DNA of 37,051 bases from a virus: IMG/VR virus record IMGVR_UViG_3300028045_000005; one strand, 5' to 3'. Numbering within the stretch: the first letter of the stretch is position 1; each line of letters starts with the position of its first letter. Below, piece by piece: positions 1 to 37,051 of this stretch. The notes under the pieces are model-generated. The model ran no database searches. It was not told the origin of the DNA and saw only the letters and a list, made by a program, of their open reading frames with translations. Made by a program: the position numbers and the translations under genes.

Positions 1-127
1 ACCAAGACCCATAAGCGATTATGAATGGCCTGAAGAATCTTAGAAACCAGAGGTAAAACATTACTCGTCCTTTGATAAACAATACAGAGTAGCAACACCC
101 CATTCGCCTGTGAGCTCACTATCATCT
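1..127. repeat. Terminal direct repeat, copy 1 (identical to 36925..37051); contig-end overlap of a circular or circularly permuted genome
   Basis: Read directly: accaagacccataagcgattatgaatgg...gagctcactatcatct is present at both ends. Bases 1..61 duplicate the 5' coding end of the 36419..36985 gene. Confidence 0.9.
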
Positions 128-1044
128 GCAACACTCATTCTTAATTCTGCTCCAAGTGTGCTTTGAAAAGGTTTTGTGGTGGTATAATGCCAAGGAAAAA
201 TTAAAATTTCTTGAGAAATATTATCACACGCGGGTATAGAACCTGTCCCAAGGTTGCCACTTGCTATCAGATCCTTAACATTTTTATAGGTGATTCTTTG
301 GTATAGCATTTTATTAGGAAGGTCAACAGGGTTATAAACCCACACTTCAAAATATATTGGTGATGTTATTGAAAGGTCTTTTGTAAACTGTAGTTCTGCA
401 TGTTCTATAATCATTACCTTGCCAGCAGCCGGGGCAACACAGAACTCACTAGAACCAGCGTAGTAATAATCAGCAGTAACAGGCCCTGTTGGAGCAGAAT
501 CAAATGCAACTTTCCCGTTTGAATAATCCAAGGTTATACCGGATGTCTGTTCCACGCCATTGTCATAGATCTTAACATTATAAGTACCACCGGCATTGGC
601 AATATCTTCGTCGTAAACCTTTCCGTTAATAAGGTCTATCCAGTATTTATTAACTGCCTTGTAAGTTGTTCCAGCATCCAATACCAGGGTCTCGCCTGTT
701 ACTTGGGTGGATTTTTGGTACCAAGTAGTTTTGTCACACCAATCATGGGTTACATTAATGAAAGATGAGCCCTCAAGAGGGGAAACTTGGACAAGTTGAG
801 CGTTTTGGATGGGTGATCTTTGTGCAATTTTTTTATTAGCTCCAGCCCTATAATTGTCCTGCCAATCTTCAATGTCAGTAGAGTCAGTCGGGTCTAATCG
901 CATTCGGCAATACATCATAAAGTTTTCATCTATGGCATATATGTGATCTCTATTTTGATATTCATAGTACTTGTAAAACGGATCAGCTGCGTCTATAAAC
1001 GCTTTCATCTCGGGCCATTTTACTCTTATAAGATTCTCGCTCAT
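61..1044 (-). CDS. Virion-module protein, putative fibre/receptor-binding protein (paralog pair with 1041..1706, shared N-terminal domain)
   Basis: 327-aa ORF with an ATGA start/stop overlap with the upstream gene. N-terminus RVKW-E-K...D-DW-x-NY-x3-AN matches the 1041..1706 product. The C-terminal part is Gly/Thr/Tyr/Asn-rich and beta-type. No family recognised. Confidence 0.6.
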   Translation of the reverse strand: MSENLIRVKWPEMKAFIDAADPFYKYYEYQNRDHIYAIDENFMMYCRMRLDPTDSTDIEDWQDNYRAGANKKIAQRSPIQNAQLVQVSPLEGSSFINVTHDWCDKTTWYQKSTQVTGETLVLDAGTTYKAVNKYWIDLINGKVYDEDIANAGGTYNVKIYDNGVEQTSGITLDYSNGKVAFDSAPTGPVTADYYYAGSSEFCVAPAAGKVMIIEHAELQFTKDLSITSPIYFEVWVYNPVDLPNKMLYQRITYKNVKDLIASGNLGTGSIPACDNISQEILIFPWHYTTTKPFQSTLGAELRMSVADDSELTGEWGVATLYCLSKDE

Positions 1045-1706
1045 GACTCATCCGTATAGTAAACATTTATCCAGTCAACTGTTCTGTTACCATTTGTTTC
1101 TTTTGCCTGTATTTTAAAATTAGTTCCATATGCAATAGGGCAGGGTGGTTCAAACAATAATCTGTCATTTGATCCTAACCTAAAAAACTGGTCCATGGAG
1201 CCATTAGATTTCCCGTTGGAATGGAACCTTGCGAATCCCTCTATTTCTTCCCTTAGCTTGTAGTCGAATATTTCGTTACCATCCACTTCAAGTCTAAGTG
1301 CAACTCTGTTTGAGTTAAATTCCATCGCGAATGAAAATAAATTACCATTCCCGGTGTTCTCAAATACGGTTGCATGCGAAGATGTAAGGGCGATATCAGA
1401 ATTACTAAAATGTGTTTTTAATTTTGGACTTATAGTCGGGCATGCAGGCGATGTTGATGTATTAGAAATTATATTAACGTCAATGGAATTGCTTATGTCG
1501 TTTGCCTGGGACTTATAGTTTGTTTCCCAATCTGTCTGGTCTGCACTTGGGCTGACATCTTTGGCAATAGGGCAGATAACGTCAATCTGGCTATGCTTGA
1601 GGGTCACCTGGTAGAAATTCCCATCATCTGAGTATATGGCCCTACTAGGCATGCTTGCATGGATATCAAACAGTGATTTAAGCTCTTGCCATTTAACTCT
1701 TCTCAT
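1041..1706 (-). CDS. Virion-module protein, paralog of 61..1044 in the N-terminal ~70 aa, divergent C-terminus
   Basis: 221-aa ORF. MRRVKWQELKSLFD...DQTDWETNYKSQAND aligns with IRVKWPEMKAFID...DIEDWQDNYRAGANKK of the next gene. Tightly packed in the operon. Confidence 0.6.
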   Translation of the reverse strand: MRRVKWQELKSLFDIHASMPSRAIYSDDGNFYQVTLKHSQIDVICPIAKDVSPSADQTDWETNYKSQANDISNSIDVNIISNTSTSPACPTISPKLKTHFSNSDIALTSSHATVFENTGNGNLFSFAMEFNSNRVALRLEVDGNEIFDYKLREEIEGFARFHSNGKSNGSMDQFFRLGSNDRLLFEPPCPIAYGTNFKIQAKETNGNRTVDWINVYYTDES

Positions 1707-1713
1707 AATTCCC

Positions 1714-2553
1714 TCAGTTCTTGACTAATATTAAGTCGAACCCTGCAGATATGCCCTGCGACCCACTTTGGGCCTTACCCATCATTCTTATGTCTGATTT
1801 TTCTTCAATCTTTAAATATGGTTTAAATGGGAGTGATTCAGTTGCACTGTCAGACACTATGTATCTTTTAACTTGGAACACGCTGCCCTCGGGTCTCACA
1901 TCAAGCCTGATAGCTGCCTCTACGTTCCGTTCCATTCCTATAAAGAAGCTAGTTAAATATGCCGTGTACCCGGACTTGACCGTATATACGGCCATAAGGG
2001 TCTGGTTGTTCTCTTCGCTTATTTGAGCTATTACGGTGCCTGTATGAGTGGCCGTAATATCGCCGTCGTTTTCTTCCTGAGACCCTGCTGTCAAAACCTT
2101 CATCCTGAATATTCTCAAATATGAATTAGAGCTTGTTACGTTTGAAGTGCCATTCATTGTTATGGTTTCAGAGATTGGATTGTATGACCCATCCAAGCCT
2201 TGTATCTCCACCGTTCTCGCACCAGAGCCTGCAGAAGTGTCGCTTGAGTCATCTGATTTAACCGTTACGGTGCTGGCAGATGTTTTCCATGTATAACTAG
2301 TGCTCACATCCCAGATCTCTTCAAAGTTGCTACCATTGACGTCAGGATTAAAACCAAACTTGTTAACTGACTCTGTGTCTGTAATTAATCCAGCGGGGAC
2401 CGCCAGGTAAAAGTCCTGGCCGTTACTTCCGACCACGGTTGCATCAGAAATCACATGGACAGCATTTTCACCGGACCCCTTGGCCTCTACTTTCGCCTTG
2501 AGCCCTGTGTCTTCGTCTTGTATTGAGGTGGAGCCAGATGCTTTTTGAACCAT
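1714..2553 (-). CDS. Beta-rich virion protein (function unknown)
   Basis: The ORF track gives 1714..2628. I chose ATG 2553..2551 because it forms a TAATG stop/start overlap with the 2553..2879 gene and is preceded by GAGAGGG 7 nt upstream. Ser/Thr/Gly/Asn-rich, typical of structural proteins. Confidence 0.55.
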   Translation of the reverse strand: MVQKASGSTSIQDEDTGLKAKVEAKGSGENAVHVISDATVVGSNGQDFYLAVPAGLITDTESVNKFGFNPDVNGSNFEEIWDVSTSYTWKTSASTVTVKSDDSSDTSAGSGARTVEIQGLDGSYNPISETITMNGTSNVTSSNSYLRIFRMKVLTAGSQEENDGDITATHTGTVIAQISEENNQTLMAVYTVKSGYTAYLTSFFIGMERNVEAAIRLDVRPEGSVFQVKRYIVSDSATESLPFKPYLKIEEKSDIRMMGKAQSGSQGISAGFDLILVKN

Positions 2554-2879
2554 TACTCGGCCCTCTCTGCTACGATTATATTGGAAGAACCATTGCTTAT
2601 TATATAAACAGGTTGGTTGGGCCCACATGGTATAGATATAAATTCATTTCTACTTACTCTGAAGCCTTTATTGGCACCACTTGTCGTCACCGGGGTGTCG
2701 AAGCTCCAGAAGCAGGCGTCGCCGGTATCTATCTCCAGGAGTATTTCTACTCTGTTTTCAAGCCTGGAAGCTCCAACTTTTATCTCAATTTCTGTTGTAA
2801 GAGTGAATCTATTTTGCACCGCAGACCCATTGGGGCCAGCGGGAACATTAGAGGGCGTTAAATCACTTATCGTCATCAC
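2553..2879 (-). CDS. Small beta-rich virion protein sharing a C-terminal domain with the 3072..3707 and 3718..4128 products
   Basis: 108-aa ORF. The pattern EILLEID-G...W...TTSG...G-V......-IYIISNGSSNIIVAE parallels RMIIQNLG...IYLG..TTSTGLKL..G....IYAL..SSTADIRISE in the 211-aa protein. Confidence 0.55.
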   Translation of the reverse strand: MMTISDLTPSNVPAGPNGSAVQNRFTLTTEIEIKVGASRLENRVEILLEIDTGDACFWSFDTPVTTSGANKGFRVSRNEFISIPCGPNQPVYIISNGSSNIIVAERAE

Positions 2880-3072
2880 TGCCCCCCACTTCCTGGATTG
2901 GATTACCCATCACCTCAGGCATTAGGGCAGCTTCGATTTTAGGCTGAAATTCATCAAACCATTTAAAGAGTAGTGCGACCCTTATGACCGCACTACCTTT
3001 CATATCGTAACTTCCACTATTAATTACGCTTTTAAGTGACTTATAATTTTCCAAATCCTTTTGGTTTATCAT
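2863..3072 (-). CDS. Hypothetical small protein
   Basis: 69-aa ORF. Start forms a TAATG overlap with the stop of 3072..3707. Fills the gap in the operon. Confidence 0.45.
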   Translation of the reverse strand: MINQKDLENYKSLKSVINSGSYDMKGSAVIRVALLFKWFDEFQPKIEAALMPEVMGNPIQEVGGSDDDK

Positions 3073-3707
3073 TATGCCGCAAACTCCGAGATCCTAATAT
3101 CGGCTGTTGATGATGCAGTAAGTGCATAAATGTCTGCACCAGCATCCCAAGCCATTTCGATTGATGATCCCTTAGGAAGTTTAAGCCCTGTTGAGGTAGT
3201 AACACCCACAACTTGGCCTAGGTAAATATCTTGAGTTCCAAGGTTTTGAATTATCATTCTTAATCTACTAGAAAGCGGCGTTGATGCAATTTGAGCAGCT
3301 GTAGTCGTAACTGATTCTGCAGTCGCCTTCCAAGAAGAATACCCGCCTTCAAATGATTGCACGTTAATACTTCCATCCGCATTCACTTCAAGAAAATCCG
3401 TTCCATCACCAACCTTAATGCTGTCACTGGCATGGGTGAGATCTCTAATGTCGAGGTCCGTTGCCGTAACCACGGAGTTGATTGACCCATCTGCATTAAC
3501 TGCAAGAGTGTCTGTTCCGTCACTAATGGCAACATTGTCTTGTGAGGCATCCAGGTCTCTTATATCTAAATCAACAGCATCTACTGTAAGTGAGTTGCCA
3601 CCGTCATTTATTGAAATATGTCCCGAAGCATCTATTAACAGATCATTTGATCCGTCCGAAACCTTAATCGAGTGTAAAGCTGCGTCGATTGAATCTAGTG
3701 TAATCAT
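3072..3707 (-). CDS. Fibre-like protein with three tandem ~38-aa repeats and a C-terminal beta domain
   Basis: 211-aa ORF. Repeats DLDIRDL-x4-D-x-(I/V)-x-(S/G)DGTD-L-VNADGSIN are read twice almost exactly, with a degenerate first copy. The C-terminal domain is shared with two neighbouring genes. Confidence 0.65.
   Translation of the reverse strand: MITLDSIDAALHSIKVSDGSNDLLIDASGHISINDGGNSLTVDAVDLDIRDLDASQDNVAISDGTDTLAVNADGSINSVVTATDLDIRDLTHASDSIKVGDGTDFLEVNADGSINVQSFEGGYSSWKATAESVTTTAAQIASTPLSSRLRMIIQNLGTQDIYLGQVVGVTTSTGLKLPKGSSIEMAWDAGADIYALTASSTADIRISEFAA
3354..3695 (-). repeat. Three diverged tandem coding repeats (period 114 nt / 38 aa) inside the 3072..3707 gene
   Basis: DLDIRDL recurs at residues 46-52 and 84-90. 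SDGTDTLAVNADGSIN and GDGTDFLEVNADGSIN follow at the same offset. An upstream degenerate copy reads SDGSNDLLIDASGHISIN. Confidence 0.7.
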
Positions 3708-3717
3708 ACATCCCTCC

Positions 3718-4128
3718 CTAGGTGTGTAATTCCAAAATCTCTACTGTATTACTTCCTTTATCTGACTGCACATAAAGCGTCTTGCTTGTTAATTGCAGCT
3801 GATCCAAGGTTAATACTGTGCTAGGTCTTATTGTAATATATTTTGTAGCACTTTCGGTAGCAGTAAATGCTAACTGTAATTGTGCTGTCTTATCTCTTGA
3901 TCTTATAATTAATGATTTTGTATCGTCGGTTATTGTCTGTGAAACCTCTGTGGCAGCAGTCGGAACCGACTTATTAACAATATTTGGGGTCATATTCAGC
4001 TGGCTAAACGTGATAGGTACTGGCTCGCCAGCTTCATTTGCTATCCATACCCTGACAGCAGTTTCACCAGAAGGTCTTTCTATAAACCTGTCCTGCTCTC
4101 TGTCTTTATAATTAGAACGCCAAGGCAT
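3718..4128 (-). CDS. Beta-rich virion protein, third member of the shared C-terminal domain set
   Basis: 136-aa ORF. SLIIRSRDKTAQLQLAF..TESATKYITIRPSTVLTL....KTLYVQSDKGSNTVEILE parallels the C-termini of the 3072..3707 and 2553..2879 products. TAATG overlap with the upstream gene. Confidence 0.55.
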   Translation of the reverse strand: MPWRSNYKDREQDRFIERPSGETAVRVWIANEAGEPVPITFSQLNMTPNIVNKSVPTAATEVSQTITDDTKSLIIRSRDKTAQLQLAFTATESATKYITIRPSTVLTLDQLQLTSKTLYVQSDKGSNTVEILELHT

Positions 4129-4325
4129 TATTTAACCCTCTTTATAGGTATGTATTTAGTGGCATCGGCATCAAACCAGCAGATAAATCTGCCATCTGAC
4201 AGCTGTGCCCTGTCCCTATATTTAAACTCCCGATCATTTATCAGACTGTTAAGCAGTTGAAGCTTTGTAAGTTCCTCGGGGGATTTAGCAATAAGGGAAA
4301 AACTCGCATTAAAGATATTTTTCAT
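4128..4325 (-). CDS. Hypothetical small protein downstream of the capsid gene
   Basis: 65-aa ORF. The ATG lies inside the U-tract of the capsid-gene terminator with no visible SD. The stop is TAATG-coupled to the next gene. Confidence 0.45.
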   Translation of the reverse strand: MKNIFNASFSLIAKSPEELTKLQLLNSLINDREFKYRDRAQLSDGRFICWFDADATKYIPIKRVK

Positions 4326-4354
4326 AAAGAAAGAAGGGGCCGAAGCCCCTCTTT
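4326..4354 (-). terminator. Rho-independent terminator/attenuator after the major capsid gene
   Basis: Minus strand reads AAAGAGGGGC-TTCG-GCCCCTTCTTTCTTTATG: a GC stem, a UUCG tetraloop and a U-rich tail. It starts directly after the capsid stop codon. Confidence 0.7.
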
Positions 4355-4355
4355 A

Positions 4356-5285
4356 TTAAACGTTTACGCCTACGCTTGAAGCGGTTGTTCCGGTGTAAAG
4401 TGCATCTTGATCCAAAATCCCGTAATCAAGGGTCATCTTGAATCCAAAATTTAAAAATCTATTAAGCTTATCAAAAGGCCCGCTGAGAACCATTTGTGGT
4501 AATTGGCTAACGGCCTTACCAAGTGCATTTTCGCCTAGGAAAATTGAATGGTAAGAGTCAACAGCAGCTGCACCAGCATCTGTGTTAACAGAAATAAGGT
4601 TGTCTTTGATGATTCTAAAACCATTAAGCATACCAATCTCATTTCTAAGAACTTCTTCAGGTCTTGCATACTTGTTAACATCAACCCATGATCCTGCACC
4701 AACAGAATCTCTTAGGTCATGGATAACATCGTCATGCATAACTGCTACAAACATTCCTTCACTCAAAGGAGCAACTGAACTTCTTGAAAGCTTGTTGTAA
4801 AGCCTATTAAGAAAAGTTGCAGTCATAACATCCCCTGCCGCAAGAGCAGCTTCTGAAGCAACTGACCCAGGGAATAGTTCGTTTGCAGAACCCTCAGCAG
4901 CCAATACGGCAAGCTTATTCATGGTTTGGCCCATGTTTTTCCCAACTAGTCTAGCGGCGCTCAAATCGGCCACCCCCCCAGTTTGCAAATTAGCAAGCGA
5001 AGTTGTCGTAATCACGTTTCCATACTCGGCCGGAGTGAAAGTTACCTTTGAGTCAACCAGTGCTTCACTCGTAACATCCTCATCTTCTGTAAGAGGTGTT
5101 GTTGCAAGAGCTAGCCTTGAATACTTAGGTATTTGAATAGATTTAGCGCCGATATCTTTTTTGTAAGATACAAACTGATCCATAACACCTTCAGCACCAG
5201 CTGCGATAATAAATTGTTGGTCATACTCTAGTACAATCGAGTCATCGACTGCAGCAGCATCAGACATGTTTAGTGTAAATGCCAT
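4356..5285 (-). CDS. Major capsid protein (HK97-fold type expected)
   Basis: 309 aa, Ala/Gly/Val-rich, with a strong AAGGAG SD. Lies immediately after a coiled-coil scaffold gene and downstream of portal and terminase, and is followed by a strong terminator. Assigned from position, size and composition; no search was run. Confidence 0.75.
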   Translation of the reverse strand: MAFTLNMSDAAAVDDSIVLEYDQQFIIAAGAEGVMDQFVSYKKDIGAKSIQIPKYSRLALATTPLTEDEDVTSEALVDSKVTFTPAEYGNVITTTSLANLQTGGVADLSAARLVGKNMGQTMNKLAVLAAEGSANELFPGSVASEAALAAGDVMTATFLNRLYNKLSRSSVAPLSEGMFVAVMHDDVIHDLRDSVGAGSWVDVNKYARPEEVLRNEIGMLNGFRIIKDNLISVNTDAGAAAVDSYHSIFLGENALGKAVSQLPQMVLSGPFDKLNRFLNFGFKMTLDYGILDQDALYTGTTASSVGVNV

Positions 5286-5295
5286 TTAACTCTCC

Positions 5296-5910
5296 TTAGT
5301 TATAATTTGGATCTCTTCCATATTTTCTTCTGACTCTGTCCATTTCACTTTGAGTCGTACACATCTTTAGTTCAGATAAGTAATCGCTTGGCTTATCTTC
5401 CTTGTACCGGGGCATTGTTTGTTTCATTTCAGTTGTTGACTTAAACATCCATGCATCTTTCTTTTTAATCCTGTCGATCTCAGAAGCAACGTTTTTAAAT
5501 GTAAGTCCCTCTTGATCGTATTCAAGATTGTCCATGTCAATTGCGTTTACAATTGCATCGACAGAATGTGCATCACCAGCATGTTTTGAAACCTCGAACT
5601 TAAGGTCTTTCATAACTGCTAGCTTTTGAGTATTGGCCAATGATGATTCTAGCTCAATGCTCCTAGAATTAGCTTTCTTAAGAAGTGCCTCCATATCGCC
5701 TTTCTGTGTTAGCGTTTGGTTTTCCTTCTCATCAACTTCACCCTTTAACTTGTTGTACTTGTCCTTGTTAGTCTTTGATTCAGTTAATAAACGTTCGTTT
5801 GTTGAACTCAATCGAGTAACAGTTTCTCTCAACTCGTTAAATTGCTCTAATGAAACTTGGTTTTCACCTTCTGTTGAATCACCTTCGTGGTTCTTTTGCT
5901 CAGTAGACAT
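5296..5910 (-). CDS. Scaffolding protein
   Basis: 204 aa, highly charged (E/K-rich) with a heptad-like coiled-coil N-terminal half. GGAGGA SD. Directly upstream of the capsid gene. Confidence 0.65.
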   Translation of the reverse strand: MSTEQKNHEGDSTEGENQVSLEQFNELRETVTRLSSTNERLLTESKTNKDKYNKLKGEVDEKENQTLTQKGDMEALLKKANSRSIELESSLANTQKLAVMKDLKFEVSKHAGDAHSVDAIVNAIDMDNLEYDQEGLTFKNVASEIDRIKKKDAWMFKSTTEMKQTMPRYKEDKPSDYLSELKMCTTQSEMDRVRRKYGRDPNYN

Positions 5911-5964
5911 GTAATGTCCTCCATGAATGTACAGAGTTCTCCGTACGTTAATAATAGTATGTTT

Positions 5965-6438
5965 TTATCTATTGCGTCTAGTCGCCTTCTTGAAACTTGA
6001 CTCTAATAGTAATTTAATCTTTTTAGTAATTGAACTATTAAATGTTTCTCTACCCTGCGGAAGCATTGCTCTTATAGTTTTTGAAGCGCCAGCACCTAAT
6101 TTGTCGTGGTATTTAGCAATCTTAGAGCTGAAAAAGATCACAATGTTCTTTCCTGTGTCTCTTATTTTTAAAGATCTAAGCATTTTCCCTGTCACTGTTA
6201 AGTTTATGGGCCTTTCTTTTTTGCCGTAACTCTTTAGATATTTACTTGTTTTCATAGATTTCTTATAGGAATCAGAGTATCTCACATATCTACCAGCACC
6301 CTTAACAGGTGAAACCCCTCTTTTAATGCTGTCTGTAATTGCTTTTTTTAACACCGGTTTAACGGCTCTATTAAAGTTGGTCCTAGTGTTAGGGATTAGC
6401 TTTTTGAGAAACTTAGTCCTCTCAATTTTAAAACCCAT
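5965..6438 (-). CDS. Basic virion-morphogenesis-like protein (paralog of 6428..6904)
   Basis: 157 aa, Lys/Arg-rich. SPVKGAG...Y-K....GKKERPINLTVTGKMLRSL...KYHDKLG......R-MLPQG..F-S-I-KKI aligns with the neighbouring gene product. It is reminiscent of Mu G / head-completion type proteins, but this is unverified. Confidence 0.5.
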   Translation of the reverse strand: MGFKIERTKFLKKLIPNTRTNFNRAVKPVLKKAITDSIKRGVSPVKGAGRYVRYSDSYKKSMKTSKYLKSYGKKERPINLTVTGKMLRSLKIRDTGKNIVIFFSSKIAKYHDKLGAGASKTIRAMLPQGRETFNSSITKKIKLLLESSFKKATRRNR

Positions 6439-6904
6439 CTTTAGCCTTCTCGATTAGCCGATCAATCTTATCCATTATCTCAGACCTAAACTTCCTGTTT
6501 CCTTTTGGGAGGTATTGCCTTTTAGGTAAAGTATCCCCAACGTTGTGGTTGAATGATTTCTTCTTCTGCAGAGAGTCCGTGATTTTTAACTGGACCCCAT
6601 TGGCCGTATTTTTAGAGCCTAGGCTTGCATTCATGAGTTGAGTTAGCTGGAGATCTGGCTTTCCACCTTTACCTTTAGACTTTTTGAATTTCGCATAATC
6701 TTTTGAAAGGCCCTTAAATGTAGCACCATTAACGGGAGATTGAGCCTGATCTAAGTCCTCATCTACAAGCCTCAAGAGGGATTCTCCCACTAGCGTTTTA
6801 ATCTTCGAGGCTTGTGTTTTGTTTAGACCTTTAAGCTCTTCAGATAGATCAATATTAACTTCTATCTTGCTCTTCTTGATCTGGCTCTTGAACTTGGCCA
6901 TCAT
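6428..6904 (-). CDS. Basic virion-morphogenesis-like protein (paralog of 5965..6438)
   Basis: 158 aa. SPVNGA..F-GLSKDYAKFKKSKGKGGKPDLQLTQLMNASL...FNHNVGDTLPKRQYLPKG. Overlaps the portal 3' end by 50 nt. Confidence 0.5.
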   Translation of the reverse strand: MMAKFKSQIKKSKIEVNIDLSEELKGLNKTQASKIKTLVGESLLRLVDEDLDQAQSPVNGATFKGLSKDYAKFKKSKGKGGKPDLQLTQLMNASLGSKNTANGVQLKITDSLQKKKSFNHNVGDTLPKRQYLPKGNRKFRSEIMDKIDRLIEKAKDGF

Positions 6905-8372
6905 CGACTCCTAATGATAATCCAAACTGTTTAGCGTTTGCCAGCTTGTCTTCCTTAATTTCCTCAAGCATTTCTATTGCCTGGTCTTCACTTAAATTAG
7001 GGTTTAGCTCTTGGATAACAGTGTGCTCTTTAGCAGCGTTCAACTCTCTTTTAAGCTTAAATGCTGTGAGTATATCCATTTCTGACTGCAAAGGTTTAGG
7101 CTTCACATAATGGACTTCTAATTGGTCCTCTAGCTTGAATAGACCAGTACCATTGACCTCATCGAACTTCTTAATAATCTCAAATATACCCTGCTCAAAC
7201 TCTTCATACCGCTGGGCGTTCTCTTCTCTTACTTCTGTGACATCTGCCATCGCAAGCATTCTATCAAACCCAGATGTGAAATTCTTTTCACTTCCGGCAA
7301 GAGATACACCGTCAAGGCCATGGTCTGCCATGATAGATGAGGCGTAGTCATAAACAACACCCTTAATGCCTTCGAGATCAGGGCTTGGGTTAATAAAATC
7401 AGCTTCAGTTGGAGGTGCTCCCTCTTCGGTAGATTGTGGCAATTCAAGTGAGACACTGTGCCCCGTGAATAATTGCTTAACCTCACTACCTGCAGGATAT
7501 TTAATAGTAAGCATTCCAAGGGATGCTCTCGAGGCGCCGGTTAAGAGATCTGAATTTAATATATTGATCCACACTGACTCAAGTGGAAGTGAGTTTTCAA
7601 CTGGCTTGTCTGGTACATCCCAATCTTGAGACAACCATTCAAAAGGCAGCTTCCCTAAAGGGTTTTTTAGATCAGGATTTTCAGGGTCTTCAACAAGCTT
7701 GAGCTCCGAGACCATTTTACCCTTTTCGTCTTTATGTGTTTTTACAATCCATGCAGCATGGAACTCTTTAGACCACATGGTGTAAGTTTTTGTCTCAACA
7801 CCGGCGTCATTTGCTGACTCCATTATTTTTTGGTCTACACCATCATTCTTGTCACTAAATCCTGTGATATTCCCGTCCGGATAGGAAAGAATAACAGTTT
7901 CTAGCTCACCAGTATCTGGGTTTATGATCACGTCAAATAAGTATGGTGCAAGAATCTTTAGTTTGAACTCTGTTTTTATAATTGGATCATTCCAAACCCA
8001 GCCAAGATTGTATCTGTGCCTGTTAAATACCACATCCATTAGCTGGAATGACTTATCGAACTTCCCCTGGCCATAAACCATGTCTAAGTTTTCATTTGGC
8101 TCGTTTGAGATAGTTCTTATTGGTGGTTTTTTGTAAACCTTAGCTTTTTTATTGGTTACTTTGCCATGAATGTTCACATTGGAAACAATCATCTGTGCAT
8201 GGGACTCTGGATACAGGTCTTTAAGAGAGTTTTCTACATAGTATCTCTGGTTTCCTGCATATATTTGGTAATTCTGCCACTCTCTCTTTTTCCTATCTAC
8301 GTTTTCCTGGGATTCAATCTCACTTATTAGGGCCGAAACATCTGAAGGGTCGGTTATATTGAAACGAGGCAT
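6855..8372 (-). CDS. Portal protein
   Basis: 505 aa, immediately downstream of the large terminase gene, with an acidic C-terminal tail. Size and position are typical of SPP1-type portals. Confidence 0.75.
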   Translation of the reverse strand: MPRFNITDPSDVSALISEIESQENVDRKKREWQNYQIYAGNQRYYVENSLKDLYPESHAQMIVSNVNIHGKVTNKKAKVYKKPPIRTISNEPNENLDMVYGQGKFDKSFQLMDVVFNRHRYNLGWVWNDPIIKTEFKLKILAPYLFDVIINPDTGELETVILSYPDGNITGFSDKNDGVDQKIMESANDAGVETKTYTMWSKEFHAAWIVKTHKDEKGKMVSELKLVEDPENPDLKNPLGKLPFEWLSQDWDVPDKPVENSLPLESVWINILNSDLLTGASRASLGMLTIKYPAGSEVKQLFTGHSVSLELPQSTEEGAPPTEADFINPSPDLEGIKGVVYDYASSIMADHGLDGVSLAGSEKNFTSGFDRMLAMADVTEVREENAQRYEEFEQGIFEIIKKFDEVNGTGLFKLEDQLEVHYVKPKPLQSEMDILTAFKLKRELNAAKEHTVIQELNPNLSEDQAIEMLEEIKEDKLANAKQFGLSLGVDDGQVQEPDQEEQDRS

Positions 8373-8388
8373 ATATTAATCCTTTAAT

Positions 8389-9813
8389 TTAGTGTCTTGC
8401 TTTTATAGTAACTGTTTTTGACTTGGTACGTCCATAGCACCTAACAACCCCATAGCCTGCTGCAGTAGTAACGTGTTGATATGGCTTACTGTCATCTTCC
8501 TGGTAGCTTGCGCCAGCTTTGAGCTCACATAAACGAAAGCCCTTATCAAGATTCACACACTCCTTGTAGATGAATAATCTGTGTTGACCCTCATCGTTTT
8601 CACAGTATGCATTTACCCTGTTATGCCTTTCCTTTATGGGTGGGTTTGCTGTTGGAATATCTATCTCAAACATTATTTTCTGGTTCTTTCTATTTTTGTT
8701 GTTGGAGAAAAAGTTTTTTATGATCTCATAATTAGTATGTTCTGAATTAGTTGACCTTGCCTTCCCCGTGGCATCACCTTGAACCTTATACACAGTATCG
8801 TAATCCAAGAAACCTAACCCCAAGAGTTCTTTGCAACTCTCTTCCGTTCTCATTGATTCAATAACTATTTCGTTAAAGAAATGAAACTGCCCTTTAATGA
8901 ATTGAAACAGACACAAAGAAAGGGGCTTCCCTACACCAATATTAAAGTCCCATGAGATGTAAATAGGATATTTAGCATTAACCCGATAACTGTAATCTCT
9001 ATAGTTGTATTCTCTTTTGTAGCATGAATATATTTTGCCAGTGCCATCTGAGACCCATCGACCTCTAAGTTTTCTTTCGGCCTCTATTGGAGAAAGATTT
9101 GCTTTCAGCCCTTCCAAATATGTCTTGGGTAGAAATGGATTATCTTCTGCATTTGAATAGTGAACTTTCCTAGAGGGGAATTTGCCATCATCTAAAATAA
9201 AATAGTTGTATGCCCAATGCGTTTCCTCGTCTGGGTTTGTTAGGTATAAAATCCAGTTCTCTTTAACGTTTGAGTTAATAGAATTTATTCTACCTACTCT
9301 TGAAAACAATTCTGGGTGTACTTTCTGACACTCTTCAGTATCATTTTCTGTCACCTCTTCCCATATAGCTGCCGAATAAGGGTGTGATCTAAGTTTTTTA
9401 TATTTCTTATCTGCCCATGACCTTGATCTTATTTTAGCTCCGTTAATGTAATCAATTGAGGCTTTCTGTTTATTGTGCGTAAAGTGTACGCCTTCTCTCA
9501 TCGTGTCTTTCATGCCGTCGATGACTATCTCTGACCCTTCCATGTGATCCACTAGCATTTCAATCATTGTTTCTTTGAGATCTGGCATGGCCTTTCTGAA
9601 TAACCCAAACCGTGCATCTGAGAATTTAAGACAGTGGCTTACGGCCATATGAATTGCGAATATAGATTTAGCACTACCTACAGTTCCACTCATGAGCATT
9701 TCTAAAACGCCATTAACATCATAGTTATATGTTTTTCTCATGAAATAAATTAAGTCGTATTGCCATTGGATATCACGTGGATTGAATTCACTAAATACTG
9801 GGACATCTGCCAT
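8389..9813 (-). CDS. terL: Terminase large subunit
   Basis: 474 aa. Walker A-like MSGTVGSAKS near the N-terminus, Walker B-like AAIWEEVTE, and a C-terminal nuclease-sized domain. TAATG-coupled to the upstream small-subunit gene. Confidence 0.85.
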   Translation of the reverse strand: MADVPVFSEFNPRDIQWQYDLIYFMRKTYNYDVNGVLEMLMSGTVGSAKSIFAIHMAVSHCLKFSDARFGLFRKAMPDLKETMIEMLVDHMEGSEIVIDGMKDTMREGVHFTHNKQKASIDYINGAKIRSRSWADKKYKKLRSHPYSAAIWEEVTENDTEECQKVHPELFSRVGRINSINSNVKENWILYLTNPDEETHWAYNYFILDDGKFPSRKVHYSNAEDNPFLPKTYLEGLKANLSPIEAERKLRGRWVSDGTGKIYSCYKREYNYRDYSYRVNAKYPIYISWDFNIGVGKPLSLCLFQFIKGQFHFFNEIVIESMRTEESCKELLGLGFLDYDTVYKVQGDATGKARSTNSEHTNYEIIKNFFSNNKNRKNQKIMFEIDIPTANPPIKERHNRVNAYCENDEGQHRLFIYKECVNLDKGFRLCELKAGASYQEDDSKPYQHVTTAAGYGVVRCYGRTKSKTVTIKARH

Positions 9814-10211
9814 TAGGTTAGCTCACACTTGGTTACAAATGTTACTTGGTTTGATGCATCTGTTTTATTTTCTTCTTGCTTGTTGCCATACTCTCTGTGA
9901 TATCTAGTCTGGAGTACTAATTGAATTGCCCGCCAGTCTACTTTTTTAGCGTCAAAATTATCTATTTTCTTAGTTGACCCTGATGCCATATACAATAAAC
10001 GCTGCTCAAAAAACAACAACCCTTTTGATACACCCCGTCGTATACTGTCTCGAAATTCTTCATGCTCATCCATCCAACGATAGATTGTTGCCCTTCCTAT
10101 GCCTAGATGTCCAGCGCACCCGTGTATAGAATGACCTTTAGCCAGAAACTCTTCTGCTTCTCCACAGTGATCTACACTATAATCGGTTGGCCGGCCCCGC
10201 GGCATTAGCAA
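9813..10211 (-). CDS. terS: Terminase small subunit (HTH type)
   Basis: 132 aa. PRGRPTDY...LGIGRATIYRWMDEHEEFRDSI is the common N-terminal HTH signature of small terminases. Lies directly upstream of terL. Confidence 0.7.
   Translation of the reverse strand: MLMPRGRPTDYSVDHCGEAEEFLAKGHSIHGCAGHLGIGRATIYRWMDEHEEFRDSIRRGVSKGLLFFEQRLLYMASGSTKKIDNFDAKKVDWRAIQLVLQTRYHREYGNKQEENKTDASNQVTFVTKCELT
10190..10202. other. All-G/C 13-mer GCCGGCCCCGCGG, copy 1 (inside codons 4-8 of terS; includes FseI-type GGCCGGCC and SacII-type CCGCGG palindromes)
   Basis: Read directly. An identical 13-mer in the same orientation is at 13991..14003, in a different reading frame. Confidence 0.8.
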
Positions 10212-11479
10212 CTCCTCGGCATAGATTCTTCTTTCACTGCTTTTAACTCTTCATATGTAGCACCAGTGCTTTCAAGTTTAGCTTTTTTACCTGAGAATTT
10301 TTCAAAGCGCTCAATTACAACGTCACAGTAATGCTCGTCGAGCTCTAGCCCGTAGCATTTTCTTTTTGTTTTTTCACAGGCGATTAGAGTTGAGCCAGAG
10401 CCTAGAAATAAGTCTATAACATTGTAGTCCTTGCCCCACTTATTGATAAACCATTCGCAAATACCGACGGGCTTTTGAGTAGGGTGCACTCTTTTGCCGT
10501 CCTCAGGCTTCATCCCTGCCACGCCCTTATAGGTCACCCGTGCTATATCTCTTTTATGCTTAACCATAGACCAGCACAACTCAAAGTTTGATGCAAAACC
10601 GGCATCCATAAGAGAGTCATTGCCACCTGTCTTGTCCCAAACAACCCAAGATCCCCCAGAGGGCAAACTCCAGCAATAATAATCGGCGCCCCATAAAAAC
10701 ATCTCTTTAGGCGACAATATCTCGAATAAAAATGTAGGATCAAAATACTCAGAATCGCCGAGAACTTTATCGTAAGTGTTGCCACTTTTGATATTTCGCT
10801 TGGAGTTTTTAGATGGAAGGCATTTTGAATAGTCCGTGTCGAGGTCCATCCCATATGGCGGATCAGTAAAAACCATATCAGCTTTCTCACCCTGCATTAA
10901 CCTCTCAACATCATCAATCATTGTACTATCGCCGCACATCACTCTATGATCACCAAGCAACCAAACATCACCTCTTTTAGTGACAGGATCATGCTTAACC
11001 CCAGGCACGTGGTCGTCTTTTTCAGATGGGGGTAAAATTTCTGCTTCTATATCTAAAAGCCCCATGTCAAAGTCAGGTATATCAATCTGGTTTTTCGCTT
11101 CACTCATATCAATTTCAGCTGTAAACTCTAGGTAACCATCTGCGTTAACTTTGGCATAATTAGAGTCACACTCAAGTAATTTAAGCTTTGCTTCTCCTAT
11201 GTTCTCAGCTTCGATTCTACATGCTGGGATAGGGGGAATTACGTACCCCTCTTCTTCGAGCTTCCTCATGACCATGACTCTATGATGACCGTCTAAAATG
11301 AAGTTAGTGCCTTCGTTGGGCCATATAAAAATAGGGAATGAAAAACCTCTTTGTAGTATCCGAGATTTTAGCTTTTCATAATTTTCAGTTGATAGTGTCT
11401 TTAGATTGCCCTGCAGTAATGTAAATTCTTTTAGAGGGAGTTCAATCTCACCCTTGCAGGATATGCGTACTACTTTCAA
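10205..11479 (-). CDS. ParB-like nuclease domain fused to a DNA methyltransferase (beta-class N6A/N4C, DPPY type)
   Basis: 424 aa. TTG start preceded by AGGAG at 6-nt spacing. ILDGHHR (ParB-N motif), FTDPPYG (motif IV), then DLFLGSGSTLIACEKTKRKCYGLELD (motif I, FxGxG). Confidence 0.85.
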   Translation of the reverse strand: MKVVRISCKGEIELPLKEFTLLQGNLKTLSTENYEKLKSRILQRGFSFPIFIWPNEGTNFILDGHHRVMVMRKLEEEGYVIPPIPACRIEAENIGEAKLKLLECDSNYAKVNADGYLEFTAEIDMSEAKNQIDIPDFDMGLLDIEAEILPPSEKDDHVPGVKHDPVTKRGDVWLLGDHRVMCGDSTMIDDVERLMQGEKADMVFTDPPYGMDLDTDYSKCLPSKNSKRNIKSGNTYDKVLGDSEYFDPTFLFEILSPKEMFLWGADYYCWSLPSGGSWVVWDKTGGNDSLMDAGFASNFELCWSMVKHKRDIARVTYKGVAGMKPEDGKRVHPTQKPVGICEWFINKWGKDYNVIDLFLGSGSTLIACEKTKRKCYGLELDEHYCDVVIERFEKFSGKKAKLESTGATYEELKAVKEESMPRSC

Positions 11480-11516
11480 GGAATTCTCCTAAGCTTGAGT
11501 TCTCAAGTGTGCTTAA

Positions 11517-11546
11517 ATGTTAGTGGATTAGTTAGTGGAGCGTCAA
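11517..11546 (-). promoter_or_regulatory. Candidate sigma70-like promoter for the ParB-MTase gene, followed by the palindrome CTTGAGAACTCAAG
   Basis: Minus strand reads TTGACG-N18-TAACAT. The -35 sits in CTTGACGCTC, the same 10-mer as at 13141..13150. A direct repeat TCCACTAA x2 lies in the spacer. Weak -10. Confidence 0.25.
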
Positions 11547-13108
11547 GTTTTGTTAATCCTGGCTTCCGCTATAGTAAAAAACTCTTCTTCTCTCTCAACA
11601 CCTACAAAGTTGAAACCGTTCCGTTTGCAGGCGATGCCAGTTGTTCCGCTGCCCATGAAAGGGTCGAGGCATGTACCGCCTGAGGGAGTAACTAGTTTTA
11701 TAAGCCATTCCATGAGTTTGATTGGTTTGACAGTCGCGTGAAAATTACCCCTATCATCACACCCCGCATTTCTCTCGCTCTTTGAAGCTTTTGGGCAATA
11801 CAAAAACGGTGCGTCTAATTCAGTTATTGGGAGGGCGTTGAAAAATCTTGAGGCTGAGCCTTGATCAGTTTTCCTTGGCGGAGCGAGGCTCTTGCCCTGG
11901 CTAGACATTTTCCATGATTTTGTGTTTTGAACACTGGGAAAATTCCCGCTAGTTCTTATCACACACTGCTCCAAAAATTCCTTCTCAACACTCTCACTCC
12001 CGTCATGGAGTAGGTTGGCGGGGTGACGGCCTTGGTCATTAGGAGTAAATACCTTTTGGTCTCTCTGGTCTTTCTGATAGATATTGCCCTGGTTCCCAGA
12101 CTGCCCCTGAACTGTTTTTGATGCCTGCTTGTCCTGATTATTCTGGAACTCAACCCTACAAGCATCAATATTCATCGCACCCACGCCGTGCGCTTCAATG
12201 TTTTTGGTCATTGGTTTCAAGTGGGGTTTTTGAAATACGCCGATTGGCTCGACGCAGGGCTTCAGGCTTTGTAGTCCATATTTCCACCCCTGCCATTTTT
12301 CAAAGTCTAACCCTATAATTTCTTTCTGGCATTTTCCGCAAGCTTGTGTTCTGAGTTGCTTTGGAACAGCTCTAGATTTTCTATTCGATTGTCTCGCGGG
12401 TTGTGGTTTTTGTGATGTACTATCTCTGTTCTTTTCAGAGGCCTCTTTAAATGTCTCGCCATCATCAGCCTGTGTTCCAGGATGTAACCGTTCGCTTTTT
12501 TCATCTCCAGGTATTCTTTCGGGCATCTCACAAAGATCGGTCCTTTGTAGCTCCCCACGTCCTCCTTGTAGTACCTCCCTCCCTTCCACGCAGGGTTGTT
12601 TTTGCCCGCAAGTTTCGGGTTTGCACCTCTCAACCCTTTCGGTGGGTATGCTTTGTTCCGACATGCTCTGCTGCAAAATTTCCCTTTCTGTTTTTCCAGC
12701 TGGGACTTTCTCCGGTAGATTTGTGTCGGGCAAAGATCGCATGTCGTGTTTGGTTTTCTCATGGCAAGTACAGTACCTTTTTTCAAATTGTTTATAAAGA
12801 TCCGTTGCTTTCGGAAATCCCTGGCCTTGCACCCACGCTATCATTGGGTGCACTATCATACCGAGATCCTCGATCTGTACAGCGAGCCTGTGAAAAGTTC
12901 TTGATGCACTCATGGCGATTAAATAACCACCAGGCTTAAGCACTCTAATGCATTCTTTCCATATACCGATAGGGGGTAGTGCCTTATCCCAGTTTTTCCC
13001 CATAAAGGAGATGCCATAAGGAGGGTCGGTTACAATTGAGTCTATTGAATTACTCTCAATATCTTTTAAAACGTTATAAGAATTTTCGTTATATAAATCT
13101 AATTTCAT
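11543..13108 (-). CDS. DNA methyltransferase (beta-class, DPPY type) carrying a 161-codon in-frame insertion
   Basis: 521-aa ORF. IVTDPPYG (motif IV) is N-terminal. WQGWKYGLQSLKPCVEPIGVFQKP and GVGAMNIDACRV are central. LDPFMGSGTTGIACKRNGFNFVGVE (motif I) is C-terminal. Residues ~111-271 are a hydrophilic insert that coincides with the HNH ORF in another frame. Confidence 0.75.
   Translation of the reverse strand: MKLDLYNENSYNVLKDIESNSIDSIVTDPPYGISFMGKNWDKALPPIGIWKECIRVLKPGGYLIAMSASRTFHRLAVQIEDLGMIVHPMIAWVQGQGFPKATDLYKQFEKRYCTCHEKTKHDMRSLPDTNLPEKVPAGKTEREILQQSMSEQSIPTERVERCKPETCGQKQPCVEGREVLQGGRGELQRTDLCEMPERIPGDEKSERLHPGTQADDGETFKEASEKNRDSTSQKPQPARQSNRKSRAVPKQLRTQACGKCQKEIIGLDFEKWQGWKYGLQSLKPCVEPIGVFQKPHLKPMTKNIEAHGVGAMNIDACRVEFQNNQDKQASKTVQGQSGNQGNIYQKDQRDQKVFTPNDQGRHPANLLHDGSESVEKEFLEQCVIRTSGNFPSVQNTKSWKMSSQGKSLAPPRKTDQGSASRFFNALPITELDAPFLYCPKASKSERNAGCDDRGNFHATVKPIKLMEWLIKLVTPSGGTCLDPFMGSGTTGIACKRNGFNFVGVEREEEFFTIAEARINKT
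12305..12787 (-). mobile_element. 483-bp homing-endonuclease cassette inserted in the methyltransferase gene, bounded by the direct repeat TTTGAAAAA
   Basis: Repeat copies lie at 12779..12787 and 12296..12304 (minus-strand reading), both decoded F-E-K in the same MTase phase. The interval is visibly more GC-rich and purine-skewed than its flanks and is almost fully occupied by the HNH ORF. Confidence 0.6.
12313..12786 (-). CDS. HNH homing endonuclease (zinc-finger N-terminus plus HNH core), +1 frame relative to the host MTase
   Basis: CDLCPTQIYRRKS...GKFCSRACRNK, NPAWKGG, GYILEHRLMMARHLKRPLKRTEIVHHKNHNPRDNRIENLELFQSNSEH. The track start is TTG 12786; an ATG alternative is at 12762. No clear SD. 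Confidence 0.85.
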   Translation of the reverse strand: MKKGTVLAMRKPNTTCDLCPTQIYRRKSQLEKQKGKFCSRACRNKAYPPKGLRGANPKLAGKNNPAWKGGRYYKEDVGSYKGPIFVRCPKEYLEMKKANGYILEHRLMMARHLKRPLKRTEIVHHKNHNPRDNRIENLELFQSNSEHKLAENARKKL

Positions 13109-13119
13109 AGTGTATTAGA

Positions 13120-13149
13120 ATAGTAGTTTATGGATCAAAAGAGCGTCAA
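13120..13149 (-). promoter_or_regulatory. Candidate sigma70-like promoter for the late/MTase transcription unit, near-leaderless
   Basis: Minus strand reads TTGACG (13149..13144), N18, TACTAT (13125..13120), then 11 nt to ATG 13108. There is no SD upstream of this ATG. Confidence 0.4.
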
Positions 13150-13179
13150 GCCCCAGAATTAGGCTGTTTTCTGGGGGCT
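13149..13179. other. Stable hairpin abutting the -35 element
   Basis: AGCCCCAGAA / TTCTGGGGGCT arms (10 bp with one bulged base) and a 10-nt loop. Confidence 0.5.
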
Positions 13180-13208
13180 AGTTCTTTGTGTGTCGAATAA
13201 CTGCGCAT

Positions 13209-13240
13209 TTTTGTGCATATTTATTAACTCATGCACAAAA
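13209..13240. promoter_or_regulatory. Perfect 10-bp inverted repeat TTTTGTGCAT-N12-ATGCACAAAA (candidate operator)
   Basis: Read directly. It lies between the early-left terminator and the candidate late promoter. Confidence 0.35.
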
Positions 13241-13255
13241 GTCTTTAGTTTTTAG

Positions 13256-13283
13256 GCATAAAAAAGCACCCGTTTCCAGGTGC
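13256..13283 (-). terminator. Rho-independent terminator ending the leftward early operon
   Basis: Minus strand reads AGGCACC-TGGAAACG-GGTGCTTTTTTATG: stem plus T6 tract, about 55 nt downstream of the 13338 stop. Confidence 0.6.
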
Positions 13284-13337
13284 CTTATCTTGCTTGATCT
13301 CTATTCAATCCCGTAAATAGTGGTCGGGTATAATATA

Positions 13338-13598
13338 CTACTTCTTTTTCTTCTTTGGATATCTTAAATCTCTAGGTTTAGATTTCTTAGTGTTAGAGGG
13401 TTTATTTCTTCTCTTTTTGGCCATAATTCCGTCCGTGAATGTTGGTATAAATCTTGGAGTGAGGTTGAAATAGCCGCTACGGCCTTCATTCCCGACATTG
13501 ACCGCCTCGTTGGGGCCTATTTCACTTAAAAGGTCAGCGGCTTCATTGTAAATTTCGTGATCATCGTCGGATCTAACCCATATGAATGATGGTCGCAC
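13338..13598 (-). CDS. Hypothetical protein with an extremely basic C-terminal tail
   Basis: 86 aa. GTG start preceded by AGGAAGGG. The C-terminus reads KKRRNKPSNTKKSKPRDLRYPKKKKK. Confidence 0.5.
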   Translation of the reverse strand: MRPSFIWVRSDDDHEIYNEAADLLSEIGPNEAVNVGNEGRSGYFNLTPRFIPTFTDGIMAKKRRNKPSNTKKSKPRDLRYPKKKKK

Positions 13599-13780
13599 AT
13601 TTCCCTTCCTTGGGGGCCATCCGTGGCAGCTAAATTAATTTTATATTACTTAATCCAATGGCACAAAAAGATGGCAGTGAGTGTTACTTTTTATCAGGTA
13701 GACCCGCCTAAGCCACTGATTCTTTGTAGGAATTAATTACCGTGTCATTATAATATGTATCTACAAACGGAGGGTTTGAA

Positions 13781-13987
13781 ATGAAAGATTCGGAATATAG
13801 GTGTAGTTGTTGCGACCAAATAAAAAACTCTGAAGAGTCAATATCAGTGGCATGGTCGGGCAACGAAGTTATGAGAGATGCTGCTGGGTACACGACTGTC
13901 GAGGTATGTATTGGTTGTTGTGATAAAATACGCGAGGCAGATGTGGTTGGGGTTTTGGATTATTTTAAGTACCTTGTAAACAAGTAA
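13781..13987 (+). CDS. Small zinc-ribbon-like protein, the only plus-strand gene inside the leftward region
   Basis: 68 aa. ATG preceded by GGAGGG at ~7 nt. Cys pairs C-S-C-C and C-x2-C-C. A perfect TATAAT at 13749..13754 has a poor -35 (TTGTAG, 19-nt spacer). Confidence 0.55.
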   Translation: MKDSEYRCSCCDQIKNSEESISVAWSGNEVMRDAAGYTTVEVCIGCCDKIREADVVGVLDYFKYLVNK

Positions 13988-14347
13988 TCAGCCGGCCCCG
14001 CGGGTTTCAGATAATAACTCAAACCCGCAGCCTTTCTTTTTAACCCACCTTAAAAGCCCAGGTCCATAGTGTTTCCAAAGACGTTTTTTAAGGTTAGCGA
14101 CTGGCGTAGGATGGCCCTTGACGTCGATCCAGACCTTTTCATCACCCTCTTGTATCAAAAAATCTGCCCTCAAAAGTATCTTTGATCTAGTCATATAAAC
14201 CTTAGGCTGTAATTCAAGTATCATGCCTGTGGGTTTCATCATTATGTAGTATTCGGCTTCTGCTTTGGAGTCGAAAATAATATTATCAACCATTGTTTTC
14301 TTGGCTGAATACTTATTTTTTTTGAACACTACCTGCACCTCTTGCAT
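13988..14347 (-). CDS. DUF1064-family protein (PD-(D/E)xK-like nuclease fold family common in phage recombination modules)
   Basis: KYSAKKTMVDNIIFDSKAEAEYY...LQPKV...ADFLI...WIDVKG..T....LKKRL matches the DUF1064 signature as I remember it. Confidence 0.7.
   Translation of the reverse strand: MQEVQVVFKKNKYSAKKTMVDNIIFDSKAEAEYYIMMKPTGMILELQPKVYMTRSKILLRADFLIQEGDEKVWIDVKGHPTPVANLKKRLWKHYGPGLLRWVKKKGCGFELLSETRGAG
13991..14003. other. All-G/C 13-mer GCCGGCCCCGCGG, copy 2 (last codons of the DUF1064 gene, abutting the convergent plus-strand ORF)
   Basis: Read directly. Here it is decoded T-R-G-A-G-stop, versus P-R-G-R-P at the terS copy, so conservation is at DNA level and not protein level. Confidence 0.8.
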
Positions 14348-14538
14348 TCAACTGCAGGCTTTATGGTTTCGTAAATTCTCTGAGTTCTTCTCTCAATAAA
14401 ATAATCACCACACCTACAGATCTTTATACCTCTAAGACCTTTGCTATATCGGCGTTTCAGCTCTTCCTGGTATAAATCTTTGTTCCGTTTAACCATGTGT
14501 TCTATATCAGCTTTTGATCTTCTAATTTGCTGGTACAT
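14329..14538 (-). CDS. Hypothetical small basic protein with a C-terminal Cys cluster
   Basis: 69-aa ORF. CRCG...CKRC. Overlaps the next gene by 19 nt. Confidence 0.45.
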   Translation of the reverse strand: MYQQIRRSKADIEHMVKRNKDLYQEELKRRYSKGLRGIKICRCGDYFIERRTQRIYETIKPAVECKRCR

Positions 14539-14698
14539 CTCTCAACCTCTCAACTATATAATCCCCCAACTGCTTTAGTGCTTCTATAATATTAATTTTG
14601 ACCCCCTCGCTATATAAATTTTACATTTATGCTTAACCACCCGCTATTTAGGTGTATGTTGTTTTTGCGGTGGCTTCAAGTAACCGCACGTATACACT

Positions 14699-15016
14699 TC
14701 AGGTGGTAGGCTTTGTAACCCTGCCACCGCTCTTTGCTTTTTCCCTATTAAACTTAGCATCAAACAATGCAAGCAATGCTAGCCTTTCAAATGAAACCAT
14801 TGATAGACCTTTTCCTATATGTATTCTTAATGCTTTTTCACCATATACACCTATAAACCATTCTCGTGCCCATAGGCGCAGATTTCTTTCTACGTCGCCT
14901 TTGAACCTTGTTTTAAAATCCCTATAAGCAGTGTCGTATTTTCTATCTGACATCATTGCCATTCTTTGAGCGGCACTTTGTTTGCTTCTGCTTTTGGCTA
15001 TTTGTTTTTCATTCAT
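14699..15016 (-). CDS. Hypothetical protein, paralog of the C-terminal half of the 15556..16194 product
   Basis: KYDTAYRDF....V..N.LRLWAREWFIGVYGEKALR aligns with KYSVAYKCF....V..NKLLKWTQEWFEAIYGKGAIR. Confidence 0.55.
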   Translation of the reverse strand: MNEKQIAKSRSKQSAAQRMAMMSDRKYDTAYRDFKTRFKGDVERNLRLWAREWFIGVYGEKALRIHIGKGLSMVSFERLALLALFDAKFNREKAKSGGRVTKPTT

Positions 15017-15034
15017 TTATTTTCTTACCCCGTG

Positions 15035-15388
15035 CTAGTCGTATTTATGGCTTTCGAGGTTGGTTGAGAACCCTCTTTTTTTCTCCAGGTTTTTTCTCAA
15101 GGTCGCTCTCGTCTTGTCGGCAATTGCATCAGCTCTGGCTATCAATAAGCTCAAATTAAGAACTTCGCATGCTGCCAAAATAATCTTGTCTGCCAAAAAG
15201 TCCAAGCTGTCACCAGGGCACTTTTGGTTTATATCCGAAAAGCTTTGGTCAAACCGCCATCCGCAAAAATCGCAAACAGGCCCTCTTAAGACCGCTCCTG
15301 CAATCTCTCGCTCCTCGCCTTCCCAAATTTCACTTTTACAGACGTTGCACTTACTTGCTTCCAAGCCGTATCGCCTTTTCAGAAGCAA
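15035..15388 (-). CDS. Hypothetical zinc-ribbon protein
   Basis: 117 aa. CNVC ... CDFC pairs near the N-terminus. Confidence 0.5.
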   Translation of the reverse strand: MLLKRRYGLEASKCNVCKSEIWEGEEREIAGAVLRGPVCDFCGWRFDQSFSDINQKCPGDSLDFLADKIILAACEVLNLSLLIARADAIADKTRATLRKNLEKKRGFSTNLESHKYD

Positions 15389-15584
15389 GTTGGGACATCT
15401 TAAACCCGTTTTCCATCTCAGTTTTGGTTAGAAGGATTATTTGGGTTGCAAGCTTGTGGATAGTGTTGGCCCTGGCGATTGTAGTCGTGCCAGCTCTCAA
15501 CCCGTTTATTTCATCGAACAAAGCATCCCTCAAGCCTATCGATGTTTTATCGATTTTAATCGTTTTCTTTTTTGTTGCGATCAT
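15351..15584 (-). CDS. Hypothetical small protein
   Basis: 77-aa ORF in operon context, overlapping both neighbours. No motif recognised. Confidence 0.4.
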   Translation of the reverse strand: MIATKKKTIKIDKTSIGLRDALFDEINGLRAGTTTIARANTIHKLATQIILLTKTEMENGFKMSQLASEKAIRLGSK

Positions 15585-16194
15585 TAAGCACCCCTATTAG
15601 GACTATCAAGTTTTTCTTTCTACCAAGAGCAATAGCAGTACTCCTGATAAACTCTGAATCATGTAAATCAAATAATGCTGGTTTGCTAAAAAGGGACAGT
15701 GTGAGGTCTTGGCTCTTAAGGTTTCTTATTGCACCTTTGCCATATATTGCTTCGAACCACTCTTGCGTCCACTTCAAAAGTTTATTATCAACATCTACGC
15801 CATTACACTTATCACTAAAACATTTATATGCAACTGAATATTTCTTGTTCTGCATTTCCAGGTCTGACTCGTAGCGTTTTTCTGCAGGATCCTTTTGGGT
15901 TTTACTTTTACACCTAGTGTTATACTCGGACTTAATCTCATTTAATTTGGGCATCCATGTTGAAGTTGTTCCGAAGTGATCAAGGACCTCTTTTAAAAGC
16001 CCTAGCTTTAGATCTGACAGCTTTTCGGCGTAGTAGTCTAGCCTTGTATCATCTGATCTCTTGGACCAAGCACGGGCCCAATTTGCTAGGACAGCTCTTA
16101 GATTCATACGTTCCTTGCCTTGCTCTGTGTCACCGTCTAGATTTATGACTGACCTGTTCCATTTGTTATTAAACTGCCTGTAATCACCGCTCAT
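15556..16194 (-). CDS. Two-domain early protein: possible G39P-like helicase-loader/replisome-organiser N-terminal part plus the paralog domain shared with 14699..15016
   Basis: 212 aa. LANWARAWSKR...YYAEKLSDL..G.LKEVLDHFGTTSTWMPKLNEIKSEY loosely resembles the G39P-type pattern (W..L.D...A....P.L.EI). This is weak, from memory only. Confidence 0.45.
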   Translation of the reverse strand: MSGDYRQFNNKWNRSVINLDGDTEQGKERMNLRAVLANWARAWSKRSDDTRLDYYAEKLSDLKLGLLKEVLDHFGTTSTWMPKLNEIKSEYNTRCKSKTQKDPAEKRYESDLEMQNKKYSVAYKCFSDKCNGVDVDNKLLKWTQEWFEAIYGKGAIRNLKSQDLTLSLFSKPALFDLHDSEFIRSTAIALGRKKNLIVLIGVLNDRNKKEND

Positions 16195-16406
16195 ATGTCC
16201 TCTACTTCTGAATAAACCAGCTTTTTGTGGTCGAGTTGCTTTTTAATGTCTACAAGCACGCTCAGTTGGCGCCATGTCACAAACCCGTTTTCTTGGTAAA
16301 AATCTAGAAATTTAAATATCCATTCCTTGTCTCTGTTCGAGAGCCACTCTTTGTCATCCTGTAGCCCGTCCAGCAGTTTCTTGAAAATAACTTTTTGGTC
16401 ATTCAT
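16191..16406 (-). CDS. Hypothetical small protein
   Basis: 71 aa. ATGA overlap with the downstream gene. Confidence 0.45.
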   Translation of the reverse strand: MNDQKVIFKKLLDGLQDDKEWLSNRDKEWIFKFLDFYQENGFVTWRQLSVLVDIKKQLDHKKLVYSEVEDI

Positions 16407-16899
16407 TAAACATCTCCTTCACTTTTTGCCTTGCTCTTTGGTCGGCTTCTTTTGCAAATGCTACTCTGCTACGTCTTTCTATTTCTGCCTTCTCTCTGGC
16501 CATGCGCATTCCTATCAACTGGCTCTTGGTCATTGGCTTGGGCCCTTGCCGCTTCTTGGCCTTCTTTTTGTCTTTCTTTTTAAGCCTGTTCACTAGTTTC
16601 AAAGCCAATTTCTTGTACTCCTTAACCTCGAACCAGGATGGGGCGGTTTTAAGGCTGTGACCGATTCTAAGGTCTGTTTCGCACGTGTTGCTTTTACCTA
16701 GATTACAATCACGGCATAACACTTGTAGGTTCTTAATGTCCAACTCCAGCTCCGGGTAGCTGCTCCGTGGTTTTATGTGGTCTACATGTATCTGGACGGA
16801 GACGGCTGTAACACCACACGACATACACTTATGGCCGTAGAACTTTAAAACCTGCCACCTTACTTTTCTCCAAGCTTCTGTTTTGTAGAAGTCTGCCAT
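16399..16899 (-). CDS. HNH endonuclease with a basic C-terminal extension
   Basis: GHKCMSCG....IHVDHIKPRS.....DIKNLQVLCRDCNLGKSN is the classical HNH/His-Me motif. GAGGT SD 6 nt upstream. First gene of the leftward operon. Confidence 0.85.
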   Translation of the reverse strand: MADFYKTEAWRKVRWQVLKFYGHKCMSCGVTAVSVQIHVDHIKPRSSYPELELDIKNLQVLCRDCNLGKSNTCETDLRIGHSLKTAPSWFEVKEYKKLALKLVNRLKKKDKKKAKKRQGPKPMTKSQLIGMRMAREKAEIERRSRVAFAKEADQRARQKVKEMFNE

Positions 16900-17725
16900 G
16901 CGTTACCTCACTTTTGGATATAGGAGCCCTCAATTCTGCATAGAACAACTAAAGAGCTTTGAAGCCTTCTTACTATTCCGAACTGGTAGGATCCATTTAT
17001 CAAGTATGCAGATTTCTGGGCTGAGTTACTGGCGTATAGGCCCCGGGATTTTAACCCTAATCCTTGTTCTTCAATTCGTTACTTCAGAAAACGTTTTACT
17101 AAGGTTAGACCGTTACACTGTTTAGCTGCCCCTGCTCCAAAAAGCCAGGTAGGGGTTCTACCGATACAGAAACTATGAATCACTTAGGTTATTAAATTTA
17201 CATGAATATGCTCTTCATGGGAGTTTTCGAGTCCTCCAAACGTATTTTTTTTGGTTTACGGCAAAAAAGATAAACCCGTAAATTTGATTGATTGAGTATT
17301 TTAGAATACATTGGACTCAATCAAGTCAATTTATGCCTTGGGTGTTTCTTTCAATTATTCACTCAAGGCTTATCCATTAAATTATAGAAGTTGTTAAAAG
17401 TAAACCGAGACTACACTGTGCATTATGCTATTAAGTGATTAGTTTGGTTTAATATTATCAACTATGTTATTCCCTGGACATTAAAAGGCATACCTACCTC
17501 AAGGTAGAGGTGGGAGCCTTATTATTTATACTAATGATGTAGATATTACCTTATTAGAAAGTAATGGGTTTACTTTTTGGGGTTAAGTTTTTATGTTGGT
17601 TCCTAATTGTGGACGACATTCTTCAAGATTTTAAAAAGTAATATTTTTAAATACTACTCTGGCCCCCGGTAGATCATTGATGCGTCCACAACGTATAGGG
17701 GGCCTTTCTTGTAAGGGAGATATTT
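16900..17725. promoter_or_regulatory. 826-bp non-coding divergent control region (early promoters and possibly the origin)
   Basis: No ORF of 60 aa or more with a credible start. Inverted repeats: TCTGCATA/TATGCAGA (~16946 and ~17017), TTGATTGAGT-N17-ACTCAATCAA (17288..17324), GCCTTGGGTG-N15-CACTCAAGGC (17335..17369), AAAAGTAAACC / GGTTTACTTTT (17396..17406 and 17567..17577), and GGCCCCC-N30-GGGGGCC followed by TTTCTT (17661..17710). Confidence 0.6.
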
Positions 17726-17950
17726 ATGATTGAGGACTACTTGTTATTCTTATTTTGGTTGGAGTTTAAAGGTGCGCTCGATGGCTTTGAACAAGGGGTC
17801 CAGACTCGCAATTTTCGGGAATATCCAGGGACGGCAGACAGCCAGGACTTTGTCTTATGCGCTTTCCGGTGGGACAAAGCGCCCGGTGGGCCCTCTTACT
17901 GGCGGCCATTGAACACAGAGTGGCGGAGGCGGCATCATGACGATAAGTAA
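17726..17950 (+). CDS. Hypothetical small Trp-rich protein, first gene of the rightward operon
   Basis: 74 aa. AAGGGAG SD. Locally GC-rich. The motif AFRWDKAPGGPSYWRPL resembles a widespread small phage protein pattern (F-W..TP.G..FW..L). Confidence 0.55.
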   Translation: MIEDYLLFLFWLEFKGALDGFEQGVQTRNFREYPGTADSQDFVLCAFRWDKAPGGPSYWRPLNTEWRRRHHDDK

Positions 17951-18131
17951 TTCAGATTTTTCAGGGCTTAGCGACCACGAGACTAAGCAGGCGGCCATCC
18001 GTGAACAGATGGAAAGAGACGCAATGGAAGAGCTAATAGAAGATCTTAAGAAACAAAACACTGAGCTAGAGAATAAATTAGCGTGGTTTAAAAAGGAGTT
18101 GGAAAGTGTCAATTCATCAAAAACTAAGTGA
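17937..18131 (+). CDS. Hypothetical coiled-coil protein
   Basis: 64 aa, E/K-rich and heptad-like (EELIEDLKKQNTELENKLAWFKKELE). Confidence 0.45.
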   Translation: MTISNSDFSGLSDHETKQAAIREQMERDAMEELIEDLKKQNTELENKLAWFKKELESVNSSKTK

Positions 18132-18693
18132 AATACAAGCAAAGCTTAAGGCACCAAAGGCCGAGTATAATTCTTTTGGTAAATACAAATACAGAAGTGC
18201 TGAAAATGTTATGGCCGCTATAAAACCATTTCTAAATGGGCTTAGCCTTGTTTTAACAGATGAGATGGTAATGATTGGAGAAAGGTATTATCTGAAAGCC
18301 ACAGCCGTCCTGACGGACAATGAAAGCACTGTTGTTAATTGTGCGTATGCAAGAGAGCCTTTGTTGCAAAAAGGAATGAATGACTCACAGATAACAGGTA
18401 GTGCCTCTAGTTATGCTAGAAAATATGCTCTTGGCGGTTTGTTTCTTTTAGATGACAACCCAGACCCTGACTCTCAAGATAACACCCAAGGCAAGGAACC
18501 AGCCCAACAAAACCACCAGCCCAACCACGGCAATAAATATATAGTCCCCTTCGGCAAAACAAAGGGCAAACACTTTGACACATTAGCGCCTGACGAGATG
18601 GGCAGTATGCTTACTTGGTGTAAGAGTAAAAATGAAGAAGGCAAATTTAACAAGCTTATCGCAGAGATAACTGAATACATGGGGCAGAAATGA
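18106..18693 (+). CDS. erf: ERF-family single-strand annealing protein
   Basis: GTG start with AGGAG 7 nt upstream. NSFGKYKYRSAENVMAAIKPFLNGLSL and GSASSYARKYALGGLFLLDD match ERF-family signatures. Confidence 0.8.
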   Translation: MSIHQKLSEIQAKLKAPKAEYNSFGKYKYRSAENVMAAIKPFLNGLSLVLTDEMVMIGERYYLKATAVLTDNESTVVNCAYAREPLLQKGMNDSQITGSASSYARKYALGGLFLLDDNPDPDSQDNTQGKEPAQQNHQPNHGNKYIVPFGKTKGKHFDTLAPDEMGSMLTWCKSKNEEGKFNKLIAEITEYMGQK

Positions 18694-18878
18694 TAACTGA
18701 ATTTTCAATAGCAATAAAACACAACATGCTTTCTATGGAACTTAAATCCGATGAGGAAACAATGCATAGAATAATGGGTGAGCTTATTAATAAGATAGCC
18801 TGTGAAAATATGAAGCCAGAGGGACCGGCGACTGAGCACGAGTTTGCGGGGTCAGATTTAAACTATGAGCTACAATAG
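18690..18878 (+). CDS. Hypothetical small protein
   Basis: 62 aa. ATGA overlap with the erf stop. Confidence 0.4.
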   Translation: MITEFSIAIKHNMLSMELKSDEETMHRIMGELINKIACENMKPEGPATEHEFAGSDLNYELQ

Positions 18879-19179
18879 AAGAGTTATGCTTGCGTCGAGA
18901 CACAGGAGAGTCATGATTGATAGTGACGAAAACTACGATAACCGTGCGAGAATGCATTCGCTTTGGCGCTCTCAAGGGCTGAAGCCTAAAGAGGAAGAGG
19001 CTTTGGCGGAAACCTGGGATGAAAATGCTAGGACTATGGGCTCCCCTACTGGTAACATTGACCATGTATTAAAAGACATGGAGGTTACCAATGGTGGAAA
19101 TGCTACTGGAAAGAATGGCAGACCTAGAAAACCAAATAGCGGAAAAGAAAAATCGAATAAGAACGATGAGGCACGATAG
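18865..19179 (+). CDS. Hypothetical basic protein
   Basis: 104-aa ORF. The C-terminus GKNGRPRKPNSGKEKSNK is AT-hook-like. No family recognised. Confidence 0.4.
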   Translation: MSYNRRVMLASRHRRVMIDSDENYDNRARMHSLWRSQGLKPKEEEALAETWDENARTMGSPTGNIDHVLKDMEVTNGGNATGKNGRPRKPNSGKEKSNKNDEAR

Positions 19180-19180
19180 C

Positions 19181-19285
19181 ATGACTTATAAGATAGAAGT
19201 TAAAAGAATTAAATCTTTAGAAAAAATGCATGGGTTGAATCAGTTTTTATATAGGCAGATAACACATAGTGAGACTTTGCATTGA
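19181..19285 (+). CDS. Possible 34-aa ORF filling the gap (in-frame 3' part of track ORF 19091..19285)
   Basis: ATG 19181 lies 2 nt after the previous stop, with GAGG ~9 nt upstream. The longer 19091 start would overlap the previous gene by 89 nt. Confidence 0.25.
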   Translation: MTYKIEVKRIKSLEKMHGLNQFLYRQITHSETLH

Positions 19286-19698
19286 AAGCAATTGTAAAAC
19301 AAAGAAACATGGCGGATTGCGCAGTGGCCTGCCTAGCGATGGCTACCGGCGAGTCTTACGAGGCGATCTTTAGCAGCTTAAACACAGAGGCGAGGGAAAG
19401 CCTTGGTTTAGGCGAGGGGCTTTACTGGCGCGATGATTTAGAATTGCTTGACCTGTTAAAGTTCGAATACGAAAGCTATTATCCTGAACCAGGCGACGGT
19501 TGGTCTTCCACATGCAAAAGGGCGATATTGCAAGTTCCGTCTAAAAATTTTGAAAACAAAAAACATGCGCTTTTTTGGGACGGGGAATCCATTCTGGACC
19601 CATCGAACATGCTTACTTACGACACAGAAGAAGGGCTTGGCGCGTGCGACTTTGTCCTTAAAATTTGGATGCCGAATGAGAGACACACTAGAACATAA
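19282..19698 (+). CDS. Papain-like cysteine peptidase, C39-like domain
   Basis: 138 aa. Q-x5-DCAVACLAMATG (Gln/Cys block) and KKHALFWDGESILDPS (His...Asp block). The TTG start at 19282 is required to include the Gln. Confidence 0.45.
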   Translation: MKAIVKQRNMADCAVACLAMATGESYEAIFSSLNTEARESLGLGEGLYWRDDLELLDLLKFEYESYYPEPGDGWSSTCKRAILQVPSKNFENKKHALFWDGESILDPSNMLTYDTEEGLGACDFVLKIWMPNERHTRT

Positions 19699-19814
19699 AA
19701 TAGTTACTGATCACTTAGCCTTTATGGATATAAGAGAGTTTGACGAAATTGAAACTAAGAAAGTTATAGGCAACTATATAGTCACTATTAGAGTTGAAAA
19801 ATTGGAGGGAACCA

Positions 19815-20660
19815 ATGCAGGAAGTGAAGAAGAAGGATCTAGTTGAATTGGCCATGTATATGGTGTTTATGTTTGGGGTTTTGTATTTAACAGGTTGTAG
19901 CAATGTCGATACTAAAAAAGAAGCTGAAAGTGATACACCTCATGAACAGCCAGTTCCAGAGGACAACGGTACGCCTCCAGAAAAGAAGTACCCGTTTATC
20001 TATGATCTTAGAGCCACTCCTGATGTTAACATGCTGTGGCTTGCTGATGTTGCTTTTGTGGACCCTTCTTTGGATGTCGCAGTCATTGAGTCAATCAAAA
20101 AGTATACAGAAAAAGTTAGGGCCTATGTATCATGCGGTACTGCAGAGGAAAGCAGAGACAACTTCTCAGAGCTTGAACCCTACATTAAAAAAGAAAAAGA
20201 CAGCAGGGGCAAGGAACATAAGGTAAAGCTTGAGGGTTATGACGAGTACATATTGGACCCTCAGCACAAAGATGAAATTGTCCCCATACTAGAAAAGAAA
20301 TTTATTCTGGCCAAGTCCATAGGCCTCACCGGCGTCATTTGCGACAACGCAGAATTTTTAACGGGAGTAATGTTAAATGAACTCAAAGAAAGAGCTAATC
20401 TTTTGGCGCTTAGTTTCGGCTTTGTTAATGCTTTGTACATTGTGGACGCTGGTGAAGCATCCCCAGATTTTCACGTCGTAGAACAGTGCAACCAATACGG
20501 TGAATGCAACCTTGTAGATAAATTAGTTGAAAAAAATGTGCCTATTTTCCATTTAGAATATAAGAGCAAATATTGTTACCCCACCCCGGGGCATGAAACT
20601 GTTTTATATGGTGGTGACAGAGAACTTTACGCTGACAGATTTGAGAGGGTGTGTGAGTAA
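19815..20660 (+). CDS. Lipoprotein with a glycoside hydrolase family 114-like (endo-alpha-1,4-polygalactosaminidase type) domain
   Basis: ATG 19815 with GGAGG 6 nt upstream (the track start 19794 is TTG). Signal peptide with lipobox LTGC. VRAYVSCGTAEESR, GLTGVICDNAEF, DFHVVEQCNQYGEC and PIFHLEY match the GH114 blocks as I remember them. Confidence 0.65.
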   Translation: MQEVKKKDLVELAMYMVFMFGVLYLTGCSNVDTKKEAESDTPHEQPVPEDNGTPPEKKYPFIYDLRATPDVNMLWLADVAFVDPSLDVAVIESIKKYTEKVRAYVSCGTAEESRDNFSELEPYIKKEKDSRGKEHKVKLEGYDEYILDPQHKDEIVPILEKKFILAKSIGLTGVICDNAEFLTGVMLNELKERANLLALSFGFVNALYIVDAGEASPDFHVVEQCNQYGECNLVDKLVEKNVPIFHLEYKSKYCYPTPGHETVLYGGDRELYADRFERVCE

Positions 20661-20856
20661 CGCGATTAAACGGATCATTAAAACTTTGGCAGTGCTGTGG
20701 CTTTTCGCCTCGGTCCCATTGGTCTTTGTTTGGGCCGATGGTGAGCAGTGGGCTGGGTGGGTGTCCCTTGGCCCCATGGTCGCTGCTTGGATATTATGGA
20801 CGATTTTCGGTGGCGCGATTTTTGATAAAATTGGAAAGGCCATGAGTGATAGTTAA
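20653..20856 (+). CDS. Small membrane protein with two predicted TM helices
   Basis: GTG 20653 follows GAGAGGG (the track start ATG 20593 would overlap the GH114 gene by 68 nt). Hydrophobic stretches are LAVLWLFASVPLVFVW and LGPMVAAWILWTIFGGAIF. Confidence 0.45.
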   Translation: MSNAIKRIIKTLAVLWLFASVPLVFVWADGEQWAGWVSLGPMVAAWILWTIFGGAIFDKIGKAMSDS

Positions 20857-21136
20857 AAACCCCGCCCTGCTAAAAGCCTACCGAGCTAAACCGTGTGAAA
20901 TATGCGGCTCAACTACTGCTGTGTCTGGGCACCACATAATTACTAAAGGTTCTAACGGTGGTCATTTAGATATTGAAGAAAACTTAATAGCATTATGCTT
21001 CCATCATCATAGGGCCATACACGACATTGATACGGTGGTTTTTTGTGAGTTGTTTCCTGTTGTGAATGGTATATTTATTAATAAAGGTTTTTTCCAGTGT
21101 GAGTTAACTGGGAAATGGAAGAAGGCAAAAGAATGA
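20846..21136 (+). CDS. Small HNH-family nuclease
   Basis: GTG start. CEICGS....GHHIITKGSNGG..D.EENLIALCFHHHRAIH is a Cys pair plus HNH-type His/Asn pattern. Confidence 0.6.
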   Translation: MIVKNPALLKAYRAKPCEICGSTTAVSGHHIITKGSNGGHLDIEENLIALCFHHHRAIHDIDTVVFCELFPVVNGIFINKGFFQCELTGKWKKAKE

Positions 21137-21369
21137 CCCCGTATGCAGAAGACCTGAAATATTTAAAAGAGTTAATAGAGTCGCAGAAAGGAGACACCTT
21201 CCACGTTGATAAGAAAATTCTTGGAAGCTTTGTCCAACACGCCATAAGAAATTCCACCCACCAAGACAGCCTTGTTCGCCAGATAGAGGGCATGGGCCAG
21301 ACAATTGAAGATTATAGGAAACTTATTGTAACCGCTTTGACAAGGAGTGAAAAATGCGAGCACTTTTAA
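21133..21369 (+). CDS. Hypothetical protein
   Basis: ATG 21133 forms an ATGA overlap with the HNH stop (the track start is 21115). 78 aa, no motif recognised. Confidence 0.4.
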   Translation: MTPYAEDLKYLKELIESQKGDTFHVDKKILGSFVQHAIRNSTHQDSLVRQIEGMGQTIEDYRKLIVTALTRSEKCEHF

Positions 21370-21896
21370 TACTAATTACATTTATTTGCATAGCTTTTAA
21401 TGCATTTAGTGCAGATAAAAGCTTCGATGTCTTGAGACCCGTTGATGAGCCGATATCTAAAGCTCTGGCCTGGGATGATCATGAGCTGCCAGCTAAACTA
21501 TCGGACTATGGATTATATGCATCTATTGCTATGCCATATGTTTATGTGGTTACTGAGAAAGAAGATAGGCTTAAAAGGTTTGGATCTATAGCGGCGACTC
21601 AATTTACGGCCATGCTTCTTTCAGACGTCGTAAAAATGAGATCCAAGAGAGTCAGGCCTAACGGGCAGGACGACCGGAGCTTCTTTAGTGGCCATTCGTC
21701 GATGTCTTTTGCCAGTTCGGGGCTTGTGTGTTTAATGGGGAACAAGTATCACTGCTATGGGTCGGTGGCGCTAGCAGGGGTTACGGCATATCTCAGGGTG
21801 GCAGCAAAGAAGCACTACGCTAGTGATATTTTAGTGGGGGCTGGGTTGGGTTATCTCAACGGGAGATACTACCCGAAGCTATTTATGAGGTTTTAA
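21354..21896 (+). CDS. PAP2-superfamily (type 2 phosphatidic acid phosphatase-like) lipid/acid phosphatase with signal peptide
   Basis: AAGGAG SD. N-terminal MRALLILITFICIAFNAFSA. All three PAP2 motifs are present: K-x6-RP (KMRSKRVRP), SGH (FFSGHSS) and R-x5-H-x3-D (RVAAKKHYASD). Several hydrophobic helices. Confidence 0.8.
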   Translation: MRALLILITFICIAFNAFSADKSFDVLRPVDEPISKALAWDDHELPAKLSDYGLYASIAMPYVYVVTEKEDRLKRFGSIAATQFTAMLLSDVVKMRSKRVRPNGQDDRSFFSGHSSMSFASSGLVCLMGNKYHCYGSVALAGVTAYLRVAAKKHYASDILVGAGLGYLNGRYYPKLFMRF

Positions 21897-22036
21897 TGAA
21901 AAAATTAAGGGTATATTTGCCTAACACTGAAAGCAAGCAATGGGTCTACACTAAGGTTGACGACAGTTGGCACGAAATGCTGAAACACCATGGAAAATAT
22001 GGACGGTTGAACTTCCCAAGGTCGGATTATGAATAA
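21896..22036 (+). CDS. Possible 46-aa ORF (below the ORF-track cutoff)
   Basis: Translated by hand as MKKLRVYLPNTESKQWVYTKVDDSWHEMLKHHGKYGRLNFPRSDYE. TAATG overlap with the PAP2 stop, and an 8-nt overlap with the next start. Confidence 0.35.
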   Translation: MKKLRVYLPNTESKQWVYTKVDDSWHEMLKHHGKYGRLNFPRSDYE

Positions 22037-22244
22037 CCTCGACCCTCAACTAGAAAGCTGGAAGGTTGAAAAGTCCCTCCAAGACCAAAACGAAGCTCTG
22101 AAGTTGGAAAACCTAGGGCTTAAATCTTACATTGTTACTTGTAATGATATGATAACTAACGATATTGGCGGGAAGGTTTTTAAGTTTGTGGCTTTTGTTT
22201 GTTGTGCGAGTTTGGTGCTTAATATTTATTTAATGGGGAAGTAG
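22029..22244 (+). CDS. Tail-anchored membrane protein (coiled coil plus C-terminal TM)
   Basis: 71 aa. The C-terminus reads FKFVAFVCCASLVLNIYLMGK. Confidence 0.45.
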   Translation: MNNLDPQLESWKVEKSLQDQNEALKLENLGLKSYIVTCNDMITNDIGGKVFKFVAFVCCASLVLNIYLMGK

Positions 22245-22789
22245 TGAAGTGGTTTACGAGTGATTTACATTTCGGTCACAAGAACATTTTGGAGTATTGC
22301 GATAGGCCATGTGAAGACTTGTACCAAATGCAGGAAATGCTCATATCAAATTGGAACTCAGTCGTTAAGCCAATCGATGATGTGTTCCATTTGGGAGACT
22401 TTTCATTCCTAAGACCCGCTGAAACCAGGGCCATATCAGCAAGCCTGAATGGCAACAAGCATGCTATATGGGGCAATCACGATTCAAGAAACAACCTTGT
22501 GTCGTGCGGTTTTACCTCTGTCTACCACTCGGCAAAACTCAAGCTGGCCAAAGATGTTTATGTCCATTTAAATCACTTCCCTTATTATGGCGATCACGAA
22601 GGCCTAGAGGATCGCTATGTTGAGCTTAGACCTAAAAGAACCGACACCAATTGGCTTCTCCATGGTCACGTGCACGACTGCTGGCAGGTAAAAGCCGAAG
22701 AAAAAATGATTAATGTTGGTTGTGATGTGTGGGGCTTTAAGCCTGTTTCTGCAGATAAAATTTTGGACATAATAAGAAAGTCGCGTTAG
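22244..22789 (+). CDS. Calcineurin-like metallophosphoesterase
   Basis: GTG start overlapping the TAG stop (TAGTG). SDLHFGH, GDF, GNHD, HGHVH motifs in canonical order. Confidence 0.8.
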   Translation: MKWFTSDLHFGHKNILEYCDRPCEDLYQMQEMLISNWNSVVKPIDDVFHLGDFSFLRPAETRAISASLNGNKHAIWGNHDSRNNLVSCGFTSVYHSAKLKLAKDVYVHLNHFPYYGDHEGLEDRYVELRPKRTDTNWLLHGHVHDCWQVKAEEKMINVGCDVWGFKPVSADKILDIIRKSR

Positions 22790-23064
22790 CGGCACTCGTC
22801 CTGACCCCAACGTCTCAACTCTTTTCCTGTAGGAGTGATATCTAGTGCCCATTCGTCTGCAGAGAATCCTAGAATATCGTCGCAGAATCTTTTTTCGCAT
22901 TTATAAAGCTCTTCTAGAGGTCCAGGGTTGTTCAAGTCATATGCCTGGCAGTAGCATTGATCAAACTTGAAGGACCACACCCGCCTTGTTACTTCTCTAA
23001 ATTCTGGAACCTGGCACCCGGCGAGGCTAAAGGCGACCAATGTGCTTGCGATAACCTTCTTCAT
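22786..23064 (-). CDS. Cys-rich lipoprotein (o-spanin candidate or Llp/Cor-type exclusion lipoprotein)
   Basis: 92 aa. Signal peptide with lipobox LAGC and six further Cys residues. Last gene of the late operon. Overlaps the upstream gene by 38 nt. Confidence 0.5.
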   Translation of the reverse strand: MKKVIASTLVAFSLAGCQVPEFREVTRRVWSFKFDQCYCQAYDLNNPGPLEELYKCEKRFCDDILGFSADEWALDITPTGKELRRWGQDECR

Positions 23065-23317
23065 TGCCTTCCTCCTTAGCCTCCATGACTCTTTTTAATA
23101 GTATTTTACCACGCGTTTTGTCATAAACAAGTAGGCCCTTTCTTATGGCCGTGTTAATGATTGGCTCTGCTATCATTTTAAAGGCTTTTTCTAGTATAAA
23201 AGTAATGATCCATGCTCTAAATCCTGCGGTTTTTCCAAGGATTTTAAGAAGAGCCGTAGTAACAATACGACTCTTTAAGAATTCTATGCCAGCTTCTTTG
23301 GCGGCTTTCCAATTCAT
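23027..23317 (-). CDS. Hypothetical amphipathic/membrane-associated protein in the lysis cassette
   Basis: 96 aa. The hydrophobic segment IVTTALLKILGKTAGFRAWIITFIL is interrupted by charges. The role (holin, i-spanin or other) is not resolved. Confidence 0.4.
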   Translation of the reverse strand: MNWKAAKEAGIEFLKSRIVTTALLKILGKTAGFRAWIITFILEKAFKMIAEPIINTAIRKGLLVYDKTRGKILLKRVMEAKEEGNEEGYRKHIGRL

Positions 23318-23553
23318 AGCGCTTTTAATGCAACCTTAAGCATGCCAAGTAAGGCATCATCAATTTCGCCTGGTATTAAAGCTGCTAGCTTATCCATAAA
23401 ATATTCTGGGTCAAGATCAAGATAAACACCGCCATCCAACCCCTTACCGTCGTATCCGAAAGAAAAACGCATTTTCCCGTCTTTGATTTCTAGGTCTAAT
23501 TCAGTTTCTTTGCTTATTTCTAGCTCAACTAATTTTTTTGCCTCTTCTGTCAT
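23314..23553 (-). CDS. Hypothetical acidic protein
   Basis: 79-aa ORF, strongly acidic. ATGA-type overlap with the downstream gene. Confidence 0.4.
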   Translation of the reverse strand: MTEEAKKLVELEISKETELDLEIKDGKMRFSFGYDGKGLDGGVYLDLDPEYFMDKLAALIPGEIDDALLGMLKVALKAL

Positions 23554-23556
23554 TTC

Positions 23557-23961
23557 CTATTCCTTGGTTAGATATTTTTCTTTCCACTTATCCACGTTGA
23601 ACACAGGACAAGCTTTTGAATGATTGAAATGATTATGACCGTATACGTCATCTTGAGTCAAGTCGAAGATGTCTAAAAAGGTTTGTACAAGCTTCGCTAG
23701 AGCTTCCATTTGCTTCTGTGAGAACATTTTGAGCCCCAACACGCAAATTCCTATGGACGAAAAGTTATGGCCCTTACAGTGGGCTCCAGCCTTTTTCATT
23801 GGACGTAGTATTTTAATTTCACCTTGGTAATCAATACCGAAATGGTAACCAATAGAATTCCATCCCCTATGATCCACATGGTCACGCTCCATAAGGTCGA
23901 AATTGTAGAATGATGCATCGCTAGCACTACAGTGTAATATGATTTTATTTATTGCTCTCAT
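23557..23961 (-). CDS. Endolysin, N-acetylmuramoyl-L-alanine amidase (T7 lysozyme / PGRP, Amidase_2 type)
   Basis: IILHCSAS, HRGWNSIGYHFGID..G, GAHCKGHNFSSIGICVLG, GHNHFNHSKACPVFNVDKW align block by block with T7 gp3.5. Confidence 0.9.
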   Translation of the reverse strand: MRAINKIILHCSASDASFYNFDLMERDHVDHRGWNSIGYHFGIDYQGEIKILRPMKKAGAHCKGHNFSSIGICVLGLKMFSQKQMEALAKLVQTFLDIFDLTQDDVYGHNHFNHSKACPVFNVDKWKEKYLTKE

Positions 23962-24139
23962 AACCTTTATATAACTTCCATACCATTTGTCGAATTTCTC
24001 TTATGTCGTTTCGCATTTCTATTTGTGTAAGCTGCGTTCTATTTGCAGTTTCTTTGGTTTGGAAGTTGGCATGAGCATAGGCGATAAGGGCGGCGGCTGA
24101 GGTAGCAATGAAAATAACGTATTGTATTTCTCTTTTCAT
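23945..24139 (-). CDS. Single-TM protein upstream of the endolysin (holin candidate)
   Basis: 64 aa. N-terminal TM YVIFIATSAAALIAYAHA followed by a charged tail. Overlaps the endolysin start by 17 nt. Confidence 0.4.
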   Translation of the reverse strand: MKREIQYVIFIATSAAALIAYAHANFQTKETANRTQLTQIEMRNDIREIRQMVWKLYKGYESNK

Positions 24140-24654
24140 AATCCCTTGGAGGCCTTAAGGACTAAATAATCTTTTATGGCCGTGTCTCTTTTGATATCTA
24201 ATTCAACTAAAACTTCCTTATAATAATCTCTTATTTTATCCGCAGCGTCTAAAGCATCGCCCTGCGTGAATGTTCCAATTGATTTAAGGGCAGTTAAGTT
24301 TTGGTTAATATATTTCTCTGAGGCAGTCATCTTGAGGTGATAAGACGCTGTAAATGCTAACAGAGATTCAAGTCTGGTTGTTCCAAAAACAGCTGCAGCA
24401 TCTGAGATTATAGTTGTGTCCATAGTTGAGTGCTGTGCTTTAACCGCCTTTTTATCTAGGTCTTCTACGACGGTTACGACATCAATTTCACCAGAATCAT
24501 CAACATCTATCTTAACTTCTCCTCTCGGTGAATCGGGTCCGTTAACTAAAATGTAATCTTGGTATGGATGATAGGCCGCATTTGTAGCACCTTTAATTTC
24601 TCTGCTAACAACAAGGCCATCTTCGTCTTTGGTTTCTTTTATAATCCACTTCAT
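24136..24654 (-). CDS. Hypothetical protein downstream of the large fibre gene (possible fibre assembly/accessory protein)
   Basis: 172 aa. Positional inference only. Confidence 0.4.
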   Translation of the reverse strand: MKWIIKETKDEDGLVVSREIKGATNAAYHPYQDYILVNGPDSPRGEVKIDVDDSGEIDVVTVVEDLDKKAVKAQHSTMDTTIISDAAAVFGTTRLESLLAFTASYHLKMTASEKYINQNLTALKSIGTFTQGDALDAADKIRDYYKEVLVELDIKRDTAIKDYLVLKASKGL

Positions 24655-27600
24655 TTATAGCTCCGGTACCCATCTACTTGAGGTTATTTTGATATCTATA
24701 TTGCCAGTACTAACTTGAACATTTTTGAGGTCTTGCGGAAAGATCCACGTTTGGGATATGGCCGACCTCGCTATTACATCAATTGAACTTGTCGAATATG
24801 TGCCTGCGTTCCCGTCACTGTGAATCGGATAATATAAATCGTCGTTATTAACAACTCCCGAGAATGTGATTGTTTTTGTTTCAAGCTTGTAGCCAGAGGC
24901 ATTTCTTTCGAACCACTTATTAGGTTCTAATGGTAATGGCTCGTAAGCAAGCGAACCACTTCTGAAAGAACTTGTAGAGCCTTGAGTGAATTTAATAGTG
25001 TGAAACCCGGGGAAACTTACATCTGTCACATTAGCATCAACGACTGTGCCCCTAGCTTTTTTAACATCAAAGCTTGTATCAGATACAATGGTAGTGATGA
25101 TAACTTCTTCCGTGTTTGTCCCGTCGTCCAGTATGGCCCTTTGACCCTCAACAAGCCCCCTTGTATCAGCAATGGTGAATGTGTCAGACGCTGAAAATGA
25201 GCAGGCAAGCTTAAACCTTTTTTGCCACAATCTCGCATTAGCTTCAATTGCAGTTGGCACCCCGCCGGCCTTAACACACACTCTTTGCGAATAAGCCGTA
25301 TAAGACCTGGTATCCAAGGTCGCTGTCACTGCTGTTTCGTGGCTGGTGAAACAAGCATCTTCTATACATGCTGACCTCATGAAGCCCATAAATTTAAGTG
25401 ACGATGCTGTCGTTCTGAGGCTTACAGTGCTGGCAAAATGCCAGGGATGCTTACCGAAATTAGAAGTGGACTCGGTGAAGTTTTCGAAGGCCGCTGAAAC
25501 ATCTATGCCGATATCCACCGGCATAACATCGCCTTCGCGATAACCTGATTCCTCAAGATATGAAGGAACCCTGTCAGCTGAATGCCTGTTAGGGGTAATT
25601 CTTTTTGTGTATAAAGGGTAACCCACACCCTGGCCGTTGTTGGCAACATCTGCGTTTATGTTTTTGTTTTCTTCTTCTTGGACATCATCAATCGTTATAA
25701 TACTGGTGTGCCCGAAAGTGTTGGCCGTAGCTTCATTATTTTTGAATCGGGCCTTATAAGTTCCCGCTGGAAGCCCAGTAAAAAAGAATATGTCGTAATT
25801 AGAATACCCAGGATTTTGAAAGGCTATTATATTTTGAACAAGATCAGTGCCTTCAACGATGGCGGCTGTGGAAAGGTACAAAGAAAGGTATTCAGACCTG
25901 TTTGTAAACCTGGACATTTTAAGCCCTATACCCCCACCGTCACCGGCCAAAGTAAAATCAACTTCTACATAAGCCCCTGTGGTTGTACTTGTTCTTGCAT
26001 AGTTGTTGAATGCGTCACCATCCAGGCCACCAGCCCAGGTTCCACTTTCTGTAATACTATTTATATTGTCACCAGAACCCGGGACATAAAGCGTTCCCGT
26101 GTTATGCGCATGTTCTGAAGCCCATAAACTTATTGGTGCTATGTCGATGGTTTTAATTATAGATTCTGTTAGTGTCAGTGACTCCCAGTTGGGCTTAGTA
26201 AAATATTGTCTGGCCCCTAAGAATACAAACCCTTGGTTGTTATTTGTTAGCTCAAAAGAAACCCTGTTTTCAGCTTGGACCCATATAGACCTAGTACCTC
26301 TAGGGAAAGATATGAAGCAAGACATTATTTTGCCTCTGACACTGGAAGTCGTGGGGGCCGTGCTTGCAGTTGCCTCAAGGTTCAGCGGGTAAACAGGCTG
26401 TTGGTTGTCCACGGTCACGCTTATAGCGCCTGCTTCGAATGACTGAACAAAGTGCAGTGCAATTCCAGAACAATCATGGTCTGGGTAAATGGCTATTGCA
26501 CCTTGGGTTGTTGAGTTAATATAAGCAGTCTTTGGTCCGAAACCTAACATCTCAGTCACAGCGTCAGCTTCTATGGCCGCGCTAGTTGAGGTATATGGGT
26601 ACTTAATCCGAGGGTCATTTGCTTCCATTAAAAACTTATCAGCCTCGAAAACTCTTTGGCACAAATGTTGTTTGGTAGTTGTGCCAACATACGAAAGGCT
26701 CGCACTCAGGTCAGCATCACCATAGCCAAGATCACCGTGAATCGAATTGGCCTGGTTAGCACCAGATGAAAACAAGAGCTCAAAGGAATCAACCTCTGGA
26801 CCATGCGCCATCACCATCCATCTTTGTGTTGTTTCGTCATACTTAGCTTTGTATCCGCCATTGTTAATTGCATGGGCCGTATTTAACGCCTCTTCTATTG
26901 CTGCTCCCAAAGGAAGTACGTCTGCAGAGTATAGACCATTTGTGATAGTGGCAGCGAAAGTGGACTGTGCCCCGCCGTTTTCCCCTACCTTGAAATCGAT
27001 TTTATTATTAGAAGCACTAACAACAATTGTACCAGCACCGATGTGATTTATATTAAGCTCCATTTGCGAATCACCAGGAGTCACGCTGTCTAGTGATCCC
27101 ATTGGAGTGAAGTCTGCGGTTGGTTGGGTCTGCCAAATAATTCCATCTAGTGAATGGGATTGTATAGAACTGTCTGTTTTAGATGTGTAAGAAAAGATAT
27201 GCTTAGCCCCATAAGGCGTAGTCATTTCACAAAGGCCTGATGCTGGAAAGTTCCAGTTGTTTTTAACGTCCAGACTTGTTACTGCAGATGAAAATGAAAT
27301 GGCCTCTTCTGGTTTAGTTTGAGTCATTGCAGGTGATAGACCATCAACAGCGGTAAGCGTTCCACCAGTGTTCATTTTGATTGCACCAGTATGGCCCCAA
27401 GAAAAACTTTTAGCAGGAGGGGAGAAACTTAGATCTGACTCACTGAATGATGCTGTTGTACCCCTCGCAGAACCCAGCCCTGCGGATATTTTAACAGCGT
27501 GGTCTATAGTGGGTGAGTCGGCCCTGTAACCAAATTCCACGCCTTCAAGCTTGAATACCTTCGAGGCAGAGTCAGTGTTTTTTATAGTTATGATATGCCT

Positions 27601-28215
27601 GTGTCCATCCAGCCCGAAATAATGCTCCTTATAGCCAGCAATTGATATAGTGCTGTTAGAATTAAAAGTGTTTGTTTGAGCAACATCATCTTCGTCAACT
27701 ATGCCAGTGTAGGTGACTATTGCAGTACCATCTATCTTCACGTCTACAGCATCGCAAGTCGTTGACGTGCCTTCGTAGATCAGTGAGAAATAATTTTCTC
27801 CCTCTTCTACAAAAAAAGACAATGAAGAATCCTTTGCCAGTTCTATGACTTGATCAAGGTATGCCTTACCAGTTGTTGATATTGCATAAACCCAAGTGGG
27901 GTCATTGCTTTCGTAGTGAACAAGCCTTCTTCTTATGTCGTGTGAACCAAATTCTGCGCCTTCTTTTAACGCTGAATTCGCAAGGTTTGATTGTGTTACG
28001 TGGAATCTTTTCTTGGTAAAAACGGCTTCATTCGTTTCACCGCCTGCAAGTATTTCACCCCTTGCACCCGCGTCACCCACGCTTCCACCACCACCACCGC
28101 CGCTGACAGAATCGAGGTATTCAATGTTTTGTCTAACTTTTTCGTCAAACAATTCTTGATCTATGGGTTCTTTTGCTAAAGTTTCACTGCCCGTAAAGGG
28201 ATATGGAAGCGTCAT
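24655..28215 (-). CDS. Large tail fibre / host-recognition protein
   Basis: 1186 aa. The fibre-type N-terminus (LPYPFTGSETLAKEPIDQELFDEKVRQNIEYL) is followed by a Gly6 hinge (SGGGGGGS). The remainder is long and Ser/Thr/Gly/Asn-rich. Position is distal to the tape measure and hub genes. Confidence 0.7.
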   Translation of the reverse strand: MTLPYPFTGSETLAKEPIDQELFDEKVRQNIEYLDSVSGGGGGGSVGDAGARGEILAGGETNEAVFTKKRFHVTQSNLANSALKEGAEFGSHDIRRRLVHYESNDPTWVYAISTTGKAYLDQVIELAKDSSLSFFVEEGENYFSLIYEGTSTTCDAVDVKIDGTAIVTYTGIVDEDDVAQTNTFNSNSTISIAGYKEHYFGLDGHRHIITIKNTDSASKVFKLEGVEFGYRADSPTIDHAVKISAGLGSARGTTASFSESDLSFSPPAKSFSWGHTGAIKMNTGGTLTAVDGLSPAMTQTKPEEAISFSSAVTSLDVKNNWNFPASGLCEMTTPYGAKHIFSYTSKTDSSIQSHSLDGIIWQTQPTADFTPMGSLDSVTPGDSQMELNINHIGAGTIVVSASNNKIDFKVGENGGAQSTFAATITNGLYSADVLPLGAAIEEALNTAHAINNGGYKAKYDETTQRWMVMAHGPEVDSFELLFSSGANQANSIHGDLGYGDADLSASLSYVGTTTKQHLCQRVFEADKFLMEANDPRIKYPYTSTSAAIEADAVTEMLGFGPKTAYINSTTQGAIAIYPDHDCSGIALHFVQSFEAGAISVTVDNQQPVYPLNLEATASTAPTTSSVRGKIMSCFISFPRGTRSIWVQAENRVSFELTNNNQGFVFLGARQYFTKPNWESLTLTESIIKTIDIAPISLWASEHAHNTGTLYVPGSGDNINSITESGTWAGGLDGDAFNNYARTSTTTGAYVEVDFTLAGDGGGIGLKMSRFTNRSEYLSLYLSTAAIVEGTDLVQNIIAFQNPGYSNYDIFFFTGLPAGTYKARFKNNEATANTFGHTSIITIDDVQEEENKNINADVANNGQGVGYPLYTKRITPNRHSADRVPSYLEESGYREGDVMPVDIGIDVSAAFENFTESTSNFGKHPWHFASTVSLRTTASSLKFMGFMRSACIEDACFTSHETAVTATLDTRSYTAYSQRVCVKAGGVPTAIEANARLWQKRFKLACSFSASDTFTIADTRGLVEGQRAILDDGTNTEEVIITTIVSDTSFDVKKARGTVVDANVTDVSFPGFHTIKFTQGSTSSFRSGSLAYEPLPLEPNKWFERNASGYKLETKTITFSGVVNNDDLYYPIHSDGNAGTYSTSSIDVIARSAISQTWIFPQDLKNVQVSTGNIDIKITSSRWVPEL

Positions 28216-28223
28216 ATATACCT

Positions 28224-30032
28224 CTAAAAAGTAATTTGATATGTCTTGGAGCCGTCGATGGTAAAAGTACCGGCGTTAGGCCCAACATAGGCATATCTAG
28301 CTCGTTGTAAATCACTGCTATCATCATATGTTGCAAATTTAATCTTGTAACCTGTGCTTAAAGTTGTGGCCCATGCAGTTCCGAAAGTTAATTGATTACC
28401 GCTAATGGCAATTATCTCGTTAATTGGGTCTGCAAAGTATGTTTGAGCCGTGTAATCCCACAGTCTAACCTTGTAACCAACCTCATAACACGCACCGTCA
28501 GGCACGGTTATAATTGACTGACTTACTATTGTTGAAATATTTGGTGAAGGGGCGATAAGGCCTAGTCGTATCCCATGATAGGAAGTGAACTCTAATTTAT
28601 ACCTTACAAGTCCAGTATTAAAATCAATGGCCCTAGACATGATTTCCATTTGGTCACTCATACCAAGTGATGCACCTTGTTGTGGTAAATACCTATGGGT
28701 GACCAGGACATCATCTCCTACTTCGTGGTCAGACTCCTTAAAATGGGCCGTAGCTTGCACAGATGCCTGTGGTGTCGCTAAACGTGCCAGTAACCTTGAA
28801 GCTCTACTAGAAGCGATTGCAGAGCCACCTAAATCAGCTTGCACGCCTTTGAAGTTTAATACTAATGTTTTTGATTCACCATAATCTGTTATCGAATCAG
28901 CATTTTGTGACTCAGAGACTCGGGTATATTTCTTAAGACCTTCAGACCACGCCCAGTTAACCTTTATCTTGTTAACAACCCTGTTAGAATCAAGCTTCCA
29001 CGTGGGGTTACCTACGATATCGTCTTCGTTTAAATTAGGAACACTCGCTCCGAAATCCACTTGGTCTAGTATTGAAAGGGAAATTAAAGAATTCTTAATA
29101 ACAATTCTCGTATTAGTTGCCGACATAAGTTCTTTTTCAAGATACTTCAACGTGTCATCTACATCATAAAGCCATAACCTGAATACATCTGTCGAAAAAT
29201 TGACGGTTCTTATAGACTCCATTTCGGTGACATCCACTAGGGCAGCGTCAATGCCAAGACCTCCGTGCTCTAAAACGTCGTAAGTCGCGTGATTAGTGCC
29301 ACTCCCATCTGTTGAAAGAAGTATTTCTAAAAGGCACGTGATTGGATTCTTTTCATTCTCAGTGACAAGGAAAACCTCATCGTCATCACTGTGGGCATCT
29401 GCTGTTGAAGAAAGGTCTGCCCTGGTTACACCTGTTAAGTCATTTAAAGATTTGCCTGTCCATTTTAAAAACTCATCATTTATCTTTAACAGAACTGTGT
29501 TATTCCCAACCGTAGAAGAAGAGGGGAAATCAGTCGCATCTGTCAAGGATAACGTAGTATCTACGGCTGAGATCCCCCCATCTAAAGTGGACGCAACCTG
29601 AAAAGAAGGGGCGGTAACAAGGGTAGTAATATCTTTTGCAGAAATGGCGTATTGGTTGGCCACTTTTCTAATTGATTTAATTCTTGTATCAGCTAGTTTT
29701 TTGTATTCAGAGAATGCAAAGCCTGCTGTTGTGATGAATCCCACATACACTATACAGGTTTCATTCATCCAATTGGTAATATTAGTCATGATTTGCGACG
29801 AAATCACAGCATCTTTATCTAGCAGTGAAAATGAAACACTTGGGAGAGTTGTTTTTACATTTCTAATATCTACAGTGTCAGGGTTTAATCTTACATTCAT
29901 CACGGTGCCAAGCTTGTCAGCATCTATAGTGAGGCCTGAGTCTACTTGGTATTGAGAGTAATATTCTGCGCCTATCTTAATAACGATATTTAATTGGAAC
30001 TCTTTATTTAAAAGCTCTGTTTCGTATGTCAA
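28224..30032 (-). CDS. Tail tip/hub protein (Tal-like)
   Basis: 602 aa. Second gene after the tape measure, the siphovirus order TMP-Dit-Tal. No catalytic motif recognised. Confidence 0.5.
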   Translation of the reverse strand: MTYETELLNKEFQLNIVIKIGAEYYSQYQVDSGLTIDADKLGTVMNVRLNPDTVDIRNVKTTLPSVSFSLLDKDAVISSQIMTNITNWMNETCIVYVGFITTAGFAFSEYKKLADTRIKSIRKVANQYAISAKDITTLVTAPSFQVASTLDGGISAVDTTLSLTDATDFPSSSTVGNNTVLLKINDEFLKWTGKSLNDLTGVTRADLSSTADAHSDDDEVFLVTENEKNPITCLLEILLSTDGSGTNHATYDVLEHGGLGIDAALVDVTEMESIRTVNFSTDVFRLWLYDVDDTLKYLEKELMSATNTRIVIKNSLISLSILDQVDFGASVPNLNEDDIVGNPTWKLDSNRVVNKIKVNWAWSEGLKKYTRVSESQNADSITDYGESKTLVLNFKGVQADLGGSAIASSRASRLLARLATPQASVQATAHFKESDHEVGDDVLVTHRYLPQQGASLGMSDQMEIMSRAIDFNTGLVRYKLEFTSYHGIRLGLIAPSPNISTIVSQSIITVPDGACYEVGYKVRLWDYTAQTYFADPINEIIAISGNQLTFGTAWATTLSTGYKIKFATYDDSSDLQRARYAYVGPNAGTFTIDGSKTYQITF

Positions 30033-30430
30033 AGCGTCCTCTCGATATCTAGCACTAGGTCATATATAAAGCCTGTAGTTTCCTTTACAAGTCTTCTAGG
30101 GTTGAATTTCTTGTCCCTCAAGGTGACTGTAATGAAATCAACCTCATCTTCTGATTCATAGTAATTAAAAGAGCCACCCTTTAATGCGTGGTCTTCATAT
30201 AACTTTCTAAGGGCTGTAATTTCTGTCTCGGTTAGAAATGTAAGTTGTATCTTGTTTCTTTCTTCTGAATAGTTGTATTGAAATTGTTTTGAGCCATTAT
30301 TGGACTTTGATAACTTGCCTACACCTAACTTATCTTCTGGGAAAAAGTCACCTTCAGGAGGGAGTGTTAACGTGATGGTTGTGGAGCCATCTACTGGGTG
30401 TGTGTATATGAGCTTGGGCACATAGTTCAA
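30029..30430 (-). CDS. Distal/minor tail protein
   Basis: 133 aa, immediately downstream of the tape measure gene (1-nt gap). ATGA-type overlap with the next gene. Confidence 0.45.
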   Translation of the reverse strand: MNYVPKLIYTHPVDGSTTITLTLPPEGDFFPEDKLGVGKLSKSNNGSKQFQYNYSEERNKIQLTFLTETEITALRKLYEDHALKGGSFNYYESEDEVDFITVTLRDKKFNPRRLVKETTGFIYDLVLDIERTL

Positions 30431-30431
30431 G

Positions 30432-32939
30432 TTAAGTCCTTAGTTCTGCGTTTCCGAAATCTATCCTGTCATTTATTGCACTTATCATGTCATCAATGGT
30501 TGTTTCAGGTATATCGCCCGTTAAAGATTCGACGTTAACCGTAATGTTAGACCCGCTAGATACCTCTCCTCTATTAAGAGAATTGAATAAGTTTGTCTGC
30601 TGCCTTCTGTTCAAAATAGCTTCACCACCCGCTACCGATATTTGCCTGTTGTCAGCATTTGATATTGGCCCACCGACAATACCACCGTCTTGGAACCCTT
30701 GGGAGGCCGGGGGTTTAGCAGATGCAATTTTCTGTACATTGATAGCAGCTGCAATACCTGTGGCAGCTGCCAGTGCAAATGAAAATGGCGGAGGAGCCGC
30801 TGAAAGTGCGGTCTGCACGGCCAATGCGCCTTTCACCACAGCTTGCGTTATGGCTGCAGCTTTCCCAATAGCGAATAATGTTTTGTTTGAGCTCTGGGTA
30901 AGCGTTGAAATATTCCCCAGTGTCGTTTGCAAGTTAGCAAGACGCTGCTTATTTGTTAGTTCTCTGAATTGTTGAATTCTGAATATAGACTGCTTCTCTG
31001 ATTTTTCTTGGGCAGCTTGGCGTTTATGTCTGGCTTCCGTAAACTTCTTTTCTCTCTTGAGTCTAATTTGTTCAGCCTGCATTCTTATGGTTTCTTGTCT
31101 GCCAAGGTTGTCAGATATTCTTTGGAGCTCAGTGCTCGCCTCAACCTCTTTCTCAGCCTGTTCGATATCCTTTCTTTCTTGGGCAGCGAGTTTTGCATCT
31201 TCCCTCTGGAGTCTTTCTATTTCCTGGCGCTCCATTTCGATAGCAGTTAATTGCTCGTTCTTTGCGGTTGTTCCGGCCACTGCAATCTGCGTCCTCTGTG
31301 CATAGAACTCAATGTCTCTGTCTAATATCGTCTGGGTTGTTGTTTGGTTTTGCTCAACTTCTCTTTGCCTTCCCTCTTGGAGCTTGGCTTGAAACTCAAG
31401 GGTTTTAGTTTCGAGTTTTTCTTGGTTAGCTATCCTTTGTGCAACTTCAGCATCTCTAGCATCACGGCCTTTTTTGAGAGCTTCAATTTCTCTGTTGTTA
31501 GCGTCTATGGCGGCGTCAGCACTAGCGATTACATCTTCTCTTCCACCCGTGAATCTCAATAAGGCGGCCAGTGCCTCGTTGTAAGAAACTGCCAATTCTT
31601 TGACGGATATAGTCACGCCGTCAGACGAGTCTGCAAGGAAGCTCATGAAATTAAGGGTTGTGTTTATGGCGCTGCTAAATGAAACAAAAGTCCCTATAGC
31701 AAAATCTACTGCGTCAGCCACTAGCAGTAGCCCATTGCCACCGACAAACTCTCTTATTGCTTTCAATCCAAAAGCTATCGGTTGTTCAAAATTAACAAAG
31801 AATGCCTGTGGAAGGTTAGCGAGCTCTTGTTGCAGTCTTTCTAGCTGGAAAGCTGCTGACTGGGATATGACCTTGAATGCATCCGCAGTTGCGTTTGAGT
31901 TAACATCAAGTGTCTTTGCTGTTTCTCCGAGTATTCGTTCAAAGTCTTCAAAGTCACCAGATACAACTTTTAATATAGGGCCTAGAGCCCTTACGTTAGG
32001 GAATAGTTTCCCTAGTTTTTCAGTCGAGCCACCTGTTGCCTCAGCTACGCTTTTGAGAAATCCCGCAAAGCCTTTTGACTCAATGGCGGCTATGTTAAAA
32101 TCAAGCCCCATCCTTTTAGCAGCGTCGGCGGTTTCCTTAGCAGGCTTAATTACAGTTGTAAGAATTGCCTTTAGCCCTGTCACTGCAATATCTGTGGAAA
32201 TACCACCTTTGGTTATAGCGGCTAGTGTTCCGGCCAATTCATCGAATCTCACATTTGCAGCTGCTGCGATTGGAGCAACTACGCCAATATTGTTCGAGAG
32301 CTCCCCAAAAGTGGTTTGACCTTCCCTTACTGCTACGAATAATGCATCACTCGATTGCTTTGCTGTGAGGCCTGCTTTTGAATAAGCATTCATTGTTGAC
32401 ACTAGCGCCTTAGCAGAAGTATCGATATCTACAAGCCCTGCGGTAGCTGCAAGGTTGGCAGCTTTCAGGACCTCTAACTGGCTAGCGGTGGTTTTAATAC
32501 CTGCTGAAACAATTGCATAAAAGGCTTTAGCTTGAGTCTGGGCATCCCCACTGAAAGCAGAAGAGAAGTCTATAAATGCTTGCTTGGATTTCTCTGTAAG
32601 TTTTTCATTTTTAGGGAGTATTGAGTTAACTTCGGCTATTGCTTTGGAAAACTCAAGGGCTTCTCTTGAAGCGGCGATAAAACCTCTTGTTAATAACTGA
32701 AGACCCTTAAAAACAACAGCCCCTGCAACAAGGCCCGTTAAGGCTGCGCCAAGCTTTAGAGCAGAACGCCTAGAGCTATCTAGGCCCTTCTTCATCTTCT
32801 TATTGCTCTTAGTTGCTTGATCATCGGCCTTGTCAAAGCCTTTTTCTAGCGCACTAACAGATATTCTAAGTGCCCTTAACGCTTTTTCTGCCTGCTTGGC
32901 ATCTAGCGTAAGGGTAGTCTTGACAGTTTCGGCCATCAT
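30432..32939 (-). CDS. Tail tape measure protein (TP901-type core region)
   Basis: 835 aa. FGELSNNIGVVAPIAAAANVRFDELAGTLAAITKGGISTDIAVTGLKAILTTVIKP matches the TMP core. Long Ala/Gln/Glu-rich helical regions and Gly-rich hydrophobic C-terminal segments. Confidence 0.9.
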   Translation of the reverse strand: MMAETVKTTLTLDAKQAEKALRALRISVSALEKGFDKADDQATKSNKKMKKGLDSSRRSALKLGAALTGLVAGAVVFKGLQLLTRGFIAASREALEFSKAIAEVNSILPKNEKLTEKSKQAFIDFSSAFSGDAQTQAKAFYAIVSAGIKTTASQLEVLKAANLAATAGLVDIDTSAKALVSTMNAYSKAGLTAKQSSDALFVAVREGQTTFGELSNNIGVVAPIAAAANVRFDELAGTLAAITKGGISTDIAVTGLKAILTTVIKPAKETADAAKRMGLDFNIAAIESKGFAGFLKSVAEATGGSTEKLGKLFPNVRALGPILKVVSGDFEDFERILGETAKTLDVNSNATADAFKVISQSAAFQLERLQQELANLPQAFFVNFEQPIAFGLKAIREFVGGNGLLLVADAVDFAIGTFVSFSSAINTTLNFMSFLADSSDGVTISVKELAVSYNEALAALLRFTGGREDVIASADAAIDANNREIEALKKGRDARDAEVAQRIANQEKLETKTLEFQAKLQEGRQREVEQNQTTTQTILDRDIEFYAQRTQIAVAGTTAKNEQLTAIEMERQEIERLQREDAKLAAQERKDIEQAEKEVEASTELQRISDNLGRQETIRMQAEQIRLKREKKFTEARHKRQAAQEKSEKQSIFRIQQFRELTNKQRLANLQTTLGNISTLTQSSNKTLFAIGKAAAITQAVVKGALAVQTALSAAPPPFSFALAAATGIAAAINVQKIASAKPPASQGFQDGGIVGGPISNADNRQISVAGGEAILNRRQQTNLFNSLNRGEVSSGSNITVNVESLTGDIPETTIDDMISAINDRIDFGNAELRT

Positions 32940-32970
32940 CTTTCCTTGATGGGTTTTATTTTAATAGAAT

Positions 32971-33471
32971 TTACCTAGATTTACTATTCTTGCGAGCGGC
33001 TTCTTTCTCAACCTCCCTTTCTCGTTGAATCTCTTTTTCATCTCTAATAGATTGGATTAACTCGAAAATCTCTATCAGCTTGCCTGGCTGGTCTGATAAT
33101 GTGCCACCGAAAGGCATTACACCTTTTTCGTACATTAAGAACCAGTCAATCAAATACCTGACCTGAGTGTTAGTGTAATTGCCGGGGCACCTGTTGAATC
33201 TGATGTTTTCTATCTGATAATTTCTAATACCAGAGACTTCACAGCCTTTCTTAAGCATCATATTTCGCAAGGCATTCCCGGCTTTTTCTTTGTTTTCATA
33301 CTTATCAAACTGCTTTTTACACTGGTAACAGTTCCATGTTTTTTCATACGAAGCTTCAATGGATGCTACTAGGCAAATATATTCTTGGTCAGTGACATTG
33401 TTATACTGTCTTATGATGTCGCAATAAGGCCCCCACAGTTCGTGGTATGGGCCTATTACTTTACCCTGGAT
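32971..33471 (-). CDS. gpT-like extension ORF in the -1 frame of the chaperone gene (probable G-T frameshift product). Stand-alone TTG/ATG starts exist only at 33270/33261
   Basis: Hand translation shows the frame is open from 33471 (just after an in-frame TAA at 33474..33472) to 32971. There is no ATG, GTG or TTG before 33270. It overlaps the last 16 nt of the 33456..33872 gene. Confidence 0.5.
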   Translation of the reverse strand: MQGKVIGPYHELWGPYCDIIRQYNNVTDQEYICLVASIEASYEKTWNCYQCKKQFDKYENKEKAGNALRNMMLKKGCEVSGIRNYQIENIRFNRCPGNYTNTQVRYLIDWFLMYEKGVMPFGGTLSDQPGKLIEIFELIQSIRDEKEIQREREVEKEAARKNSKSR

Positions 33472-33872
33472 TTATCTTTTACGATCTCGACGCCTTCAAG
33501 GGCTTCTTGGGTGTAGATATTTAAAATCTTTCCATCTTTGAGGGGCATGGCCAGGCCAGCTAAAGCATCCCTTAGTAGGGCAGTTGGCTCTATTGAAAAC
33601 AGTTCACTTACACAGTCGTCGGTGAGAAGATCGCCTTCAAACTCAAACTCGTAGTCGCCACCGTCTTCAATCTTAAGACCCTCACATTTTTTTAAGGTGT
33701 GTTTTATAAGGTATGCTTGAGATTCAATTAGATTAACAACGGGGTCTTTCCCTACTTGGTTTGTGAGTGAAGCAAGCTCTGCTCTTTCCAAATAAGACAA
33801 TGGCTTTGAGTGAAATACTAAGTCGCCAATTTTGAATTTAACAAGTTTCTTTAAACTCGGAACAACTATCAT
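33456..33872 (-). CDS. Tail assembly chaperone (gpG-like)
   Basis: 138 aa, acidic. Lies between the major tail gene and the tape measure gene. AGGAGA SD. Confidence 0.65.
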   Translation of the reverse strand: MIVVPSLKKLVKFKIGDLVFHSKPLSYLERAELASLTNQVGKDPVVNLIESQAYLIKHTLKKCEGLKIEDGGDYEFEFEGDLLTDDCVSELFSIEPTALLRDALAGLAMPLKDGKILNIYTQEALEGVEIVKDKSRVK

Positions 33873-33885
33873 GAATGTCTCCTAT

Positions 33886-33928
33886 GAATGAATGTCCTAA
33901 TATCATACGACACTAGGACACTTCATTC
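33886..33928. other. Long stem-loop between the major tail protein gene and the chaperone gene
   Basis: GAATGAATGTCCTA-N14-TAGGACACTTCATTC (14 bp with one bulge). No U-tract follows on the minus strand, and the chaperone SD starts right after the stem. Confidence 0.55.
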
Positions 33929-33939
33929 AAAGGATATGA

Positions 33940-35115
33940 TTAACAAAAACCTACAAAGATTTCTGTTAGATCTCCGGTTGTCCCAGTGTTTGCCTGGAAC
34001 TCTGCAGGGCGTGTAAGAACTCCGTCTTTATCAGCTTTTGTAAGTGATGTGAAAATACACTGTGGAAGGTAAAATCCCACTACTGACCCAAGATCGAACT
34101 CACCAGTTGTTGTTGATTCGTTGCGAAAGATACAAACTAAGCTGAAGCTCGTATTGTCGTTAAAATCATTCCACAGATCTAGTGAATTATCATCCATATA
34201 AGGTGCTAAACTTCCATTTACAAGCCTTTCAGCAATCCTGGAGCTTAGTCTACCAGTACACGAAGTGACACTCGTTAGAAATGAAATAGTGTTTTCAACA
34301 CTCAAAGAGAGCTCGTCCATTTCTAATGCCACACCATCTTTTGTCAGGGTAACACATAACGCCACTGGGGGGATCTCGTCATCAAATGCGGGGGTTTGAC
34401 CTGTAGCAGAAGACCCTTCATTTACTTCATTATAGTCAGTACCTTCTTCAGCAAATGTTATTGTAGGTATTTGCCCAGTTGTAAGGTTTTCGAAACTTCC
34501 ACTTGCTGGCCTTAAGCCAATGGCGCTTTCGTGGATCTCATCACCCCAGTAAACATGCTTTGTATAAGTCGGCTCGTCACCGGCCGCATAATAAGTTGTG
34601 GATTTAGCAATCTCCACAGCATCACTTGGGGCACCTGATCTAGCAGGCGTATAAGTAAATGTGTCATCTGTTTTTGATTCAACAAAGTGAGCGGTATGGT
34701 CGCCCGCTTCTAATATTACAACAAAGTCACCAACTACTAGCCCGTGAGCTACGGCGTTGATTAAAGATGTTGTGTGGGTTGTCCCGGTAGTAATCCTTGC
34801 TACTAATTGATTCTTACCACCAAGTAGCGCTTGCCATAAAACATCTGTTTCAGGCGCTTGACCTTCAACACCAGAGCCTTTCCATTCTACAGGAGTGCTG
34901 CCACTTACTGATTTAGTGGAAACTCTTGGTTGAACCTTACCTTTGCCTGAAGCGATAATTAATCTTTCTAGTAATTCTTTTGCAGGGGCAACTTCAATGC
35001 CTTCTAGCACTTGAATAAATTCAGCTCCTGCACTGATTGGATCTTCTGTTCCTTCGACGGCTTCTTCTACGATGCCTACCTTTGTTTCATTCTTGATTAC
35101 ACCTATGGCCATCAT
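33940..35115 (-). CDS. Major tail (tube) protein
   Basis: 391 aa, directly upstream of the chaperone pair and TMP. There is no sheath-sized gene nearby, so a non-contractile tail is expected. Positional call. Confidence 0.6.
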   Translation of the reverse strand: MMAIGVIKNETKVGIVEEAVEGTEDPISAGAEFIQVLEGIEVAPAKELLERLIIASGKGKVQPRVSTKSVSGSTPVEWKGSGVEGQAPETDVLWQALLGGKNQLVARITTGTTHTTSLINAVAHGLVVGDFVVILEAGDHTAHFVESKTDDTFTYTPARSGAPSDAVEIAKSTTYYAAGDEPTYTKHVYWGDEIHESAIGLRPASGSFENLTTGQIPTITFAEEGTDYNEVNEGSSATGQTPAFDDEIPPVALCVTLTKDGVALEMDELSLSVENTISFLTSVTSCTGRLSSRIAERLVNGSLAPYMDDNSLDLWNDFNDNTSFSLVCIFRNESTTTGEFDLGSVVGFYLPQCIFTSLTKADKDGVLTRPAEFQANTGTTGDLTEIFVGFC

Positions 35116-35121
35116 TAGCTC

Positions 35122-35562
35122 CTAGTTTAGTTGGTTTCTATATTTAATGGTGAAAATGGCCTGTAAAGATACAGCATTCTCAACCTCTAAATTAATCTCT
35201 TCTATAGATGATAGGACAATGTTTAAGACTTTGCCAGGAACCAGCTTGGTACATGAGACCTCTTTAACAATCTCGTCTAGGGCGTCTTCTAGCTCGTCTA
35301 TAGCTATTTGTTGCTTACTGTCATCTGTTTTGTTGGTGAATTGGTTCGATAATATAACAGTGAAATCCCTATCAGCGGTATAATTTGTGAGAACACCGCT
35401 AACACCCTCAGCCGCTCCTGCAATAACTCCATACCTTTTTCCTGTGTTTTTACCGTGGTTCTTAAATAGGTCGAATTTATATTTGAGCTCTTCATATGTA
35501 GGTAGAGTTGTAGCTATACTTGATTCAAACGCTTCTCTAATATCTTTTACAATAGAACTCAT
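35122..35562 (-). CDS. Tail terminator / tail-to-head joining protein (putative)
   Basis: 146 aa, immediately upstream of the major tail gene. Positional call. Confidence 0.45.
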   Translation of the reverse strand: MSSIVKDIREAFESSIATTLPTYEELKYKFDLFKNHGKNTGKRYGVIAGAAEGVSGVLTNYTADRDFTVILSNQFTNKTDDSKQQIAIDELEDALDEIVKEVSCTKLVPGKVLNIVLSSIEEINLEVENAVSLQAIFTIKYRNQLN

Positions 35563-36422
35563 ACCCTAAGCACCTTTGAAATTGTTATCTGGCCACGTTC
35601 GTCACGGTCCAATGTCCCGTCATCGTCAGTATCAAGAGTAAGAAGGTAAACACCGAATGCCTCTTCAAAGTCCCTGTTATATCTGTCTGCCAATTGAAGC
35701 CACTTGTCCTCTATGTCATCTGAGCACGCAAAGAATATTTTTGAGAGGGCCAAAAACTTAGCTGCAATTCTCAATTGAGAAACATCTAATAAATCCCATA
35801 TAGTGATATCTGCTAAATATTTAGAGTTTCCATCAAGCTTTGCATTGTCAGGTCTTGTTTTAACCTTGGTTCTGCCTTGGTTTCTTAATTTTTGGATAAT
35901 GTCCCTGGTGACGGCTTGGTGGTATCTAATAAAAGTCGTGTCACCTGTTGGTATAAAATCATCAACAATATTGGGGTATTCTTCTTTTAAATCATTGTCG
36001 TTAGCAAAAACCATCTTAAGGCCAGCAAGGGCAGTGCCTGCAAGCATGGCAACATCGGAAGTTATCTCAATCCAATACTTCTCCTCACCATTGATAGTAG
36101 ATTTTTCCCAGTCAGATATGGTTTTATCCTTATCCCATGAAATAAACCCACTTCTAGTGAATGCCTTTGTTTCATCCAAGATATCTGGCATGGCCGTGAA
36201 GGATGCCACATAATATTTAATAGATAATGTAGCAGCGTTAGTGTTAGCAGTGCTCATCTCTGCATATAGATTAAACACAGGCTTATCAAACCCGATAAGC
36301 AGTTGATCATCTACGGCGTCTAATGGAGACGAGAAAGTGTCTACTATGTAATTATCTGACTCTTGAGAGACATCTGTGTAAGTTGTCCCGTCGTAAAATA
36401 ATACCGTTAATTTATCTTTCAT
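35559..36422 (-). CDS. Head-tail connector/adaptor-like protein with an extra N-terminal domain (putative)
   Basis: 287 aa. The C-terminal helical part (LRIAAKFLALSKIFFACSDDIEDKWLQLADRYNRDFEEAF) resembles gp6-type adaptor helices. Weak, positional. Confidence 0.4.
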   Translation of the reverse strand: MKDKLTVLFYDGTTYTDVSQESDNYIVDTFSSPLDAVDDQLLIGFDKPVFNLYAEMSTANTNAATLSIKYYVASFTAMPDILDETKAFTRSGFISWDKDKTISDWEKSTINGEEKYWIEITSDVAMLAGTALAGLKMVFANDNDLKEEYPNIVDDFIPTGDTTFIRYHQAVTRDIIQKLRNQGRTKVKTRPDNAKLDGNSKYLADITIWDLLDVSQLRIAAKFLALSKIFFACSDDIEDKWLQLADRYNRDFEEAFGVYLLTLDTDDDGTLDRDERGQITISKVLRV

Positions 36423-36985
36423 ATCTTTCCCTTGAATTCATATACATCTGAGAATAAGTCACATTCTATAAATGTTTTATCAGTGTAAAACTCAGCGCCA
36501 AGCGATTTAAATTTACACATCTTGTTACCCTTGACTCTTTCATATCCTACAGCGCCAAGCTCATAACAATAAAACATTCCGTTTTCGGGGGAAAGATCCA
36601 TGTCATATCTTTGACCCTCTTGCTTATATAGCCAGTCTATCATTGCGTTAATGGAACTTGGGGAGAGTAAAGTGTCTCTGGTTATTCTAAACTTATCCTT
36701 CCTATACAAGAAGCCGTCCAGCCTAACAACTCTAACACCAGATCCCACTGCTTCAATAACTTTCCCGTTGCCCAAATAAATACCAAGGTGTTTATACTCT
36801 CCCGGGATGCCCAGATTAGTGGCTTCACCGATTTTGTATGTAAGGATAAAATCACCGCGCTTGATAACCTGCTCAGCTATGTCTAATTGTTCATCCCCTA
36901 CTAATGGCTTCTTGAAAGATACATACCAAGACCCATAAGCGATTATGAATGGCCTGAAGAATCTTAGAAACCAGAGGTAAAACAT
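36419..36985 (-). CDS. Permuted papain-like (NlpC/P60 superfamily, YiiX/C92-type) hydrolase with an N-terminal hydrophobic segment
   Basis: Start set to ATG 36985 (equivalent to base 61), which forms TAATG with the stop of the 61..1044 gene across the circular junction. The track start is 37027. IKRGDFIL, YKHLGIYLGNGKVIEAV, GQRYDMD and MFYCYEL show the His-before-Cys order typical of the permuted family. Confidence 0.6.
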   Translation of the reverse strand: MFYLWFLRFFRPFIIAYGSWYVSFKKPLVGDEQLDIAEQVIKRGDFILTYKIGEATNLGIPGEYKHLGIYLGNGKVIEAVGSGVRVVRLDGFLYRKDKFRITRDTLLSPSSINAMIDWLYKQEGQRYDMDLSPENGMFYCYELGAVGYERVKGNKMCKFKSLGAEFYTDKTFIECDLFSDVYEFKGKI

Positions 36986-37051
36986 TACTCGTCCTTTGAT
37001 AAACAATACAGAGTAGCAACACCCCATTCGCCTGTGAGCTCACTATCATCT
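36925..37051. repeat. Terminal direct repeat, copy 2 (identical to 1..127)
   Basis: Read directly; see copy 1. Confidence 0.9.

Follow-up and report, generated by a model that had tools for sequence, protein, structure and literature searches.

An HNH endonuclease reading frame nested within an uninterrupted DNA methylase gene of a 41%-GC environmental phage

How can a nuclease gene lie in the middle of another gene and leave that gene readable from end to end? The usual view is that homing endonuclease genes persist in essential or useful genes only when they hide in self-splicing introns or inteins, and I-HmuI-type intron-encoded HNH homing endonucleases and free-standing phage homing endonuclease genes are established systems. 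In the window analyzed here (the whole 37,051-nucleotide stretch of IMG/VR virus record IMGVR_UViG_3300028045_000005, from an environmental phage with a GC content of 41%), an HNH gene lies out of frame inside a DNA methylase gene whose own frame remains open across it. We conclude that this region probably codes in two frames as a "hidden HNH" cassette, a type of element whose first description was that of the ShiLan domain; the host methylase would read through it, and it would spread by homing. Such cassettes constitute a third route for homing endonuclease genes, in which the host protein reads through the parasite in another frame. The arrangement was pointed out in a previous model-made annotation of this DNA (hereafter the sequence-only reading); it is not new, having been published for mycobacteriophages between 2023 and 2025 (PMC9957025, PMC11855218, PMC12613952). 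What the present analysis adds is statistics on stop avoidance, evidence that such cassettes are spread among environmental phages, a CxC...CxxC pair conserved in the methylase frame, and the replacement of a native loop.

Two reading frames in one methylase gene

The host gene (Table 1) is a continuous ORF, insert included, with methylase motifs at both ends, as the sequence-only reading had described. By profile and motifs, it is assigned to the beta-class N6/N4 DNA methyltransferases: Pfam N6_N4_Mtase (PF01555) matched it in two stretches (113.7 bits versus a cut-off of 26.7), a PHROG DNA methyltransferase family matched at E=1.9e-60, DPPY is N-terminal (D28-Y31), and the FxGxG AdoMet motif is C-terminal (DPFMGSG, D482-G488). 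In the AlphaFold2 (AF2) model, the methylase core was predicted with high confidence (pLDDT >90 for residues 1-100 and ~440-521), whereas pLDDT fell below 50 for residues 118-252 of the insert (10-residue block means of 31-39 across 131-250) and had block means of 56-64 for residues 251-280. The methylase gene has a ParB-methylase gene as its neighbor and TerS/TerL two genes downstream. We detected no close copy of this methylase in 80 loci of related phages retrieved via the ParB-methylase gene (0/80), so the tandem arrangement is not conserved.

The HNH ORF may alternatively start at a TTG at 12786, giving an ORF of 157 codons (12313..12786, minus strand). Its product carries an N-terminal Cys4 zinc ribbon (C8, C11, C30, C34), followed by an NPAWKGG motif and the HNH core, in which H117 and N129 do not vary among the aligned homologues and H116 and H139 hardly vary. 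Profile searches confirmed that this +1 frame encodes an HNH protein, with matches to Pfam HNH_3 (PF13392; 34.5 bits versus a cut-off of 24.8, E=1.5e-8) and to PHROG HNH families (E=2.5e-18). The database contained 104 HNH homologues at E<=1e-5, for nearly all of which PF13392 was precomputed, and HNH_3 relatives carry the annotation homing or intron-encoded endonuclease. The AF2 model of the HNH protein reached a mean pLDDT of 87.7; phmmer against PDB sequences returned no match, and Foldseek of the model against the PDB returned nothing significant (top match I-HmuI, E=2.4). We also considered a terminase-associated packaging HNH of the HK97 gp74 type, given the proximity of TerS/TerL, and rejected it because the family is HNH_3, with homing-type relatives, and because the nested copies in phages Molly and ShiLan are not near the terminase.

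The sequence-only reading had parsed the insert as an exact 161-codon segment bounded by a 9-nt direct repeat. Both copies of TTTGAAAAA are indeed present, 483 nt apart and in the same methylase phase; as a boundary marker, however, the repeat is marginal (P ~0.04 in shuffles of the junction windows), and it has no counterpart in six related loci, so this exact parse is only one possible boundary. The HNH ORF leaves only 16 nt (5') and 17 nt (3') of the parsed insert uncovered. An alternative 3' boundary is the HNH stop codon, with GLDFEKW then being native (compare GMDGKW in the uninserted homologue P0016); the 3' trailer may thus belong to the methylase rather than to the insert. Transposition with target-site duplication was rejected on the same properties of the repeat and because there is no transposase. 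The insert had also been called purine-skewed and GC-richer than its flanks: its purine content is indeed elevated (63.6% versus 54-57%), whereas its GC content (46.2%) exceeds that of the 5' flank (39.4%) and not that of the 3' flank (46.9%). Its T content is 15.7%, versus 21-28% in the flanks. The antisense ORF at 12451..12939 (plus strand) is open, as previously noted.

Table 1. Features of the methylase locus and its nested HNH frame (window coordinates)
Feature	Position	Strand	Evidence
Promoter-like site TTGACG-18-TACTAT, upstream of the methylase ATG	13120..13149	-	Consensus match only
Host gene, assigned as beta-class N6/N4 DNA methyltransferase; continuous 521-aa ORF including the insert	11543..13108	-	ORF list, Pfam, PHROG, AF2
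Methylase N-terminal part, residues 1-110, DPPY at 28-31; ends ...GFPKATDLYKQFEK	12779..13108	-	
Direct repeat copy 1, TTTGAAAAA, read F-E-K	12779..12787	-	
Insert as parsed by the sequence-only reading, 483 nt (methylase codons 111-271); its methylase-frame product is hydrophilic and predicted to be disordered	12296..12778	-	
5' leader of the cassette, AGGTACTGTACTTGCC; methylase frame only if the HNH starts at its ATG; encodes R-Y-C-T-C (C113, C115)	12763..12778	-	
HNH endonuclease ORF, 149 aa, ATG 12762 to TAG 12313-12315, +1 relative to the methylase frame	12313..12762	-	Pfam, PHROG, AF2
HNH catalytic core, H116/H117 ... N129 ... H139 (VHHKNHNPRDNRIENLELFQSNSEH)	12346..12417	-	Alignment of HNH homologues
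Methylase-frame C-G-K-C (C257, C260), overlapping the poorly conserved HNH C-terminal tail; second half of the Cys pair-of-pairs	12329..12340	-	
3' trailer past the HNH stop, GGTTAGACTTTGAAAAA; methylase frame G-L-D-F-E-K	12296..12312	-	
Direct repeat copy 2, TTTGAAAAA, read F-E-K	12296..12304	-	
Methylase C-terminal part, residues 272-521: WQGWKYGLQSLKPCVEPI ... DPFMGSGTT	11543..12295	-	

Selection for an open methylase frame

Across the insert, the methylase frame contains no stop codon, and the third frame contains 10-12. We recoded the HNH gene synonymously with the codon usage of the window and obtained a mean of 15.9 methylase-frame stops, with the frame open in none of 20,000 recodings; permuting the HNH gene's own synonymous codons gave a mean of 7.1 stops and a single open frame in 20,000 (P=5e-5). 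The avoidance is visible at individual codons: T never occupies the HNH third position before codons starting with AA, AG or GA (0/62), versus 19/94 positions elsewhere (p=3e-5). Likewise, when eight diverged loci were pooled, T was absent from all 457 risk sites and present at 218 of 831 non-risk sites (26%; p=4e-47). In contrast, a free-standing homologue that is 57% identical to the window HNH (locus L122), serving as the control, has 23 stops in the corresponding frame and uses T equally at risk (23/65) and non-risk (36/103) sites.

These results demonstrate that the open methylase frame is selected and is not a product of composition. Read-through is possible because selection on HNH codon choice has left none of the T-ending codons that would introduce a methylase-frame stop. 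The synonymous shuffling proposed in the sequence-only reading thus showed that the methylase frame is almost never open by chance, and the overprinting it suggested, whereby the host enzyme is translated through the HNH gene and not split by it, is supported by the recoding, the profile matches and the existence of uninserted homologues. Published cases all come from GC-rich actinophages, where an open alternative frame is weakly improbable (P = 0.02-0.35, as computed here), whereas the 41%-GC phage and its relatives provide unambiguous evidence of selection for read-through, with the free-standing homologue as a negative control.

Distribution among homologues and relation to published elements

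The HNH_3 gene occupies a variable surface loop of the methylase, between the GFPK... and ...W-x-G-W/LKPxxEPI motifs. Among the best 120 matches to the methylase in a database of 5.8 billion proteins, 106 could be classified, and 53 of these carry a segment of 120-240 aa at the insertion site; the remainder comprise 49 homologues with a native loop and 4 short alleles. The arrangement is therefore common outside actinophages, being present in about half of these best matches. At the DNA level, all nine nested loci besides the window (L001-L005, L032, L033, L036 and L121) have the HNH at +1 and an open methylase frame. Read from the DNA of nine homologues, identity across the insert was 41-58% in the HNH frame versus 26-36% in the methylase frame, and the HNH frame was the better conserved nearly throughout, the exceptions being a gap-rich linker block and the 3' tail. 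According to the sequence-only reading, an alignable segment of ~160 aa in homologous methylases would have marked the region as a native domain. Such a segment does exist in about 50 homologues, but it is alignable because they share the same HNH cassette, and hence it is not a native domain.

In a neighbor-joining tree of the methylase flanks, inserted and uninserted alleles are interleaved (the closest mixed pair is 80% identical), and the methylases nearest to the query are mostly uninserted. Uninserted homologues, which the sequence-only reading had proposed to look for, are thus present among the closest relatives. Where relatives carry the cassette, it stands in place of a native loop of 45-75 aa, and inserted alleles lack that loop, so the event was a replacement rather than a textbook homing insertion; the clean FEK-WQGW empty junction that had been envisaged is not general. 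Moreover, the reconstructed empty junction had no exact match in IMG/VR, and a gapped empty-site pattern had no match in JGI metagenomes, so that no empty allele of this phage is known. At least 60 sample blocks contain this exact methylase protein, and identity drops to ~50% for the next methylase. We found neither an empty-site nor a near relative of this phage, so recent mobility is at most conjectural; among 50,697 phage records, megablast returned no match to the locus. The methylase-frame insert alone matched no PHROG family, and a word search of the 5.8-billion-protein collection returned no homologue, although protein P0001 contains the segment, a result likely due to low-complexity or word filtering.

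The ShiLan domain, or hidden HNH, of mycobacteriophage DNA methylases (Gosselin et al. 2023, PMC9957025; Arsenault, Gosselin & Gogarten 2025, PMC11855218) is the closest published counterpart, and intron or intein features are absent from it as well (PMC9957025; PMC11855218). It shares with the window element an N6_N4 methylase host, an in-frame insertion without methylase-frame stops, an out-of-frame HNH with zinc fingers that fills the insert, the lack of an intron or intein, a predicted loop, and a patchy distribution. The window element is of the ShiLan-type kind, since it combines an extra segment, an open host frame, an HNH gene, no sign of splicing and patchy occurrence. The hidden HNHs of ShiLan, Mantra and Starcevich are 34-38% identical to the window HNH (E ~5e-10); for ShiLan itself, the tblastn alignment covered 84% of the query at 34.4% identity (E=5e-10). 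In contrast, judged from sequence, the element is not the ShiLan domain proper (ShiLan gp65), from which it differs in site, frame, end and duplication. Relative to the window element, the ShiLan insert is displaced ~16-25 residues downstream, into the EPIVVARKP motif; its HNH uses the +2 ("third") frame rather than +1; and it has an 11-aa flanking duplication and a TAAC end, whereas the window element has a 3-aa repeat only and a TAG with a 17-nt trailer. ShiLan also lacks the CxC...CxxC pair in the methylase frame that the window element possesses, and in its GC-rich actinophage hosts the probability of an open frame is 0.03-0.35, versus <2e-4 in the window.

Nested HNHs of cluster A1 mycobacteriophages (Applejack gp54/gp55, PMC12613952; Molly gp60/gp61, GenBank ON970627) share the window's site (between GFPK... 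and ...LGTALKP), its +1 frame, an open methylase frame, and Cys pairs in that frame (CDC...CSWC). However, their HNH is longer (208 aa) and only distantly related: at 1e-2, tblastn found no match between it and the window HNH, and it shares 25% identity with its ShiLan counterpart. It resides in a GC-rich phage with an open-frame probability of 0.02. Pacc40 gp60 likewise has an out-of-frame nuclease-like ORF inside a methylase, but at a different position in a different methylase family and with a less certain HNH assignment; Tiff81 and Sashimi have free-standing close homologues beside the methylase gene (PMC11855218, section 3.6), as does locus L122, where a free-standing HNH of the window lineage adjoins a methylase gene. 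Inteins with out-of-frame or antisense homing endonucleases (bioRxiv 10.1101/2025.01.02.630785) likewise place the nuclease gene in a different frame, or on the opposite strand, of a segment that is also translated as part of the host protein, but that segment lies within a self-splicing Hint domain and is removed from the protein, whereas the window has no splicing domain. The I-HmuI type resembles the window element in its HNH_3-type nuclease, its intron-encoded or homing-annotated relatives, and its rank as the top (nonsignificant) structural match; in that type, a ribozyme restores the host gene, whereas in the window, which has no recognizable ribozyme, translational read-through of the nuclease gene would preserve host function.

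Competing explanations, expression and the predicted disordered loop

Under the reading we prefer, ribosomes would cross the cassette in the methylase frame, and the methylase would be made as one 521-aa polypeptide in which a hydrophilic, disordered loop of ~160 aa leaves both halves of the catalytic fold intact, presumably with the enzyme still active. The HNH would be translated separately, probably weakly, by internal initiation at ATG 12762, and the cassette would move from one methylase gene to another by homing, in which the nuclease promotes a gene conversion that replaces the native loop and leaves no clean insertion. We found no promoter-like site inside the methylase gene ahead of the HNH, so the latter would be translated from methylase mRNA. 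Its ATG is preceded only by AAGG, 13 nt upstream, although 20 of 27 window genes have a Shine-Dalgarno-like motif, and HNH expression may be very low or absent in this phage; in relative L005, AAGGAGG lies 6 nt before the HNH ATG, making internal initiation plausible. We also considered a methylase-N::HNH fusion arising where the 5' junction carries an A-run (GAAAAAAGG), through programmed frameshifting or slippage during transcription. It was rejected because this run is not conserved, being missing from L032, and because a -1 slip leads into the stop-rich frame and not into that of the HNH.

The insert could alternatively be removed, as an unrecognized intron or a noncanonical intein, to yield a mature methylase without it, given that homing endonuclease genes usually reside in such elements. 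This is very improbable. Even at a permissive E-value, the Rfam scan returned hits at chance level only and no family reached threshold, the best match being a group II D1-D4 model (group-II-D1D4-4) at 12594-12718 with 15.2 bits versus a gathering threshold of 49, and the HNH ORF covers the insert apart from its two short ends, in agreement with the earlier statement that it is not a group I intron. It was likewise correctly held not to be an intein: the only Pfam domains in the methylase frame are methylase domains, none being of the Hint type, and the insert begins with R111-Y-C and ends with F-E-K271, followed by W272, with no Cys, Ser or Thr at the junctions. Strong selection against methylase-frame stops would, moreover, be pointless if the RNA were spliced, and ShiLan was published with the same negative result. 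Even less credible is a native methylase domain with an incidental HNH ORF, or a methylase pseudogene left open by compositional accident. The alignable segment in ~50 homologues and a purine-rich, T-poor composition that reduces stop frequency speak for it, but it is already contradicted by the recoding, the frame conservation and the T-avoidance. The HNH frame matches curated HNH models and is the better conserved (blocks with two to three times the identity), whereas the methylase-frame segment matches nothing on its own and is predicted to be disordered; the third frame accumulates stops despite the same composition, and at most 1 in 20,000 recodings stays open; and the C-terminal methylase motifs are invariant among inserted homologues.

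The strongest rival, still an unlikely one, is that the HNH is no longer a mobile parasite and is inherited stably as a partner of the methylase; for example, the nuclease would attack host or competitor DNA that lacks methylation, the phage being protected by its methylase, with compact dual coding keeping the two linked. Consistent with such domestication, deeply diverged HNHs retain the catalytic residues and the fold, all copies of this phage that were sampled carry the cassette, the same HNH lineage occurs free-standing beside a methylase gene in L122, and the searches of IMG/VR and JGI metagenomes revealed no empty allele. On the other hand, the patchy distribution among close methylases is as expected of a selfish element, relatives in the HNH_3 family bear homing or intron-encoded endonuclease annotations, the window offers the HNH only a weak translation signal, and phylogenies of ShiLan elements show horizontal transfer between divergent methylases (PMC9957025).

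A conserved feature of the hidden HNH cassette itself is a pair of Cys motifs in the methylase frame, a CxC (C113, C115) encoded by the 5' leader and a CxxC near the insert end. The CxC lies within 32 aa after GFPK in 46 of 51 inserted homologues; both motifs are present in 46 of the 51, neither in 3, and only the 3' motif in 2, whereas 52 of 53 uninserted homologues have neither (because of phylogeny, these counts are not independent of one another). The Cys codons include TGT as well as TGC. Based on the motifs and the structural model, this CxC...CxxC may coordinate zinc and hold the loop together at its base, which would help the methylase tolerate it. We tentatively extend this to a possible view of the cassette as an adapted dual-coding module, widespread in environmental phages, that carries its own methylase-frame "loop kit": the leader CxC and the CxxC over the HNH tail would zinc-staple the 160-aa loop and reunite the methylase halves, a protein-level substitute for splicing. 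If true, this would be a third, splicing-free lifestyle of homing endonuclease genes besides introns and inteins, with a previously unreported structural adaptation. Lastly, gene callers miss the nested HNH or split the methylase (as in L121), and annotations of ~500-aa methylases with an "unknown" center should therefore be re-read in the +1 frame.

Selection for an open methylase frame

The sequence-only reading had described an HNH ORF nested out of frame in a methylase gene, together with flanking repeats and their coordinates, and this observation is confirmed as written; its proposed HNH assignment is borne out by profile searches (see table). The methylase carries DPPY at residues 28-31 and DPFMGSG at residues 482-488. 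The insert was also said to be more GC-rich and purine-skewed than its flanks: it is indeed purine-rich (63.6%) and T-poor (15.7%), but its GC content exceeds that of the 5' flank only.

Features of the window discussed in the text
Feature	Position	Strand	Remarks
Methylase ORF, 521 aa	11543..13108	-	Pfam N6_N4_Mtase in two stretches, 113.7 bits (cut-off 26.7); PHROG DNA-methyltransferase families
HNH ORF	12313..12786 (TTG start; ATG at 12762)	-	Offset +1, wholly within methylase ORF; Pfam HNH_3, E=1.5e-8 (above gathering score); PHROG HNH families, E=2.5e-18
Direct repeat TTTGAAAAA, two copies	12779..12787 and 12296..12304	-	483 nt apart; each decoded F-E-K
C113/C115 (CxC)	12764..12772	-	In 16-nt leader upstream of HNH ATG
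C257/C260 (CxxC)	12329..12340	-	Over HNH tail
Second methyltransferase	10205..11479	-	Directly downstream of interrupted methylase; C-terminal N6_N4_Mtase match
Small terminase subunit, Sf6-type	9813..10211	-	After second methyltransferase
Large terminase subunit, Terminase_3	8389..9813	-	After small subunit
Free-standing HNH endonuclease ORF, 166 aa	16399..16899	-	PHROG HNH, E=2.8e-18

When the HNH protein was recoded with the codon usage of the window, the methylase frame acquired a mean of 15.9 stops and was open in none of 20,000 trials. Shuffling synonymous codons within the HNH gene itself, so that the T-poor composition is retained, gave a mean of 7.1 stops and a single open frame in 20,000. 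The third frame of the real insert contains 10-12 stops; therefore, composition alone does not open frames. More specifically, a methylase-frame stop requires a T-ending HNH codon followed by one beginning with AA, AG or GA, and T occupies 0/62 of these risk positions in the window HNH versus 19/94 other positions (Fisher p=3e-5). Likewise, each of eight low- or medium-GC loci yielded 0/5,000 open recodings, with pooled T use of 0/457 at risk sites versus 218/831 at other sites (p=4e-47). As a negative control, we used L122, a free-standing HNH gene (57% identical), in which the corresponding frame holds 23 stops and T is equally frequent at risk (23/65) and non-risk (36/103) sites. These results demonstrate decisively that the methylase frame is open beyond chance; own-codon permutation, third-frame stops and T avoidance together answer the earlier caveat that purine richness lowers stop frequency. 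In GC-rich actinophages, the open frame is only weakly improbable (P = 0.021 in Molly, 0.033 in ShiLan, 0.35 in Mantra); the low-GC family provides the statistical proof of read-through selection that is out of reach in those cases.

Opposite the insert, an antisense ORF of 162 codons is open (12451..12939, + strand). The simplest explanation is the scarcity of T in the coding strand, which leaves its complement poor in A and hence in stops.

Relatives with and without the cassette

Contigs carrying the exact methylase protein of the window come from at least 60 sample blocks. The longest of them measure 37-43 kb, and the neighbours are always the second, ParB-type methylase and then the two terminase subunits, small before large. 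Identity to the next nearest methylase drops to about 50%. The segment between GFPK and LKPxxEP allowed 106 of the 120 best homologues to be classified: 53 carry 120-240 aa there, 49 have a 45-80-aa native loop and four have next to nothing.

DNA was available for nine inserted relatives, namely L002-L005 (IMG/VR), L032 and L033 (encoding the homologues P0002 and P0003, respectively), L036, L121 and mycobacteriophage Molly (L001). All nine segments encode an HNH in the +1 frame and leave the methylase frame open. Over the insert, identity to the window is 41-58% in the HNH frame and 26-36% for the same DNA in the methylase frame; column by column, the HNH frame is more conserved nearly insert-wide, except in a gap-rich linker block and the 3' tail. 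An alignable segment in homologues had been named as the sign of a native domain. Such a segment does exist, but as a +1 HNH gene better conserved in that frame, it is the same HNH cassette and not a native methylase domain. Hidden-HNH cassettes are common in environmental phages.

Several relatives show further peculiarities. L036 (LR756508.1 298114-303581, an unannotated record of a 484-kb uncultured phage) has, nested at +1 within a homologous methylase, an HNH whose frame is open over a longer stretch (296 codons between stops) containing extra CxxC-type zinc-finger-like motifs. In L033 (logan SRR31155651_5390), the stop of the first HNH is lost, so that its frame covers roughly 30 codons of conserved methylase sequence, and the same 663-aa methylase gene holds a second hidden HNH at 3386-3793. 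This one spans 136 codons without a stop, shows a typical HNH_3 motif (VHHKNHDKKDNRIENLEL) and is read in the remaining alternative frame within the C-terminal half, where the methylase frame is open too. L004 (IMGVR_UViG_3300033070_000709, 2382-6225) has 939 codons of open methylase frame, dispersed matches to the C-terminal half (4107-4544, 5004-5063) and a final part in a different frame (6022-6225), which suggests that the gene, apart from its nested HNH, has additional insertions or is interrupted. The L122 gene (JGI 3300033148 Ga0366832_1002275, 1969-3010) shares about 60 nt with the 3' end of a compact N6_N4 methylase gene (197 aa), with a PF00145 cytosine methylase upstream; thus, one nuclease lineage is found both nested in and adjacent to methylase genes. 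In L121 (ENA ERZ1749613 NODE_272, 2413-3954), an intact read-through methylase is split into three gene calls (an ORF of 198 aa lying before the methylase start, a 222-aa HNH and a 275-aa methylase C-terminal fragment), leaving the N-terminal part uncalled despite an uninterrupted methylase frame. Many assemblies probably contain nested cassettes mis-annotated in this way.

Boundaries, alternative element types and known systems

Comparison of the most similar inserted and uninserted alleles (flanks up to 80% identical) shows the cassette in place of a 45-75-aa native methylase loop, with differences in the immediate flanks as well. The clean FEK/WQGW junction proposed earlier is not general, as the relatives show loop replacement. 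In several relatives, the stop codon of the HNH coincides in part with the start of conserved methylase sequence, namely the codons for LKP in L002 and L005 and for GLG in L003 and L004. The 17 nt past the HNH stop of the window read GLDFEK, then W, corresponding to GMDGKW in the short allele P0016, so the 3' boundary may be the stop codon; a boundary of this type is reported for the ShiLan insert (TAAC end). At the 5' junction, an A-run (GAAAAAAGG, 12779..12790, - strand) recurs in L033 (CAAAAAAAG), where it forms the heptamer A_AAA_AAG in frame. L032 does not share the run, and slippage by -1 would miss the HNH frame.

The element is not a transposon: the 9-nt repeat is marginal, as the reading had cautioned (P about 0.04 in shuffled junction windows), and no counterpart was found in L001-L004, L032 or L033. 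The claim that the element is neither an intein nor a group I intron is upheld. An intron is rejected by the lack of any Rfam family at threshold (best intron-like match 15.2 bits; gathering score 49) and by the mere 16 nt (5') and 17 nt (3') of insert outside the ATG-to-stop ORF; against an intein, Pfam detects no Hint domain, the insert starts R-Y-C and the residue following it is W. RNA splicing is likewise rejected, as it would render selection against methylase-frame stops pointless. With recodings practically never open, the same +1 cassette in relatives and no intron or intein signal, the core interpretation, read-through of an overprinted HNH by the methylase, is right.

The kind of element is not new; the insert in the window is a new member of one recently described and offers a clean demonstration of selected read-through. 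The ShiLan domain of mycobacteriophage methylases is inserted in frame, contains no stops and has a patchy distribution (Gosselin et al. 2023, PMC9957025); it was shown to encode an HNH out of frame, without intron or intein features and with predicted loop-out (Arsenault et al. 2025, PMC11855218). A like arrangement was noted in a genome announcement for Applejack gp54/gp55 (PMC12613952), GenBank annotates Molly gp61 within gp60, and out-of-frame and antisense endonucleases within inteins are also reported. The window HNH is homologous to that of ShiLan (34-38% identity, E about 5e-10); however, the ShiLan insert lies about 16-25 residues further downstream, uses the +2 frame, lacks Cys pairs and has an 11-aa duplication at its flanks. 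Molly and Applejack share site and frame with the window, whereas their HNH is distant.

Cysteine pairs, predicted structures and expression

We scored a CxC within 32 residues after GFPK and a CxxC within 45 residues before LKP. Both occur in 46/51 inserted homologues, CxxC alone in two and neither in three, whereas 52/53 uninserted homologues have neither motif; these counts are not phylogenetically independent. The CxxC overlies HK-AE of the HNH in the window, L032 and L033 but NL-LF in L002 and L003, TGT and TGC codons both occur, and the three motif-less homologues do not sit together in neighbour-joining leaf order, which suggests selection in the methylase frame. The pair, absent from ShiLan but present in Molly (CDC...CSWC), is not described in the literature consulted on such insertions; it possibly forms a zinc clasp at the loop base, a testable hypothesis. 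In the uninserted homologue P0105 (379 aa), a 70-aa native loop at the corresponding position holds CAIC...CQC, a small Cys4 motif reversed in order relative to the cassettes, hinting that zinc-stapled loops are tolerated or used here independently of HNH.

In the AlphaFold2 methylase model (71-sequence alignment), the core exceeds pLDDT 90 and residues 118-252 of the insert fall below 50 (10-residue block means of 31-39 across 131-250), with block means of 56-73 near the insert ends, around the Cys motifs. The HNH-frame translation of the same DNA reaches a mean of 87.7. Foldseek of this model against the PDB gave no significant match, the top one being the homing endonuclease I-HmuI (E=2.4).

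A promoter-like site is located upstream of the methylase ATG, and the gene itself contains no such site before the HNH. Shine-Dalgarno-like motifs occur at 20/27 window genes; AAGGAGG lies 6 nt before the HNH ATG in L005 and GGAG at 7 nt in L004, and the window has merely AAGG, 13 nt upstream. The HNH would thus likely be made by internal initiation on the methylase mRNA, probably weakly in the window. Homing activity, HNH expression and methylase activity are all inferred.

Just upstream of the methylase promoter-like site, a GC stem (GCACC ... GGTGC) followed by TTTTTT (13260..13290, - strand; the hairpin scan listed the plus-strand version alone) looks like the intrinsic terminator of the preceding transcription unit. 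The uncharacterised N-terminal part of the second methyltransferase looks ParB-like by eye, and a Pfam search returned no ParB match for it; the two-methylase tandem is not kept in relatives of this protein. The free-standing HNH of the window belongs to another HNH family than the nested one.
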